Below are positions 1-64,000 of a DNA stretch of 64,000 nucleotides, piece after piece (position 1 is the stretch's first letter; every line of letters begins with the position of its first letter). A model generated the notes under the pieces. It had not been told where the DNA came from, made no database searches, and saw only the letters and a program-made list of their open reading frames with translations. The DNA is taken from NCBI GenBank assembly GCA_944385545.1, contig CALWXQ010000001.1, forward strand, positions 48,697-112,696, read 5' to 3'. A program made the translations under genes and the position numbers. The stretch is from an uncultured Oscillospiraceae bacterium (GTDB lineage Bacteria; Bacillota; Clostridia; Oscillospirales; Oscillospiraceae).

Positions 1-1058
1 CCCGGTGCGCCGGCCATGTGTTCCGCTCCAGCCATCAGAGCATGCGCTTCGCCGGTTTTATCGCCGTGTATGAAGAAGGCCGGGACGAAGAAGGAGAGGC
101 TGTGGGCTCCGCCCTGCCGGATCTGGCCGTGGGAGAGAAAACCGTTTCTTCCCGAATCGAGAAGGAGCAGCACTTCACCCAGCCCCCTGCCCGGTATACC
201 GAGGCTACCCTGGTCAAGGCCATGGAAGAAAAGGGGATCGGACGGCCCTCCACCTATGCCGCCACCATTTCCACCATTGAGGATCGGGAGTATGTGGTCA
301 AGCAGGACAAGCGTCTGGCGCCGACCCCTCTGGGGGAGATCGTCACGGGCCTGATGGTGGAGCGCTTCAACGATATCATCGATGTAGAGTTTACCGCCAA
401 TATGGAAAACAGTCTGGACGCGGTGGAAGAAGGCAAACAGCAGTGGCAAACTCTGCTGGGAGAGTTCTACCAGCGCTTCCACCAGGAGCTGACCGACGCG
501 GAAACCGCCCTGGAGGGTGTCCGGCTGAAGGTGCCAGAGGAGGAAACCGACGAGGTCTGCGAGCTGTGCGGCCGGAAAATGGTAATTAAAATGGGCCGCT
601 TCGGAAAATTCCTGGCCTGCCCCGGCTTCCCGGAGTGCAGGAACGCCAAGCCTCTGGTGGAGCGCATGCCCGGGCGCTGCCCAAAATGCGGCAGCGGCAT
701 GCTTAAGCGCAAGTCCAAGAAGGGCTATGCCTATTACGCCTGCGAGAAGGGCGCCGAGTGCGGCTTTATGAGCTGGGACGTGCCCACGGCGGAGGACTGC
801 CCGGAGTGCGGACAGACCCTGTTCAAGAAGTCCGGAAAGGGCCGCATGAAGCCGTTCTGCATCAACGAGCGGTGCAGCCGCTTCCTACCGGAGGATCAGC
901 GGGGCTATTACAAGAAAAAGACAGAGGCAGCCAAGGACGAAGGGGAAGCGCCGGAAGGCGCCGCCGTGAAAAAGAAGACGGCGGCGAAGAAGACTGTCCG
1001 ATCCGCAGCCGCCGGGGCGGAAAAGAAGACCGCTGCCCGAAAGACGAAGGGAGCCTGA
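1..1058 (+). CDS. topA: DNA topoisomerase I (5'-partial, C-terminal part)
   Basis: Frame is open from the window start. Motifs FTQPPARYTEATLVKAMEEKGIGRPSTYA and FTANME, three C4 zinc ribbons, Lys/Ala-rich tail. Followed by trmFO as is usual in Firmicutes. Confidence 0.95.
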   Translation, partial: RCAGHVFRSSHQSMRFAGFIAVYEEGRDEEGEAVGSALPDLAVGEKTVSSRIEKEQHFTQPPARYTEATLVKAMEEKGIGRPSTYAATISTIEDREYVVKQDKRLAPTPLGEIVTGLMVERFNDIIDVEFTANMENSLDAVEEGKQQWQTLLGEFYQRFHQELTDAETALEGVRLKVPEEETDEVCELCGRKMVIKMGRFGKFLACPGFPECRNAKPLVERMPGRCPKCGSGMLKRKSKKGYAYYACEKGAECGFMSWDVPTAEDCPECGQTLFKKSGKGRMKPFCINERCSRFLPEDQRGYYKKKTEAAKDEGEAPEGAAVKKKTAAKKTVRSAAAGAEKKTAARKTKGA

Positions 1059-1060
1059 AC

Positions 1061-2365
1061 ATGAAGGTAACGGTGATCGGCGCGGGACTGGCCGGTTCGG
1101 AGGCCGCGTGGCAGCTGGCCCAGCGGGGGCTGGAAGTGACGCTGTACGAAATGAAGCCACAGAAAATGAGTCCTGCCCACCACAGCGAGGACTTTGCCGA
1201 GCTGGTGTGTTCCAACTCCCTGCGGGGCGACCGGCTGGAGAACGCGGTGGGGCTGCTGAAAGAAGAGCTGCGCCGCTGCGGCAGCCTGATCTTAAGCTGC
1301 GCCGAGCAGACCCGTGTGGAAGCGGGCGGGTGTTTGGCGGTGGATCGGGGCGGCTTTTCCCGGCTGGTCACGGAGAGGATCCGCAGCCATCCCGGGATCA
1401 CGGTGGTTTCCCAGGAGGTCACCCGGATCCCGCAGGGGCCGGTGATCGTGGCCACCGGGCCGCTGACCTCAGAGGCCATGTCCCAGGCCATTGGAGAATA
1501 CTTCGGTCAGACGGAGTACCTGCATTTCTTTGACGCGGCGGCGCCTTTGGTAACGGCGGAGTCCATCGATATGGATCTGGCCTGGTGGCAGTCCCGCTAT
1601 GACCGGGGAACCCCGGACTACATCAACTGCGCCATGGACAAGGCGCAGTATGAAGCCTTCGTTCAGGAGCTGGCGGCGGCGGAGGAAGCACCGGTTCACG
1701 GATTTGAAGATAAACGGGTCTTTGAAGGGTGCATGCCGGTGGAGGTCATGGCCCGGCGGGGGATGGATACCCTGCGCTACGGCCCCCTGAAGCCGGTGGG
1801 CCTGACGGATCCGGCCACAGGGAAGGAGCCGTATGCCGTTGCCCAGCTTCGCCAGGACAACGCGGCGAAAAGCGTATTTAACCTGGTGGGTTTCCAGACC
1901 CATTTGAAATTCGGGGAGCAAAAACGGGTGCTTTCCATGATTCCCGCCCTGAAAAACGCGGAATTTGTCCGCTACGGGGTAATGCACCGCAATACCTTCC
2001 TCCAAAGCCCCAAGCTGCTGGACCGGTTCTATGCCGACCGCCGGGATCCCATGGTGGCCTTCGCCGGACAGATGACCGGTGTGGAAGGATACGTGGAGTC
2101 CACAGCCTCAGGCTATCTGGCGGCGGTGGCCATGGCGGCCAGGATCCAGGGAAGATCCCTGCCGAATTTCCCCAAGACCACCGCCATCGGCGCTCTGGGC
2201 TATTACATCAGCGATGGGAGCATCGAGCATTTCCAGCCGATGAATATCAATTTCAGCATCATCGCCCCGCTGGAGAAGCGGATCCGAAAAAAAGCGGAAA
2301 AAAACCTGGCCATTGCCCGGCGCTCTCTGGAGCAGCTGGAGGAATTGCTGGCCGGTGGTATCTGA
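1061..2365 (+). CDS. trmFO: tRNA (uracil-5-)-methyltransferase TrmFO
   Basis: MKVTVIGAGLAGSEAAWQLA, ELVCSNSLR, GFQTHLKFGEQKRV, RYGVMHRNTF, AGQMTGVEGY. Start trimmed to ATG 1061. Confidence 0.96.
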   Translation: MKVTVIGAGLAGSEAAWQLAQRGLEVTLYEMKPQKMSPAHHSEDFAELVCSNSLRGDRLENAVGLLKEELRRCGSLILSCAEQTRVEAGGCLAVDRGGFSRLVTERIRSHPGITVVSQEVTRIPQGPVIVATGPLTSEAMSQAIGEYFGQTEYLHFFDAAAPLVTAESIDMDLAWWQSRYDRGTPDYINCAMDKAQYEAFVQELAAAEEAPVHGFEDKRVFEGCMPVEVMARRGMDTLRYGPLKPVGLTDPATGKEPYAVAQLRQDNAAKSVFNLVGFQTHLKFGEQKRVLSMIPALKNAEFVRYGVMHRNTFLQSPKLLDRFYADRRDPMVAFAGQMTGVEGYVESTASGYLAAVAMAARIQGRSLPNFPKTTAIGALGYYISDGSIEHFQPMNINFSIIAPLEKRIRKKAEKNLAIARRSLEQLEELLAGGI

Positions 2366-2384
2366 ACAGAAAGAGGTGGAACAG

Positions 2385-3413
2385 TTGAAGATCATTCTTG
2401 ATGCAATGGGCGGCGATAACGCCCCGGAGGCGCCTGTCCTGGGAGCCATCGAGGCGGCGAAGGCCTTTGATACGGAGATTACCCTGGTAGGCCGGGGAGA
2501 GGCTATCCTGGAGGTCATGGAAAAGCATGGGATTCAGGATCTTCCCGCGGGCATGGAGATCGCCCATGCCGACGATGTGGTGGATATGCATGACGACCCC
2601 GGCTCCGTGATCCACAAGCGGAAAAACTCTTCCATGATCCTGGGCCTGAAGATGCTTGCCGAGGGCAAGGGCGACGCCTTTGTCTGCGCTGGCTCCACCG
2701 GCGCCCTGCTCACCGGCGCTACGCTGATCGTCAAGCGGGTCAGAGGCATCCGGCGGGCCGCCATGGCCCCCTCCGTACCCACAAAGACTGGCGGGCGGGT
2801 GATCATCTGCGACTGCGGCGCCAACGCCGAGTGCACGCCGGAATTTCTGCTGCAGTTCGGCCTGGTGGCCTCTGCCTATGCCAAAAGCGTGTTGGGAATC
2901 GAAACGCCCCGGGTGGGCCTGCTGAATATCGGCGCCGAGGAAACCAAGGGTACCCAGCTGCAAAAGGACGCGTTCGCGCTGCTGAAGGATGCGGCGGACA
3001 AGGGCCTGATCCATTTCACCGGCAACGTGGAAGCCAGAGCCGTTCCCTTGGGAGAAGTGGACGTGGTGGTCTGCGACGGATTCAACGGCAATGTGCTGAT
3101 CAAGTCCATTGAAGGCACGGCCATGTTTATGGGCAGCCTGCTGAAGCGGATGTTCAAGAAAAATCTGCTGACCAAGGTAGGCTATCTTCTGTGCAAGGGC
3201 GGCGTGGAAGATATGATGAAGCTGCTGGATTACCGGCAGATCGGCGGTACCCAGTTCCTGGGCATTCAAAAGCCGGTGATTAAGGCCCACGGTTCCTCTG
3301 ACGCTCTGGCCTTCCGCAATGCGGTGGGGCAGGCGGTGACCGCTGCCCAGGGCAACTTTACCGCTCAGCTGGAGCGGGATTTGGCGGCAATGAAGGAGCG
3401 GGCCCATGATTAA
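2385..3413 (+). CDS. plsX: phosphate acyltransferase PlsX
   Basis: KIILDAMGGDNAP, DCGANAE, GLLNIGAEETKG, VCDGFNGNV, KAHGSS. TTG start after GAGGTG. Confidence 0.95.
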   Translation: MKIILDAMGGDNAPEAPVLGAIEAAKAFDTEITLVGRGEAILEVMEKHGIQDLPAGMEIAHADDVVDMHDDPGSVIHKRKNSSMILGLKMLAEGKGDAFVCAGSTGALLTGATLIVKRVRGIRRAAMAPSVPTKTGGRVIICDCGANAECTPEFLLQFGLVASAYAKSVLGIETPRVGLLNIGAEETKGTQLQKDAFALLKDAADKGLIHFTGNVEARAVPLGEVDVVVCDGFNGNVLIKSIEGTAMFMGSLLKRMFKKNLLTKVGYLLCKGGVEDMMKLLDYRQIGGTQFLGIQKPVIKAHGSSDALAFRNAVGQAVTAAQGNFTAQLERDLAAMKERAHD

Positions 3414-4092
3414 GGATCTGGAAGCCGCCATCGGTTATCGGTTCAAAAACCTTTCCCTGCTGCAAAACGCCCTGACCCATTCCTCCTACGCCAACGAACG
3501 CTGGCACAACAGCCTGCTCAGCAACGAGCGGCTGGAATTTCTGGGCGACAGCGTGCTGGGAATGCTGGTGGCGGAATACCTGTTCCGCAACTTTCCCAAC
3601 CGGCCGGAGGGAGAGCTGACCAGAATGCGGGCGGACATGGTCTGCGAAAAGACCCTGGCGGCTGCCGCCAACCGCATTGGTTTGGGCGAGCATCTGCTGC
3701 TGGGCCACGGCGAGGAGCAGGGCGGAGGCCGCAGCCGGGATTCCATTCTGGCCGACGCGGTGGAATCGGTGATCGCCGCCTGCTTCCTGGACGGCGGAAT
3801 CACGGCGGCGTTGCAATTTGTTCAGCAGTTTATCCTGGTGGAGGTTCCGGTGACGAAGCTGCACAACATGGACTATAAGACCCGGCTCCAGGAGCTGGTG
3901 CAGCAGAAGAAGAACCAGGTGCTGGCATACAGTTTGGTGGGGCAGTCCGGCCCCGACCATGACAAGCGCTTTGACGTGGAGGTCAGCCTGAACGGAGCGG
4001 TGGTCGGCCATGGCTCCGGCAGCAGCAAGAAGCGGGCTGAGCAGGACGCGGCTAGGGCAGCCATTGGGAAGCTGTTCCCTGATGCGGATTAG
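3406..4092 (+). CDS. rnc: ribonuclease III
   Basis: ALTHSSY, NERLEFLGDSVL, and C-terminal dsRBD (DYKTRLQE...GPDHDKRF...GSSKKRAEQDAA). Confidence 0.97.
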   Translation: MIKDLEAAIGYRFKNLSLLQNALTHSSYANERWHNSLLSNERLEFLGDSVLGMLVAEYLFRNFPNRPEGELTRMRADMVCEKTLAAAANRIGLGEHLLLGHGEEQGGGRSRDSILADAVESVIAACFLDGGITAALQFVQQFILVEVPVTKLHNMDYKTRLQELVQQKKNQVLAYSLVGQSGPDHDKRFDVEVSLNGAVVGHGSGSSKKRAEQDAARAAIGKLFPDAD

Positions 4093-4253
4093 GGAAGCTC
4101 TGAATAAATCGTCTTCGGCTGAATGCCGGATCTTTTGCCCCATCCGTGCAGTTTAAAAAGTGGGAAATACATACAGTATTCCTCCACTTTTTAAACTTTC
4201 GGCTGAGTCAAAATCTCTCGGCATCAGCTCTTGCCGATTTAATCAGAGCTTCC
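4093..4253. mobile_element. 161-bp palindromic MITE with IS5-subgroup-like ends (most intact copy in the window)
   Basis: TIR GGAAGCTCTGAATAAATCG matches the reverse complement of the right end at 18/19. Flanked by TTAG direct repeats at 4089-4092 and 4254-4257. Internal perfect 13-bp stem GTTTAAAAAGTGG/CCACTTTTTAAAC. No transposase. Confidence 0.88.
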
Positions 4254-4256
4254 TTA

Positions 4257-4322
4257 GAAGTCTCTGAATCAATGGCCTTCGGCTCAATGCCGGAGCTGTT
4301 GCCGATTTCATCAGAGGTTCCT
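4257..4322. repeat. internally deleted tandem copy of the same MITE
   Basis: GAAGTCTCTGAATCAATGGCCTTCGGCTCAATGCCGGA matches the left arm and TTGCCGATTTCATCAGAGGTTCC the right arm. Shares the TTAG with the first copy. Confidence 0.75.
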
Positions 4323-4399
4323 GAAAGGCGTTCCCGGCGGTGACCATCACCGCCGGGGCGTTTGCTTTCTGGGCAATCTGACGATTCTTCGTATTTTGG

Positions 4400-4428
4400 T
4401 TGACAAAGGAACAAGAATCGTTTACTAT
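4400..4428 (+). promoter_or_regulatory. sigma-A promoter
   Basis: TTGACA-17 bp-TACTAT. Confidence 0.7.
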
Positions 4429-4482
4429 CAATTGGCTAAGATCGGGCAATCAGGGTTTGTCCCGGCGAAAGGAGAGAGCCTC

Positions 4483-5577
4483 GTGGATTTCAACCAAAAG
4501 ATGTTGGAGGTCTGCCGACTGTTCCGCATTGAATACGAATACCTCGGTTACGAAACCATTCAGATGGGAAATGTGAATCGCACTTATAAAGTCAATTTTC
4601 TGCTCCCGGAGGGCAAGCCCAAGTCCTTCCTGGTGCAGAACGTCAATACCTATGCCTTCCGCAACCCCGTGGGGCTGATGGAGAATATTGACAAGGTCAC
4701 AGAACATATCCGCCGGAAAAAGCCCGGCCAGCTGGCGCTGCACTTCCACCACACCGCCGATCGCAAAACCTATGTGGAGGATGGGGAGAATTTCTGGCGA
4801 ATGACCAACTATGTTCCCTCCGTGACCTTCAATACGGTGACGGATCTAGATGTGGTGCGCAACGCGGGCAAGGCCTTTGGCGAATTCCAGATGGATCTGG
4901 CGGATTTTGACATCGGCGAGCTGACGGAGACCATTCCCGGCTTCCACAATACCCGGAACCGCTATGAGAAGCTGCGTCAGGCCATCCGGGAGGATCGGGC
5001 AGGACGGGCAAGCCAGGTTCAGGAGGAGATCGCCTATCTGCTGTCCGTTCAGGACATGGCCTGCCGCCTGACGGAGTTGCAGCTTGCCGGGGAGCTTCCC
5101 CTGCGGGTGACCCATAACGACACCAAGATCAACAATGTTTTGTTCGACCCCAGGGACAATGCTCCCATGATTGTCATTGATCTGGATACGGTGATGCCCG
5201 GCCTGATGGGCCATGACTTCGGCGACGCCATCCGCTTTGCCGCCAACTTTGTGGAGGAGGACTGCCCGGGCTGTGAGAAGGCGGGGCTGGATCTGCGGGT
5301 CTTCCGGGCCTTCGCGGAAGGGTTCCTGGAAAAGACGGCCAGGGCCATGACAGAAAAGGAGCTACAGACCCTGGCGCTGAGCAGCTTTGCCCTGACGGCG
5401 GAGCTAGCGACCCGATTCCTGGCGGACTATCTGGACGGCGACCTGTATTTCAAGATCAACGCCCCGGATCACAATCTGGTACGCGCCCGCTGCCAGATCG
5501 CCCTGGCCAAGGACATGCTCCGGAAGATGCCGGAAATGGAGCAGGTGGTGCTGGCATGCGCCGCCGCCGCGAAATAA
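4483..5577 (+). CDS. APH-fold sugar phosphotransferase, N-acetylhexosamine 1-kinase (NahK/LnpB)-like
   Basis: GNVNRTY, ETIPGFHNT, RVTHNDTKINNVLFD, VIDLDTVMPG...DFGDAIR. GTG start after AAGGAG. Confidence 0.75.
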   Translation: MDFNQKMLEVCRLFRIEYEYLGYETIQMGNVNRTYKVNFLLPEGKPKSFLVQNVNTYAFRNPVGLMENIDKVTEHIRRKKPGQLALHFHHTADRKTYVEDGENFWRMTNYVPSVTFNTVTDLDVVRNAGKAFGEFQMDLADFDIGELTETIPGFHNTRNRYEKLRQAIREDRAGRASQVQEEIAYLLSVQDMACRLTELQLAGELPLRVTHNDTKINNVLFDPRDNAPMIVIDLDTVMPGLMGHDFGDAIRFAANFVEEDCPGCEKAGLDLRVFRAFAEGFLEKTARAMTEKELQTLALSSFALTAELATRFLADYLDGDLYFKINAPDHNLVRARCQIALAKDMLRKMPEMEQVVLACAAAAK

Positions 5578-5586
5578 CCTGTTTTG

Positions 5587-5621
5587 CGCCTGCCGTTTGA
5601 ACAAAAACGGCAGGCGTTTTT
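5587..5621 (+). terminator. intrinsic terminator
   Basis: CGCCTGCCGTTT-loop-AAACGGCAGGCG followed by TTTTT. Confidence 0.8.
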
Positions 5622-5655
5622 CCGCATTTCGGATTTGTGGGCGTGAAACTGGCCC

Positions 5656-5684
5656 TTGCTGTATTTCGGATATTATGTTATAAT
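5656..5684 (+). promoter_or_regulatory. sigma-A promoter of glycan operon 1
   Basis: TTGCTG-17 bp-TATAAT with extended TG. Confidence 0.7.
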
Positions 5685-5756
5685 ATAACGAACTGTGCAG
5701 ACAATCACGCCTGCCCCTTCCGGCGGCGGGCTGTCATAGAAGCCGATGGTTAGGGT

Positions 5757-7664
5757 GTGAATACAATGTTTTTTCAAAAACCGAAGAAACCAACGAAGCG
5801 GAGCTTGTTTTCCGCTTATCGGATCGTTATGATTATGGCGCTGGATGTGCTGGCTACCGCCGCCTCCTTTTTCCTGGGACTGTGGTTCCGGGCGGATTTT
5901 GCCTTTGAGAATATCCAGCCGACCCATATGGCAGGCTACCTGTCCACCATTGGCCCCTGGTGCGCCATTACCATCGCGGTGTTTCTGGCCTTTCGGCTCT
6001 ACAGCAGCATCTGGGCCTTTGTCAGCACATCGGAGGTGTTCCGCATTGCCGGGGCGTATATTGTGCTGGCGGTGGTGGGGGTGTTGGTGTTCCATTTCGA
6101 CGGCGTGATCATCCCCCGATCCAGCATGGTCATGGGATTCCTGCTGAGCTTCGTGTGTACCGTGTGCATCCGCTTTGCCTACCGGCTGTGGCTGACGGCC
6201 CTGCGCAAGATCAGCCACGCCGCCCATGCCTCCGGACTGAAGAACGTGATGCTCATCGGCGCGGGGGATGCCGGACGGGCGCTGGCCCTGGAGTTTACCA
6301 ACAGCGACTACATCCGTGACCACCTGGCCTGCGTCATTGACGACAACCCGGTAAAGCTGGGAAAGCGCCTGTGCGGCGCGCCCATTGTGGGCAACCGCAA
6401 CGATATCCCCAAAATGGCAAAGCAGTATCGGATCAGCAAGATCATCTTCGCCATCCCCAGCTGCAGCGCCAGCGTCCGCAAGGAGATCCTGGACATCTGC
6501 TCCACCACCGGCTGCGAGGTACAGATGCTTCCCGGTATTTTCCAGATGGTCAACGGCGACGTCAGCGTCAGCCAGCTGCGCAAGGTGGATCCCCAGGATC
6601 TGCTGGGCCGGGATCCCATTAAGGTCAACCTGGACGAGATCATGGAGTACATTTCCGGTAAGGTGGTTCTGGTTACCGGCGGCGGCGGCAGCATCGGCAG
6701 CGAGCTGTGCCGGCAGATCGCCAGGGCGAACCCCAAGCAGTTGGTGATCTTCGATATCTATGAAAACAGTGCTTATGACATCCAGATGGAGCTGCGGCGC
6801 ACCTTCCCGGAGCTGGATCTGGTGGTGCTCATTGGCTCCGTGCGCAACACAAACCGGGTGGACTATGTGGTGGGCCATTACCGCCCGGATCTGATCTTCC
6901 ACGCTGCCGCCCATAAGCATGTGCCGCTGATGGAGGACAGTCCCAACGAGGCCATTAAGAACAATGTGCTGGGGACTTACAAGCTGGCAAGAGCCGCGGC
7001 CCAATACCGGGTTAAGCGCTTTGTTCAGATCTCCACGGACAAGGCGGTGAATCCCACCAACATTATGGGCGCCTCCAAGCGGCTGTGTGAAATGGTGGTG
7101 CAGATGATGAACCGGGAGTCGGACACCGAGTTTGTGGCGGTGCGCTTCGGCAATGTGCTGGGCAGCAACGGCAGCGTGATCCCCCTGTTCAAGAAGCAGA
7201 TCGAGGCCGGCGGCCCGGTAACGGTGACCCACCCGGAGATCATCCGCTTCTTTATGACCATTCCCGAGGCGGTGAGCCTGGTGCTCCAGGCGGGTTACTA
7301 TGCCCGGGGCGGGGAGATCTTTGTGCTGGACATGGGAGAGCCGGTGAAGATCGACACCATGGCCCGGAACATGATCCGCCTGAGCGGTCTGGAGCCGGAC
7401 GTGGATATCAAGGTGGAGTATACCGGCCTTCGTCCCGGGGAAAAGCTATATGAAGAACTGCTGATGAAGGAAGAAGGCATGCAGGAGACTGCCAACCGCT
7501 TGATCCACATCGGCAAGCCCATTGAAATGAACGACGAGCTGTTCAAGCGGCAGCTGGCCAGATTGGATGAAGCCAGCAGGAGCGAGGCCGTTGACATTAA
7601 GCAGATCGTGGCCCAGATTGTTCCGACATACCACGTAACGTCGGAGGAAACGCCGGCCAGGTAG
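5757..7664 (+). CDS. capD: membrane-bound UDP-GlcNAc 4,6-dehydratase (CapD/PglF/WbpM family)
   Basis: Four N-terminal TM helices, LIGAGDAG, DLLGRDP, VTGGGGSIGSELCRQ, HAAAHKHVPLME, STDKAVNPTNIMGASKR, VRFGNVLGSNGSV. Confidence 0.9.
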   Translation: MNTMFFQKPKKPTKRSLFSAYRIVMIMALDVLATAASFFLGLWFRADFAFENIQPTHMAGYLSTIGPWCAITIAVFLAFRLYSSIWAFVSTSEVFRIAGAYIVLAVVGVLVFHFDGVIIPRSSMVMGFLLSFVCTVCIRFAYRLWLTALRKISHAAHASGLKNVMLIGAGDAGRALALEFTNSDYIRDHLACVIDDNPVKLGKRLCGAPIVGNRNDIPKMAKQYRISKIIFAIPSCSASVRKEILDICSTTGCEVQMLPGIFQMVNGDVSVSQLRKVDPQDLLGRDPIKVNLDEIMEYISGKVVLVTGGGGSIGSELCRQIARANPKQLVIFDIYENSAYDIQMELRRTFPELDLVVLIGSVRNTNRVDYVVGHYRPDLIFHAAAHKHVPLMEDSPNEAIKNNVLGTYKLARAAAQYRVKRFVQISTDKAVNPTNIMGASKRLCEMVVQMMNRESDTEFVAVRFGNVLGSNGSVIPLFKKQIEAGGPVTVTHPEIIRFFMTIPEAVSLVLQAGYYARGGEIFVLDMGEPVKIDTMARNMIRLSGLEPDVDIKVEYTGLRPGEKLYEELLMKEEGMQETANRLIHIGKPIEMNDELFKRQLARLDEASRSEAVDIKQIVAQIVPTYHVTSEETPAR

Positions 7665-7685
7665 GGGTTGAAAGGGGATCCAATC

Positions 7686-8309
7686 ATGTATCAGAAATAC
7701 GGAAAGCGGTTGCTGGATTTGATCCTGTCCGGGGGCGGAATCGTCATTCTCGCGCCGGTGTACCTGGTGGTGGCGGCGGCGGTCTGGCTGGACGATCCCG
7801 GCCCGGTGCTGTTCCGGCAGAAGCGGGTGGGCGTCCACAAGACCCACTTCAACATCCTGAAATTTCGCACCATGACCATGGATACCCCGAAAGACACCCC
7901 TACCCATCTGCTGGAAAACCCTCAGCAATACATTACCCGCGTGGGCAGGATCCTGCGCAAGACCTCCCTGGACGAGCTGCCCCAGATTTTTCAGATATTC
8001 ACCGGGAAAATGTCGGTGATCGGCCCCCGCCCGGCGCTTTGGAATCAGTACGATCTGATTCGGGAACGGGATCGCTACGGGGCCAATGACGTGCGCCCGG
8101 GCCTCACCGGCTGGGCACAGATCAACGGCCGGGACGAGCTGCCCATTGACGTAAAGGCCCGCTACGACGGGGAATATGTGCGCAATCTCAGCTTTCGGTT
8201 CGACTGCAAGTGCTTCTTCGGCACCATCGTCAGTGTGATTCGGCACGACGGCGTGGTAGAAGGGGGAACCGGTCAGCTGGACAAGGGCGAGAAGGAGAAA
8301 CAGGGATGA
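7686..8309 (+). CDS. initiating phosphoglycosyl transferase (bacterial sugar transferase, WciI-like)
   Basis: KRLLD, FRQKRVG, KFRTM, RKTSLDELPQ, GPRP, PGLTGWAQINGRD. Confidence 0.9.
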   Translation: MYQKYGKRLLDLILSGGGIVILAPVYLVVAAAVWLDDPGPVLFRQKRVGVHKTHFNILKFRTMTMDTPKDTPTHLLENPQQYITRVGRILRKTSLDELPQIFQIFTGKMSVIGPRPALWNQYDLIRERDRYGANDVRPGLTGWAQINGRDELPIDVKARYDGEYVRNLSFRFDCKCFFGTIVSVIRHDGVVEGGTGQLDKGEKEKQG

Positions 8310-9496
8310 ACATTCTGGTGATCTGCCAGTATTACGCGCCGGAGCCGTTTCGTCTGCCGGATATCTGCCAGGCGCTGACCGCCATGGGCCACCGGGTGAC
8401 GGTGGTTACCGGCACACCCAACTACCCCGAGGGAGCGATTTATCCGGGGTATGAAAAGGGCGCCCGGGCGGACGAGGTGCTGGACGGCGTCCGCGTGCAC
8501 AGAGTGCCTCTGATCCCCAGAAAAAAAGGGATTGTGTACCGGTTCCTGAATTACTACAGCTTTCAGCTCTCCTCCTGCCGGTACGCGCGCCGGCTGCGGG
8601 AGCCTTTTGATGTGGTGCTGATCAATCAGCTCTCCCCGGTGATGATGGCCCAGGCGGGGCTGTCCTGGGCCAGGCGAAACGGAAAAAAGACGGTGCTGTA
8701 CTGCCTGGATCTTTGGCCGGAAAGCCTGTGCGCCGGCGGGATCCGTCCCGGCAGCCTGATCTACCGGTATTTTGCCCGGGTATCCCGGCGGATCTACAAT
8801 GCCGCCGACCGGATCGCGGTGACCTCCCGGGGCTTTGAACCCTATCTTCGCCAGCGGCTGGGGGTCAAAACGCCCTGTGTGTATCTGCCACAGTATGCCG
8901 AGGATCTGTTTGACGATGTGGCGGAGCATACGCCCCATGAAGGGCCGTATCACTTTGTGTTTGCCGGAAATGTGGGCCACATGCAGTCCGTGGAAACCAT
9001 TCTCCAGGCGGCGGAGCTGCTGCGGGAGGATTCCAGGGCCGTCTTTGACATCGTCGGCGACGGCGTGGCGCTGGATGCCTGCAAGGCCATGGCGGCGGGA
9101 CTGGAAAATGTCATCTTCCACGGCCGTCGGGAACTGGGGGAAATGAAGGCGGTTTATGCCATGGCCGACGCCATGCTGGTGACGTTAAAGGATAACCCGG
9201 TGCTGGCCAGCACCCTCCCGGGAAAGGTGCAGTCGTACATGGCTGCCGGACGGGCGGTGGTAGGCGCCATCGGCGGGGAGACGGCCACGCTGATCCGGGA
9301 AGCGGACTGCGGTCTGTGCGTCCCGGCAGAGGACGCCGAAGGTCTGGCCGGAGCTATTCAAAATTTGCTGGACAGCCCCGGGGAGCTGGACCGCTATGGC
9401 GGCAACGCCCGGGCCTATTATCGTAAGTATTTCCGCAAGGACGCCTTTCTGGAGACCCTGGTCTCCCTGCTGGAAGCGGCGTGCCGGGCGGATTAA
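8306..9496 (+). CDS. GT4 glycosyltransferase, WbuB/WciJ-like (probable L-FucNAc transferase)
   Basis: QYYAPEPF, PNYPEG, DLWPES, FAGNVG, PGKVQSYMAAG. Lies directly before fnlABC. Confidence 0.8.
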   Translation: MNILVICQYYAPEPFRLPDICQALTAMGHRVTVVTGTPNYPEGAIYPGYEKGARADEVLDGVRVHRVPLIPRKKGIVYRFLNYYSFQLSSCRYARRLREPFDVVLINQLSPVMMAQAGLSWARRNGKKTVLYCLDLWPESLCAGGIRPGSLIYRYFARVSRRIYNAADRIAVTSRGFEPYLRQRLGVKTPCVYLPQYAEDLFDDVAEHTPHEGPYHFVFAGNVGHMQSVETILQAAELLREDSRAVFDIVGDGVALDACKAMAAGLENVIFHGRRELGEMKAVYAMADAMLVTLKDNPVLASTLPGKVQSYMAAGRAVVGAIGGETATLIREADCGLCVPAEDAEGLAGAIQNLLDSPGELDRYGGNARAYYRKYFRKDAFLETLVSLLEAACRAD

Positions 9497-9511
9497 AGAA
9501 AGAGGCTGACT

Positions 9512-10561
9512 ATGTTTCAGAATCAAACGCTGCTGATTACCGGCGGCACCGGTTCCTTTGGCAACGCGGTGCTCAATCGGTTCCTGGAGACGGACATTGG
9601 GGAGATCCGTATTTTCTCCCGGGATGAAAAGAAGCAGGACGATATGCGCCATGAGTTCCAGGCCAAATATCCCCAGGCCTCCAGTAAGATCAAGTTCTTC
9701 ATCGGTGACGTCCGGGATCTGGCTTCCGTGAAGAATGCCATGCACGGCGTGGACTACATTTTCCACGCCGCCGCCCTGAAGCAGGTTCCTTCCTGTGAAT
9801 TCTTCCCCCTGGAAGCGGTGAAGACCAACGTCTTCGGCACCGACAACGTGCTCACCGCCGCCATCGAGGCGGGGGTGAAGGCGGTGATCTGCCTGTCTAC
9901 GGATAAGGCGGCCTACCCCGTCAACGCCATGGGCACCTCCAAGGCCATGATGGAAAAGGTCATCGTGGCCAAATCCCGTACCGTTTCCCCGGAGAAGACC
10001 AAGATTTGCTGCACCCGCTACGGCAATGTCATGTGCTCCCGGGGCAGCGTGATCCCTCTGTGGATCGATCAGATCAAGGCGGGCAATCCCATCACCATTA
10101 CGGAGCCTTCTATGACCCGGTTCATCATGTCTCTGGAGGAGGCGGTGGATCTGGTGCTGTTCGCCTTCAACAACGGCGTCAGCGGCGATATTCTGGTGCA
10201 GAAGGCCCCTGCTTGTACCATTGAGATCCTGGCCCAGGCGGTCACCGGCCTGTTCGATCCGGGACATGAGATCCGGGTCATCGGCATCCGCCACGGGGAG
10301 AAAATGTACGAGACTCTGCTGACCAACGAGGAGTGCGCCCAAGCCCTGGATCTGGGGGATTTCTACCGGGTGCCCTGCGACAAGCGGGACTTAAACTACG
10401 ACAAGTATTTCCGGGAGGGCAATCTGAAGCGCAATGCCCTTACGGAGTTCAACAGCAACAATACGCAGCTGCTGAATGTGGAGCAGGTGCAGCAGAAGCT
10501 GCTGAGCCTGGACTATGTTCGCCAGGAACTGGAGGCCTGGAACCAGAGCAAGGGCAAGTAA
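9512..10561 (+). CDS. fnlA: UDP-GlcNAc 4,6-dehydratase/5-epimerase FnlA (CapE/WbjB)
   Basis: TGGTGSFGNAVL, FSRDEKKQDDMR, HAAALKQVPSCEFFP, STDKAAYPVNAMG, GIRHGEKMYETL. Confidence 0.92.
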   Translation: MFQNQTLLITGGTGSFGNAVLNRFLETDIGEIRIFSRDEKKQDDMRHEFQAKYPQASSKIKFFIGDVRDLASVKNAMHGVDYIFHAAALKQVPSCEFFPLEAVKTNVFGTDNVLTAAIEAGVKAVICLSTDKAAYPVNAMGTSKAMMEKVIVAKSRTVSPEKTKICCTRYGNVMCSRGSVIPLWIDQIKAGNPITITEPSMTRFIMSLEEAVDLVLFAFNNGVSGDILVQKAPACTIEILAQAVTGLFDPGHEIRVIGIRHGEKMYETLLTNEECAQALDLGDFYRVPCDKRDLNYDKYFREGNLKRNALTEFNSNNTQLLNVEQVQQKLLSLDYVRQELEAWNQSKGK

Positions 10562-10614
10562 GCGGAAGCGGAACGGCTTCGGGCAAAACAAGGAAAGGGT
10601 AAGGAGACAGGACG

Positions 10615-11814
10615 ATGAACATACTGATCACCGGCGCTGCCGGATTTGTGGGAAAAAATCTGACCGCCGCGCTGGAGTGCATCCGAGACGGCCGGGATCG
10701 CCGTTACCCGGACTTGCGGATCGGGACGCTCTACCTGTACGACAAGAATTCCCCCCAGGAATTGTTGGAGCAGGGCTGCCGGGAGGCAGACTTTGTCTTC
10801 CATCTGGCCGGAGTGAACCGCCCCAAGGATCCCCGGGAGTTTATGAACGGCAACTTCGGATTCGCCTCCCAGCTTCTGGACACCCTGACGCGGTACGGCA
10901 ATACCTGCCCGGTGATGCTGTCCTCCTCCATCCAGGCGACCCTGGAAGGGCGGTACGCCCAGGGGGAATACGGCAAAAGCAAAAAGGCAGGGGAGGAACT
11001 GTTCTTCCACTACAGCCGGCAGACCGGCGCGCCGGTGCTGATCTACCGGTTCCCCAACCTGTTCGGCAAATGGTGCCGCCCCAATTACAACTCTGCCGTG
11101 GCCACCTTCTGCTATAACTATGCCCACGACCTACCTATCACCGTCAACGATCCCAACACCGAGCTGGAGCTATTGTACATTGACGATCTGGTGGAGGAAA
11201 TGATCGCGGCCCTGCGGGGCAAGCCCCACCGCTGCGAATTTGACGGGGTGAAGACGGTGCTGCGGGAGGACGGCCGGTACTGCGCCGCCCCGGTGAGCCA
11301 CCGGGCGACCCTGGGCCGGATTGTGCAGCTGCTGGACATGTTTCGATCCCAGCCCAGCACCCTGATGATGCCGCAGATCCCCAAGGACAGCTTTGAAAAG
11401 AAATTGTATTCCACGTACCTTTCTTACCTGCCCGGGGAGAAGGCGGCGTTCCCGCTGAAGATGAATACAGATGACCGGGGCAGCTTTACGGAGCTTCTGC
11501 GCACGGAAGCCTGCGGCCAGTTCAGCGTCAACATCAGCAAGCCCGGGGTCACCAAGGGCCAGCACTGGCACCACAGCAAGTGGGAGTTTTTTATGGTGGT
11601 GTCCGGCCAGGGGCTGATCCAGCAGCGCAGGATCGGCACCGGGGAAGTGCTGAGCTTCCGGGTTTCCGGGGACGCCATCCAGGCGGTGCATATGCTGCCG
11701 GGCTATACCCACAGCATCACCAACCTTTCGGATACCCAGGATCTGGTGACGGTCATGTGGGCCAACGAATGCTTTGACCCTGACCGACCCGATACCTTCT
11801 TTGAGGTGGTTTGA
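10615..11814 (+). CDS. fnlB: FnlB (CapF/WbjC) SDR-cupin epimerase/reductase
   Basis: HLAGVNRPK, SSSIQA, FGKWCRPNYNSAVATFC, C-terminal cupin DDRGSFTE...KGQHWHHSKWE. Confidence 0.92.
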   Translation: MNILITGAAGFVGKNLTAALECIRDGRDRRYPDLRIGTLYLYDKNSPQELLEQGCREADFVFHLAGVNRPKDPREFMNGNFGFASQLLDTLTRYGNTCPVMLSSSIQATLEGRYAQGEYGKSKKAGEELFFHYSRQTGAPVLIYRFPNLFGKWCRPNYNSAVATFCYNYAHDLPITVNDPNTELELLYIDDLVEEMIAALRGKPHRCEFDGVKTVLREDGRYCAAPVSHRATLGRIVQLLDMFRSQPSTLMMPQIPKDSFEKKLYSTYLSYLPGEKAAFPLKMNTDDRGSFTELLRTEACGQFSVNISKPGVTKGQHWHHSKWEFFMVVSGQGLIQQRRIGTGEVLSFRVSGDAIQAVHMLPGYTHSITNLSDTQDLVTVMWANECFDPDRPDTFFEVV

Positions 11815-11816
11815 CC

Positions 11817-13001
11817 ATGGAGATAAAACTGGACTATTCTGACGTTTCCTTCCGGGGCGACGGACGGCTGAAACTGCTGATCGTAGTGGGCACCCGTCCG
11901 GAGATCATCCGCCTGGCGGCGGTGATCCGGAAATGCCGGAACTATTTTGACTGCATCCTGGCTCACACGGGACAGAATTACGACTACAATCTAAACGGGA
12001 TCTTTTTCCGGGATCTGGGTCTGGCCGACCCGGATGTATATATGAACGCGGTGGGCGACGACCTGGGGGCTACGGTGGGCAATATCATCAACTGCTCCTA
12101 TAAGCTTATGACCGCCATCCGGCCGGACGCCATGCTGGTGCTGGGGGATACCAATTCCTGCCTCAGCGCCATTTCCGCCAAGCGGCTGCATATCCCCATT
12201 TTCCACATGGAGGCGGGGAACCGGTGCAAGGACGAGTGCCTTCCGGAGGAGACCAACCGCCGGATCGTGGACATTATTTCCGATGTGAACCTGGCCTACT
12301 CGGAGCACGCCCGGAAGTATCTCCATGAATGCGGTCTGCCCAAGGAGCGCACCTATGTCACCGGCTCGCCTATGGCGGAGGTGCTGCACCAGAATCTATC
12401 GTCCATTCTGGCCTCTGACGTCCATGCCCGGCTGGGGCTGGAGAAGGGCCGCTACATTCTGCTCTCGGCCCACCGGGAGGAAAACATCGACACGCAGAAG
12501 AATTTCCGCTCGTTGTTCGGCGCCATCAACGCCATGGCGGAAAAATACGATATGCCCATCCTTTACTCCTGCCACCCCCGATCTCGGAAGCGGCTGGAGG
12601 AGAGCGGCTTTCGCCTGGATCCCCGGGTGATCCGGAACGAACCTTTGGGGTTCCACGATTATAACTGCCTGCAAATGCACGCCTTCGCGGTGGTGTCTGA
12701 TTCCGGCACGCTGCCGGAGGAGTCCAGCTTCTTCACCAGCGTGGGGCATCCCTTCCCCGCGGTGTGCATCCGCACCTCTACGGAGCGGCCGGAAGCGCTG
12801 GACAAGGGCTGCTTCATCCTGGCCGGCATTGACCAGGAGCATCTGCTCCAGGCGGTGGATATCGCGGTGCGGATGAACCTGGAGGGAGACCATGGGATCC
12901 CGGTGCCGGACTATGTGGAGGAAACGGTCTCTACCAAGGTGGTCAAGATCATCCAGTCCTACACCGGCGTGGTGGATAAAATGGTTTGGCGGAAATATTG
13001 A
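11817..13001 (+). CDS. fnlC: FnlC (CapG/WbjD) UDP-L-PneNAc 2-epimerase
   Basis: GTRPEIIRL, HTGQNYDY, LGDTNS, HMEAGNR, PEETNRRIVD, DSGTLPEES, TERPEA. Confidence 0.9.
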   Translation: MEIKLDYSDVSFRGDGRLKLLIVVGTRPEIIRLAAVIRKCRNYFDCILAHTGQNYDYNLNGIFFRDLGLADPDVYMNAVGDDLGATVGNIINCSYKLMTAIRPDAMLVLGDTNSCLSAISAKRLHIPIFHMEAGNRCKDECLPEETNRRIVDIISDVNLAYSEHARKYLHECGLPKERTYVTGSPMAEVLHQNLSSILASDVHARLGLEKGRYILLSAHREENIDTQKNFRSLFGAINAMAEKYDMPILYSCHPRSRKRLEESGFRLDPRVIRNEPLGFHDYNCLQMHAFAVVSDSGTLPEESSFFTSVGHPFPAVCIRTSTERPEALDKGCFILAGIDQEHLLQAVDIAVRMNLEGDHGIPVPDYVEETVSTKVVKIIQSYTGVVDKMVWRKY

Positions 13002-13018
13002 GTCAGGAGGCGGGGAGC

Positions 13019-14125
13019 ATGAAGTACCTGTTTATCAATTCCGTGGCGGGCTTTGGCAGCACCGGACGGATTGCGGCGGACAAATGCCGGGAATTGATGG
13101 CCCAGGGACACCAATGCGTCCTCGCCTATGGCCGTAAAGAGGCCAATTGCGCCGATGTGCCCACGGTGCGCATCGGCGGCAACAGGGACATTCTGGCCCA
13201 TGTGGTTAGGGGGCGGGTGCTTGACGGCATGGGCTTCGGCTCCCGGCAGGCCACCCGGCGCTTTCTGCGCTGGGTCAGCGCCTACGACCCGGATGTGATC
13301 TGGCTGCACAATATCCACGGCTATTATATCCACATGGGGGAGCTGTTTGCGTATCTGCGCCGCTGCGGCAAACAGATCCTGTGGACGCTTCACGACTGCT
13401 GGAGCTTTACCGGCCACTGTGCTTACTTTGATTATGCCGGGTGTGACAAGTGGAAGACCCAATGCGGCAGCTGCCCCCAGAAGAGGGAGTACCCCAAAAG
13501 CCTCCTGCTGGACAGAAGCGCCGGCAATTACCGAAAAAAGAAAACCCTGTTCACCGGCATCCCCAACCTGACCCTGATTACTCCGTCACATTGGCTGGCA
13601 GGACTGGTCAAGGAGAGCTATCTGGGGGACTATCCGGTGGAGGTGGCGTATAATACCATCGATCCGAAGATTTTCCGGCCGGTGGCCGGAGATTTCCGGC
13701 AGACCCACGGCCTGGAGGGAAAGCGCCTGGTGCTGGGCGTTGCCAGCGTCTGGGATCGCCGCAAGGGACTGGAAGACTTTCTGCGGCTGGCGGAGGAGCT
13801 GGACGACAGCTACCGGATTGTGCTGGTGGGTCTGACCCGGGAGCAGGTGAAGGCTCTGCCGCCCGGGATCCTGGGGCTGACCCGCACGGACAGCCCGGAG
13901 CAGCTGGCCCGGATCTACTCCTGCGCCGACGTGCTGGTCAACCCGACGTATGAGGACAATTACCCCACGGTGAATCTGGAGGCCAGAGCCTGCGGCACGC
14001 CGGTGGTTTGCTACGATACCGGCGGCAGCCGGGAGACCCTGGGCAGCTCCGATCTGCTGATCCCCAAGGGGGATCGGGCGGCGCTGCTTCGCGCCATCAA
14101 GCAAGTTTGTGAGGAGACGCCATGA
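13019..14125 (+). CDS. GT4 glycosyltransferase (WcaC-like)
   Basis: GSTGRIA, LHNIHGYY, WTLHDCWSFTGHC, EDNYPTVNLEARACGTPV. Confidence 0.85.
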   Translation: MKYLFINSVAGFGSTGRIAADKCRELMAQGHQCVLAYGRKEANCADVPTVRIGGNRDILAHVVRGRVLDGMGFGSRQATRRFLRWVSAYDPDVIWLHNIHGYYIHMGELFAYLRRCGKQILWTLHDCWSFTGHCAYFDYAGCDKWKTQCGSCPQKREYPKSLLLDRSAGNYRKKKTLFTGIPNLTLITPSHWLAGLVKESYLGDYPVEVAYNTIDPKIFRPVAGDFRQTHGLEGKRLVLGVASVWDRRKGLEDFLRLAEELDDSYRIVLVGLTREQVKALPPGILGLTRTDSPEQLARIYSCADVLVNPTYEDNYPTVNLEARACGTPVVCYDTGGSRETLGSSDLLIPKGDRAALLRAIKQVCEETP

Positions 14126-15387
14126 ACTACTACGCATTTCCCAACAACCGCCTGTGGAAGGCGGCCTTTGCGCTGTTCCTCAGTGCCATGCTGTTTCTGG
14201 CCAGAGACAGCATGTATACCACCGCGGTGCTGGGATTCTACAAGGCCCAGTTTTTGATGCTGGCGCTGATCGTCCTGGCCGGAGTGGTATTCCTTTGGGT
14301 CAACCGCCGGAACCTGGGCAGGATCCTTACCGACGGACGGCTGATCCTAGCGGCGGTGCTTGCCCTGGTGGTGCTGGCGCCTATGGTTTTGAAGCGGGAC
14401 TGGCAGCTGATGTATTTCAGCATCCTGCTGTGCATATTCTTCGCTGTGTTTGTCAGCTACTTCCTGTCCGTACAGGAGGCGGCGAAATACTATGTGGTGA
14501 TCCTGGCTGTTCTGGGAACCTATTCCATGATCGCTACCTACATTCTGCGCATCGGCGTGGACGCGGGGGTGTATTCCGTCCCCGTTTTTCAGAATTCCAT
14601 CGGATATACGTTTTATAACTTTTTCGGGGCCATCGTTTCGGAATCCTATGTCAAGACCCGGAATTTCGGGATCTTCCGGGAGCCGGGGGTCTACCAGTAT
14701 TTCCTGCTGCTGGCCCTGTACCTGAATAACTACACGGTGCGCTGGAGCAAGAACCGGCAGATGTGGATCTGCAACGGCCTGCTGACCGCGGCGATGATCT
14801 CCACCTTCTCCACCGCCGGGGTTCTGGAGCTGGGGCTGCTGGCTTTGGTGGTGTTTTTTGACAAGAAACTCTACCGGGACAAGCGGGTGTGGCTGGCCCT
14901 TGGCGTATGCGCGGCGGCTGCGGCCCTTGTGGCGGCCCGGAGTATCGCCCGGATGGACAGCCTGTATTGGGAAGTGTACACCATGGTCATCGGGAAATTT
15001 GTGAACGGGGAGGACTCCTTTCTGGAGCGGATTCAGGCATTTGCGGTGAACATCTGCCTGTTTCTGGACAGCCCCATTGTGGGACAGACCATTTCAGATA
15101 CCCTTCACGCCGTGGAGAACAACACCTCCTCCACCCTGATCCTGTTTTCCGTCTTCGGACTGGCAGGGGGCTGCTTCCATGTTGCCGCCTGGGCGGCCCT
15201 GGTATGGGAGGGGAGAAAAACCTGGCTGCGGGATCTGCTGCTGATGGGGATCCTGATGATGTCGTTTAATACCCAAAATCTGATTGCGGATGTATTTTTC
15301 TGGCTGTTCCCGGTGATGGCCCTGACCCAGCGCTGGGTTCCCACGGTTGAAAAGTGGAAAGCGCGGGGAAAGGGGAATGGACAATGA
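14122..15387 (+). CDS. polytopic membrane protein, probable Wzy polymerase
   Basis: About 10-12 hydrophobic segments, loop motif RNFGIFREPG, TFSTAG. Sits among GTs and before a flippase. Confidence 0.65.
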   Translation: MNYYAFPNNRLWKAAFALFLSAMLFLARDSMYTTAVLGFYKAQFLMLALIVLAGVVFLWVNRRNLGRILTDGRLILAAVLALVVLAPMVLKRDWQLMYFSILLCIFFAVFVSYFLSVQEAAKYYVVILAVLGTYSMIATYILRIGVDAGVYSVPVFQNSIGYTFYNFFGAIVSESYVKTRNFGIFREPGVYQYFLLLALYLNNYTVRWSKNRQMWICNGLLTAAMISTFSTAGVLELGLLALVVFFDKKLYRDKRVWLALGVCAAAAALVAARSIARMDSLYWEVYTMVIGKFVNGEDSFLERIQAFAVNICLFLDSPIVGQTISDTLHAVENNTSSTLILFSVFGLAGGCFHVAAWAALVWEGRKTWLRDLLLMGILMMSFNTQNLIADVFFWLFPVMALTQRWVPTVEKWKARGKGNGQ

Positions 15388-16484
15388 AGCAGGTGCTGTT
15401 TCTGACCAATTATCCGGCGCCCTATCGGGTGCGGTTTTTTGACCGGCTGGGAGAGACCATGGATGTAACGGTGCTCTATACCACGCCGACCCAGGAGGTC
15501 ACCGAGCGGGATCCCAAATGGTACATTGCCGCCCAGGGCCGCTTTCGCTGGGTGCAGCTGAGCAGGAAGAAGACGCTGGGCGGCGTAAGCGTGTACACAG
15601 ATGTGGTAGACTGGGTGCGCAAGCCCTATGACGCCATTGTGGTCTGCGGCTATTCCGACCCCACCTTTGTGCTGGCGATGGTCTATATGCGCCTGCATGG
15701 GATCCGGTTTTGTATGGAGGTGGACGGCGGAGTGATCCGCCGGGAAAATAGGGCCAAATTCCTGCTGAAACGGAGCTTGGTGAGTATGGCCCACCACTGG
15801 CTCAGCACCGGCGAGGCCACCACGGCGTATTTGGCGCACTATGGCGCCAAAAAGGATCGGATCACCACATATCCCTTTTCCTCTCTGGAGGAACAGGATC
15901 TGTACGACGCCCCGGCAGACCCGGAGGAAAAGGCGGCGCTGCGCCGTGGGCTGAACATTCCCTACAAGCAGATGGTGCTGACAGTGGGGCAGTTCATTCC
16001 CCGAAAGGGCTTTGACGTGCTGCTTCAGGCGGCGGCAGACCTGGAGGAGGATACCGGGATCTATATCGTTGGCGGGGAGGCTACCCGGGAATACATCCAG
16101 CTGCGGGAGCGCCTGGGACTGACCCGGGTGCACTTTGTGGGCTTCCAGCAAAAGGAAGTCCTGGCCCGGTACTATCGGGCGGCGGATGTATTTGTGCTTC
16201 CTACCCGGGAGGATATCTGGGGACTGGTGATTAACGAGGCCATGGCCTATGGCCTGCCGGTGATCACCACGGAAAACTGTGTGGCGGGCCGGGAGCTGGT
16301 GCGCGACGGCGTCAACGGCTACCTGGTTCCGGTGGAGGATTCCCAGGCCCTGGCCCGGCGCGTCAACCAGGTGCTGGCGGAAGGGCCGGAGCGGATGGGC
16401 CGGGCTTCCCTGGAGCGGATCCGCCCGTATACCATTGAGAACATGGTCAAAGCCCATGAGGCATTTTTTGAAAGCGGGAGATAG
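15384..16484 (+). CDS. GT4 glycosyltransferase
   Basis: PAPYR, VGQFIPRKG, EDIWGLVINEAMAYGLPV. Confidence 0.88.
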   Translation: MKQVLFLTNYPAPYRVRFFDRLGETMDVTVLYTTPTQEVTERDPKWYIAAQGRFRWVQLSRKKTLGGVSVYTDVVDWVRKPYDAIVVCGYSDPTFVLAMVYMRLHGIRFCMEVDGGVIRRENRAKFLLKRSLVSMAHHWLSTGEATTAYLAHYGAKKDRITTYPFSSLEEQDLYDAPADPEEKAALRRGLNIPYKQMVLTVGQFIPRKGFDVLLQAAADLEEDTGIYIVGGEATREYIQLRERLGLTRVHFVGFQQKEVLARYYRAADVFVLPTREDIWGLVINEAMAYGLPVITTENCVAGRELVRDGVNGYLVPVEDSQALARRVNQVLAEGPERMGRASLERIRPYTIENMVKAHEAFFESGR

Positions 16485-16487
16485 TCC

Positions 16488-17657
16488 ATGCACATTCTTT
16501 ACGCGGTAACCACCTGCTCTGACAAGGTCTACCGGGAACTGTTCGAAGCTGTGGAAGTAAAGCCGGCCTTCCAGTCCCAGAAATATCACCGGCTGCTGAT
16601 CGAGGGCTTGGCAGCCCATGCCCGGGTGGATGTGATCGCCAATCCTCCGGTGAATCCCCAGGTGCTGGATCGGCCCTTCGTCCGGCTGAAACCGGAGACG
16701 GAAGGCGGCGCCTGCTACCGCTATATCAGCGCTGTCCGCAACCCTCTGCTGAAGGCAATTTGGGTGGGGCTGGGAACCTTTTGGAAGACCTTTGCCCTGG
16801 CGGGAAAGGACTCGGCGGTGATCGTGGACGGTCTGAACCGGGTTACCGCCCTGGCGGGGATGCTGGCAGCCCGACTTCGGGGCCGGCCCTGTGTGGGCAT
16901 CGTGACGGATCTGCCGGATATGCTGGGAGGCGGCGCTGTTTCCCGGAAGCTGGCAAACTTTGTGATCCGCCACTGCACCGCCTATGTGCTGCTGACAGAG
17001 GCGATGAACGGTTACCTGAATCCCAAGGGAAAGCCCTATGTGATCCTAGAGGGCCACGCGGACATTGCCATGGAGAAAAAGCGCCCCAGTTTGGAGCGCA
17101 AGGCCCGTCCCAGGGTCTGCCTGTATGCCGGCGGGGTGAGCAAGCAGTACGGCCTGGGGAATCTGGTGGAGGGCTTCCGCCTGGCGGATCCGGAGAATGC
17201 CCAGCTTCATATTTACGGCCCCGGGGACTATGTCCAGGAACTGAAGGCCATTGCCGAGAAAGATCCCAGGATCGTCTACGGAGGGATGCTGCTCAGCTCC
17301 CAGATTGTGGAGAAGGAAATGGAGGCCACTCTGCTGGTCAACCCCCGTCCCACGGACGAGGACTATGTGAAATACTCCTTCCCCTCCAAGACCATGGAGT
17401 ATATGGCTTCCGGCACCCCGGTGCTGACCACGGTGCTGCCCGGTATGCCCAGGGAGTACCATCCGTATGTGTATTTGATTGAGGACGAATCTGCCCGGGG
17501 GATCGCCGGGATGCTGACAAAAACCCTGGAGCAGTCCGATGAAGCGCTGTTCCAGCAGGGCTGCCGGGCCAGACGGTTTATTTTGGAGCAGAAGAACAAT
17601 GTGCTCCAGGCCCGTAAGATCATCCAAATGCTTCAGACCATTCCGGAAAGGAAGTGA
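16488..17657 (+). CDS. GT4 glycosyltransferase
   Basis: YAGG..KQYG, LVNPRP...YSFPSKTMEYMASGTPV. Confidence 0.85.
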   Translation: MHILYAVTTCSDKVYRELFEAVEVKPAFQSQKYHRLLIEGLAAHARVDVIANPPVNPQVLDRPFVRLKPETEGGACYRYISAVRNPLLKAIWVGLGTFWKTFALAGKDSAVIVDGLNRVTALAGMLAARLRGRPCVGIVTDLPDMLGGGAVSRKLANFVIRHCTAYVLLTEAMNGYLNPKGKPYVILEGHADIAMEKKRPSLERKARPRVCLYAGGVSKQYGLGNLVEGFRLADPENAQLHIYGPGDYVQELKAIAEKDPRIVYGGMLLSSQIVEKEMEATLLVNPRPTDEDYVKYSFPSKTMEYMASGTPVLTTVLPGMPREYHPYVYLIEDESARGIAGMLTKTLEQSDEALFQQGCRARRFILEQKNNVLQARKIIQMLQTIPERK

Positions 17658-18904
17658 GCGCCGTGCGGCTGCTGTGGCTATGCAATATGCTCCCCGGAAA
17701 AGTCCGGGAAAAACTGACCGGGAAGCCGTCAGGGGACGGGCTTTGGGTGGACAGCGTGCTGTGGGGACTGCGGCAGCAGGGGCTGACCATCCGCATCCTT
17801 TGCCCCGGGGACGGCGTCCGGGGAGAGCTGGATTCGGACTGCGGCTTTGCCACCTTCCGGGAGGGACTTCCTTATGTCTACCTGCCGGAGCTGGAGACCT
17901 TCTTCGCGGAGGAGCTGGCGGACTTCCGGCCGGATGTGGTGCACGTCTGGGGTACGGAATACGGCCATACCTTGGCTATGATGCGGGCGCTGGAGAAGGA
18001 AAACGGACTGGAGCGGACGGCGGTAAGCATCCAGGGACTGTGCTCGGTGTACGCGGGTCACTATGCGCAGGGGATTCCCTACCCGGTGCGGCGGGGGTAC
18101 ACCTTCCGGGATTTTGTGCGCCAGGACAATATTTTGCAGCAGCAGAAGAAATTTGTCCGCCGGGGGGAGTTGGAGATCCAGGCGCTGAAGCTGGCAAAGC
18201 ATGTGATCGGCCGGACGGACTGGGATCGGGCGGCGGTCAGCGCCGTGAACCCTTCGGCGCAGTATCATTTCTGTAACGAGACGCTGCGGCAACCCTTCTA
18301 CCAGGGCCGGTGGCGCTACGACCGGTGCCGGAAAGGACGAATCTTCGCTTCCAGCTGTGCCTACCCGGTGAAGGGATTTCACTATCTGCTGGAGGCGTTT
18401 GCCGAAGTGCTCCGGGTCTATCCCCAGGCCACCCTGGCGGTGCCGGGGAACAGCCCTTTGAAGGCCCACAGGCTGCGCAGAACCAATTATCAGAAATACC
18501 TGGCCCGGCAGATCCGAACCCTTGGCCTGGAAGACAGGACCCAATTTCTGGGACATTTGGGGCCGGAGCAGATGAAACAGGCCTACCTGGAGGCAAATGC
18601 CTTTGTACTGCCGTCTACCATTGAGAATTCTCCCAATTCTCTGGGGGAGGCCATGCTGCTGGGGGTGCCCTGTGTGGCGGCCTACGTGGGCGGTGTGGCG
18701 GATCTGCTGACCCATCGGGAAGAAGGCTTCCTGTATCAGCCCAGCGCGGCATATATGCTGGCGTATTACCTCAAGCGGGTATTTGACCTGGGCCGGGAGG
18801 CCGAAGCTCTGGGCGGTGCAGCCAAGGCCCACGCCTCCCGCACCCACCAAGCGGAGAAGAACCTGGCGGATCTGCTGGCAATCTACCAGAGCCTGGCCAG
18901 ATAG
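17654..18904 (+). CDS. GT4 glycosyltransferase
   Basis: HVWGTE, SIQG, GRTDWD, ENSPNSLGEAMLLGVP. Confidence 0.85.
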   Translation: MSAVRLLWLCNMLPGKVREKLTGKPSGDGLWVDSVLWGLRQQGLTIRILCPGDGVRGELDSDCGFATFREGLPYVYLPELETFFAEELADFRPDVVHVWGTEYGHTLAMMRALEKENGLERTAVSIQGLCSVYAGHYAQGIPYPVRRGYTFRDFVRQDNILQQQKKFVRRGELEIQALKLAKHVIGRTDWDRAAVSAVNPSAQYHFCNETLRQPFYQGRWRYDRCRKGRIFASSCAYPVKGFHYLLEAFAEVLRVYPQATLAVPGNSPLKAHRLRRTNYQKYLARQIRTLGLEDRTQFLGHLGPEQMKQAYLEANAFVLPSTIENSPNSLGEAMLLGVPCVAAYVGGVADLLTHREEGFLYQPSAAYMLAYYLKRVFDLGREAEALGGAAKAHASRTHQAEKNLADLLAIYQSLAR

Positions 18905-18939
18905 CCGCAAGACGGGATCATACCATACAGGAGCAGAAC

Positions 18940-20328
18940 ATGAACAGACGCAACCGAGTGGCATTCTTTAACATCCTGAGCATCGTACTGCTCAACGGCA
19001 TTTCCATCCTGACCGGGTCGCTGTTCTCCAGACTGCTGGGAGACAGCGGCTACGGCTATGTCAAAATCTACAATATCTGGGCCAGCGTTATCGCCATCGC
19101 CTTTACCCTCCAGACTCAGTCCACCCTGGCCAATGCCAGGGTGGAGTATCCTGAGGGGGAGCAGGACGCCTACGCCTCCTCGGTGATGAGCATGTCTGTG
19201 CTGGCGTATCTGGCGTGCAGCGTGGTGGTGGTGCTGTTCATCCGGCCTGTCTCCGACCTACTGCGCCTGGAGCCGTTTCTGATCGCGCTGCTGCTGCTGC
19301 AGGCCTTCGGAACCTTCTGCGTCAACTTTCTGAACACCAAGTTCGTTTACGAATTCAAGGCCGGGTGGAATATGATCGCCTCCTTGGCCATCACCATTAC
19401 CACCTTTGTGCTGTCGGTGGCGCTGATCCTGTATCTGCCGGAGCAGATTCGCTACTATGGACGGATTCTGGCCATCGCCGCCACCTACACCATCATCGGC
19501 TTGTTTTCCTGCGGCTATGTGCTGACCAAGGGCCGCACCTTCTACCGCCGGGATTACTGGCGGATGTGTATTGCCATCGCGGTTCCGTCGGTGTTTTACA
19601 ATCTGTCGGATCTGATCCTGGGCCAAAGCGACCAGGTTATGATCCAGCACATCATGGGCGAAGGCGCCGCGGGCCGCTACGGCCTGGCATACACCTTCGG
19701 CAACTTTATGTTCGTGATCTACGGCGCCCTGAGCCGAACCTGGTGCCCGTTCTTTTTCGAGGAGATCAAGCTGGGAAAAAAGGAGGCTTTGGGGGAGAAA
19801 ACCGTCAACTTCCTGGAGCTGTACACGGTGCTGTCCGTGGGCTTTATCCTGCTGTGTACCGAGGTGTATCACATCTACGCCGGCCCGGAGTTCTGGGACG
19901 GCACTGGGCTGATCCCCTTGTTCGTCACCAGCTACTACCTGAATTTCCTGTGCACCTTCCCGGTGAATTTTGAATACTACCATAAGAAGACCAAGGCGGT
20001 GGCGACTATCACTGTGGTGACCTGCGGGGGGAATATTCTGCTGAACTACTTCCTGATCCGCTCCATGGGCATGGCCGGCGCGGCGGTGGCCACGGTGATC
20101 TCCCACGGCTTCCAGCTGGCGATGCACCACTGCTACTGCCGCTGGCGCTTGGGACGGGACAGCTATCCCTTCGGCTTGGGCATGTGGTGGAAGTATCTGG
20201 CGGCTTATGCCGCCATGCTGGCCTTCGTCTGGCTGGCACAGGATAGATGGCTCCTGCGCTGGGGGGCTGGCGCCGCCCTGGGGCTGTGGGAGCTGTATCG
20301 CATCCGCAAACGGAAAACACTGATCTGA
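18940..20328 (+). CDS. wzx: Wzx-type (MOP superfamily) oligosaccharide flippase
   Basis: About 12-14 TM segments, SRLLG..GYG, ILGQSDQVMI, GRYGLAY, NILLNYFLI..MGMAGAAVAT. Confidence 0.85.
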   Translation: MNRRNRVAFFNILSIVLLNGISILTGSLFSRLLGDSGYGYVKIYNIWASVIAIAFTLQTQSTLANARVEYPEGEQDAYASSVMSMSVLAYLACSVVVVLFIRPVSDLLRLEPFLIALLLLQAFGTFCVNFLNTKFVYEFKAGWNMIASLAITITTFVLSVALILYLPEQIRYYGRILAIAATYTIIGLFSCGYVLTKGRTFYRRDYWRMCIAIAVPSVFYNLSDLILGQSDQVMIQHIMGEGAAGRYGLAYTFGNFMFVIYGALSRTWCPFFFEEIKLGKKEALGEKTVNFLELYTVLSVGFILLCTEVYHIYAGPEFWDGTGLIPLFVTSYYLNFLCTFPVNFEYYHKKTKAVATITVVTCGGNILLNYFLIRSMGMAGAAVATVISHGFQLAMHHCYCRWRLGRDSYPFGLGMWWKYLAAYAAMLAFVWLAQDRWLLRWGAGAALGLWELYRIRKRKTLI

Positions 20329-20362
20329 ACGCAAGGGACTTGTCCCCGGCAGGAAGACGCAG

Positions 20363-20393
20363 AGGCCGGACGATTTCGTCCGGCCTGGTTTTT
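20363..20393 (+). terminator. intrinsic terminator closing glycan operon 1
   Basis: Hairpin AGGCCGGACG-ATTT-CGTCCGGCCT followed by GGTTTTT. Confidence 0.7.
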
Positions 20394-20400
20394 ATCGGGG

Positions 20401-20429
20401 TTGCAATCAGGGAAGGAATGGTGTATACT
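20401..20429 (+). promoter_or_regulatory. sigma-A promoter of glycan operon 2
   Basis: TTGCAA-17 bp-TATACT. Confidence 0.7.
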
Positions 20430-20494
20430 AGAGATGAAATATTCGTATTTTGGGGCTTCCTGGGGCGGAGGCCCTTGCTTGAGGTTGCGCGTCT

Positions 20495-21634
20495 ATGGAA
20501 AAGAAAAAGGTTCTGTTTGTGGCAACGGTGGTAAAGACTCATATTATGCAGTTTCATGTCCCCTATCTGAAGCTGTTTCGGCAGATGGGGTGGGAGACGG
20601 CGGTTGCTGCCAGGAACGACTATGCCGACCCTGCCGACTGCCGGATCCCCTATTGCGACGCCTATTACGATCTTCCCATTGCCCGGATCCCCTGGAAAAC
20701 GGACAATTTCCGGGCCTACAGGATGCTCAAGCAGATCATTGACCGAGAGGACTATGATTTGATCCACTGCCATACCCCCATGGGAGCGGTGGTGGCCCGG
20801 CTGGCAGCTCTGGGGGCCAGGAAGCGGGGAACCAAGGTTCTCTACACCGCCCACGGCTTCCACTTTTTCCGGGGGGCGCCCGCCCGAAACTGGCTGCTGT
20901 TTTTCCCCATGGAGTGGCTTCTGTCCTTTGTGACGGATGTGCTGATTACCATCAACCGGGAGGACTATGCCCGGGCGAAAAAACGGCTCCATCCGAAACG
21001 GCTGGAATACGTCCCCGGAGTGGGCGTCCACATCCGCCGGTTTCAGACGGATCGGGCGGCGGGGCCGGATAAGCGCCGGGAGCTGGGCCGGACGGCGGAG
21101 GATTTCCTCCTGCTGACCGTGGCGGAGATGACCCGGAACAAGAACCATACCACGATTCTGAATGCGCTGGCGCTGCTGAAGGACAAGCCGGAGTTTACCA
21201 ATATGCACTATCTGATCTGCGGCCGGGGGGAAACGCGCCCGGCGCTGGAGCGCCAGGCTAAGGCTTTGGGGATCGGGGATCATGTCCATTTTCTGGGCTA
21301 CCGGCAGGATGTGCCGGCGCTGTACGGCTGCAGCGACCTGTTTGTTTTCATGCCCTATCGGGAGGGGCTGCCGGTGGCCTTGATGGAGGCTATGAGCAGC
21401 GGTCTGCCGGTGATCTGCTCCCGAATCCGGGGCAACCGGGATCTGATCGAGGACGGGGTCTGCGGAGTGTTCGCCGAGAACCGGCCCCAGGCGGTGGCGG
21501 AAGCCATCGTGGAGCTGTACTGGGATCCCCGGCGCCGGGAGGAGCTGGGTAAGGCCGCGGCGGAAGCTGTGAAGCCCTTTGACGACGAGAATGTACACAG
21601 GCAGATGAAGGAGATTTACCTGAGTCTGCTGTAA
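20495..21634 (+). CDS. GT4 glycosyltransferase (EpsD-like)
   Basis: IHCHTPMG, YTAHGFHF, ITINREDY, REGLPVALMEAMSSGLP. Confidence 0.88.
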   Translation: MEKKKVLFVATVVKTHIMQFHVPYLKLFRQMGWETAVAARNDYADPADCRIPYCDAYYDLPIARIPWKTDNFRAYRMLKQIIDREDYDLIHCHTPMGAVVARLAALGARKRGTKVLYTAHGFHFFRGAPARNWLLFFPMEWLLSFVTDVLITINREDYARAKKRLHPKRLEYVPGVGVHIRRFQTDRAAGPDKRRELGRTAEDFLLLTVAEMTRNKNHTTILNALALLKDKPEFTNMHYLICGRGETRPALERQAKALGIGDHVHFLGYRQDVPALYGCSDLFVFMPYREGLPVALMEAMSSGLPVICSRIRGNRDLIEDGVCGVFAENRPQAVAEAIVELYWDPRRREELGKAAAEAVKPFDDENVHRQMKEIYLSLL

Positions 21635-21650
21635 AGAAGGGAGGCCGCCT

Positions 21651-22634
21651 ATGCGCGGTACGCTGATCGTATCCCTGGATTTTGAACTGTTCTGGGGAAT
21701 GCTGGACGTATGCCCCCTGGAGGATTACCGGGATAACGTCCTGGGAGGGCGGGCGGCGATCCCCAAGCTGTTGGAGCTGTTTGCCAAATATGACATCCAT
21801 GCCACCTGGGCCGCGGTGGGGTTCCTGTTTGCGGAGAACTACCGGGAGCTGTCCGGGTATTTTCCCAAAGAGGGGCTGCGGCCCAGCTACGCGGGGAACG
21901 GTATGGATCCTTACAAGGTTTTTTCGCAAATCGGCGGCGATGAGGCGGAAGCGCCCTGTTTTTACGCGCCGTCCCTGCTGCGCCAAATCGCCAAAGCCCC
22001 CGGTCAGGAGATCGGCAGCCACACCTTCTGCCACTACTACTGCCGGGAAAAGGGGCAGACCGCGGAGCAGTTTGCCGCGGACATGGAGGCGGCCAGGGCC
22101 ATCGCCCGTGACCATGGGTATGATCTTCGGTCGGTGGTGCTGCCCCGGAATCAATGCCGGCCGGAATATATCCGCATCCTTCGGGAGCAGGGATTCACCG
22201 CCTACCGGGACGAGGAGAACGACTGGATCCACCGGCGGATCCGAGTTCGCCCCCTGCTGCGGCTGCTGCGGCTGCTGGATGTGTATCTGCCCCTGACGGG
22301 CCAGGGCGGCTATGTCCCCAGGCAGGAGGACGGCATCTGGAACCTGACCGGCTCCCGGATGTACAAGCCTATTTTCCCGGCTCTGGGCTTTCTGGAGGGG
22401 CTGAAGCTGCGCAGGATCAAAACGCAGATGCGCCACGCGGCGCGAAAGGGCCTGACCTTCCACCTGTGGTGGCACCCCCATAACATCGGCCTTCGCACCC
22501 GGGAACATCTGGAGCAGCTGGAGGAGCTGTTTCGCTACTACAGCAAGCTGCGGGAGGAATACGGCATGGAGAGCCTGAACATGGGAGAGGCTGCCGCGCA
22601 GCGGTCACAGGAACGGGAGGGAAACCGGCAATGA
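21651..22634 (+). CDS. CE4/NodB-family polysaccharide deacetylase
   Basis: SLDFELFWG, HATWAAVG, EIGSHTFCHY, PRNQ, FHLWWHPHN. Confidence 0.82.
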   Translation: MRGTLIVSLDFELFWGMLDVCPLEDYRDNVLGGRAAIPKLLELFAKYDIHATWAAVGFLFAENYRELSGYFPKEGLRPSYAGNGMDPYKVFSQIGGDEAEAPCFYAPSLLRQIAKAPGQEIGSHTFCHYYCREKGQTAEQFAADMEAARAIARDHGYDLRSVVLPRNQCRPEYIRILREQGFTAYRDEENDWIHRRIRVRPLLRLLRLLDVYLPLTGQGGYVPRQEDGIWNLTGSRMYKPIFPALGFLEGLKLRRIKTQMRHAARKGLTFHLWWHPHNIGLRTREHLEQLEELFRYYSKLREEYGMESLNMGEAAAQRSQEREGNRQ

Positions 22635-23668
22635 AGGTGATGCATGTACTCAACTCCCGGATCTACTCCGGGGCGGAGAAGGTGGCCTGCCAAATTATCC
22701 ACGCCTTTGAAGGCCGGGATGGTATGGAAATGGTGTATTGCAGCCCGGAGAGCGAAAATGTCCGGCAGATGCTGCGCCAGCAGAACGTGACCTACCTGCC
22801 GGTGGACAGCCTGACGCCTAAGAATCTGGGACGGGTGATCCGGGAGCAGAAGCCGGATCTGATCCATGCCCACGACATGCGCGCGGGATTCGTCTCGGCG
22901 CTGTGCTGCGGCGGGATCCCTATGATATCCCATATTCACAACAACGCCTATGACGCCCGGGGCCTGTCTGCCAAGTCTGTAGCCTACCTGCTGGCAGGGT
23001 GCAAGGCCAGGCACATCCTCTGGGTCTCCCAAAGCGCCTATGAAGGATACCTGTTCCACAGGCTGTTCCAAAAGAAAAGCACCGTGTTGTATAATATCAT
23101 CGACCGGGAGGAGATTCTGGCGAAAAAGGCCCAGGATTCGGAAAGCTACGACTTTGATCTGATCTACGTGGGCCGTCTGACCTACCAAAAGGATCCCCAG
23201 CGGCTGATGCGTCTGTGCGCCCGGGTGAAGGAGCGCTACCCCGGCCTGAAGGCGGCTGTGGTGGGGGCAGGGGAGCTGGAGGCGCAGACAAAGGCGCTTT
23301 GCCGGGAATTGGGCTTGGAAGACAACGTCCTGTTCCTGGGCTTCCAGAGCAACCCCATCAAAATGATCCACGACAGCCGCGCCCTGGTGCTAACCTCCCG
23401 GTGGGAGGGAACCCCCATGTGCGCCCTGGAGGCCATGGCCCTGGGGACGCCGGTGGTGAGCACCCCCTCCGACGGGATGCAGGAGCTGATCGAAAGCGGC
23501 GTCAACGGCTATTTGTGCCGGGAGGATCAGGCGCTGGAGGAAAGCATCCTGAAGATCCTGACAGACCCCGGCCACCGGGAGAGCTTGTCCCGCCATGCCC
23601 GGGAAACCTTTGCCCGGATCAATGACGACGTGCAATACTATCAGGCTATCGCCCGGTGCTATGGCTGA
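22631..23668 (+). CDS. GT4 glycosyltransferase
   Basis: SGAEKV, VGRLTYQKD, EGTPMCALEAMALGTPV. Confidence 0.88.
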   Translation: MKVMHVLNSRIYSGAEKVACQIIHAFEGRDGMEMVYCSPESENVRQMLRQQNVTYLPVDSLTPKNLGRVIREQKPDLIHAHDMRAGFVSALCCGGIPMISHIHNNAYDARGLSAKSVAYLLAGCKARHILWVSQSAYEGYLFHRLFQKKSTVLYNIIDREEILAKKAQDSESYDFDLIYVGRLTYQKDPQRLMRLCARVKERYPGLKAAVVGAGELEAQTKALCRELGLEDNVLFLGFQSNPIKMIHDSRALVLTSRWEGTPMCALEAMALGTPVVSTPSDGMQELIESGVNGYLCREDQALEESILKILTDPGHRESLSRHARETFARINDDVQYYQAIARCYG

Positions 23669-23680
23669 GAAGGAAGTTTT

Positions 23681-24763
23681 ATGAAGATTTTGCAGATCTT
23701 ACCCTATTTCTGCTTTGGCGGCGCGGAGATTATGTGCGAAAACCTGACCTACGCTCTGAAGGAGCTGGGGCAGGAGGTCGGCGTGGTGTGCCTGTATGAC
23801 CGCTGCACCCCCATCTCCCAACGCATGGAGCAGGCGGGGATCCCGATCCGCTACCTGGATAAGAAACCGGGGCTGGATGTTTCCATGGTACCCAAGCTTT
23901 GCCGCGTCCTGAAGCAGGAGAGGCCGGATGTGATCCATACGCACCTGGATGTAATCAAATACGCGGCTCTGGCGGGAAAGCTGGCCAAGGTGCCCTGCCG
24001 GATCCACACCATGCACAGTGTGGCCCAGAAGGAAGCGGAGGGGCCTGCCCAGAAGCTGATCAACACCTGCTACTTCCGCCGCGGCCTGTCCACGCCGGTG
24101 GCCCTGAGTCCTCAGATCGCCGCCTCCATTGCGGAATTCTATGGTCTGGAGGAAGAACGGATTCCGGTGATCTACAACGGCATCGACCTGACAAAGTGCC
24201 GTCCCAAGGAGGACTACGCTGTGGGACAGACGGTGCGGATCCTGCATGTGGGGCGCTTCGACGTGCCGAAGAACCACGGGGGCCTTCTGCGGGTTTTTCA
24301 GAAGCTCCACCAGCGGTTCCCCCAATGCCGGCTGCAATTGGTAGGCGACGGGGATCTGCGTCCGGAAATGGAGCGACTGGCCCAGGAGCTGGGCATTTCC
24401 CGGTGGGTGGAATTCGCGGGAATGCAGTCTGATGTGCACCCCTATCTGCAAAGCGCGGATTTTTTCGTGTTGCCCTCCATCTATGAGGGCAATCCCATGT
24501 CCATTATCGAGGCCATGGGTACGGGACTTCCCATTGCCGCCACGGCGGTGGGAGGCATCCCGGATATGCTGGAAAACGGTAAAAACGCTCTGCTGACCCC
24601 TTGCCGGGAAGACGCGATCCTGGAGGCCTGGGCCGCCCTGGTGGAGGATGAGGCGCTGCGGGAGCGGCTGGGACGGCAGGCCAGGACGGACAGTCCGCGG
24701 TTTTCCGCGGGGCATATGGCCCAAAGCTATTGCCAGGTCTATGCCGCCCAACGAAGCAAATGA
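23681..24763 (+). CDS. GT4 glycosyltransferase
   Basis: GGAE, IYNGID, VGRF..PKN, EGNPMSIIEAMGTGLP. Confidence 0.88.
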   Translation: MKILQILPYFCFGGAEIMCENLTYALKELGQEVGVVCLYDRCTPISQRMEQAGIPIRYLDKKPGLDVSMVPKLCRVLKQERPDVIHTHLDVIKYAALAGKLAKVPCRIHTMHSVAQKEAEGPAQKLINTCYFRRGLSTPVALSPQIAASIAEFYGLEEERIPVIYNGIDLTKCRPKEDYAVGQTVRILHVGRFDVPKNHGGLLRVFQKLHQRFPQCRLQLVGDGDLRPEMERLAQELGISRWVEFAGMQSDVHPYLQSADFFVLPSIYEGNPMSIIEAMGTGLPIAATAVGGIPDMLENGKNALLTPCREDAILEAWAALVEDEALRERLGRQARTDSPRFSAGHMAQSYCQVYAAQRSK

Positions 24764-24784
24764 CCTGCGAAAGGTGGGAAAGCT

Positions 24785-25771
24785 ATGACCCGGGACACCG
24801 TATCGGTGATCGTACCGGCGTATAACGCGGCGGAATTCCTGAGTGCCTGTCTGGACAGTCTCCTGGCGCAAACCTGGGAAGACCTGGAAGTGGTGGTGGT
24901 CAACGACGGTTCCACCGACGATACGGCCCAGAAGCTGGAGGCTTATGCCCAAAAGCACCCCAGGGTGCGGGCAGTGAACCAGGAAAACCGGGGCGTCACC
25001 GCGGCCCGGCTGCGGGGCGTGGCGGAAGCCGGGGGAGACTGGATCGGCTTCGTGGACGCGGACGACGTGGTAGAGCCGGATATGTACCGGCGGCTTATGG
25101 AAAATGCCCGGACTTACGGCTGCGACATCTCCCACTGTGGTCACCGGATCGTTTTCCCAGACGGCCGGATTGCCTATGTCCACAATACCGGCGTGCTCCG
25201 CCGGCAGGACACCCTTACCGGGCAGCGGGATCTGCTGGACGCGGGGCAGATCGACGCCAGCCTGTGCACCAAGCTGTTCCGCAGGACCCTGTTTCAGGGG
25301 ATCGGGGAATGGATGGAGCCGGGGATCACCAACAATGAAGACTTTTTGATGAATTTCTACCTGTTCTCCCGCTCCGGCGGCAGCGTCTATGAGGACGTAT
25401 GTCCTTATCACTATCTGCTGCGCCGGGGATCTGCCTCCTACCGCACATTCCATGAGCACAGCTTGTTCGACCCCATTCGGGTGCGGCAGCTGGTGGCGGA
25501 CAGATGCGCCCCGGAGCTGCGCCGGGACGCCAGGAACGCCCTGCTGCGCAACCTGTTGTTCATCTATGCCCGGCTGGCGGTGGAAACAGGGGAGAACCGG
25601 AAAGCCTACCGCAGGCGGGTGCGGCAGCTTCTGCGGGAAAACAGGCCGTATTATGACGTGCTGTCCCCCCGGAACCGGCTGCTGGCCAACATGATCTGCT
25701 ATGCGCCCTGGAGCTTCCGAGCTGCCTATCAGCTGTATGTGGCCCTGTTCCAGCGGCAGGAGCAGCATTAA
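24785..25771 (+). CDS. GT2 glycosyltransferase
   Basis: SVIVPAYN, VNDGSTD, FVDADD, NED. Confidence 0.9.
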   Translation: MTRDTVSVIVPAYNAAEFLSACLDSLLAQTWEDLEVVVVNDGSTDDTAQKLEAYAQKHPRVRAVNQENRGVTAARLRGVAEAGGDWIGFVDADDVVEPDMYRRLMENARTYGCDISHCGHRIVFPDGRIAYVHNTGVLRRQDTLTGQRDLLDAGQIDASLCTKLFRRTLFQGIGEWMEPGITNNEDFLMNFYLFSRSGGSVYEDVCPYHYLLRRGSASYRTFHEHSLFDPIRVRQLVADRCAPELRRDARNALLRNLLFIYARLAVETGENRKAYRRRVRQLLRENRPYYDVLSPRNRLLANMICYAPWSFRAAYQLYVALFQRQEQH

Positions 25772-25785
25772 AGGAGGAAACGCCT

Positions 25786-26769
25786 ATGAAGGAGCTGCCG
25801 CTGCTGAGCGTGATCGTACCGGTGTACAATGTGGAAGCCTACCTTCCCCGATGCATCCGATCCATTGCGGAGCAGACCTATGCCAATCTGGAGGTGCTGC
25901 TGGTGGACGACGGTTCCACAGACGCCGGCGGGGATATCTGTGACGCCTGGGCTGCCCGGGACAGCCGCGTCCGGGTGATCCATAAGGAAAACGGCGGCGC
26001 CGGAGCGGCCCGGAATCTGGGGATGGACATGGCCCGGGGGGAACTGCTGGGCTTTGTGGACAGCGACGACTACCTGCATCCGAAGATGTACGAGCATCTT
26101 TACAGCCTGATGGCGGGGGATGTGGACATTGCCGAATGCGTCCTGGTTACAACAGATCGGGACGACGCGCCCTTGGAGGACGGCAGCGCCGCCAAAACCG
26201 CCACCTATACCCGGGAGGCGGCTATGAGGCTGCACATCCGGGACGAGATCTTTTGCCAAACGCCTCCCAATAAGCTTTACCGCCGGGAAACGGTGGAGAA
26301 CGTCCGCTTTCCTGTGGGGAACCTGATCGACGACGAGTTCTTTACCTACCGGGCCATTGGCAGCGCCCGGCGCTTGGTCCGGTCGGACAGCCGGATGTAT
26401 GCCTACCGCCAGCAGACCGGCAGCGCCATGCACAAGCCCTATTCCCTGAAGCGGCTCCAGGGCCTGGACGGGAAGCTGGAACGGCTGGACTATCTGAAAC
26501 AGCATCTGCCCGGGCTGGAGCAGGAAGCGAAGCGGGATCTGCTGTTTTCCTGCCTGATGGCTATGCAGAACTGCCTGCGGTTCCTGCCCGGGGACGAACT
26601 GGAAGCGGCGTGGGAGAAAATCAACGGGATTCTGCCCCGGATCACGCCGGTGCCATGGAGCCGGGAGGCGGGGCTGAGGCGAAACGGCTTGTTGAAGCTG
26701 GCCCAGATTTCCTTCCCCGGCACCTGCCGGATGCTGAATTTCCTTGAGGATATCCATGTGTTGCGATAG
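25786..26769 (+). CDS. GT2 glycosyltransferase
   Basis: SVIVPVYN, VDDGSTD, FVDSDD, NKLYR, IDDEF. Confidence 0.9.
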   Translation: MKELPLLSVIVPVYNVEAYLPRCIRSIAEQTYANLEVLLVDDGSTDAGGDICDAWAARDSRVRVIHKENGGAGAARNLGMDMARGELLGFVDSDDYLHPKMYEHLYSLMAGDVDIAECVLVTTDRDDAPLEDGSAAKTATYTREAAMRLHIRDEIFCQTPPNKLYRRETVENVRFPVGNLIDDEFFTYRAIGSARRLVRSDSRMYAYRQQTGSAMHKPYSLKRLQGLDGKLERLDYLKQHLPGLEQEAKRDLLFSCLMAMQNCLRFLPGDELEAAWEKINGILPRITPVPWSREAGLRRNGLLKLAQISFPGTCRMLNFLEDIHVLR

Positions 26770-26778
26770 GAGTGGAGC

Positions 26779-27681
26779 ATGAGCTGGAAGTATAAAATAA
26801 CCGTCTTTACCCCCACCTATAACCGGGCCTACACCATTGAAGCGCTGTACCGATCCTTGCAACGCCAGCGCTTTGCGGATTTTGAATGGCTGGTGGTGGA
26901 CGACGGATCCTCGGATCAAACAGAGGAATTGTTTGCCGCTTGGGCAAAGGAGGAAAATCCCTTTCCCATCCGGTACTATCAGCAGGAAAACGGCGGCAAA
27001 TGCCGGGCCATCAACCGCGGGCTGGATTTGGCCCGGGGCGAGCTGTTCTTCAATGTGGACTCTGACGACTATCTGACCGATGACGCTTTGCAGAAGGTAG
27101 CCGCTTGGGAACAGAGTTTGCCCGAGGGGAAACCATACTGCGGCTTTGCCGGGAACCTGGGAACGGCTCCGGACGTCACCCCCAACACCCCGTTGGACGG
27201 CGGATTCTATGACGGTACTGCCTTTGACCGCTACGGCATTGTGGACGGGGAACGGGCTTGCGTTTTCTATACCCAGGTGCACCGGAAGTACAAGTATCCG
27301 GAATTTCCCGGCGAGACCTTTCTTACCGAGGCGGTGGCCTGGAACCGGATGGCCGGGGACGGGTACGCAATGCGGTTTTACAATGACATTATCTGCATCT
27401 ATGAATACAGACCCGACGGACTGACCAACTCCGGTTACCAGCTGTTCCTGGACAATCCCCAGGGTACAGGGCTATTTTTCCGGGAAAAGGCGAAATACTT
27501 CCGCTATTCCCCCAAAACCATGCTGGGCATGTGGTACGGCTTCACCTGCGACGCCATGGATCGGTGTACCAACGCCCAGATCGCGGAATATATCGGCATG
27601 CCCCGGCTGCTGGTGGAACCGATGAAGCAGCTGCACAATCTGATCCAATTTGTTCGGAAAATGAGGAATCCAAATGGCTGA
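26779..27681 (+). CDS. GT2 glycosyltransferase
   Basis: TVFTPTYNR, VDDGSSD, NGGK, VDSDD. Confidence 0.9.
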   Translation: MSWKYKITVFTPTYNRAYTIEALYRSLQRQRFADFEWLVVDDGSSDQTEELFAAWAKEENPFPIRYYQQENGGKCRAINRGLDLARGELFFNVDSDDYLTDDALQKVAAWEQSLPEGKPYCGFAGNLGTAPDVTPNTPLDGGFYDGTAFDRYGIVDGERACVFYTQVHRKYKYPEFPGETFLTEAVAWNRMAGDGYAMRFYNDIICIYEYRPDGLTNSGYQLFLDNPQGTGLFFREKAKYFRYSPKTMLGMWYGFTCDAMDRCTNAQIAEYIGMPRLLVEPMKQLHNLIQFVRKMRNPNG

Positions 27682-28531
27682 TCGTTTACATTCTTCCTAT
27701 CATATCCATATTTCCGCCAAGCACCGGCTGCTGGAGCTGAAGCTGCGGGAGGTCTGGCGGTATCGGGATCTCATCGCTCTGTTTGTCAAGCGGAACTTTG
27801 TCGTATCCTACAAGCAAACCATTCTGGGGCCGGCCTGGATTTTCCTGACGCCCCTGTTCAGCAGCCTTGTTCAGGCCTTCGTCTTCGGCGGCATCGCCGG
27901 GATCGCCACCGACGGCATTCCCATGCTGCTGTTCTATCTGTTCAGCAACGCGGTGTGGGGCTTTTTCGCTACCTGTCTGACCAGCAACGCCAATACCTTT
28001 ACGGACAACGCCTATGTGTTCGGCAAGGTGTATTTCCCCCGGCTGACAACGCCCATCTCCAACATATTTTCCGCGGTGATCCGCTTTGGCATTCAAATGG
28101 TGCTGGTGCTGGCGTTCATGGCGTATTTTTTGATCCGGGGGGAGGTTCACCCCAACTGGGGCGCCTGGCCGGTGATTCTGGTGGAACTGCTGCACCTGGG
28201 GATCCTGGGCATGGGCTGCGGCATCATCATCTCCAGCCTGACCACCAAATACCGGGATCTGATCGTGCTCATCGACTTCGGGGTTTCCGCCTGGATGTAT
28301 CTGACCCCGGTGGTGTACCCCCTTTCCACCATTGGCCAGGAATGGATGAAGACTGCCCTGATGGTTAACCCGGTGACCATGCCCCTGGAGGTAATGCGCT
28401 GCGCCGTTTTGGGAAAAGGTGTGTTCCATTGGGGGTTCTACGGCCTTTCCTGGGCGATCACTTTGTTGGTGGCCTTTACCGGCATTGTGATTTTTAACAA
28501 AGTGGAACGAACCTTTATGGATACGGTGTGA
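27674..28531 (+). CDS. wzm: polysaccharide ABC exporter permease Wzm
   Basis: YKQTILGPAW, KVYFPR, KYRDL, MYLTPVVYP, NPVT; six TM helices. Confidence 0.92.
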   Translation: MADRLHSSYHIHISAKHRLLELKLREVWRYRDLIALFVKRNFVVSYKQTILGPAWIFLTPLFSSLVQAFVFGGIAGIATDGIPMLLFYLFSNAVWGFFATCLTSNANTFTDNAYVFGKVYFPRLTTPISNIFSAVIRFGIQMVLVLAFMAYFLIRGEVHPNWGAWPVILVELLHLGILGMGCGIIISSLTTKYRDLIVLIDFGVSAWMYLTPVVYPLSTIGQEWMKTALMVNPVTMPLEVMRCAVLGKGVFHWGFYGLSWAITLLVAFTGIVIFNKVERTFMDTV

Positions 28532-29844
28532 GGATGGAAGCAATGGACAGGAATGAGAATCGGGAAATTGCCATTCGGCTTTCCGGCGTGAAGAAAAAAT
28601 ATAAGCTGGGCCAGATCGGCGGCGCCACGCTGTCGGAGGAGCTGCAAAGCTGGTGGGCAAGGGTCCGGGGAAAAGAGGATCCCAACGTCCCCATCGGCAC
28701 CGACCAGCGTCTCATCGGCCAGACCTTTATGGCCCTAAACGGCATCGATCTGACGGTGTATAAAGGGGAAGCCCTGGGCATCATCGGCAGCAACGGCGCG
28801 GGCAAGAGCACCATGCTGAAAATGCTGTGCCGCGTTACCGCGCCTACGGCGGGAGAGATCGACCTGTACGGCCGGATCGCCTCCATGCTGGAGGTGGGCA
28901 CCGGCTTCAACGGGGAGATGACCGGCCGGGAGAATATCTACATGAACGGCGCTATTCTGGGCATGACCAAGGCGGAGATCGATGCCAAAATGGAGGACAT
29001 TATTGAGTTTTCCGAAGTGCGGGACTTTATCGACACCCCAGTCAAGCGCTATTCCTCCGGCATGTTCGTCAAGTTGGCCTTCTCCGTGGCGGCCCATTTG
29101 GACAGCGAGATCATGATTATGGACGAAGTGCTGGCGGTGGGCGACATGGCTTTCCAGAAAAAGTGTCTGGATAAAATGCGCCAGGCCGCCAAGGTAGACG
29201 GCAGAACGGTGCTCTATGTCAGCCATAACATGAATACCATCCGCCGCCTGTGTGACCGCTGCATCGTACTGGACAAGGGCAGGATCCTTTATGACGGCGA
29301 TGTAGAGGAGGCCATCGGCCTGTACCTGAGCAGCACCCACGATGCCTGGGCGGAGGGACAGACGGAGTTCGACCTGAGCAATGCGGTGAGCCGCTCGCCC
29401 TATACCCAGGGTAATGCCCGGATCACCTGGCTGAAGCTGGAGGATAAGGAAAGCGCTTTGTATGGGCCGGAGGAGCCGGTGAAGATGCGCCTTCGTATCC
29501 AGACCAAGCGGGCGTACAAGGCGCTGTACCTTCGCGTGGAGCTGCGCTACAGCGACGAGTCCCCGGTGGGCACCATGCCTAAGATCTGCCTGGGGGCCTG
29601 CGGGGAAAACCAGACCCGGGAATTCCGGGTGACCGTTGCCCATCCGGAGCTGTCCGGTGGCCGGTATCGGGTGGATCTGGTGCTGTTTGATATGGACGAG
29701 TTCGGAAACAGCTTCGATCAGGAGCTGCTGCTGCCCGCCTTTTCCTTTGAGGTTCAGGGCCGGCCGGATATTGTGTGGAATCAGCATACCTGGGGCCACG
29801 TCCGTTTCCCTGACGCGCAGGTGGCTGTGCTGCCGGAGGTGTGA
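28528..29844 (+). CDS. wzt: polysaccharide ABC exporter ATPase Wzt with C-terminal Wzt_C domain (start may be ATG 28543)
   Basis: GSNGAGKST, LEVGTGF, PVKRYSSGM, DEVLAVGD, VSH, plus a long beta-rich C-terminal extension. Confidence 0.92.
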   Translation: MRMEAMDRNENREIAIRLSGVKKKYKLGQIGGATLSEELQSWWARVRGKEDPNVPIGTDQRLIGQTFMALNGIDLTVYKGEALGIIGSNGAGKSTMLKMLCRVTAPTAGEIDLYGRIASMLEVGTGFNGEMTGRENIYMNGAILGMTKAEIDAKMEDIIEFSEVRDFIDTPVKRYSSGMFVKLAFSVAAHLDSEIMIMDEVLAVGDMAFQKKCLDKMRQAAKVDGRTVLYVSHNMNTIRRLCDRCIVLDKGRILYDGDVEEAIGLYLSSTHDAWAEGQTEFDLSNAVSRSPYTQGNARITWLKLEDKESALYGPEEPVKMRLRIQTKRAYKALYLRVELRYSDESPVGTMPKICLGACGENQTREFRVTVAHPELSGGRYRVDLVLFDMDEFGNSFDQELLLPAFSFEVQGRPDIVWNQHTWGHVRFPDAQVAVLPEV

Positions 29845-29849
29845 GGTGA

Positions 29850-30995
29850 ATGGATAAGATTAAGGTGGTTTTCGTCAACCACAGTCTGGTTTGCGGGGGA
29901 GCCGAGAAGGCGCTGTTTGATCTGATCTGTCTGCTGGATAAGGAAACATTTGAGCCCTGCGTTTTTGTACAAAACCCGGGAAACACCTGGGATGACAAAT
30001 TTGTGGCTGCCGGGATCCCGGTGATCTATGATTACTCCTGCCGGCAACCCACATGGAACCCGGTGAAGAAGCTGGGCAACGGAATCAAAAAACTGCGCAT
30101 TCGTCGGGCTTATCAGAATAACGGAGAAGGTTTGCTGGATATCTGCTTTCCGGAGGGCATTGACATCGTGGTATCCTACAATGTCTGGGTGAATGAGCCG
30201 CTGGTTTTTGCCAGGAATGCCAAGACGGTGAAGTATATTCACGGGGATCCGGGAACCAATTCGGACTATCGGGAGGAAGCTGTGAATCACAAGCAGCTGC
30301 TTTCCCGCTTTGACCGGATCGTCTGTGTCTCCCAGGCGGCGACGGAAGCGTTTCAGCGGCTGAGCGGCCTGCCTGCGCAGTTGCACTACAACCCTATGGA
30401 CAGCGACTATGTCCACAGGCTGGCCCGGGAACCGGTGGAACTGCCTGTGGATTTGCCCATTATGTGCGCGGTGGGCCGCCTGTCCCCGGAGAAGGGCTTT
30501 GAACGGCTGATTATCCTCCACAAGCGTTTGCTGGAGCAGGGAATCGCCCACCGCCTTGTGATCGTTGGCGACGGGCCGGATCGGGACTTTTTAAAGCGGT
30601 TGATCCGGGCCACCGGTACCCAGGATACCGTGTTCCTGGCGGGGTATCAGGAAAACCCCTACCCTTATATGGCGAAAAGCCGTTTTTTGGTAAACGCCTC
30701 CTTTACCGAAGGTCTTCCTGTGATCGCCATGGAAGGACTGTGCCTGGGGATCCCCATTGTGGCCCCTGTCCCTTCGGTGGCGGAAGCCTTCGGAGAGGAA
30801 ACCTGCGGCCTGATTACTGAGAATGACAACGATAGTCTGGAAGCGGGGATCCGTAAAATGCTTACGGATCAAGCGTTCTACGCCCAGGTCAAGGCAGGGG
30901 CGGAAAGACGCAGCGGGTTTTTCAACGGAAGACGTATGGTTCGGGAAATAGAAGATCTGTTCTGCTCCCTTGCTTCCCAGAGGGGCCAGCTGTAA
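29850..30995 (+). CDS. GT4 glycosyltransferase
   Basis: GGAEKAL, VGRLSPEKG, GYQENPY, EGLPVIAMEG. Confidence 0.88.
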   Translation: MDKIKVVFVNHSLVCGGAEKALFDLICLLDKETFEPCVFVQNPGNTWDDKFVAAGIPVIYDYSCRQPTWNPVKKLGNGIKKLRIRRAYQNNGEGLLDICFPEGIDIVVSYNVWVNEPLVFARNAKTVKYIHGDPGTNSDYREEAVNHKQLLSRFDRIVCVSQAATEAFQRLSGLPAQLHYNPMDSDYVHRLAREPVELPVDLPIMCAVGRLSPEKGFERLIILHKRLLEQGIAHRLVIVGDGPDRDFLKRLIRATGTQDTVFLAGYQENPYPYMAKSRFLVNASFTEGLPVIAMEGLCLGIPIVAPVPSVAEAFGEETCGLITENDNDSLEAGIRKMLTDQAFYAQVKAGAERRSGFFNGRRMVREIEDLFCSLASQRGQL

Positions 30996-31007
30996 GAAGG
31001 AGACGAT

Positions 31008-32003
31008 ATGGCACAAATCAGCGTGATTGTAGCGGTGTATAAAATGGAGCAGTTTTTGCCCCGATGCATCCAGAGCATTCTGAACCAGACATTTTCGGAT
31101 CTGGAGCTGATCCTGGTGGATGACGGAAGCCCGGATAACTGCGGAAGCATTTGCGATGATTATGCCCGGCGGGACAGCCGCGTTTCTGTGATCCATAAGG
31201 AAAATGCCGGCGTATGCGCTGCCAGAAACACGGGGCTGGACTGGGTATTTGAAAAAAGCCACAGCCGGTGGATCTTTTTCCACGATAACGATGACTGGAT
31301 GCACCCGAACACCCTGGAGTGGATGCTTCAGGCGGCCGAGGAAACCAACACCCAAATCTGCGTCTGCGGCTACGCCCAGACCACAGGGGCGGATCCTGAG
31401 ATTCGTCCGGAAACGTTAAAGCCGGTGCTTTGGACGCCAAAGGCATTTTATATGGAGCATTTTGTCAACGCTACGGTATGCTGGGGCAAGCTGTATGCCA
31501 AGGCATGCTTTGCGGGGCGGCGCTACCCGGAAGGGAAATACATGGAAGATGAGTTTTTGACCTACCGGCTCCTGTTTGCCCAGGAAAAGCTCTGCGTGAT
31601 CCCCGCGCCGCTGTATGCCTATTTTGTAAATCCAACCGGGATCACCAAGCGCGCCTGGGTTCCCAAACGTCTGGACGCCTGGGAGGCTTATGAAGAACAG
31701 CTGGCTTTCTTCGAAGCTATGGGGGATGAAGAACTGCTCCACTTCCGTTACCGGGGATATTTGGATAATGCTATGGTCAATTGGGCAGCGGCAAAAGAAA
31801 GTATTGATGTACCGAACCGGAAAGCGATCCTGCGCAAGATGAAAAAGCAGATCCGCGGCCTGATCCGCCGGGCCTGGCGGGGCGGTCATATGGAATTCTG
31901 GATCGATTTTGATATCCTGTATGAATTCTATCCCTATTTCACCAGAGCCTTCCGGTTTTGGATAGAGATCCGTGAATGGTTTAGGAGAGATCATCATGGC
32001 TGA
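31008..32003 (+). CDS. GT2 glycosyltransferase
   Basis: SVIVAVYK, VDDGSPD, FHDNDD, WGKLY, MEDEF. Confidence 0.9.
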   Translation: MAQISVIVAVYKMEQFLPRCIQSILNQTFSDLELILVDDGSPDNCGSICDDYARRDSRVSVIHKENAGVCAARNTGLDWVFEKSHSRWIFFHDNDDWMHPNTLEWMLQAAEETNTQICVCGYAQTTGADPEIRPETLKPVLWTPKAFYMEHFVNATVCWGKLYAKACFAGRRYPEGKYMEDEFLTYRLLFAQEKLCVIPAPLYAYFVNPTGITKRAWVPKRLDAWEAYEEQLAFFEAMGDEELLHFRYRGYLDNAMVNWAAAKESIDVPNRKAILRKMKKQIRGLIRRAWRGGHMEFWIDFDILYEFYPYFTRAFRFWIEIREWFRRDHHG

Positions 32004-33036
32004 CATCAGCGTAATTGTGCCGGTATATAAGGCGGAGGCTTATTTGCGCCGGTGTGTGGACAGCATCCTCGCCCAGAGCTATCAGGATTTGGAAGTGATT
32101 CTGGTGGAGGACGGCAGTCCCGACAACTGCGGGAAGATCTGCCGGGAATACGCCGCCAAGGATCCCAGGGTCACGGCGCTGCATCAGCAGAACCAGGGCC
32201 AGGCGGCAGCCCGGAACCGGGCCGTGGCCATAGCCAAAGGGGAATGGCTGTGCTTCGTGGACAGCGACGATGAAATTCACCCCCGGATGCTGGAGCTGCT
32301 GCACCGGGCCGCGGCGGAAAGCGGCGCGGCCATAAGCATGTGCCGGATGCTGGAGGCGGAAACCATGCCGGAGGACTTCCTCAGGCCGGCGACAGGGGAC
32401 TATGAAGTCCTTGCCATGGACGAGGATACCCTGCTGGACTGCTTTGACCGGGGGGAATACCCCGGCTGGGTGGCCTGCGCCAAGCTGATCCGCCGTAAGA
32501 TCGTGGAGGAAAAGCTGTTCACCGTCGGGCGGGTGTACGAAGACAACGAAGCGGTGTGCCACTGGATCCTAACGGCGGGGAAAATCGCCGCCCTTGGGGA
32601 AGAACTGTATTATTATCGAACCAATCCCCAAAGCACCACAAAAAAGACCTTCAGCCTGAAGCAGCTGGATTACCTGTGGGCATTGGAGCAGATCATCCGG
32701 TTTTACCATCAGAAGGGCTTGCGCCGCCTGGCGGGACGGTTTGCCGATCTGTACGTCCGGGAGGCGGCGGGCTTCTACCGAAGGGTCAGAAGCGAGCTGG
32801 AACGGCCGGATATTGCCAGGGGTATTCGCAGATCCGCCTGGGCCATGTTCCGGTCCGGCGGGATCTCCATGACCAAGGAACAGTTTGAGATCCTGCTGGA
32901 CGCCACGCATCCAAACCTGATCCGGCTTTACTGGCCGCTGGAAGGGGCGGCGCGCACCCTGCGGGGGCAGGGCTTCCGGGCAGTGCTGAAAAAAGTGAGA
33001 AAGCAGCTGGGAAAGGAAGAACGCTATGATCCCTAA
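31996..33036 (+). CDS. GT2 glycosyltransferase
   Basis: SVIVPVYK, VEDGSPD, FVDSDD, YED. Confidence 0.9.
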   Translation: MADISVIVPVYKAEAYLRRCVDSILAQSYQDLEVILVEDGSPDNCGKICREYAAKDPRVTALHQQNQGQAAARNRAVAIAKGEWLCFVDSDDEIHPRMLELLHRAAAESGAAISMCRMLEAETMPEDFLRPATGDYEVLAMDEDTLLDCFDRGEYPGWVACAKLIRRKIVEEKLFTVGRVYEDNEAVCHWILTAGKIAALGEELYYYRTNPQSTTKKTFSLKQLDYLWALEQIIRFYHQKGLRRLAGRFADLYVREAAGFYRRVRSELERPDIARGIRRSAWAMFRSGGISMTKEQFEILLDATHPNLIRLYWPLEGAARTLRGQGFRAVLKKVRKQLGKEERYDP

Positions 33037-33793
33037 GATCATCCACTATTGCTGGTTCGGGGGCAAGCCCAAGCCGCCCCTGGCCCAGAAGTGTCTGCAA
33101 AGCTGGAGCCGATTCTGCCCGGACTATGAGATCATCGAGTGGAACGAGAATAACTTCGATCTTTCCGCGGCGCCGCTGTATGTCCGTCAGGCCTATGAAG
33201 CCAAGCGCTGGGCCTTTGTGACGGACTATGTCCGGCTGAAGGCGCTGACGGAGCTTGGCGGGGTATACCTGGACACCGATGTGGAGCTGCTGAAACCCTT
33301 GGACGGCTTCCTGCATCACCAGGCCTTTGCCGGTTTTGAAAGCTTGCAGGGCGTACAGACCGGCTTGCTGGCCTGTCAGAAAGGATTTCCCCTGTTTCAA
33401 CGGTTTTTGGAGCATTACCATACAGCCAGCTTCCTTCGTTCCGACGGCACAGCGGATACCACCACCAATGTGGCGGTGCTCACTGCTCTGTGCCGGGAGC
33501 GGGGACTGCGCATGGACGATACTTATCAGGTGGTGGAGGGGTTGGCCGTCTATCCCCGGGAGGTGTTCTGTCCGGTGGATTATGATACGTTGAAGCTGAA
33601 AAAGACCCGCAAGACCGTTGTGATCCACTGGTTCTCCGGGAGCTGGCACACCGAGGAGGAGCTTCAGATCATGGCCCAAGAGAAGCGGCAGCTTCAGGAA
33701 GAAAAAAGAAGCAATATCCGATACCGCATAGGAACCACGCTTTTCGGTGAAGAAGGATATGAAAAGCTCAAAGAGTGGATCAGACGGGGATAA
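33026..33793 (+). CDS. GT32 (DXD/OCH1-like) glycosyltransferase
   Basis: MIPKIIHYCWFG, WAFVTDYVR, GGVYLDTDVE, HWFSGSW. Confidence 0.9.
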   Translation: MIPKIIHYCWFGGKPKPPLAQKCLQSWSRFCPDYEIIEWNENNFDLSAAPLYVRQAYEAKRWAFVTDYVRLKALTELGGVYLDTDVELLKPLDGFLHHQAFAGFESLQGVQTGLLACQKGFPLFQRFLEHYHTASFLRSDGTADTTTNVAVLTALCRERGLRMDDTYQVVEGLAVYPREVFCPVDYDTLKLKKTRKTVVIHWFSGSWHTEEELQIMAQEKRQLQEEKRSNIRYRIGTTLFGEEGYEKLKEWIRRG

Positions 33794-33814
33794 ACAGAAG
33801 TACGGGAGGACAAT

Positions 33815-34804
33815 ATGGCTGCCATCAGTGTCATTGTTCCGGTATACAAGGTAGAAACGTATCTCCACCGGTGCGTGGACAGCATTCTCAACCAGAGCTT
33901 TCGGGACTTTGAACTAATCCTGGTGGACGACGGAAGCCCTGACAATTGCGGCAGGATCTGCGACGACTATGCCGGGCAGGATCACCGGATCCGGGTGATT
34001 CATCAGGAAAACGGCGGGCTTTCCGCCGCCCGAAACGCAGGGCTCGACTGGGTGTTCGCCCACAGCAAAAGCACCTGGCTGACCTTTGTGGACAGCGACG
34101 ACTGGGTCTCGCCGGAGTATCTGCACCTGCTGTATCAGGCGGTACTGAACACCGGCTGCCGGATCAGTGCCTGCGGCTTGTTCCGTACGTCAGGGGAAGG
34201 ACTGCCGGAGGCGCTTCGCCAGCAGCCGGAAAGGCTGGACGCCGAAGCCTACTATTGCAGCCCCTATATTCACGGCGGCGTAACGGCGGTGGCCTGTAGC
34301 AAGCTCTACCACCGCTCGCTGTTTCAGAACCTGCGCTTTCCTGTGGGGAAGCTCCATGAGGATGAACTGACCACCTATCTTGCGGTGTATCAGGCGGGAG
34401 CTGTGGCGGTGATCCAGGGGCAGCTGTATGCCTACTTCCAGAATCCTACAGGGATCATGCTGTCCCAGTGGAACCCTAAGCGCATGCATCTGCTGGAGGC
34501 CATGGAGCAGCAGATCGCCTATGCCAAGCAGCGGGGCTATCCGGGACTTCTGAGGAAAGCGTCGGAGCAGTACGTTTACTGCGCCTATGAGCAGCTGAAC
34601 GCCGCGGCGGCACTGCCGGAGCAGCGGCGGTTTTGGGGCCTGCTGCGCAGGAAGCTGCGCAGAGCCCTGGCGTTGGGCAGAAAGCACCGGGCCTTTCCCT
34701 TCTCCTGGGATACTCTGTGGGCCTATGAACGGGCTTATCCCATGAAGCCCGTCTGGTGGCTGGCCCAGCGGATTAAGGAGACGCGGAGCAAGGGAGGAAG
34801 CTGA
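33815..34804 (+). CDS. GT2 glycosyltransferase
   Basis: SVIVPVYKVE, VDDGSPD, NGGLSAARNAG, FVDSDD, HEDE. Confidence 0.9.
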   Translation: MAAISVIVPVYKVETYLHRCVDSILNQSFRDFELILVDDGSPDNCGRICDDYAGQDHRIRVIHQENGGLSAARNAGLDWVFAHSKSTWLTFVDSDDWVSPEYLHLLYQAVLNTGCRISACGLFRTSGEGLPEALRQQPERLDAEAYYCSPYIHGGVTAVACSKLYHRSLFQNLRFPVGKLHEDELTTYLAVYQAGAVAVIQGQLYAYFQNPTGIMLSQWNPKRMHLLEAMEQQIAYAKQRGYPGLLRKASEQYVYCAYEQLNAAAALPEQRRFWGLLRRKLRRALALGRKHRAFPFSWDTLWAYERAYPMKPVWWLAQRIKETRSKGGS

Positions 34805-35778
34805 TGAGGGATTTGATTTCGGTGATCGTGCCGGTTTACAACGTAGCGCCGTTCCTGCCCCAATGCCTGGACAGCATCCTGACCCAGGGCTACCGGGCGC
34901 TGGAGGTGCTCCTGATCGATGACGGCTCTCAGGACGGTTCCGGGGCCGTCTGCGACGAATATGCCCGGCGGGACAGCCGCGTCCGGGTGCTCCATCAGAA
35001 AAATGCCGGAGCGGGAGCGGCGAAAAACGCCGGTCTTCGGGCCGCTGCCGGGGAATATCTGAGCTTTGTGGACAGTGACGATTTTCTGGAACCCGGGGCC
35101 TACAGCAGTATGCTGCAGCTGATGAAAGAAGCACAGGCGGACGTGGCGCACTGCGCATTTCGGGATGTCTACAGGGATCGCACGGAGGATCAGATCTCCG
35201 GTCAGGGAAGGAAAATTCTGGATGCCCAGACCTATTTGCGCGGCTTCCTCAACGACTGGACTTGTCCGCTGCTGTGGAATAAGCTGTATCGGCGGCAGCT
35301 GTATCATGGCGTGTTCTTTCCTGAGGGAAGAAAGATCGACGACGAGTTCTTTACCTACCGGGCATTTCTGAAGGAATGCAGGGTGGTGCGGGACGACCGG
35401 ATCGTATATAACTACCGCAAGCGGGCATCCAGCGCCATGGGCGATTACAACGCCGCCGGACGACGGCTGATGGACGCCCTGGACGCCATTGTCCAGCGGC
35501 GGGAGGAAACACTGCCGGTCTACCCCCAGCTGCGCAAAGCGCTGGACGAGAACTATCTGGATGCCGTTTGGTATCTGTCGGGGAATTTCGGTTGCACCGA
35601 GGACATGATCCGGATGCTGAAGGGTCATCTGAAAGATTACCTGAGAACCCCGGGAAACACCTTCCCACCCAGACACCTTTGGGCCAAACTGGCAGGACTG
35701 TTCTTCGCGGATCCGAAGAAACGAGCGGCTGCGTGTGAAGCGGTACGCCGGACACTGGATCAAAGCGACTACTTTTGA
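34804..35778 (+). CDS. GT2 glycosyltransferase
   Basis: SVIVPVYNV, IDDGSQD, FVDSDD, WNKLY, IDDEF. Confidence 0.9.
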   Translation: MRDLISVIVPVYNVAPFLPQCLDSILTQGYRALEVLLIDDGSQDGSGAVCDEYARRDSRVRVLHQKNAGAGAAKNAGLRAAAGEYLSFVDSDDFLEPGAYSSMLQLMKEAQADVAHCAFRDVYRDRTEDQISGQGRKILDAQTYLRGFLNDWTCPLLWNKLYRRQLYHGVFFPEGRKIDDEFFTYRAFLKECRVVRDDRIVYNYRKRASSAMGDYNAAGRRLMDALDAIVQRREETLPVYPQLRKALDENYLDAVWYLSGNFGCTEDMIRMLKGHLKDYLRTPGNTFPPRHLWAKLAGLFFADPKKRAAACEAVRRTLDQSDYF

Positions 35779-35841
35779 AGGGGATATTCCATGGCGCCTT
35801 TGGAGAGCGGCCCGTTGACGAAAAGCAGATGCGTCCCGGAT

Positions 35842-35891
35842 GAAAAAAGCCTTGTTTTCAGCGGAATTCTGCTGAAAACAAGGCTTTTTTC
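35842..35891. terminator. bidirectional terminator between convergent genes
   Basis: Perfect 21-bp inverted repeat GAAAAAAGCCTTGTTTTCAGC / GCTGAAAACAAGGCTTTTTTC with an 8-nt loop. Confidence 0.85.
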
Positions 35892-35901
35892 CTGCTCTGC
35901 T

Positions 35902-37632
35902 TTATTCGGACAGCTTGACGACGCAAATGTCTCCGATTATTTTTATGCAGCCGTAATAAGGATAGACTGCCATTTGGGCGAATTCTTCGCCGGCCCGGAT
36001 CCGGGAGATTTCTTCCTGGGAGGCAAAGGGAACAGACAGCCCAAGATAATACTCCAGAAAGTAGTTGTTGGAATAGGTATCCGGAGAAAAGCCTTTGATA
36101 CCGGTGATAGTATCTGTAAATGGCAGATGCTCGCTGTAAAACGCAGGCTCCCGATAGTCTCCGATCACGGCCAGCTTGGTCGTTTCGTCAAAATGGGGCG
36201 TCTGCTCCAGCTGGGCAAGCAGAGCTGTGTAGAAGGCCATGGAATTCTCATAGCGCAGATGGAGGTTGAGGAAAGCGGCGTTGGCGATGTATAGGTTGAT
36301 CGCAACAATCACCGCAAGGAGCAGGGTAAGCCCGTGCAGAGCGCCTTGTCGGAGCCAGCGGAACAGCCTTCCTTGGGGAAAAAGCGGAAGACAGACCTGA
36401 GCCAGCACCGCCGCGAGGATATACACCGCCACAAAGCCATAAAGCATCAACGTGTGAATGGCGTCCGGACTGGATAGCAGATACATGCAATTGATGCACA
36501 AGGGAAGCAAAGCGACCAAAGCGGCCAGCAAAGCGTACCGCCCGGCCTCGGCTGTTTGCCGGCTGATTCCCCACAGGAGAAAGAGAAGGGCACAGCAGAT
36601 CAGCAAAAGGAAATGGCTCCAACAGGAAAGGTCTGTAGGGATCAATCCATGCAAGCCGCTCCGGAGGGACTCAAAAAACGCGTTGTAGGCTAAGAGAATG
36701 CTACGGACAATGGAGGACAGGTCAAGGCGAAGTCTGGTACTGGCATATTCATTGAGCTGCACCTGCAGAAGCCAGTTGAAACAGAGGGTGGCGGCATAGT
36801 AAAGCCCCAGGCAAACCACCAGAAAGCCCAGGCAGAAAAAGCCGCGCCGGATGACCGCTGCAGTCTTTTCCCCATGGAGCAGCTGGGTGATGAGCAGCAA
36901 CACAAGCAGACTGGCGGTGACGGAAATATAGGGCTGATAGATGCTCAGGGACGCGATGCAGCAGACGGCTCCCGGAAGGGTATATTTCAGGAAGCGCTGA
37001 ATCAATCGGCTGCGGCTGAACGCCGGATCATTTCCCCCATCCCCGCGGCTGAAAAAGCGGGATATCCATACAGGCTGCTTTCTCCTTTTGAAGGTTTGGC
37101 TGTGACAAGATATCTCGGCGTCAGCGCCTGCCGCTTTCATCCGAGGTTCTTTAAGCTGCGCCAGCTGTACGAACCGAACGGCCAGAACCGACAGCAAAAA
37201 GGCAAGCATGTACGGGGCGGCGGTGAACATGTACCCCATTGTGCCGATCAAAGAGGGGAATACCATGACGGTTCCTGCCAGGAGAACCTGCAGCAGCTTG
37301 TTTTCAATGGAGAAGATGCGCAGCATCACGCAGATGGCCGTACTGACCAGCAGGATCGCCATCACGCCATAGATCCAGGGCATGGAAACATTGGGGAAAA
37401 TGCTGTCCAACAAGCCCAGTCCCCAGCGCCCGGAGGAGACAGTGGCCCCCTTGGTAAACAGGCAGCCCGTCTCGTCATGATTGATCAGCTTATTTGTAAA
37501 GGCGAACATATAGGCACCGAAGCCGGTAAGCAGCGAAGCGGCGAAGGCGACCCGATATTCGGCAAGTCTGCTTCCCAGCCACCTTGCTCCGCGTTCCCAG
37601 AGCAGAGGCTGGCTTTGACCTGATTGTGTCAT
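35902..37632 (-). CDS. GtrII-like integral membrane (GT-C) glucosyltransferase-domain protein carrying a 55-aa in-frame MITE insertion
   Basis: N-terminal NHDE...SGRW, SLSIYQ, many TM helices, C-terminal YPYYGCIKII. RBS AAGGAG upstream. Confidence 0.75.
   Translation of the reverse strand: MTQSGQSQPLLWERGARWLGSRLAEYRVAFAASLLTGFGAYMFAFTNKLINHDETGCLFTKGATVSSGRWGLGLLDSIFPNVSMPWIYGVMAILLVSTAICVMLRIFSIENKLLQVLLAGTVMVFPSLIGTMGYMFTAAPYMLAFLLSVLAVRFVQLAQLKEPRMKAAGADAEISCHSQTFKRRKQPVWISRFFSRGDGGNDPAFSRSRLIQRFLKYTLPGAVCCIASLSIYQPYISVTASLLVLLLITQLLHGEKTAAVIRRGFFCLGFLVVCLGLYYAATLCFNWLLQVQLNEYASTRLRLDLSSIVRSILLAYNAFFESLRSGLHGLIPTDLSCWSHFLLLICCALLFLLWGISRQTAEAGRYALLAALVALLPLCINCMYLLSSPDAIHTLMLYGFVAVYILAAVLAQVCLPLFPQGRLFRWLRQGALHGLTLLLAVIVAINLYIANAAFLNLHLRYENSMAFYTALLAQLEQTPHFDETTKLAVIGDYREPAFYSEHLPFTDTITGIKGFSPDTYSNNYFLEYYLGLSVPFASQEEISRIRAGEEFAQMAVYPYYGCIKIIGDICVVKLSE
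36990..37150. mobile_element. full-length MITE copy inserted in frame within the CDS
   Basis: Gapless alignment of 36986-37153 to 4089-4256, about 128/168 identical by hand count. Flanks are TTCA and TTAA. Confidence 0.9.
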
Positions 37633-37669
37633 CTGCGAATCTCCTTGTCAATGAAATTGCTCTGAAGCC

Positions 37670-37698
37670 ATTTTACTGATTCCGCCCAGAGAAGTCAA
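37670..37698 (-). promoter_or_regulatory. sigma-A promoter for the GT-C gene
   Basis: Minus strand TTGACT-17 bp-TAAAAT. Confidence 0.65.
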
Positions 37699-37753
37699 TA
37701 GACAATGTACACGGCAAGACGGCCGCGGCTTTTCGGAAGCGCAAAAGAAATTC

Positions 37754-37782
37754 TTGCATTTACGGTGGATTTCGAATATAAT
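37754..37782 (+). promoter_or_regulatory. sigma-A promoter for the smc operon
   Basis: TTGCAT-17 bp-TATAAT. Confidence 0.72.
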
Positions 37783-37818
37783 AAAATGAATTATCCTATT
37801 TTGATATGAGGTTATGCC

Positions 37819-40800
37819 GTGTATCTGAAATCATTGGAATTGCAGGGCTTTAAGTCCTTTCCCGATAAAACGCTGATCCGTTTCGGCGACGACATCACTG
37901 CCATCGTCGGGCCCAACGGTTCCGGAAAATCCAACATTTCCGACGCCATCCTCTGGGTCATGGGAGAGCAAAGCTCCAAGACCCTCCGGGGGGCGAAAAT
38001 GGAGGATGTGATCTTCGGCGGCACCCAGAAGCGGCCCGCGGTGGGCTTCGCCGAGGCGACTCTGACGCTGGACAACTCCGACCGGGCCTTGGCTTACGAT
38101 GCCGACGAGGTTATGGTTACCCGGCGGTATTACCGCTCCGGGGACAGTGAGTACTACATCAACAAGCAATCCGCCCGGCTGCGGGATATCAACGAAATGT
38201 TTATGGACACCGGCCTGGGCCGGGAGGGGTACTCCAACATCGGCCAGGGCCGTATCGACGAGATTCTCTCCCTGAAAAGCGCCGACCGCCGGGAGATCTT
38301 TGAGGAAGCGGCAGGTATCTCCAAATACCGCCACCGCAAGGAGGAGACGGAGCGCAAACTGGCCCACACCGAGGAAAATCTGCTGCGCATCGCTGACAAG
38401 GTCTCCGAGCTGGAGCTGCAGCTGGAGCCGCTGAAGCTTCAGTCGGAGAAGGCAAAGCAATATTTGGAGCTGAAGGACGAACTCAAGGGTGTGGAAGTGG
38501 CCGTATGGCTGGATACCCTGGATAAGCTCTCCGCCGCCGCCCAAAAGGCCCAGGAGGATTATGCCTCGGCGTCCTTCGTTTTGCAGCAGGCCCACGACGA
38601 GTTGGATGCGCTGTACCGGCAGACGGAGGAGCTGGGTCAGGCCCTGCGCCAGCGGGACGGGGAACTGGAAACCGTCCGGCTGAAGGTGAACATGCTCTCC
38701 GGTACCCACCAGCAGCTGGACGGACAGATGGCGGTGCTCCGGGGCAATGTGGACAACAACCGGGCCAACCTGGCCCGGATCGAAGAAGAACTGAAGGGCC
38801 AGGAGGACCGCAGCGGCGGCGTGTCCGCCCAGATCCGCCAGACCCGGGAACGGATTGAGCAGATCGAAGAAGCGTTGACCGGCAAGCGCCGGGAGCTGGA
38901 GGCCCACCAGCAGCGGCTGGCGGCCATGACCGCCAATGCCCAGGGCATCACCCGGCAGTTTTTGGAGCTGCGGGGGAAGGAATCCGATTTGGCGGCGGAC
39001 ATTGCCGGCCGTCAGGCGGATGTCCGGGGCCTGGAGGAAAGCATGATCCAGACCCGTGCCAGGCTGGAAGAACTGGATGGCGACCTGTCCTCCGGCGCGG
39101 CCCGCCGCCATGAGGCCCAAACCAATCTGGACAATTGCCGCCGGGAGCTGGAAAGCGCCCGGGAGGATGTGGCCGGGGCGAACAATTCCATCGCCGGATA
39201 TACCCTGCGGCAGAACGCCCGGGAGAAGCGCCGGGACGAGCTGCAGCAGACCCTTCGGGAGCTGACAGCCCGATTGGACGGCGTCACGGCCAAGCTGCGG
39301 GTGTTCCGGGCCATGGAGCGGGACTTTGACAGCTACAACAAAGCGGTAAAAATGGTGATGCAGGAGGCCCAGCGGGGAGCTTTGCGGAACATCCACGGCC
39401 CGGTTTCCCGTCTGATCCGCACCGAGGACAGCTACGCGATGGCTATTGAGATCGCCCTGGGCGTCGCCATGCAGCAGATCGTGGTGGACAGCGAAGCGGA
39501 CGGCAAGGCTGCCATCTCCTACCTGAAGCGCACCGGGGGCGGCCGGGCTACCTTCCTGCCGCTGACCGCCATTCAGGGCAAGAGCCTGCAGGAAACCGGC
39601 CTGGAGACTTGCCGGGGCTTTGTGGGCATCGCTTCCCGCCTGGTGACGGCGGAGCCGAAGTACCGCCAGATTGTGGACAATCTGCTGGCAAGAACGGTAA
39701 TCGTCCGGGATATGGACGCTGCCATTGCTATGTCTCAGAAATACCGGGGGCGGTTCAAGATCGTCACCCTGGACGGCCAGGTGATGAACCCCGGCGGTTC
39801 CATGACCGGCGGTTCTGTCAACAAAGACGCGGGCATCCTCTCCCGGGCCAACGAGCTGGAGAAGCTTGCCGCCCAGGAAAAGCAGCTGACCCAGGATCAG
39901 ATGGTAACGGAAGCGGAGCTTCAGGAGGCCCAGCGCCAGTTTGACCAGGTTGCCTTCCAGATGAATACCGCCCGAGATCAGCTCCGGGAGGCGGAGGATC
40001 GGGTGCTGCGGCTGCAAGGTCAGGAGAAGCAGCATGAGATCCTTCTGGGCGCCATTTTGGAGGCGGAGGCCTCCGCCAAGCGGGAGCGGGACGCCTTGAA
40101 TGAGCGAAGCCGCACCGACCGGGAGCGCTACGCCGCCCAGCAGGCCAAGATCCAGGTCTACACCCAGCAGCTGCTGGAGGCCAGGCAGACCCTGGCCCAG
40201 CTGGAGGGCAGCCAGACCGAGGCGGCGGAGGAAACCAATGCCATCACCGAAACCATGACCGCTCTGCGCACCGAGGAAGCGGCCCTGGACGCCGAGCGAA
40301 CCACGGCCCTGGCCCATATCCAGGATCTGCAAAGCCTCTGCGCCGCCATGGAAGGCGACCGGGAGAAGAAGCTGGCCCTGATGGATACCATTCAGGCGGA
40401 ATCCGCCCGGCTGGAGGAGGAGATCGCCGGACTGAAGGTTCGCCAGCAGGAAAACGACGCCCAAAGCGCCCAGATGAACCAGCAGCTGAAAAAGACCATG
40501 ACGGAGCGCTCCCAGGCGGAAGCGGCCAAGACCCGCTGCGAACGGGAGGCCCAGGAGAAGAACAAGGACATTCTGAACATGGAGCGGGCCTGCGCCCTGC
40601 TGGAGCAGAAGAAGGTCACCTCCGCCATGGAGGAGCGGCAGATCATCGATAAGCTCTGGGATACCTACGGCCTGACCCCCGGCACCGCGGCGGAGCATCG
40701 GGGCCAGATCGAAAACGTGGCCTCCGGCAACCGCCGCAGCGCCGAGCTGAAGCGGAAGATCGCCGCCCTGGGTACCCCCAACCTGGGAGCCATTGAGGAA

Positions 40801-41391
40801 TACGCCCGGGTGAATGAACGCTACAGCTATCTGGCAGGCCAGCGGGACGATGTTCTGGGAGCCAAGCGGGAGCTGGAGAGCGTGATCCGGGACATCGTCA
40901 AGGAAATGACCACCATTTTCGTGACGGAATTCGGAAAGATCGACCACTATTTCGGTCAGACCTTTGAAGAAATGTTCGGCGGCGGCAAGGGCCAGCTGAT
41001 CCTGGAGGATCCGGAGAATCCCCTGACCTGCGGCATTGAGATCCGGGTTCAGCCTCCGGGAAAGCAGGTTAAGACCATCACCTTGCTGTCCGGCGGCGAG
41101 AAAGCCTTTGTGGCAACGGCGCTGTACTTTGCCATATTGAAGGTGCGGCCTACGCCCTTTTGTCTGCTGGACGAGATTGACGCGGCCCTGGATGACCGGA
41201 ACGTGGAGCGCTTTGCCAGCTATCTGCACAATCTGGCCAGACAGACTCAGTTTATTGTCATTACCCACCGCCGGGGTACCATGGAGGCGGCGGATGTGCT
41301 CTACGGCGTGACCATGCAGGAGCAGGGCGTCAGCAAGCTGCTGCGGCTGGATCTGAACCAGATGGAGCAGTACCTGGGCCTTGTGGAATAA
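37819..41391 (+). CDS. smc: chromosome segregation protein SMC
   Basis: GFKSF, VGPNGSGKSNISDA, coiled coils, hinge GRATFLPL/GGSMTGG, LSGGEK, LDEIDAALD. Confidence 0.98.
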   Translation: MYLKSLELQGFKSFPDKTLIRFGDDITAIVGPNGSGKSNISDAILWVMGEQSSKTLRGAKMEDVIFGGTQKRPAVGFAEATLTLDNSDRALAYDADEVMVTRRYYRSGDSEYYINKQSARLRDINEMFMDTGLGREGYSNIGQGRIDEILSLKSADRREIFEEAAGISKYRHRKEETERKLAHTEENLLRIADKVSELELQLEPLKLQSEKAKQYLELKDELKGVEVAVWLDTLDKLSAAAQKAQEDYASASFVLQQAHDELDALYRQTEELGQALRQRDGELETVRLKVNMLSGTHQQLDGQMAVLRGNVDNNRANLARIEEELKGQEDRSGGVSAQIRQTRERIEQIEEALTGKRRELEAHQQRLAAMTANAQGITRQFLELRGKESDLAADIAGRQADVRGLEESMIQTRARLEELDGDLSSGAARRHEAQTNLDNCRRELESAREDVAGANNSIAGYTLRQNAREKRRDELQQTLRELTARLDGVTAKLRVFRAMERDFDSYNKAVKMVMQEAQRGALRNIHGPVSRLIRTEDSYAMAIEIALGVAMQQIVVDSEADGKAAISYLKRTGGGRATFLPLTAIQGKSLQETGLETCRGFVGIASRLVTAEPKYRQIVDNLLARTVIVRDMDAAIAMSQKYRGRFKIVTLDGQVMNPGGSMTGGSVNKDAGILSRANELEKLAAQEKQLTQDQMVTEAELQEAQRQFDQVAFQMNTARDQLREAEDRVLRLQGQEKQHEILLGAILEAEASAKRERDALNERSRTDRERYAAQQAKIQVYTQQLLEARQTLAQLEGSQTEAAEETNAITETMTALRTEEAALDAERTTALAHIQDLQSLCAAMEGDREKKLALMDTIQAESARLEEEIAGLKVRQQENDAQSAQMNQQLKKTMTERSQAEAAKTRCEREAQEKNKDILNMERACALLEQKKVTSAMEERQIIDKLWDTYGLTPGTAAEHRGQIENVASGNRRSAELKRKIAALGTPNLGAIEEYARVNERYSYLAGQRDDVLGAKRELESVIRDIVKEMTTIFVTEFGKIDHYFGQTFEEMFGGGKGQLILEDPENPLTCGIEIRVQPPGKQVKTITLLSGGEKAFVATALYFAILKVRPTPFCLLDEIDAALDDRNVERFASYLHNLARQTQFIVITHRRGTMEAADVLYGVTMQEQGVSKLLRLDLNQMEQYLGLVE

Positions 41392-41467
41392 AGGGAATCT
41401 GTGAAGCAACGGGCTGCGGCTTATGCCGAAGGCTTTCGGCGTCCGCTCCCGCCGCGTTCATCAAAGG
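41392..41467. repeat. degenerate short copy of the MITE immediately after the smc stop
   Basis: AGGGAATCTGTGAAGCAACGGGCTGCGGCTTATGCCG resembles the left arm; TCGGCGTCCGCTCCCGCCGCGTTCATCAAAGG resembles the right arm. Confidence 0.55.
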
Positions 41468-41522
41468 CGAAAATGGATAGAAATTGCCCCTTGGGGCAAA
41501 GGATACAGGGAAGGAAATGTAC

Positions 41523-42428
41523 ATGGGTTTTTTTGACAAAATCAAGGCTGGTCTGACCAAGACCAGGGACGCGCTGAACAGCACCCTGGGCAGCGTGTTC
41601 ACCGGCTTTTCGGAAATCGACGATGACTTTTATGACGAGCTGGAGGAGAGCCTGATTCTGGCGGATCTGGGTGTGGAGACCTCCACCAAGGCTGTGGAAC
41701 GGCTGCGTAAGGCGGTGCGGGAGCAGCACCTGAAGACCCCCGAGGAAGCGAAAACCGCGCTGAAGGAGATCCTGACGGATATGCTCAATGTAGGCGATAC
41801 CGCTCTGAATCTCGCCACCACCCCCTCGGTGATCCTGGTGATCGGGGTTAACGGCGTGGGTAAGACCACCACCATCGGCAAGCTGGCAAAGCAGCTGACC
41901 GATCAGGGGAAGAAGGTGCTGATGGTGGCAGGCGATACCTTCCGGGCTGCCGCCGCGGATCAGCTGGAAATCTGGGCAGGCCGGAGCGGCGCTGCCATCG
42001 TCCGTCAGCATGAGGGCGCGGATCCGGCTTCGGTGGTCTATGACGGCATCCAGGCCGCCAAGGCAAGAAATGTGGATGTGATCCTCATCGACACCGCCGG
42101 ACGGCTCCACAACAAGACCAATCTGATGAACGAGCTGAATAAGATCAGCCGCATCGTGGAGCGGGAGCTGCCCCAGGCAGCTAAGGAGGTGCTGCTGGTG
42201 CTGGACGGAACCACCGGCCAGAACGGTCTGGTTCAGGCCAGACAGTTTAAGGAGATTGCCGGCGTCACCGCCATTGCCCTGACCAAGCTGGACGGAACCG
42301 CCAAGGGCGGCATCGTCATTGCCGTGGCGGACGCTTTGCAGATTCCGGTGAAGTTCGTCGGCGTGGGAGAGCAGGCGGACGATCTGATGGGCTTTGTAGC
42401 CAGAGATTTTGTGGAGGCATTGATTTAA
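41523..42428 (+). CDS. ftsY: SRP receptor FtsY
   Basis: MGFFDKIKAGL, GVNGVGKTTTIGK, DTFRAAA, DTAGR, TKLDGTAKGG. Confidence 0.97.
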   Translation: MGFFDKIKAGLTKTRDALNSTLGSVFTGFSEIDDDFYDELEESLILADLGVETSTKAVERLRKAVREQHLKTPEEAKTALKEILTDMLNVGDTALNLATTPSVILVIGVNGVGKTTTIGKLAKQLTDQGKKVLMVAGDTFRAAAADQLEIWAGRSGAAIVRQHEGADPASVVYDGIQAAKARNVDVILIDTAGRLHNKTNLMNELNKISRIVERELPQAAKEVLLVLDGTTGQNGLVQARQFKEIAGVTAIALTKLDGTAKGGIVIAVADALQIPVKFVGVGEQADDLMGFVARDFVEALI

Positions 42429-42431
42429 AGA

Positions 42432-43037
42432 ATGAAAGTTGTACTTGCCAGTAAAAATAAACACAAGCTTCAGGAGATCAGCAAGATTACCCAGAAGTTT
42501 GATATCCAGCTGGTGCTGGAGTCGGAGCTGGGGATCGATATCGACGTGGAGGAAACCGGAACAACCTTTGAGGAAAATTCCTTCCTCAAGGCCAACGCAG
42601 TGATGCAGGCCACGGGACTGCCGGCCTTGGCCGACGATTCCGGCATTGCGGTGGACGCCCTCAACGGCGAGCCGGGGATCTACTCCGCCCGGTACGGCTT
42701 TGACGATTCTCTGGACGATTGGGGCAGGCTCCTACTGCTGCTGAAAAATACGGAGCATGTCCCCGACGGCCATCGTCAGGCCCAGTTCGTTTGCGTCATC
42801 ACCTTGGTGACACCCCAGGGCCAGGTGATCCAGGCCAGAGGCGAGATTCACGGCCAGCTGCTTCGGGCGCCCGCCGGCACCGGCGGCTTCGGCTATGATC
42901 CCATTTTCTACTATCCGCCCTATGGCAAGACCTTGGCGGAGGTATCGGCGGAGGAAAAGAATCAGGTTTCCCATCGGGCGAATGCCCTGAGAGCGTTTTA
43001 CGAAAAAATGAAGGAGGCAGGATATGCTGACAAGTAA
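42432..43037 (+). CDS. rdgB: non-canonical purine NTP pyrophosphatase (RdgB/HAM1)
   Basis: ASKNKHK, EETGTTFEEN, ADDSG, PGIYSARY, GFGYDPIF, SHR. Confidence 0.95.
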   Translation: MKVVLASKNKHKLQEISKITQKFDIQLVLESELGIDIDVEETGTTFEENSFLKANAVMQATGLPALADDSGIAVDALNGEPGIYSARYGFDDSLDDWGRLLLLLKNTEHVPDGHRQAQFVCVITLVTPQGQVIQARGEIHGQLLRAPAGTGGFGYDPIFYYPPYGKTLAEVSAEEKNQVSHRANALRAFYEKMKEAGYADK

Positions 43038-43494
43038 AGAGCGGGCGGCGCTGCGTTCCCAGTCCAATAACCTGGAAACCACATTGATGGTGGGCAAGGA
43101 CGGCGTTACCCAGGCGGTGATCGACGAAGCGGATAGACTTCTTACCGCCCGGGAGCTGGTGAAGGGCAAGGTGCTGGAGACGGCGCTGATGAGCCCCCGG
43201 GAGGTCAGCGATGCCATTTGCCAGGCCACCGGCGCTCAGGGGATTTCCTGCGTAGGCGCCAAGTTCGTTATCTGGCGCTTCAGCGAAAAGTGTCAAGAGG
43301 CCCGGAACCAGACCGGCCGGGCCAAGCGCAAAGAGGTTCCCAAGAGCAAAGCCGATCCCGTGGGCAAGGGGATCCGGGCCAGACGGGCGGCTGCCCAGAA
43401 GGTGCGGGAGCAGCGCAACCAGTACTTCCGGGAGAAGGCCATTGAGCGGGCCATTGAACGGGATCGGGAGAGACAGCTTCGGGAGCAGAAATGA
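43024..43494 (+). CDS. yhbY: YhbY/CRM-domain RNA-binding protein with basic C-terminal extension
   Basis: MLTSKERAALRS, VGKDGV, RELVKGKVL. Confidence 0.85.
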   Translation: MLTSKERAALRSQSNNLETTLMVGKDGVTQAVIDEADRLLTARELVKGKVLETALMSPREVSDAICQATGAQGISCVGAKFVIWRFSEKCQEARNQTGRAKRKEVPKSKADPVGKGIRARRAAAQKVREQRNQYFREKAIERAIERDRERQLREQK

Positions 43495-43573
43495 ATTCGC
43501 TTAGGGCGGCGGTTTGCTGACAAAACAGATACAGCGCCGTTTCCCTTGATGGAAATCTGCAAGGAGGGCGCGT

Positions 43574-44764
43574 ATGGAACGAATCGGCATTTTCGGCGGG
43601 ACATTTAACCCACCCCACATCGGGCATATCCAGGCGGCGAAGCAGGCAATGGCAGCTCTGAAGCTGGACAGGCTCATCCTGATCCCGGACAACATGGCGC
43701 CCCACAAGGCGCTGCCGCCCAATTCCCCCACCGGCTGGCAGCGGCTGGACATGCTGCGCCTGGCGGTGCAGGATTGCCCCGGGATCCAGGTCTCGGATCT
43801 GGAACTGCGGCGGGAAGGGGTCAGCTACACTGTGGATACCATTGCCCAGCTGCGGCAGCTGCATCCGAAAGCGAAGCTGTATTTGCTCATGGGGACGGAC
43901 ATGTTCCTGTGCTTCCAAAACTGGTACCATTGGAAGCAGATCCTGGAGGATGTGACCCTGGGGGTTTTCTGCCGGGGTGCGTCCCACGAGCCTGCCGCCC
44001 TGGAACAGAAACAGACGGAGCTGAAAAAACTGGGGGCCAAGGTGGAGCTGGTGGAAAATGAGGTGGTGAGCATCTCCTCCACCCAAATGCGCCGTCTGCT
44101 GGCCTTCCACTGCGCCGAGATCTTCCTGCCCCAAGGGGTGGGGGACTATATCAGCCGAAACGGTCTGTACGATGTAAACGCCCATTGGAAGCAGCTGCCC
44201 ATGGAACAGCTGGAGCAGGTGGTGGTGCGTCTGCTGAACCCCAACCGGGTGGCCCATGTGCTGGGCTGCCGGGATACGGCGGTGGAGCTGGCAAAGCACT
44301 GGGGAGCCAACACCACCGACGCCGCCCGGGCGGGCATCCTCCACGACATTACCAAGGCATTGGACGGCCCCCTGCAATTGACATTGTGCGCGGCCCATGG
44401 TACAATACTCAATGATTTTTCCAGAAAATACCCCAAAACTCTCCATGCCCTCACCGGCGCCCTGGTAGCGGAGCGGATCTTTGGGGAGAATGAAGCGGTG
44501 GTATCCGCCATCCGCTACCACACCACCGGGAAGGCGGCGATGAATCTGCTGGAAACCATCATCTATGTGGCGGATTACATGGAGCCGAACCGGAACTTCC
44601 CCGGGGTGGAAAAGCTCCGCCATCTGGCCTATACCGACCTCCAGAGCGCTCTGCGGCTGGGGCTTGAAATGACCATGGAGCATTTGAAGCGGCAGGGCAA
44701 CGCCCTGTCTCCGGAATCCAAAGAAGCGCTGGCCTACCTGAGCAGTCATCAGACGCCGGTTTAG
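43574..44764 (+). CDS. nadD: fused nicotinate-nucleotide adenylyltransferase / YqeK HD-domain Ap4A hydrolase
   Basis: N-terminal GGTFNPPHIGH, SYTVDT, MGTD, ISSTQMR. C-terminal RVAHVLG, LHDITK, HTTG, ADYMEPNR. Confidence 0.92.
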   Translation: MERIGIFGGTFNPPHIGHIQAAKQAMAALKLDRLILIPDNMAPHKALPPNSPTGWQRLDMLRLAVQDCPGIQVSDLELRREGVSYTVDTIAQLRQLHPKAKLYLLMGTDMFLCFQNWYHWKQILEDVTLGVFCRGASHEPAALEQKQTELKKLGAKVELVENEVVSISSTQMRRLLAFHCAEIFLPQGVGDYISRNGLYDVNAHWKQLPMEQLEQVVVRLLNPNRVAHVLGCRDTAVELAKHWGANTTDAARAGILHDITKALDGPLQLTLCAAHGTILNDFSRKYPKTLHALTGALVAERIFGENEAVVSAIRYHTTGKAAMNLLETIIYVADYMEPNRNFPGVEKLRHLAYTDLQSALRLGLEMTMEHLKRQGNALSPESKEALAYLSSHQTPV

Positions 44765-44798
44765 AGTACTTTATAGAAAGGATAGAAAGGACGAGGTT

Positions 44799-45149
44799 AT
44801 GTTAACACCGAAACAAATCGCTTACGAAGTGACCAAGGCGTTGGATGCCAAAAAGGGCCTGGATATCAAGCTGCTGAAGATCGATCAGGTCAGCTCTCTG
44901 GCGGATTACTTTCTGATCTGCACCGGCACCTCCAATACCCATGTCAAGACCCTTTGCGACTATGCTGAGTATACCCTGGAGAACCTGGGTGAGCACATGC
45001 TGGGCCGGGAAGGCCACCGGGGCAATTCCTGGGAGCTGCTGGACTATGGCAGCATTGTGATCCATGTCTTTACTGAGGACGCCCGGAAGTTCTATGATCT
45101 GGAACGGCTGTGGGCCGACGCGGAAGCCGTTGACTTAGAGAACCTCTGA
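44799..45149 (+). CDS. rsfS: ribosome silencing factor RsfS
   Basis: ALDAKKG, ADYFLICTG, WELLDYG, VIHVF, FYDLERLW. Confidence 0.95.
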   Translation: MLTPKQIAYEVTKALDAKKGLDIKLLKIDQVSSLADYFLICTGTSNTHVKTLCDYAEYTLENLGEHMLGREGHRGNSWELLDYGSIVIHVFTEDARKFYDLERLWADAEAVDLENL

Positions 45150-45196
45150 ATCAATCATCTGTGGCTTACGCCTAAATCTTTTGCCCCATCCGCGCA
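45135..45196. repeat. left-arm fragment of the MITE overlapping the rsfS 3' end
   Basis: TTAGAGAACCTCTGAATCAATC...TCTTTTGCCCCATCCGCGCA; about 48/62 gapless identity to 4089-4150. Confidence 0.82.
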
Positions 45197-45240
45197 TCCG
45201 CGGAAGCAGGGCGAACCATTGCGATTACGAGGTGTTTGTA

Positions 45241-47664
45241 ATGAATTACGATTACTCCGCCATTGAGGCAAAATGGCACAAATACTGGGAGGAAAACAAT
45301 ACCTTTGCCACGGACGTGTGGGATTTTTCCAAGCCGAAATACTATGTGCTGGACATGTTCCCGTACCCTTCCGGCGTAGGTCTCCACGCCGGCCATCCCG
45401 AGGGCTACACCGCCACTGACATCGTCTCCCGGATGAAACGGATGCAGGGCTACAATGTGCTGCATCCCATGGGCTACGATTCCTTCGGCCTGCCCGCGGA
45501 GCAGTACGCTGTTTCCACCGGCAACCATCCCAACGGCTTTACCCAGGAGAACATCCAAACCTTCTCCAGCCAGCTCAAGGAGCTGGGCTTTGACTACGAC
45601 TGGTCCAAGGTCATCGCCACCTCTGACCCGGAGTTTTACAAGTGGACACAGTGGATTTTCAAGAAGCTGTGGGAGGCGGGCTATGCCAAGCGCATTGAAA
45701 TGCCGGTGAACTGGTGCGAGGAGCTGGGTACCGTCCTGAGCAACGACGAGGTCATTGACGGCAAGTCCGAGCGGGGCGGCTATCCTGTGGTGAAGAAGAA
45801 CATGATGCAATGGGTCATCGATCAGCCTGCCTTTGCCGAGAAGCTGCTGGAAGGCCTGGAGGAAGTGGACTGGCCGGAGTCCACCAAGGAGATCCAACGC
45901 AACTGGATCGGCAAGTCCACCGGTGTGGAGGTGGACTTCCAACTGGTGGGCGGCGGTGAATTCTCCATCTACACCACCTGTATCGAAACCATTTACGGCA
46001 TCACCTTCATGGTGCTGGCGCCTGACGGCAAGATCGTCCAGTCCCTCATGGATCGCGTGGAGAACAAGGAAGAAGTACAGGCGTATATCGACGAGACCGT
46101 TAAAAAAAGCGACATGGATCGCACCGAGCTGAACAAGACCAAGTCCGGCTGCCGCCTCCAGGGCGTATACGCCATCAACCCTGCCAACGGCAAGCAGGTG
46201 CCGGTATTTATCGGCGACTTCGTGCTGGCAAACTACGGCACCGGCGCTGTTATGGCGGTTCCCAGCCACGATCAGCGTGACTTTGAGTACGCCGTTGCCC
46301 ACGATATTCCCATGCTCCAGGTCATCGACGGCCGGGACGTCAGCGAAGCTGCCTTTGAGAAGCAGGATTATCTGGGCAAGGGCTGCAAGCTGATCAACTC
46401 CCAGGAGTTCACCGGCCTGACGGTGGAGGAGGCCAAGGAGGCCATCACCTGTAAGCTGGAGAAGGCCGGGGTTGCCAGAAGAAAGAACAACTACCATTTC
46501 CGGGAGTGGATCTTCGCCCGCCAGCGTTACTGGGGCGAACCGGTACCCTGCGTCTATACCGACAGCGGCGAGACGGTGTTTCTGCCGGATGAGGAACTGC
46601 CCCTGATCCTGCCGGAGCTGGAGGATTACAAGGGCCGCAACGGCCAGGCGCCTCTGGAAAATGCCACCGAGTGGAAGCGCTATGAGGCCAACGGCATCAA
46701 GGGCGTCCGGGAAACCTCCACCATGCCCGGCAGCGCCGGATCTTCCTGGTACTACATGCGCTACATCGATCCCAAAAACGACAAGGTCTTCTGCGACCCG
46801 GTGCTGCTGAAGCATTGGATGCCTGTGGATCTGTATGTGGGCGGCCCGGAGCACGCTGTGGGCCACCTGATGTACTCCCGGATCTGGAACCGCTTCCTGT
46901 ATGACCAGGGGCTGTCTCCTGTGAAGGAGCCGTTTCAGAAGCTGGTGCACCAGGGCATGATCCTGGGTGAGAACGGCATCAAAATGGGCAAGCGGTATCC
47001 GGAATACGTGGTCAATCCCAGCGACATCGTCCGGGATTACGGCGCGGATACCCTGCGGCTGTACGAGATGTTCATGGGCCCCTTGGAGGTGTCCAAGCCC
47101 TGGAGCGCCACCGGCGTTGCCGGCGCCAAGAAGTTCATCAACCGTGTGTGGAACTTCTTCAGCCAGACCGACAACATTACCGAGACCGACGACGGCAAGC
47201 TGACCAAGATCTACCACCAGACCGTGAAGAAGGTCACCTCTGACTTTGAGAGCCTGGGCTTCAATACCGCCATTGCTCAGATGATGGTGTTTGTCAACGA
47301 GGTGTACAAAAACGGCTCCTGCCCCAGGGCCTATGCCGAGGGCTTTATCAAGATGATTTCCTGCGTTATTCCCCATGTGGGCGAGGAGCTGTGGCAGATT
47401 CTGGGCCATGACAAGACCATTGCCTACGAACCCTGGCCTGTTTACGAGGAGGAAAAGTGCAAGGAAAGCCAAATCACCTTCGCGGTGCAGGTCAACGGAA
47501 AGCTGCGCGGCACCGTAGTGATGGCTGCCGACCTGGACGACGAGACGGTGCTGGCCAATGTGCTGGCCAACGAGAAGATCCAGGCCTTCCTGCTCAAAAA
47601 CGGCGGCCAGATCCGCAAGACCATTGTGGTCAAGAACAAGCTGGTGAACCTCATCGTCAAGTAA
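45241..47664 (+). CDS. leuS: leucyl-tRNA synthetase
   Basis: DMFPYPSG..LHAGH, FGLPAEQYA, NWIGKS, GTGAVMAVPSHDQRD, RQRYWGEP, GGPEHAVGHL, YGADTLRLYEMF, VQVNGKLR. Confidence 0.97.
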   Translation: MNYDYSAIEAKWHKYWEENNTFATDVWDFSKPKYYVLDMFPYPSGVGLHAGHPEGYTATDIVSRMKRMQGYNVLHPMGYDSFGLPAEQYAVSTGNHPNGFTQENIQTFSSQLKELGFDYDWSKVIATSDPEFYKWTQWIFKKLWEAGYAKRIEMPVNWCEELGTVLSNDEVIDGKSERGGYPVVKKNMMQWVIDQPAFAEKLLEGLEEVDWPESTKEIQRNWIGKSTGVEVDFQLVGGGEFSIYTTCIETIYGITFMVLAPDGKIVQSLMDRVENKEEVQAYIDETVKKSDMDRTELNKTKSGCRLQGVYAINPANGKQVPVFIGDFVLANYGTGAVMAVPSHDQRDFEYAVAHDIPMLQVIDGRDVSEAAFEKQDYLGKGCKLINSQEFTGLTVEEAKEAITCKLEKAGVARRKNNYHFREWIFARQRYWGEPVPCVYTDSGETVFLPDEELPLILPELEDYKGRNGQAPLENATEWKRYEANGIKGVRETSTMPGSAGSSWYYMRYIDPKNDKVFCDPVLLKHWMPVDLYVGGPEHAVGHLMYSRIWNRFLYDQGLSPVKEPFQKLVHQGMILGENGIKMGKRYPEYVVNPSDIVRDYGADTLRLYEMFMGPLEVSKPWSATGVAGAKKFINRVWNFFSQTDNITETDDGKLTKIYHQTVKKVTSDFESLGFNTAIAQMMVFVNEVYKNGSCPRAYAEGFIKMISCVIPHVGEELWQILGHDKTIAYEPWPVYEEEKCKESQITFAVQVNGKLRGTVVMAADLDDETVLANVLANEKIQAFLLKNGGQIRKTIVVKNKLVNLIVK

Positions 47665-47670
47665 CCAAAA

Positions 47671-47715
47671 TTCCTGCCTGCCCGAAAACCGGACAGGCAG
47701 GAAATCAGATTTTTT
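47671..47715 (+). terminator. probable terminator after leuS
   Basis: TTCCTGCCTG...CAGGCAGGAA hairpin followed by a T-run. Confidence 0.6.
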
Positions 47716-47736
47716 GTAATTTTAACGAAATCTTCC

Positions 47737-47765
47737 TTGACAATTGGGGAAAAGGCGTATATAAT
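47737..47765 (+). promoter_or_regulatory. consensus sigma-A promoter for rpsU
   Basis: TTGACA-17 bp-TATAAT, perfect consensus. Confidence 0.85.
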
Positions 47766-47835
47766 ATTCAAGCCTAGTGTTAGGCCCTGAAAGCATCCAG
47801 GATCTAGCCGGATGCCATCGGAGGGAGGGAAAACC

Positions 47836-48018
47836 ATGTCTGAAATTCGCGTCAAGGAGAACGAGTCTCTGGAAAGCGCTCTGCGTCGTTTCAAGCGCAG
47901 CTGTGCCAAGGAGGGCGTAATCGCCGAAGTCAAGAAGCGCGAACACTATGTCAGCCCCAGTCTGAAGCGGAAGCAGAAGTCTGAAGCTGCCCGGAAGAAC
48001 AAGAGAAAGTTCTATTAA
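47836..48018 (+). CDS. rpsU: 30S ribosomal protein S21
   Basis: [21 protein letters not shown]...[21 protein letters not shown]. Confidence 0.97.
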
Positions 48019-48040
48019 TATCCCTCTTGACAAGTGTTCC

Positions 48041-48072
48041 AAACCGCTCTGCGTAAGCAGGGCGGTTTTTTT
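48041..48072 (+). terminator. intrinsic terminator
   Basis: AAACCGCTCTGC-GTAA-GCAGGGCGGTTT followed by a T-run. Confidence 0.85.
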
Positions 48073-48787
48073 ACCCTTCCGCCAGGGCGCTGCCCAGCTC
48101 CTGGTACAGGCCGAAGCACCGGGTCACCCCCAGTTCTTCCGCCCGGGACAGAAGCCTGACCAGGTCTTCCGGGGTTCGCCACAGGGTAAACACTGCCGCG
48201 TCCGGTTCCAGCTCCGCGCGGTAATGGCACAGAAGAGCTTCTTCCGGGAATCCGTCCTCCGGGCAGGCATCCCGGGGCAGGGGACGAACCGCCGCCCCGG
48301 CTTCGGTCAGGCGGATGGTCTGTGCCTCCAGGGCCGTCTCCAGCCAAATCTCCCGGCCCTGCCAGGGCGCCAGGTGGTCTTCCAGGGAGATGTGGCAGGG
48401 CGCCGGAGGCAGGAGCACCGGGCAGGACAGCTCCCGGGCGTAGAGGGAGGACACCCCCACCGGGCAGGGCATACGCTGGGTCAGGACAGCTGCCAGGGCG
48501 GCAGTTTCCTCACAGCCGGGACGCTGCAAATCCAGCAAGACGGCGTCGGCTTTCAGCGCCTGGACGCAGGCGGTGAGCTGAGCGGCGATCCGCTCCGGGT
48601 CATGGCCGGCGATGGGAGTCACATCGTCCAGAATGATCGCCGAACCGGGAGGGAGCCGCTTGGGCAGATTGGAGGCGTGGGTGCAGTAGGGAGAAAAATG
48701 GCAGCCCAACCAGGCGATATTAGGCGGAAGATGGGGATTTGCCCGGATCTCCGAGGGCGTCATGGCAAGATAATGGCGAATCGCCAT
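48071..48787 (-). CDS. hypothetical protein (possible degenerate GH18-like barrel)
   Basis: Strong RBS AAGGAGGA before ATG 48787; fills the gap between rpsU and yqeG; DAVLLDLQRP segment. Confidence 0.7.
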   Translation of the reverse strand: MAIRHYLAMTPSEIRANPHLPPNIAWLGCHFSPYCTHASNLPKRLPPGSAIILDDVTPIAGHDPERIAAQLTACVQALKADAVLLDLQRPGCEETAALAAVLTQRMPCPVGVSSLYARELSCPVLLPPAPCHISLEDHLAPWQGREIWLETALEAQTIRLTEAGAAVRPLPRDACPEDGFPEEALLCHYRAELEPDAAVFTLWRTPEDLVRLLSRAEELGVTRCFGLYQELGSALAEG

Positions 48788-48815
48788 GGACAAATCCTCC
48801 TTCCCATGGTATAAT
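48787..48815 (+). promoter_or_regulatory. sigma-A promoter for yqeG-peptidase
   Basis: TGGACA-17 bp-TATAAT with extended TG. Confidence 0.65.
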
Positions 48816-48890
48816 GAAGCAGCCGTGGGCTGTCCGCTGCCAAGCGGGTAGCTTCGTCTATCCACACTCTATGAAGGAACGGAGAACGTT

Positions 48891-49394
48891 ATGCCCTTTT
48901 CTGCCCTGCCTCGGATCATTGCCAGGCGTTTGACGGATATCACCCCGGAGCTGCTTCGGGAGCATGGGATCCGGCTGCTGATGCTGGATTTTGACAATAC
49001 CATCGTACCGTATACCACCGACTGTCCCACGCCGGAGATGGAGCGCTGGCTGATCCAAATGAACGCTACAGACATTCAGCTGTGCGTCGTATCCAACAGT
49101 CACCGGGATCGGGTGCCGGAATTCTGCCGCAAGTACGGTCTGGACTGCATCACCCATGCCCGGAAGCCCTTTTCCAAGGGGATCCGGGAATGCCTGAGCC
49201 GTTACGGGATACCCGGATCTCAGGCGGCTCTGGTGGGCGACCAGATCTACACCGATACCCTGGGGGCCAACGGCGCCGGGGTCATGCCCATCCTGGTGGA
49301 TGCCATTGACAATCACAATTTCTGGCTGAAGGCGCGGCATGTGCTGGAAATGCCCTTTCTTTTCGCCGCGAGAAAACGGAGGATTCAAGAATGA
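48891..49394 (+). CDS. yqeG: YqeG-family HAD IIIA phosphatase
   Basis: LDFDNT, VVSN, ARKP, VGDQIYTD. Confidence 0.88.
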   Translation: MPFSALPRIIARRLTDITPELLREHGIRLLMLDFDNTIVPYTTDCPTPEMERWLIQMNATDIQLCVVSNSHRDRVPEFCRKYGLDCITHARKPFSKGIRECLSRYGIPGSQAALVGDQIYTDTLGANGAGVMPILVDAIDNHNFWLKARHVLEMPFLFAARKRRIQE

Positions 49395-50455
49395 AAAATC
49401 TGGAAAAATATCTGTCCATTCTGGACGAGCAGGTGGATGGTCTGCTGCTCACTTCCCGCTACAGCCGCCATTACGGGGCGGAATTTGACATTGCCGAAGG
49501 CGTGGCCATCGTCACAAAGGGCGGTTGCCGCTACTTTACCGACAGCCGCTACATCGAGTCCGCGGAGAATCATATCAAAGACTTCGCTGTTCTCATGGTG
49601 GATCGGGAGAATTCCTACACCAAGCGGCTCAACGACGCCATTGCCGACTTCGGCGTCACCACCTTGGGGTATGAGGAAGACTACCTGACTGCGGCGGAGC
49701 TTATGCGCTACGAAAAGAGCCTGAACGCCAGACTGGTTCCGTATCATAAGGCCATCAGCGCCTTCCGGGCGCGGAAGGAGGATTGGGAGCTTACGCTGAT
49801 GCGCAAGGCCCAGGCCATCACCGACAAGGCCTTTTCCCAGGTTCTGGAGCGGATCCGGGTGGGAATGACGGAGCTGGAGCTTCAGGCGGAGCTGATCTAC
49901 TGCCTGTATCGGAACGGCGCTACCGGCCTGGCCTTCGACCCCATCGTGGTTTCCGGGCCAAACACCAGTCTGCCCCATGGCGTGGCGGGGGAGCGGCGGA
50001 TCCAGGCCGGGGATTTCATCACCATGGACTTCGGCGCGTCCTATATGGGCTACTGCTCCGATATGACCCGCACCGTTGCGGTGGGCCACGCCACGGAGGA
50101 AATGCGCCGGGTCTATGAAACGGTGCTCAATGCCCAGCTGACGGCCCTGGCGATCACCAAGGCGGGGGTCCCCGGTCAGGACATTGACGCCGCCGCCCGG
50201 AAGGTCATTGCCGACGCCGGTTACGGGGCTTACTTCGGCCACGGCTACGGCCACAGCCTGGGCCTGGAGATCCACGAATCCCCCAGTCCCAACGCGTCCA
50301 ACCAAGAGCCTATGCCTGTGGGCGCGGTCTGCTCCGCGGAACCGGGGATCTATCTGCCCGGAAAATTCGGCGTGCGGATCGAGGATGTGACCATTTTGCG
50401 GGAAGACGGCTGTGAGAATATTACCCAAAGCCCCAAGACTTTGATAATTGTGTGA
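49391..50455 (+). CDS. Xaa-Pro aminopeptidase/dipeptidase (M24B)
   Basis: TDSRY, SLPHG, DFGA..GYCSDMTRT, HGYGHSLGLEIHE, EPGIY, GVRIED. Confidence 0.93.
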   Translation: MKNLEKYLSILDEQVDGLLLTSRYSRHYGAEFDIAEGVAIVTKGGCRYFTDSRYIESAENHIKDFAVLMVDRENSYTKRLNDAIADFGVTTLGYEEDYLTAAELMRYEKSLNARLVPYHKAISAFRARKEDWELTLMRKAQAITDKAFSQVLERIRVGMTELELQAELIYCLYRNGATGLAFDPIVVSGPNTSLPHGVAGERRIQAGDFITMDFGASYMGYCSDMTRTVAVGHATEEMRRVYETVLNAQLTALAITKAGVPGQDIDAAARKVIADAGYGAYFGHGYGHSLGLEIHESPSPNASNQEPMPVGAVCSAEPGIYLPGKFGVRIEDVTILREDGCENITQSPKTLIIV

Positions 50456-50473
50456 AAAATTTCCCGCTGCCTC

Positions 50474-50502
50474 TTGCATAATTTCGGATTTTGCGATAGA
50501 AT
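50474..50502 (+). promoter_or_regulatory. sigma-A promoter for efp
   Basis: TTGCAT-17 bp-TAGAAT. Confidence 0.65.
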
Positions 50503-50567
50503 ATATGAGCTAGAGTTATGCCATACATTTTTCTCCCCAGGGAGGATAGCTTAGGAGGACAAATAGA

Positions 50568-51131
50568 ATGATTTCTGCAGGTGAATTTAGAAACGGCATT
50601 ACCTTCGATATGGACGGTAAGGTCATGCAGGTTATCGAATTCCAGCACGTTAAGCCCGGCAAAGGCGCTGCCTTTGTCCGTGTGAAGATGAAGAACGTCA
50701 TCACCGGCGGTGTGACCGAGACCAGCTTCAACCCCACCGCGAAGTTCCCCACCGCCTTTGTTGAGCGCAAGAAGATGGAGTATTCCTACAACGACGGCTC
50801 CCTGTACTACTTCATGGATCAGGATACCTATGAGCTGGAACCCATCGACGCTTCCGCTTTGGACGATTCGTTTAAGTTTGTCAAGGAGAACGACATCTGC
50901 ACCATTATGAGCTACAAGGGCAAGGTCTTCGGTGTGGAAGTTCCCAACTTTGTTGACCTGGTGGTTACGGAGACGGAGCCTGGCTTTGCCGGCAATACCG
51001 CTACCAACGTTACCAAGCCCGCCACGGTGGAGACCGGAGCTGAGGTGAAGGTTCCCCTGTTCATCAACGAGGGCGACAAGATCCAGATCGATACCCGTAC
51101 CGGCGAGTACCTGGGCCGTTCCAAGGTATAA
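50568..51131 (+). CDS. efp: elongation factor P
   Basis: [34 protein letters not shown]. Confidence 0.98.
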
Positions 51132-51155
51132 GCCAGCCTGAAAAGGAGACTTGCT

Positions 51156-51608
51156 ATGACGATTTCTGAAAAGTCCGCCTACCTGAAGGGCCTGATGGAG
51201 GGCATGTCCCTGAACACGGAGTCCAATGAGGGCAAGATGATCGCCGCCATTGTGGATCTGCTGGGGGACATGGCCAAGCGGGTCACAGATATCGAGGAGA
51301 CCACCATCGCCATCTCCGACGAGCTGGACGAGATCGAGGAGGATCTGGACGCCATCGAGGACTTCATCATGGACGAAGAAGACGACTATGATGACTACGA
51401 TGACGACGGCGATGACGCCTGGGACGAGGAGGAGCCGGAAGAAGGCTTTGACTTCGGCGACGAGGACACCACCATCTACGAGGTGGAGTGTGCCTGCGGC
51501 AACATCATCGACTTTGACGAGGAGACCCTGGAAAAGGGAAGCATCGTATGCCCCAACTGCGGAGAGACTCTGGAATTCTCCCTGGAGGATGACGACGATC
51601 AGGACTAA
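51156..51608 (+). CDS. acidic protein with N-terminal helical region and C-terminal zinc ribbon (CD1247-like)
   Basis: SAYLKGLMEG, Asp/Glu-rich linker, ECACG...CPNCG. Confidence 0.8.
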   Translation: MTISEKSAYLKGLMEGMSLNTESNEGKMIAAIVDLLGDMAKRVTDIEETTIAISDELDEIEEDLDAIEDFIMDEEDDYDDYDDDGDDAWDEEEPEEGFDFGDEDTTIYEVECACGNIIDFDEETLEKGSIVCPNCGETLEFSLEDDDDQD

Positions 51609-51628
51609 TCCCGGATCGCGGTAGAATG

Positions 51629-51660
51629 AAACGGCAGGTGCGTGCGCCTGCCGTTTTTTT
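51629..51660 (+). terminator. intrinsic terminator
   Basis: AAACGGCAGG...CCTGCCGTTTTTTT. Confidence 0.85.
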
Positions 51661-51675
51661 ACGGATCCGAACATG

Positions 51676-51704
51676 GTATAAACCCCCGTCCTTCCGGGAA
51701 AACT
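51676..51704 (+). promoter_or_regulatory. candidate forespore sigma-F-type promoter
   Basis: GTATA-15 bp-GGGAAAACT. Confidence 0.5.
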
Positions 51705-51726
51705 CCCGGTAAGGAGGCGGTAAATT

Positions 51727-51987
51727 ATGGTAAAAGGCATTTCCAGACAGGTCATTGTGGTTCAGGCTCCGGAGCCGAAGCTGTTCGAACAGGCTATCTT
51801 CATTCTCAAAGACGACGCGGTGCGCGACGGCGTCACCGACGAGGCGCTGATGCGGGAGGCCCAGCTGGCCATCCGGGACGCGGAGAAGCCAGGCAAAAGA
51901 CGGGGCTTTTACCTCTACGGCGCCGTGTGGGCGGCCATGGGCTCCCTGGCCACGGGCTTTGTGTGGCTGCTGACCTTGCTGCTGTAA
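51727..51987 (+). CDS. small conserved protein with C-terminal TM helix
   Basis: RBS AAGGAGG; MVKGISRQVIVV...FEQAIFILK; hydrophobic C-terminus. Confidence 0.75.
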   Translation: MVKGISRQVIVVQAPEPKLFEQAIFILKDDAVRDGVTDEALMREAQLAIRDAEKPGKRRGFYLYGAVWAAMGSLATGFVWLLTLLL

Positions 51988-52023
51988 GCACACAACCCAA
52001 TCTTCCGGAAAAGAGAGAAATCC

Positions 52024-52989
52024 ATGGAAATCGGAAATCTGACAATTGAAAATCCTCTGTTCCTGGCGCCTATGGCCGGGGTATCCGACTGGGCCTTCCG
52101 CACCATCTGCGTCGGCCTGGGGGCCAATGTGACGGTGACGGAAATGGTGTCCTCCCGGGCTTTGGTGTACCGGGACAAAAAGAGCGCCAAGCTGCTGCGC
52201 AAGACCAGCGGAGGCATCTGCGGCGCCCAGATCTTCGGCAACGATCCTCAGATCATGGCGGAGGGAGCCAGACTGGCGCTGGAGATTTCTGGCTGCGACT
52301 TTATCGACATCAATATGGGCTGCCCCATGCCCAAAATTGCCGGATCCGGGGACGGCTGCGGCCTGATGCGCACCCCGGAGCTGGCCGGACAGATTGTTGC
52401 GGCGGTGACAAAGGCGGTGGATGTTCCCGTTACCGTGAAATGCCGCCTGGGCTGGGATAAGGGCAGCATCAATGTGCTGGACTTTACCCGGCGGATGGAG
52501 GACAGCGGCGCGGCCATGGTGACCGTCCACGGCCGCACCAGGAGCATGCTCTACAGCGGCACAGCGGACTGGGATACCATTGCCAAAGTCAAGCAGCGGC
52601 TGTCCATTCCTGTGATCGCCAACGGGGATATCACCGGCGCTGAGGCGGCGCTGCGCTGCCGCAAGCGAACCGGGGCGGATGGGCTGATGATCGGCCGCGC
52701 CGCCTTCGGCGATCCCTGGATCTTCCAAGAGGTGCGGGCTGCCCTGGCGGGGGAGGAATACCCCGGCCGGCCCTGTCTGAAAGACCGGGTGGATGTGGCC
52801 GTGAAGCAGTTCCAGCTGGCGGAGCAGGATCACGGGGAGCACATTGCCTGCCTGGAAGCCAGAAAGCATTTTGCCTGGTACTTAAAAGGCGTGCCCTACA
52901 GCGGCTATTACAAAAACCAGATCACGTCCCTTACCACCATGGCAGACATCTACCGGGTGGCAAAGGACGTGGCGCGGGATTTGAAATAA
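52024..52989 (+). CDS. dusB: tRNA dihydrouridine synthase
   Basis: LAPMAGVSD, TEMVS, QIFG, DINMGCP, VHGRT, IANGDI, MIGRAA. Confidence 0.95.
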   Translation: MEIGNLTIENPLFLAPMAGVSDWAFRTICVGLGANVTVTEMVSSRALVYRDKKSAKLLRKTSGGICGAQIFGNDPQIMAEGARLALEISGCDFIDINMGCPMPKIAGSGDGCGLMRTPELAGQIVAAVTKAVDVPVTVKCRLGWDKGSINVLDFTRRMEDSGAAMVTVHGRTRSMLYSGTADWDTIAKVKQRLSIPVIANGDITGAEAALRCRKRTGADGLMIGRAAFGDPWIFQEVRAALAGEEYPGRPCLKDRVDVAVKQFQLAEQDHGEHIACLEARKHFAWYLKGVPYSGYYKNQITSLTTMADIYRVAKDVARDLK

Positions 52990-53019
52990 CCGCCGGCCCG
53001 TGCCGGGAACGTCAACATA

Positions 53020-53068
53020 CCCCCGCTTGTCCGGCCGCAGACCGCGGCGCTGACAAGCGGGGGCTTTT
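53020..53068 (+). terminator. intrinsic terminator after dusB
   Basis: CCCCCGCTTGTC...GACAAGCGGGGG followed by CTTTT. Confidence 0.75.
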
Positions 53069-53076
53069 ACTGAGGG

Positions 53077-53142
53077 TTAGGGAACCTATGAATCCACCGG
53101 CTGCGGCGGAATGCCGGTTTCCTCAGCAAATCGGAGGTGTCC
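53077..53142. repeat. degenerate short copy of the MITE
   Basis: TTAG-GGAACCTATGAATCCACCGGCTGCGGCGGAATGCCGG matches the left arm; ATCGGAGGTGTCC resembles the right end. Confidence 0.65.
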
Positions 53143-53150
53143 GGCCACGC

Positions 53151-54167
53151 TTATGCGCGGCTGCTGTAAAAGCCGACAACCGCTTCAAAGAAGGCGTCGA
53201 TATTCTCCCACTTGGACATGGGAGGAATGTCGCAACCGGAAGAAATGACAAAATTCGGATATTTACAACATTTCTCCATAATGGAAAGGGTTTCTGCCTT
53301 CATGGAATCCACGGTTCCGTTGCGGAACTGACCTGCCGGATCCACATTTCCCGCCGCCAGAACATCTGCCGGAATGTGCTTCATCATTTCCGCCATATCG
53401 ATGGCGTTGCCAAAATGATACATGGGCGCGCCGATGGTCAGAATGGAATCGATCTGCTGGATGGTGTAATCTCCGCAGTTGTGGTAAATCACAATGAATT
53501 CGTCATCCTGTACGGCCTCGACAATCTGCCGCATATACGGAACCGAGAATTCCTCAGCCAGCGCGGGCGACAGCAAGCCCGCCAGGGGTTCCGCGACGAC
53601 AACGCCGTTGGCGCCTGCTTTCTTGTACGCGTCAATATACCGGATCAGGAACTGAGTCGCTTTTTGCAGGACAATGTGCACCATATCCGGCTCGTCATAG
53701 CAATAGACCATGGCTTCCGCCACATCCATCAGCCGCCCTGCCAGAGAGAACGGCCCGATCACACCGGCAAAAACCGGCCGGTCTTCGATCATCCGTACAG
53801 CCTTCTCAATGGCTTCGATGTAAATGGTGGTGCGTCCGGCGCCGATCTGGGGAACCGCAAGGGCCTGGGCTTCTTCTTCCGAAGATACTACGCTGCCAAT
53901 GACCGCCGGAACCTCGTCATCGGTAAAACGGATGGTGGAGCCAAAGCACTCCGCTTCCACAGACAGATCCATCAAACTCACAGACGCGGCGGCGTCGGTT
54001 CTGTCCGCAATCAATTTCATGCCCTTTGCCTGAAGACCGCTGTCCATGATCAGCTCTTTTACGGTGACGCCCATCATCTGAATGGCGGGGAAAGACAAGA
54101 TTGGCATAGGCTTCTTTACCGGCGCTTCCCGAAACTGCTGTACCCACTGGTTCATATTACGCTTCAT
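53151..54167 (-). CDS. URO-D superfamily protein, MtaA/CmuA (MT2-type) methyltransferase-like
   Basis: DLSVEAECFG, GPFSLAG, zinc ligands YHNCG and SSGCDIP, GNVDP. RBS GGAGG. Confidence 0.82.
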   Translation of the reverse strand: MKRNMNQWVQQFREAPVKKPMPILSFPAIQMMGVTVKELIMDSGLQAKGMKLIADRTDAAASVSLMDLSVEAECFGSTIRFTDDEVPAVIGSVVSSEEEAQALAVPQIGAGRTTIYIEAIEKAVRMIEDRPVFAGVIGPFSLAGRLMDVAEAMVYCYDEPDMVHIVLQKATQFLIRYIDAYKKAGANGVVVAEPLAGLLSPALAEEFSVPYMRQIVEAVQDDEFIVIYHNCGDYTIQQIDSILTIGAPMYHFGNAIDMAEMMKHIPADVLAAGNVDPAGQFRNGTVDSMKAETLSIMEKCCKYPNFVISSGCDIPPMSKWENIDAFFEAVVGFYSSRA

Positions 54168-54636
54168 TTCACATACCTCCGGCTGTTACGATTTATTAGA
54201 CTGTGTCTAACAGATAATAAAAGTATACGAAATTTCCGGGGGTTTTTCTTGAAATGCCATCGCATTTTTTGTGTTTATTTCAGGAAAACCGATTTGCCTG
54301 CGCCCCTGGCCTGGGGGCGGGAATTTTGCGGAGGGCTTCGCGGAGCGGGGCTGCCGTTCGCTTTCCCGGCGGACGCGGCCATGCCAGAAATTGCCGCTGA
54401 TAAAATCCAGGCTCCTTCATACCCTATATCATGTGTACGAAGCAACGCAAAAGCCCTTGCAAGCCAAGGCTTTCCGGACGTTTTCGCGTTGCTCCCCATC
54501 ATCCAAACGATACATGGATACGCGCCTGAATTGAAAAAGCGGTTGGAAAGAGCCGTTTTTTCAATTTCCCGTCTGGGGCGGAGAATCAGCCGCGGAAAGC
54601 GGCTTATTCAGCAGGCACTATATAGGAGGTGAACGT

Positions 54637-55614
54637 ATGAAGCGGCTGCTGGCATTATCCATATTGCTGGTCCCTTTGCTGGCTCTGCCGGTACAGGGGC
54701 AAACCATTCGGTGGGTGGACTTTGACGTACCCTATGAATCTCTGCACTATGCGCTGGAGCAGGATATCGCCACCGTGGAGCAGGAAAAACACATCCCCTG
54801 GATCGACACCCTGGCCCTGGCGGCCTGCCGAACCGGCGGCAAGTGCCCTCTGCCCTCGGTCAAAAAAGCGGCGGCGGAGCTGAAGCAGGACAAATCCCCG
54901 GAGGAGCTGCTGGGAGAGCTGCATCAATACTATGCCTATTATCACCAGGCTTACAGCGCCGTACTGGGCGGACTTGTGGGCAGCTATGCCATTGAGAAGG
55001 ACGGGCAGTGGATCCCCAGCTACGGCCTGAAGGCGTTTTCTCCCATTGCCGCCGGGTATGGCTACAGCCATTGCGATGATTTCGGCGCGGCTCGCTCCTT
55101 CGGCTTTCGCCGCAAGCACCTGGGCCACGACCTGATGGGGAGCCTGGGTACTCCGGTGGTGGCGGTGGAAGGGGGCGTGGTGGAGGCCCTGGGCTGGAAC
55201 CGGTACGGCGGTTGGCGGATCGGCATCCGTTCCTTTGACAGCCGCCGGTACTATTATTATGCCCATTTGCAGAAGGACAGGCCCTTTGCTCCGGGGCTGA
55301 AAGAAGGAGATCTGATTCAGGCCGGCGATTTGATCGGCTATATGGGAAGAACCGGCTACTCTGACAAGGAAAACGTAAACAACATTGAAACCGTACACCT
55401 GCACTTCGGCCTGGAGCTGATCTTTGAGGAGAGTCAGAAGGAGTGCAATTCCGAGATCTGGGTCAATGTCTATCCCATCGTCCGGCTGCTATCCGCCCAT
55501 ACCAGCAGCATTCGGGGAGATCAGCGGCTGTATCCCTATCAGGATCTGGATACGGAGCTTTTCCCGGGGAACGCGGGGGCGCCGGAGGAAGAGACGGCAA
55601 TGGATCGCCATTGA
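54637..55614 (+). CDS. secreted M23 metallo-endopeptidase
   Basis: Signal peptide; HLGHD (HxxxD), YYYAHL, GYMGRTG, HLH. Confidence 0.88.
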   Translation: MKRLLALSILLVPLLALPVQGQTIRWVDFDVPYESLHYALEQDIATVEQEKHIPWIDTLALAACRTGGKCPLPSVKKAAAELKQDKSPEELLGELHQYYAYYHQAYSAVLGGLVGSYAIEKDGQWIPSYGLKAFSPIAAGYGYSHCDDFGAARSFGFRRKHLGHDLMGSLGTPVVAVEGGVVEALGWNRYGGWRIGIRSFDSRRYYYYAHLQKDRPFAPGLKEGDLIQAGDLIGYMGRTGYSDKENVNNIETVHLHFGLELIFEESQKECNSEIWVNVYPIVRLLSAHTSSIRGDQRLYPYQDLDTELFPGNAGAPEEETAMDRH

Positions 55615-55639
55615 ACGATTCGGGATTCCCGAATCCATA

Positions 55640-55673
55640 GGCTGTGGCAAAATCTTTCGGCATCCCCTCTGCC
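55640..55673. repeat. right-arm fragment of the MITE
   Basis: GGCTGTGGCAAAATCTTTCGGCATCCCCTC is 25/30 identical to 4201-4230. Confidence 0.6.
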
Positions 55674-55674
55674 T

Positions 55675-55725
55675 AAAAAAGCGATGCATTTCCACCGGTT
55701 CGGGTAAGAAACGCATCGCTTTTTT
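55675..55725. terminator. bidirectional terminator
   Basis: AAAAAAGCGATGC...GCATCGCTTTTTT between convergent genes. Confidence 0.75.
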
Positions 55726-55768
55726 GATTGTATGCTTAGCCGGGGACTGGGACTGACAGCACCCTGGA

Positions 55769-56452
55769 TCATTTTTCGGTTACCTCCAGAACCTCCAGCC
55801 GGTCGTCCCGGACGGTAAAGCGGATATCGAAGCCCGCGAAGGACAACCCGTAGATCCGCTCCGGATCCCGCTGGTAGGAGGGCCTGGGGTCATGGGACAG
55901 TACGCCAACAGCGGCCTGCCGCTTCTGCTCCGGCAGCAGGGCCAGCAGGGCAGGGGGGAAGTCCACCTCCAGGAGGAATTCCTCCGCCCGGTCGGTAAAG
56001 CCGCCGGTGGCCTCCGGGTGGCAATCCCCGTAGGGGAGATAGGGCTTGATGTCAAAGATGGGGGTGCCGTCCATGAGATCCGCGCCGCCCACATGGAGCA
56101 CATGGCCCCACTGCCGGGTATGCTCGACGCCCAGGAGCCGGACGCTGGACAGGCCCAAGTTGTTGGGCCGGAAGGGGGAGCGGGTGGCGAAGACGCCCAT
56201 GCGGACGTTCCCGCCCAGCCGGGGAGGCCGCACCGTAGGGGACCAGCCCTGGCAGACGGCTTCGGAAAACTGCCAGATCAGCCACAGATGGGAGAATTCC
56301 TCGATCCCTCGCAGGGCGTCGGGGTTGCGGAAGGGCGGCTCAAAGACGATGGTGGAGCGCAGCTGTTCTACAAGACCGCTTTGCCGGGGGATACCGAACT
56401 TGTGGGAAAAGTCACTGCGCATTCGGGCAATGGTCTGAAGGGAAGCGTCCAT
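55769..56452 (-). CDS. tsaA: tRNA m6t6A37 methyltransferase TrmO
   Basis: KFGIPRQSG, PTVRPPRLGGN, GVFATRSPFRPN, GADLMDGTPIFDIKPY, DPRPSY. Confidence 0.93.
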   Translation of the reverse strand: MDASLQTIARMRSDFSHKFGIPRQSGLVEQLRSTIVFEPPFRNPDALRGIEEFSHLWLIWQFSEAVCQGWSPTVRPPRLGGNVRMGVFATRSPFRPNNLGLSSVRLLGVEHTRQWGHVLHVGGADLMDGTPIFDIKPYLPYGDCHPEATGGFTDRAEEFLLEVDFPPALLALLPEQKRQAAVGVLSHDPRPSYQRDPERIYGLSFAGFDIRFTVRDDRLEVLEVTEK

Positions 56453-56456
56453 GTTA

Positions 56457-57296
56457 TTATCCTCTCCTTTTTCGCAGGCAGAAGGTGACGGCGAAAATGC
56501 CCGCCAGAATCAGGCTGATGGCGGCGCCGGCGGAGCTGCCCAGGTAATACGACACGGTCAGCCCTCCGATCCCCGCACCCAAAGCGAAGAGGACGGAAAG
56601 CAGATGATACTGCCGCAGATTCCCGGCAACGTTCCGGGCAGCGGCGGCAGGAAGCACCAGCAGGGAATTCAGGATCAGAAGGCCCACGCTGGAAATGCTC
56701 AATGTGACCACCACGGCAATGGCGGTGACGAACAGGGTTTGGGACAGCCCCACGGGAATCCCCCGGGAGGCGGCCAGCTGGGGATGGATGGCCGTGAGAG
56801 TCAGCCGGTTGGAATAGAGCACCCAGAAAAGGATCACTGCCAGCAGCACCACCGCCAGCAGACCGATCTGCTCCGGCGTCACGGAGAGGATATCTCCGAT
56901 GAGGTATTGGTTATACTTGGTGAAGCTGCCGCCGCCCAGGGTGGCCACGAATATGCCCAGGGCAACAGCGCTGCTGGAAAACACCCCGATGAGGGTATCC
57001 GCCGCCTGGTTACTGCGGCCGCGCACCCAGGAAAACAGCAGGGCAAAGACCACGCTGAAGGCCACTGCCGCCAGGGTGGGGAAGGCCATGCCGCAGATCA
57101 CGCCGATGGCGATGCCGGTAAAAGCGGAATGCCCCAGGGCGTCCGAGAAGAAGCTCATCCGTCCGGTGACGATCATAGTGGACAGCAGCCCAAACAGCGG
57201 CCCCATGAGCAGCAGGGCCAGCAGGGCGTTTTTCATAAAGTCCCAGTGGAGCATCTCCAAAGGGAGCAGATCGCAAAAACCGTACCAAACGCTCAT
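56457..57296 (-). CDS. Zn/Mn ABC transporter permease (ZnuB-like)
   Basis: MSFFSDALGHSAFTGIA, YLIGDIL, VGLLILNSLLVLPAAAA. Confidence 0.92.
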   Translation of the reverse strand: MSVWYGFCDLLPLEMLHWDFMKNALLALLLMGPLFGLLSTMIVTGRMSFFSDALGHSAFTGIAIGVICGMAFPTLAAVAFSVVFALLFSWVRGRSNQAADTLIGVFSSSAVALGIFVATLGGGSFTKYNQYLIGDILSVTPEQIGLLAVVLLAVILFWVLYSNRLTLTAIHPQLAASRGIPVGLSQTLFVTAIAVVVTLSISSVGLLILNSLLVLPAAAARNVAGNLRQYHLLSVLFALGAGIGGLTVSYYLGSSAGAAISLILAGIFAVTFCLRKRRG

Positions 57297-58045
57297 GCCA
57301 ACCCTCCGTTCATGTGAAATGCCTGCAAAAATTCCCGGGAATGGAGCACGGTTTCCGCAGGGCCCTGGATCAGCAGGGCATGGTCAATGAGTACCACCTG
57401 GTCGGCGTACCGGGGCAGCATGGAAAAGTCATGGGTGGTCATGAGAATGGACAGGTCGTAGGTTTTGCGGATCTCGTCCAGCATATCCATCAAAACGGCC
57501 ATGCCCTCCACATCCACGCCGGACAGGGGCTCGTCCAGGATCAGAATGTTGGGCAGAGGCTCCAGGGCCAGGGCCAGCAGCACCCGCTGCAGCTCTCCGC
57601 CGGAGAGAGTTCCCACCCGCTTGCCAATGAGGGCCTCTCCGTGAACCCGCCCCAGGCACTCCAGGACGGTCTGCCGCATGGATTTCCCCAAGCCCAGGAA
57701 GGCGGGGCGCTTGCTCATGCAGCAGGCGAACAGATCCGCCACGCTGACCGGATCGCTGGGGTCAAAGGCGGGGCTTTGAGGCACATAGCCGATCCGGGGC
57801 TTTTTGCTCCGCTGTCCCGGTGTGGAAAAGGCGATGACGCCGGCATATTCCCGCTGGCCCAGGATGGCTTTTAACAAAGTGGACTTGCCCGCGCCGTTGG
57901 GGCCGATGAGGGCCACCAGCTCGCCGCAGTGGACGTGAAGATTCACATCCTTTAATATGGCGTCGGCGCCAATGCGGACGGAAAGATTCTCCACCCGCAG
58001 GCAGCAGGAATGGCCGCAGGAGCCGTCGTGAAGAGGGAAATTCAT
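57293..58045 (-). CDS. Zn/Mn ABC transporter ATPase (ZnuC-like)
   Basis: GPNGAGKST, GYVPQ, LSGGELQRVLLA, LDEP, THD. Confidence 0.92.
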   Translation of the reverse strand: MNFPLHDGSCGHSCCLRVENLSVRIGADAILKDVNLHVHCGELVALIGPNGAGKSTLLKAILGQREYAGVIAFSTPGQRSKKPRIGYVPQSPAFDPSDPVSVADLFACCMSKRPAFLGLGKSMRQTVLECLGRVHGEALIGKRVGTLSGGELQRVLLALALEPLPNILILDEPLSGVDVEGMAVLMDMLDEIRKTYDLSILMTTHDFSMLPRYADQVVLIDHALLIQGPAETVLHSREFLQAFHMNGGLA

Positions 58046-58932
58046 TGCAGTGCCTCCTTAATGGCGTGGATGTTGTGGTACATGGCGTCAAAATAGCTGT
58101 CTCCCGCCATGGCCATATCCAGGGTATAGACCTGACAGCCGGTTTCCCGGGAGATGATCCCGGCGGCGGATACACTGCCGCTGGCCTCGGAAAATACCGC
58201 GGGGAGGCGGTGAGCTTCCACAGTGGTAATGATCCGGATCAGCTCCTGGGCGGAGGCTTCCCGGCCGGATTCTTCCTCAATGGCCTCCAGGATGGTCAGA
58301 TCGAAGGCTTGGGCGAAGTAAGTGAAGCCGTCGTGGAAGGTGATCAGCTCCCGGCAGGAAAGGGATCCAAGGGCATCCTGGCCGTAATCACGCAGGGCTT
58401 CCAGCTGGGCAAGCAGATCCTTCAGATTCTTCTGAAAGGCGTCCCGGTGGTCAGGATAGCGCTGGGACAGGCCCTGGCAGATGTTTTCGGCCATGACCAT
58501 GGCATTTTCCGGAGAGAGCCAGATGTGGGGGTCTTCCTCGTGATGATGGCTGTGGGCAGCGTCTTCGTGGTGATGGTGCTCATCCTCCGGGCAAAGCAGG
58601 GAAATCCCCTGGGAGGCGTCGATGGTGGGAACAGTTTCCAGGACGTCCTCCAGGAACGCCTCCAGTCCGGCGCCGGAGACCACCACGGTCTGAGCTCCCT
58701 GAATGGCCTTGACCTGGCGGACGCTGAGGGAGTAGTCGTGGAGGCAGGAGACCTGCTCCGTGACCAGCCGGGTGACGGTGATGCCGGTGCCCTGGCACAG
58801 CCGGTGGGTAAACTCGTACACCGGCAGGGTGGTGGCGGCTACCTGAGCCGGCTGGGGCTGGGCGCATCCCGCCGGGATCAAAAGCAGCAGCAAGCATAGG
58901 AAAAGAACGGGTATTTTTTTCATAAAACGCAT
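58042..58932 (-). CDS. Zn ABC transporter substrate-binding lipoprotein (ZnuA/AdcA-like)
   Basis: Lipobox-like AGC, CLHDY, His-rich loop EHHHHEDAAHSHHHEEDPHIWLSP, FHDGFTYF. Confidence 0.92.
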   Translation of the reverse strand: MRFMKKIPVLFLCLLLLLIPAGCAQPQPAQVAATTLPVYEFTHRLCQGTGITVTRLVTEQVSCLHDYSLSVRQVKAIQGAQTVVVSGAGLEAFLEDVLETVPTIDASQGISLLCPEDEHHHHEDAAHSHHHEEDPHIWLSPENAMVMAENICQGLSQRYPDHRDAFQKNLKDLLAQLEALRDYGQDALGSLSCRELITFHDGFTYFAQAFDLTILEAIEEESGREASAQELIRIITTVEAHRLPAVFSEASGSVSAAGIISRETGCQVYTLDMAMAGDSYFDAMYHNIHAIKEALQ

Positions 58933-58989
58933 CCCAATTCAAAAGGTTTTCTACCCTTTAGCATACCACATCTGTCAAGCAAGGGGAAG

Positions 58990-59019
58990 AAAAAGGGGAG
59001 CCTGCCGAAGCAGACTCCC
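58990..59019 (-). terminator. intrinsic terminator (minus strand)
   Basis: GGGAGTCTGC-TTCG-GCAGGCTCCC followed by CTTTTT on the minus strand. Confidence 0.8.
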
Positions 59020-59035
59020 GGGGGTTATGTATGGC

Positions 59036-59266
59036 TCAGTGGTTCTCGATCCACTCGTTGACTTTGTTCTTGGCCAGACGCTTGATATCCTCAGCCGGAT
59101 AAATGGAAGCCTCTCCGCCGCCCACATGCAGGAAGTACAGACCTTCCGGAGTTTGGTACAGATCTTCTTCATAGCCGGCGGGATCGCCCAGCTCACCGTG
59201 GGAATATGCCTTGATCAGAGTCGCGGTTTCGGTATCGTACTCTTTCTTGCAAATGATCTTCTTCAT
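59036..59266 (-). CDS. small hypothetical protein (76 aa)
   Basis: RBS AAAGGAGG, upstream TTGATT-16 bp-TATAAT, own terminator. Confidence 0.8.
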   Translation of the reverse strand: MKKIICKKEYDTETATLIKAYSHGELGDPAGYEEDLYQTPEGLYFLHVGGGEASIYPAEDIKRLAKNKVNEWIENH

Positions 59267-59460
59267 GGAATGAACCTCCTTTCCCGTTGAATCAGTACGG
59301 GGCTATTATACACGAAATTGTCCGGAAATCAAGCCCTGTACTAGAAAATTCTTAATTTTTACCCAATTATTAGACGAACAATCAATTATATAACCGGTAC
59401 TTTTTATTTTCACATGTGCAACATGCACAAAGAAATGGCCGGTTTTCGAGAAAGTCTGCC

Positions 59461-59489
59461 TTGCGCTGGGGAAAAAGAAATGGTATCAT
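59461..59489 (+). promoter_or_regulatory. sigma-A promoter
   Basis: TTGCGC-17 bp-TATCAT with extended TG. Confidence 0.55.
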
Positions 59490-59511
59490 AATCGGGACAG
59501 GAGGGGGAAGC

Positions 59512-60216
59512 ATGAAGGATTTTCCGTTTTTTACCACGGAGTATGGTGTTTCCAGTCTGACGCTAAAGGAGATCCCCTATAAGAAGACGGCCTATATTCA
59601 GATCCGCCAGGTACAGCCCCGGGGCTTCCGGGAACATCTGGAGGCGTGCGCCGGGTTCTGCCGCATGGCCGGAGCGGAGACTATCCTCGCCGCGGGGCAC
59701 AAAGACCTGGCGGCGTTCCCCGTCCACGGCACGGTGCTGGAAATGCGCGGCACGGCCTGGGTGGATCCGAAGAAGCTGGCCTGCTTGTTTCCTGTGACCG
59801 GGGAAACGGCGGCACGGTGGCGGGAAATCTACAACCGGCGTATGGCGGCGGTGGACAATGCGGCGACGTTGGAAGCCCGGGACGAGCAGCGTCTGACCCG
59901 GAGCACGGGCGCGTACTTCGTCCATGAAAACGGCAGGCTGCTGGGCATCGGCTGGCTGGAAGGGGAAGAACTGCTTGCTATGGCGGCAGTGGAGCCGGGG
60001 GCAGGAGCGCGGGTGCTGCACAGCATGATGTCTCTGGCCGAGGGGGCGCGGATCACCCTGGAGGTGGCGTCCACCAACCTGCGGGCCATCCGGCTGTATG
60101 AAAGCGCGGGATTTCTGAAGACGAAGGAGCTTTCCTGCTGGTATCGGATCCACTCGGCGGAAAGTCTCGCTCCGGCTGAAACGCCGGCAGCTATTGACGG
60201 GTTTTTCGGAGTATGA
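59512..60216 (+). CDS. GNAT-family acetyltransferase
   Basis: C-terminal LEVASTNLRAIRLYESAGF. RBS GGAGG. Confidence 0.8.
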   Translation: MKDFPFFTTEYGVSSLTLKEIPYKKTAYIQIRQVQPRGFREHLEACAGFCRMAGAETILAAGHKDLAAFPVHGTVLEMRGTAWVDPKKLACLFPVTGETAARWREIYNRRMAAVDNAATLEARDEQRLTRSTGAYFVHENGRLLGIGWLEGEELLAMAAVEPGAGARVLHSMMSLAEGARITLEVASTNLRAIRLYESAGFLKTKELSCWYRIHSAESLAPAETPAAIDGFFGV

Positions 60217-60222
60217 TAAACT
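60194..60222 (+). promoter_or_regulatory. sigma-A promoter of the CotH-VTC operon
   Basis: TTGACG-17 bp-TAAACT with extended TG. Confidence 0.65.
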
Positions 60223-60241
60223 AATTTAAATTACGCGGATC

Positions 60242-62176
60242 TTGCCGAAAAGCATTGGGGGGAGTTTGTTGCGAACCGGATTTTGGAAAGGAATCGTGGC
60301 GGTTCTTACCGCCGCGATGATCGCGGCTGCCGCCTTCTTCGCCGCCAAGGAGCTGGCGGGAGAAGACGGCGCGGCTGTGTTTTCCGTCCGGGTGATCTCC
60401 CCGGCGGGAACGGAGGAGGTCGCCTGCTGGGATGGTGGGGACGGGGAGCTGTATGTGTTCCTGCCCAGCTATGCCGGGACGGATCAGGCGCAAATCCATC
60501 TGCATCGGCCCGGGACGAACCTTCAGCTTGACGGGAAGCCCCTGTCAGAAGGCATGAGCTGCGGCGAATTTGCGCTGGATACGCCCTATTCCCTGGTAAC
60601 AGACGGTGAAGATAGCAGCCGTACCCTGACCTTTGTGCGATCCGCCGATGTTCCGGCTATGTACATAGATGTGCGTTCAGGCAGCATGGACTATATCCAC
60701 CAGTCCGCGGACAACTCCGAAACGGGGCAGGCCCGGATCTACGATGACCGGGGAGAACTGACCTGGGCCGGAGAACTGCAATCCATCCATGGCCGGGGCT
60801 ATTCCACCTGGGACAGCGCGAAAAAGCCCTACAGCCTGGAACTCACCATTCCGGCGGATCTGCTGGGAATGGGAGAGGCCGCGAAATGGGTGCTGCTGGC
60901 CAACAGTTATGACGCTTCCCAATTGCGCAATAAGCTGGCGTATGACTTTGCCCGGGAGGCGGGACTGGAATACTCCCCTCAGTGCCGGTGGGTGGATCTG
61001 TACCTGAACGGAGAGTACGCGGGCCTCTATCTGCTCAGCGAACGCAACGAGGTGCATTCTCAGCGGGTGGATCTTTCTCCGTCCGGCAGTTTCCTGGTCT
61101 CGAAGAACTGGCAGTGGCGGCTGGACAGCCGGAAGCGGGAATATTTCACTACCGCGGGGAACGCGGCTCTACGGCTGCACGAATACTCCATGCCCCGGGA
61201 GCAGGTGGAATCCATCTGGCAATCCGCGGAGAATGGGATTCTGGCCCAGGATGGGATCGACCCGGTGACGGGCAGGCATTATCAGGACTTAATCGATCTG
61301 GATTCCTGGGTGAGAAAATTCCTGGTGGAGGAGATCTTTGCCAATGCGGACGCCGGAGTGCTCAGCCAGTTCTTTTACTACGACGGCGGTGACAGTACCG
61401 GAAAGATTTATGCCGGTCCGGTTTGGGACTATGATCTGTCGCTGGGCAATCCGATCTCCTGGCCGACCCAGACCCCCCAGATGCTCTACGCGGCCCGGAC
61501 GGATGTCTGGGGCTCACCCTGGTACGGGGCGCTGTACCAAAAGGAGGCGTTTTACCAGCGCCTCAGAGAGCTCTATGAACAGGAGCTGCAGCCGCTTCTG
61601 GCCCGGTTCCTGGAGGAAAGACTGTCCCAGTACCGGGAGTTGATCTCCCAGGCGGCGCGGATGAATCAGCTCCGATGGCCGGAGGCGGACGCGGCTGCCG
61701 ATGCGCGGTATATCGAAACCTATCTTGCCCAGCGGATGGAGTTTCTGAACAGCCTGTGGATTCGAGAGGAGCCTTACTACCTGGTTCGCCTCCAGGGACT
61801 TGACGGGGCGCGTTTATGGTACTGTGTGGCGCCGGGGGACAGCCTGCCGTCGCTTCCGGAGTATGAAGATACCGGCACCACGGACTACTTAGGGTGGTAT
61901 CATCAGGAGAGCGGAGAACCCGTTTCGGAAACGGAGACGGTTCATTCGGATTTGATTTTGGTTTTGAAAGTTGAAAACCGGGAGGCTCCTCCCGCGGCGG
62001 ACAGCCAGGAGGAGGCGGTGACCGAAGATCCGGACTTGGCGTCCCTGCTGTGGCTGGGGCCGCTGGGGATTTTCCTGGCGGTCTTTCTCGGCGTGATCGC
62101 CGTAGATATGGTTTTAAGAAGGAAGGAGAGAAAACGCAGCCATGCCCCAACAGAACGCAAGACCCTTTCGTCATGA
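60242..62176 (+). CDS. membrane-anchored CotH-family atypical kinase (start may be TTG 60266 or 60269)
   Basis: GRGYSTW..KKPYSLEL, WVLLAN..D..LRN, YLNGEYAGLYLLSE, IDLDSW, NAD, GPVWDYDLS. N-terminal and C-terminal hydrophobic helices. Confidence 0.88.
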   Translation: MPKSIGGSLLRTGFWKGIVAVLTAAMIAAAAFFAAKELAGEDGAAVFSVRVISPAGTEEVACWDGGDGELYVFLPSYAGTDQAQIHLHRPGTNLQLDGKPLSEGMSCGEFALDTPYSLVTDGEDSSRTLTFVRSADVPAMYIDVRSGSMDYIHQSADNSETGQARIYDDRGELTWAGELQSIHGRGYSTWDSAKKPYSLELTIPADLLGMGEAAKWVLLANSYDASQLRNKLAYDFAREAGLEYSPQCRWVDLYLNGEYAGLYLLSERNEVHSQRVDLSPSGSFLVSKNWQWRLDSRKREYFTTAGNAALRLHEYSMPREQVESIWQSAENGILAQDGIDPVTGRHYQDLIDLDSWVRKFLVEEIFANADAGVLSQFFYYDGGDSTGKIYAGPVWDYDLSLGNPISWPTQTPQMLYAARTDVWGSPWYGALYQKEAFYQRLRELYEQELQPLLARFLEERLSQYRELISQAARMNQLRWPEADAAADARYIETYLAQRMEFLNSLWIREEPYYLVRLQGLDGARLWYCVAPGDSLPSLPEYEDTGTTDYLGWYHQESGEPVSETETVHSDLILVLKVENREAPPAADSQEEAVTEDPDLASLLWLGPLGIFLAVFLGVIAVDMVLRRKERKRSHAPTERKTLSS

Positions 62177-62840
62177 ACTGAAATATTTGATCAGCGCGGC
62201 GCAGGTTCAAATGCTGAAAAGCCGGATGGATCATCTGATCCCCCTGGACAGCCACGCGGGAGAAGCGGGGAAATACACCATCCGCAGCCTGTACTTTGAC
62301 GATTACGAGGATCGTTGCTTCCGGGAAAATGAGGACGGCACCGATCCCAGAGATAAATTCCGGATCCGGATCTACAACCATTCCACCCATCGGATCCGAC
62401 TGGAGTGCAAACGTAAGGAGCGGGGTAAGACCTATAAGACCTCCTGCCCGCTGACCATTGACCAGACCCGAATGCTGATGGAAAGCAGGGCGCTGCCGGA
62501 CATCGACAGTCAGCCGCCGCTGCTGCAGAAGCTGACGGCCCAGATGCTGACCCGGCGGATGCGCCCGGTGGTGATCGTGGAATATGATCGGATTCCCTAT
62601 GTGTACCCCAACGGAAACGTCCGCGTCACCCTGGATACCAACATTGCTTCCTCCTCCGCGGTGAGCTGCTTCCTGGAACCGCAAATTCCGAAGCGCCCCG
62701 TGATGCCGGTGGGCCAGCAGCTGCTGGAAGTGAAATATGACGCGTATCTTCCGGACTTCATCTACCGGAGCCTGCAGCTGGAGAACCTGCGGCAGACCGC
62801 CTTTTCCAAGTACTATATTTGCAGACGATACATTCGATAA
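62142..62840 (+). CDS. VTC (polyphosphate polymerase, CYTH/TTM-fold) domain protein
   Basis: RHELKY, IRSLYFD, KFRIRIY, LECKRK, YDR, VRVTLD, LEVKY, FSKY. Confidence 0.9.
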   Translation: MPQQNARPFRHELKYLISAAQVQMLKSRMDHLIPLDSHAGEAGKYTIRSLYFDDYEDRCFRENEDGTDPRDKFRIRIYNHSTHRIRLECKRKERGKTYKTSCPLTIDQTRMLMESRALPDIDSQPPLLQKLTAQMLTRRMRPVVIVEYDRIPYVYPNGNVRVTLDTNIASSSAVSCFLEPQIPKRPVMPVGQQLLEVKYDAYLPDFIYRSLQLENLRQTAFSKYYICRRYIR

Positions 62841-62852
62841 GGAGACATTGTC

Positions 62853-63527
62853 ATGAATTTTGGGGATATTTTCAAAAAGTCCTTCTTAGAGGGGTTCGCC
62901 TCCACGGAGATCACCACCATCACTGTGGTGACGGCTATGGCCATTGCCAGCGCCATCGCGCTGTACATCTTCTTTGTCTACCGGGTCGTCACCCGGAAGA
63001 CCTTCTATTCCAAGAACTTCAACATCAGCCTGGCTGGGATCACGGTGATTACCACGGCGCTGATTCTGACCATGCAGTCCAGCGTGGTGATCTCCCTGGG
63101 CATGGTGGGCGCTCTGTCCATTGTCCGGTTCCGTACTGCCATTAAGGATCCTATGGATCTGATGTTCCTGTTCTGGTCTATCAGCGTAGGCATTATCTGC
63201 GGCGCGGGGCTTGCCCAGGTGGCGGTGATCCTGTCGGTGGTGGTCACCGTGGGGATCCTGATCCTGGATCGGCTGCCGGTGGCAAGAGCGCCTATGATTT
63301 TGGTGGTGAACGCCAACGATCCGGACGTGGAGGAGACGGTGATCCAGGCGGTGGCGCCTTATGCCGGACACTACCGGGTCAAGTCCCGGAACATGACGGA
63401 AAACGCCCTGGATCTGGTGCTGGAGCTGCGCACCGACGCGGGCGGCAGTCTGGTGCGCGCCGTTCGGGCGGTGAAGGGCGTTTGCTCCGTGTCATTGCTG
63501 TCCCACGACGGGGAAGTGACCTTCTGA
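62853..63527 (+). CDS. DUF4956 membrane protein
   Basis: SLGMVGALSIVRFRTAIKDPMD, several TM helices, small C-terminal soluble domain. Confidence 0.9.
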   Translation: MNFGDIFKKSFLEGFASTEITTITVVTAMAIASAIALYIFFVYRVVTRKTFYSKNFNISLAGITVITTALILTMQSSVVISLGMVGALSIVRFRTAIKDPMDLMFLFWSISVGIICGAGLAQVAVILSVVVTVGILILDRLPVARAPMILVVNANDPDVEETVIQAVAPYAGHYRVKSRNMTENALDLVLELRTDAGGSLVRAVRAVKGVCSVSLLSHDGEVTF

Positions 63528-63563
63528 AATGCTGCGGAAGTTTGAGCCAAGGCAGGTGAAGCT

Positions 63564-64000
63564 ATGAGAGTGGGAAAATGGATCGTGCCAACGCTGACAG
63601 CCGTCTTGCTGGCATTGGCGGCGCTGGTTTCCACCCTGGAGCCAGAACCCCAGACCGGGGACGCCGCGCCCTTTTCCATCCTGGTGGCATCCCGGGACGG
63701 GACGGAAGAAATCGTCTGCTGGGAATCGGAGAGCGGCGATTGCTACATTTTTCTCCCCGGCTATGCCCGGCTGGATCAGGCGACCTTTCGCCTTGGGCAG
63801 TTTGACGGAGAGCTTCAGATCAATGGAGTGCCAGTGTCGGACGGCATGGATTGTGGAAGCTTTGCTCTGGATACGGACTATCTTCTGTGCTGGGACGGCG
63901 CACGGCAGCGGAACCTGCGATTTGTAAGCTCCGGAAATGTATCCACAATGTACATCAACGTCCGGTCGGGAAGCATGGAGTACATCCACGAAGCGGTGGA
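63564..64000 (+). CDS. second CotH-family paralog (3'-partial; absent from the ORF track)
   Basis: ATG 63564 is open to the window end: MRVGKWIVPTLTAVLL...GTEEIVCW...YIFLPGYA...GMDCGSFALDT...MYINVRSGSMEYIH, collinear with the N-terminus of the 60242 protein. Confidence 0.85.
   Translation, partial: MRVGKWIVPTLTAVLLALAALVSTLEPEPQTGDAAPFSILVASRDGTEEIVCWESESGDCYIFLPGYARLDQATFRLGQFDGELQINGVPVSDGMDCGSFALDTDYLLCWDGARQRNLRFVSSGNVSTMYINVRSGSMEYIHEAV

Follow-up and report, generated by a model that had tools for sequence, protein, structure and literature searches.

A MITE copy lies in frame inside the gene of a conserved membrane glycosyltransferase, in the 64,000-nucleotide stretch of DNA analysed here (the window). 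Its 161-bp core, an old diverged copy, occupies positions 36990-37150 on the minus strand, within a host gene (35902-37632, minus strand) that encodes P0001, a GT-C-like enzyme of the GtrII family with 576 residues. The source genome is that of a Faecousia-like member of Oscillospiraceae from chicken gut, available as a fragmented, metagenome-derived assembly of 2.03 Mb (85% complete). It offers a clean dissected case of a mobile repeat that adds a peptide to a conserved membrane enzyme, apparently without breaking it.

An earlier note on this DNA had aligned positions 36986-37153, without gaps, to an intergenic element at 4089-4256. The 128 identities in 168 positions that it counted are confirmed; random 168-nt windows of the same DNA reach 40.7 ± 5.6, with a maximum of 74 in 20,000. 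With blastn against the genome, the coding copy matches the intergenic reference copy at 76.8% identity over 164 nt (E 4e-30). This reference copy (4089-4257, plus strand) consists of TTAG, a 161-bp core (4093-4253) and TTAG again, and many other copies in the genome are identical or nearly identical to it. In the glycosyltransferase gene, the target-site duplication TTAA (37151-37154) marks the gene-proximal 5′ junction, read as C-TT-AA-A (Leu-Lys). Its second copy (36986-36989) is now TTCA, and the sole change is synonymous (CTT to CTG, Leu), as had been noted. Core and duplication together add 165 nt (161 + 4), exactly 55 codons, corresponding to residues 161-215 of P0001. Because this length is a multiple of three and the frame is a permissive one, the reading frame runs straight through the insert, with Leu-Lys at each junction; both the length and the read-through had been claimed from the letters, and both hold.

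A clean gap of 55 residues, as the same note expected of orthologues, is found exactly at the element in 69 of 69 aligned homologues. It was seen first in 13 and then in all 69, proteins of 513-527 residues with identities that run to about 44% among the matches listed; the closest homologue without the insert shares only 52-56% identity with the host protein. Deleting the 165 nt restores colinearity with the homologues. In congeners, tblastn matches break at residues ~156 and ~223 of the host protein, and the Pfam domain, which covers ~920-940 nt elsewhere, has a footprint of 1,083 nt here.

The insertion is fixed across samples. The exact protein occurs on contigs from at least five samples, all independent metagenomes, and the host DNA is present in sequencing runs from 10 studies. 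Mis-assembly of the repeat into the gene is extremely unlikely, and so is the reverse direction, in which the loop is ancestral and the repeats are gene-derived. An assembly error could be suspected in a fragmented metagenome assembly with repeats at many contig ends, but the insert is present in assemblies made independently and in single contigs of 8-100 kb. Moreover, the coding copy has a sequence of its own, with 77% identity to the reference copy, and cannot have been borrowed from another copy. The reverse direction is opposed by boundaries that match the terminal repeats and the target duplication exactly, and by the 69 homologues without the loop.

The assembly holds 68 full-length copies (at least 150 nt) and 71 partial copies of the family. 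Core length is 161 bp in 40 of the 62 delimited full copies and ranges from 147 to 163. Reading frames of the element extend to 55 codons at most, leaving no capacity to encode a transposase. Its termini begin with GGAAGCTCTGAAT, the ends GGAAGCTCTGAATAAATCG and CGATTTAATCAGAGCTTCC form terminal inverted repeats, and over its entire length the element is ~75% identical to its reverse complement. In 39 of the 62 delimited copies the same 4 bp flank the element on either side; these flanks conform to YTAR in 30 of the 39 and vary from copy to copy, with 9 different tetramers among the matched pairs. Eighteen dispersed full copies share at least 95% identity with the reference copy, and such near-identity points to recent mobility. 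Two partial or derived members also lie in the window: a short derivative of ~65 bp made of the two ends only (4257-4321, plus strand), which abuts the reference copy and has a TTAG in common with it, and a partial or short member in an intergenic region (53077-53138, plus strand).

By its ends and its duplication, the MITE looks like a member of the IS5 group, from which its descent is putative. It combines a 4-bp YTAR duplication (CTAG, CTAA, TTAG or TTAA) with GGAAG-type ends, which we take to be IS5-group traits. In this genome, no transposase partner carrying the MITE ends was found; its one DDE_Tnp_1 fragment, at a contig end, lacks these ends. They are likewise absent from 28 DDE_Tnp_1 loci in 61 genomes of the genus, drafts that may lack the partner, and no autonomous partner emerged from a scan for the terminal repeats with non-MITE interiors or from terminal-repeat pairs 0.6-2.5 kb apart. 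A unit of 1,782 bp (L047) was rejected as a candidate, being a mini-derivative and an ordinary copy that flank normal genes. With no partner found, the assignment draws on the ends and the duplication only.

Whether a copy reads through is set by length arithmetic and a target-phase rule. In the phase xYT-ARx, the frame is open in 20 of 40 copies, in each orientation; in the phase YTA-Rxx, the terminal repeat yields GKL*, with TGA in frame. The outcome can thus be predicted from two rules, namely that element plus duplication is a multiple of three and that one YTAR phase is permissive. As noted earlier, the intergenic copy has a TGA at 4210-4208 where the coding copy has TGT (Cys176). However, the same codon is already TGG, and the frame open, in the old-subfamily consensus and in many copies, so that loss of a stop was not needed for read-through.

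A census of the delimited full copies bears out that some read through in frame within coding sequences, but they are rare, 2 out of 62, and one of the two lies in a decaying gene. At least three, probably four, young in-gene copies carry stops, and the remaining delimited copies are intergenic. The genes interrupted by young wrong-phase copies (93-99% identity to the reference copy) encode a PFL-like glycyl-radical enzyme, broken at profile positions 420|425, a GHKL kinase and a GNAT acetyltransferase. The second in-frame copy (C10) lies in a permease gene, which a frameshift and a TAG mark as a likely pseudogene; we rejected this copy as an example of functional read-through, and it teaches that an open insert alone is no proof of function. 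One genome therefore displays the full range of outcomes: fresh and disruptive, in frame in a dying gene, and old and in frame in a conserved gene. Other candidates were discarded. Two spanning ORFs of this genome (C48 and C14) are short or an upstream remnant, and tblastn read-through candidates in congeners (G021, G016, G013, G019 and G011) proved to be artefact frames antisense to GC-rich genes, or elements lying shortly before the true start of a gene.

The host gene itself has the appearance of a working one. P0001 matches Pfam PF14264 with 145.6 bits (curated cut-off 30; E 2.5e-42), its residues 43-403 covering profile positions 2-316; a search of NCBIfam with the host protein gave no match. 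All 56 invariant columns of a 70-sequence family alignment are retained, as are 130 of the 138 strongly conserved ones (at least 90%). The fate of the permease lends some support to a rival reading, in which the insertion inactivated this gene and left a young or slowly decaying pseudogene that is open by chance, and two further observations would agree with it: the insert lacks purifying selection, and alone it would stay open after 26 random substitutions with a chance of 0.38. We nevertheless consider this improbable. The 94% of strongly conserved columns kept ranks 10th lowest of 70, inside the normal family range, and there is no lesion across all 576 codons; had the host part diverged neutrally as far as the insert has (15.5%), its frame would remain open with P ~0.0008. 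Some of the divergence of the coding copy from the consensus may predate the insertion, which would weaken this neutral-decay argument. Furthermore, the gene is the single PF14264 member detected in this 85%-complete assembly (two congeners have 5 and 4), it sits in a conserved glycosyltransferase locus, and its allele is fixed across samples from the 10 studies. We infer that the insert-bearing enzyme is translated and active.

The earlier note had also called the insertion old and retained under selection for an open frame. Its age agrees with our data: the coding copy falls in the old cohort, being identical to the old-subfamily consensus at 136 of 161 positions (84.5%) with zero indels, next to a duplication with one mismatch. 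Selection can be upheld for the host frame, given the conserved columns and the low probability of chance openness, but not for the peptide sequence. Relative to the consensus, pN/pS of the insert is 0.82 and its differences are spread over codon positions as 7/8/11, suggesting that the peptide is under no detectable selection of its own.

An AlphaFold2 model of P0001 (pLDDT 87.3, pTM 0.88) places helices at residues 27-46, 85-106, 112-133 and 135-159 before the insert, with the conserved NHDE motif in the first loop. Residues 160-202 are modelled as coil and residues 203-231 as helix. The insert is accordingly predicted to be a mostly disordered loop after the fourth membrane helix, whose last ~13 residues extend the next helix; the order of helices and the NHDE motif in the first loop suggest that it is probably on the cytoplasmic side. 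Foldseek against the PDB returned GT-C enzymes in its best rows (STT3, ALG12, ALG9, Pmt4, PglB, AftA), with weak scores (E 0.01-0.1, TM 0.3-0.4). The insert is basic, as had been claimed, with 12 K/R against 5 D/E. A basic segment of 55 residues between two membrane helices could, for its part, impair membrane insertion.

Such a loop might have gained a function of its own, for instance in regulation or in binding a partner on the cytoplasmic face, and be maintained for it. The modelled extension of the next helix would fit this, as would the supply of segments by the same family to several other proteins, and five 576-residue variants differ at 5 residues, with 0 changes in the insert. We find the idea very doubtful. 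Five changes in the other 521 residues predict ~0.5 in 55, and strain diversity is so low that the absence of changes in the insert is uninformative; a strain-level dN/dS check on the insert in the five variants gave one synonymous site (37015 G>A) and no residue change, differences too few to give it power. In addition, the pN/pS close to one comes with differences at all codon positions, pLDDT falls below 50 over residues 173-199, and in other hosts the peptide sits in linkers and tails, a placement that speaks for its being tolerated and not used.

Contigs from RNA libraries bridge the insert: one metatranscriptome contig spans 36891-37233 and another 36443-37081, with no joints, although they are shallow (~3-5x) and may include DNA carry-over. 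In the RNA-library data, X18 and X19 leave stretches of the host gene without cover, and these gaps are non-informative. Removal of the element from the RNA or the protein, in the manner of an intron or intein, to give a mature enzyme without the loop is hardly credible. Nothing positive speaks for it, apart from the capacity of the ancestral element to fold into a long hairpin; the reference copy folds as one, with an MFE of -75.7 kcal/mol against -32.5 ± 4.3 in shuffles. In contrast, the coding copy in the mRNA sense reaches -49.7 kcal/mol, no stabler than its shuffles (-48.9 ± 4.4), in line with the hairpin decay described before. The RNA contigs run contiguously with no skipping joint, an Rfam search of the window gave zero matches, and the peptide, as read from the sequence, has neither the length nor the motifs of an intein.

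We now propose a history for this locus, which we hold to be likely: an old in-frame MITE insertion was tolerated, the host enzyme has stayed under selection, and the insert has been drifting. Long ago, a non-autonomous DNA transposon would have entered a TTAA site in a short loop after the fourth membrane helix. The 165 nt of core and duplication would have preserved the downstream frame, and the target phase xYT-ARx would have meant that the element was read in one of two frames with few stops, a frame that the ancestral consensus already leaves open. The product would have been a full-length enzyme with an additional basic segment of 55 residues, mostly disordered. The insertion would have been tolerated and then fixed in the species. 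Since then the entire frame would have stayed open through selection on the host enzyme, and the insert would have drifted, losing its hairpin, rising in GC (55.9% in the coding copy) and approaching a pN/pS of ~1.

The suggestion that the family acts as a source of protein sequence is strengthened by other proteins. A second intact in-frame case is the DprA linker of Faecousia sp. FUKU01, where the segment is absent from 7 congener orthologues, and several further domain-bearing database proteins carry MITE-derived peptide. Four database proteins (P0219, P0257, P0279 and P0198) were left out of the insertion count, since in them the MITE-derived peptide either precedes what is probably the true start or forms a terminal fragment. 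By these sequences, the family appears to donate peptide segments repeatedly. It is tempting, though rather unlikely in our view, to see the MITE as pre-adapted for life in genes, a recurrent and selectable source from which Faecousia proteomes receive loops, linkers and N-terminal tails, one that behaves like RPEs and whose GtrII loop has functional consequences. This reading draws on a length that, including the duplication, is a multiple of three, on two mirror-image frames, each without stops in half of the copies, and on the basic, disordered peptide with similar ends that both frames encode in either orientation. If true, a free-living gut Firmicute would possess its own counterpart to the RPEs.

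The RPEs of Rickettsia are palindromic repeats of ~150-160 bp residing in frame in coding genes (Ogata et al. 2000, via PMC10969869). That summary describes an addition of a few dozen residues that does not destroy the host protein, at sites tolerating extra sequence, and calls the frequency of in-gene, in-frame residence unusually high (PMC10969869). Going by this summary, the Faecousia MITE has in common with RPEs its size, palindrome, in-frame residence and tolerated added residues, but in-frame residence is not its habit, being seen in two of the 62 full copies delimited. It is set apart further by clear terminal inverted repeats and the 4-bp YTAR duplication, and by phylum and lifestyle. 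The label "RPE-like" hence suits its behaviour; the resemblance is by analogy, and no kinship in sequence is expected. Other bacterial MITEs form in-frame fusions too, namely ERIC, large BOX elements, Coxiella QMITE1 and Anabaena MITEs (PMC10969869, PMC5896051). Like the present one, they are non-autonomous, have open frames that fuse with host ORFs and exist in large and small versions, and QMITE1 peptides are likewise basic (PMC10969869, PMC5896051). The Faecousia MITE differs from them in sequence family and lineage (Faecousia/Oscillospiraceae), and in that its read-through is fully explained by the 161 + 4 = 165 arithmetic and the two-phase rule. In-frame MITE fusion has been known since the Rickettsia work; what is new here is the repeat family and the lineage, not the category.

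Correia elements of Neisseria are abundant inverted repeats of ~100-160 bp, with long and short forms, that alter neighbouring genes. They duplicate TA and act mainly via promoters, terminators and RNA processing; they are not known as suppliers of internal protein segments. Abundance, size, inverted repeats and long and short forms recall the Faecousia MITE, which differs by duplicating YTAR instead of TA.

A loosely worded literature query on MITEs in Oscillospiraceae, Ruminococcaceae or Faecalibacterium returned nothing relevant, and an abundant, apparently undescribed repeat family is now documented in Faecousia and related chicken-gut Oscillospiraceae. This family fragments assemblies and leads gene callers astray, and dozens of database "proteins" are translated repeats only. 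In the window, a truncated copy in a non-permissive phase (45135-45196, plus strand) lies at the 3′ end of an ORF of 116 residues (44799-45149), whose last residues, LENL, and TGA stop come from the terminal repeat of the MITE.

The GtrII host gene, an ORF on the minus strand at 35902-37632, encodes 576 residues (P0001); no other PF14264 gene was found in the assembly. The protein matches the GtrII glucosyltransferase profile of Pfam (PF14264) with an E value of 2.5e-42, 361 residues covering 315 profile positions. Its homologues, about 120 among the matches listed, are mostly 512-527 residues long, with 52% identity at best. An earlier note had predicted a clean 55-residue gap in orthologues, and exactly 55 residues (P0001 161-215) are absent from 13 of 13 and then from 69 of 69 aligned homologues. 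At the DNA level, the MITE core of this coding copy lies at 36990-37150, between the target duplication TTAA (37151-37154) and its second copy TTCA (36986-36989); their one difference is synonymous, as had been noticed. In-silico removal of the core and one duplication (165 nt) yields ...VQLAQL joined to KYTLPG..., with the four-residue loop length of the homologues. The PF14264 footprint spans 1,083 nt here, against approximately 920-940 nt in nine genes from two congeners. In tblastn searches of congeners, the P0001 match is broken at residues ~156 and ~223, while residues 160-216 match dozens of element copies instead. The in-frame insertion of a MITE in the GtrII gene is thus confirmed.

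Next to the gene, at 24800-35800, some nine or ten family-2 glycosyltransferase paralogues form an array, whose repeat families D1-D9 have DxD-region motifs in common. This makes up a large polysaccharide-modification locus, kept in other samples.

The similarity between the coding copy and the intergenic reference copy held up on recount. The ungapped alignment of 36986-37153 with 4089-4256 gives 128 identities out of 168; 20,000 random windows of that length from the same DNA scored 40.7 +/- 5.6 and never exceeded 74. Searched across the assembly that contains the window (2.03 Mb in 106 contigs, 58.9% GC, 85% completeness), the intergenic copy picks out the coding one (164 nt aligned, 76.8% identical, E 4e-30). 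Family members in this assembly number 68 with a length of 150 nt or more plus 71 partial copies, and many share 93-100% identity with the copy at 4089. Many contigs start or stop within an element copy (for example C20:121, C15:130, C94:1-46, C11:84-125, C100:86-117, C25:71, C52:56). The family is a main source of assembly breaks, and the copy count is therefore a lower bound.

We set the element's boundaries from the aligned ends of 47 well-preserved copies. The core starts with GGAAGCTCTGAAT, ends with the inverted complement of the same sequence and is flanked on both sides by a 4-bp duplication that varies among copies. Its length in 62 delimited copies is 161 bp (40/62), 162 bp (12/62) or 160 bp (5/62). 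The duplication is the same on both sides in 39 of the 62 and follows YTAR in 30 of these 39 (CTAA 12, CTAG 9, TTAA 6, TTAG 3). Over its full length the element is imperfectly palindromic. The folding energy of the reference copy is -75.7 kcal/mol, versus -32.5 +/- 4.3 for shuffles. Short derivatives of ~50-75 bp, which consist of nothing but the two terminal repeats, are found at 4257-4321 and, on other contigs, at C16:22386-22437 and C43:6469; the first directly adjoins the reference copy, and TTAG is common to both. The GGAAG-type ends and 4-bp YTAR duplication are what we take to be the signature of the IS5 group. Neither the source genome nor 28 DDE_Tnp_1 loci, drawn from 61 genomes of the genus, yielded a transposase-bearing partner with the same ends, and Rfam gave no match anywhere in the window. 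Besides many Faecousia assemblies, other uncultured Oscillospiraceae or Clostridia and one isolate, Pseudoflavonifractor sp. MSJ-30, contain this terminal sequence.

The in-frame outcome at GtrII requires no special cause. As the earlier note had computed, element and duplication together measure 161 + 4 = 165 nt, or 55 codons, which leaves the downstream frame intact after any canonical insertion. Within a gene, a YTAR site can be read in two phases only, because the third is itself a stop. In the YTA-Rxx phase the terminal repeat reads G-K-L-stop, since this phase brings the TGA of GGAAGCTCTGA into frame. In the permissive xYT-ARx phase, which is that of the GtrII copy, the element frame opens with K/R-E-P/A-L and, for either orientation, carries no stop in 20 of 40 canonical copies. 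The codon singled out before is indeed TGA in the young reference copy and TGT in the coding copy. In the old-subfamily consensus it is TGG and the frame is already open, so no stop had to be repaired.

Judged by its sequence, the coding copy is a member of the old cohort: it matches the consensus of 15 old copies at 136 of 161 positions (84.5%) with no indel, and those copies are themselves 74-88% identical to that consensus. Its central hairpin has decayed as described (-49.7 versus -48.9 +/- 4.4 for shuffles) and its GC content is the highest among all copies (55.9% versus 44%); both trends are shared by old intergenic copies. When the 1,563-nt host part was subjected to random substitution in simulation, it stayed open in ~0.08% of trials at the coding copy's own divergence of 15.5%, in 0.5% at 10% and in 6% at 5%; the insert alone stays open in 38% of random trials. 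All 56 invariant columns are retained in P0001. Of 138 columns with 90% conservation or more in the other 69 homologues, P0001 keeps 130, which ranks 10th lowest of 70, inside the family range. The insert differs from the consensus at 26 positions, distributed 7/8/11 by codon position, with a pN/pS of 0.82, and the inserted peptide would be under no selection. Five strain variants of 576 residues carry five substitutions, none of them in the insert.

At least five samples have contigs that encode the exact P0001 protein, in each case within the same glycosyltransferase-rich locus adjoining smc, and the locus DNA was found in 20 runs from 10 studies, mostly of chicken gut. Two runs filed as metatranscriptomes gave one RNA-library contig at 36891-37233, which spans the insert completely and extends 95 and 79 nt beyond it, and a second at 36443-37081. 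No joint skipping the element was seen in these two runs, whose depth is low and where DNA carry-over is possible.

AlphaFold2 (70-sequence alignment) models P0001 with a pLDDT of 87.3 and a pTM of 0.88, and the top Foldseek rows for the model are all GT-C enzymes, though weak. The model has coil at residues 160-202, where pLDDT drops under 50 for 173-199, and residues 203-215 run on into helix 203-231. The peptide is basic as claimed (12 K/R and 5 D/E). The insertion site probably lies on the cytoplasmic side, given the order of the helices (27-46, 85-106, 112-133, 135-159), a first loop that contains the conserved NHDE motif, and the arginines ahead of the first helix; such a placement would suit a basic peptide.

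Elsewhere, the family's gene insertions are mostly destructive. We excised copies in silico, sought a coding-like ORF across each junction and checked both halves with Pfam. The interrupting copies are young (93-99% identical to the reference), their host genes are real, the phase is non-permissive and stops are present. A PFL-like glycyl-radical enzyme of ~775 residues is interrupted at C47:7315-7475 (L027) by a 99% identical copy; profile positions 420 and 425 flank the element, and the host frame contains stops. The disruption appears to be very recent. Copies of 95-96% identity, also with stops, interrupt a membrane GHKL sensor kinase (C33:8438-8598, L028) and a GNAT acetyltransferase (C16:12269-12430, L029). 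A small SLOG/DprA-like gene with a 93% copy (C15:8219-8379) is probably a fourth case. In the window, a truncated copy at 45135-45196, its TTAG target in the non-permissive phase, supplies the final residues (LENL) of a 116-aa ORF (44799-45149) that resembles the ribosomal silencing factor RsfS; the terminal repeat's TGA closes the protein. An open 93% copy in the permissive phase lies in a xanthine/uracil-family permease gene (C10:15400-16900; L031:1176-2850), which is probably a pseudogene because of a C-run frameshift (after ...YALAP) and an in-frame TAG (GFTWQ*ALSM) upstream. A 405-aa fragment of this permease is present in the public collection (P0204).

In-frame fusions through intragenic MITEs are 'not unusual', as in BOX, ERIC, QMITE1 and Anabaena MITEs, and Rickettsia palindromic elements (RPEs) fuse in frame at unusually high frequency (2024 review, PMC10969869); such fusions are listed among the known outcomes of MITEs, and basic peptides encoded by MITEs are described (Coxiella paper, PMC5896051). 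The GtrII case works like BOX, ERIC, QMITE1 and Anabaena MITEs and is an in-frame fusion of an already known sort, not a new category. Unlike RPEs, this family resides within genes only as an exception; the label 'RPE-like' holds for the in-frame behaviour and fails for RPE identity on every criterion tested. The interpretation of an old in-frame insertion is supported, with qualifications on RPE likeness, rarity, selection and loop side. We found no description of the repeat family in the literature, with a weak lineage-specific search.

That the element can donate protein sequence is supported by a second intact case and further real hosts. In the MAG Faecousia sp. FUKU01_bin.011 (L043:6340-7764), the reading frame of a 474-aa DprA runs through a 161-bp copy. 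The protein is intact, with both domains present (E 2.4e-74 and 3.5e-12) and 55 extra residues in the linker between its catalytic and winged-helix domains, missing from seven congener orthologues, including that of the source genome. Profiles of two element-encoded peptides, searched against longer proteins in a collection of 5.8 billion, matched ~150 proteins of 100-250 residues (P0128-P0279), most of them short and without a Pfam domain. Most are probably largely translated repeat plus flank, mis-called as genes in Faecousia-like metagenome assemblies. Real hosts among the matches are a DprA cluster of 8 members (P0210), a sulfatase-family protein in which the insert stretches the domain envelope, a LacI-type regulator, a ThyX-like protein, an SLH protein and two ABC exporters, where the peptide comes after roughly the fifth codon.
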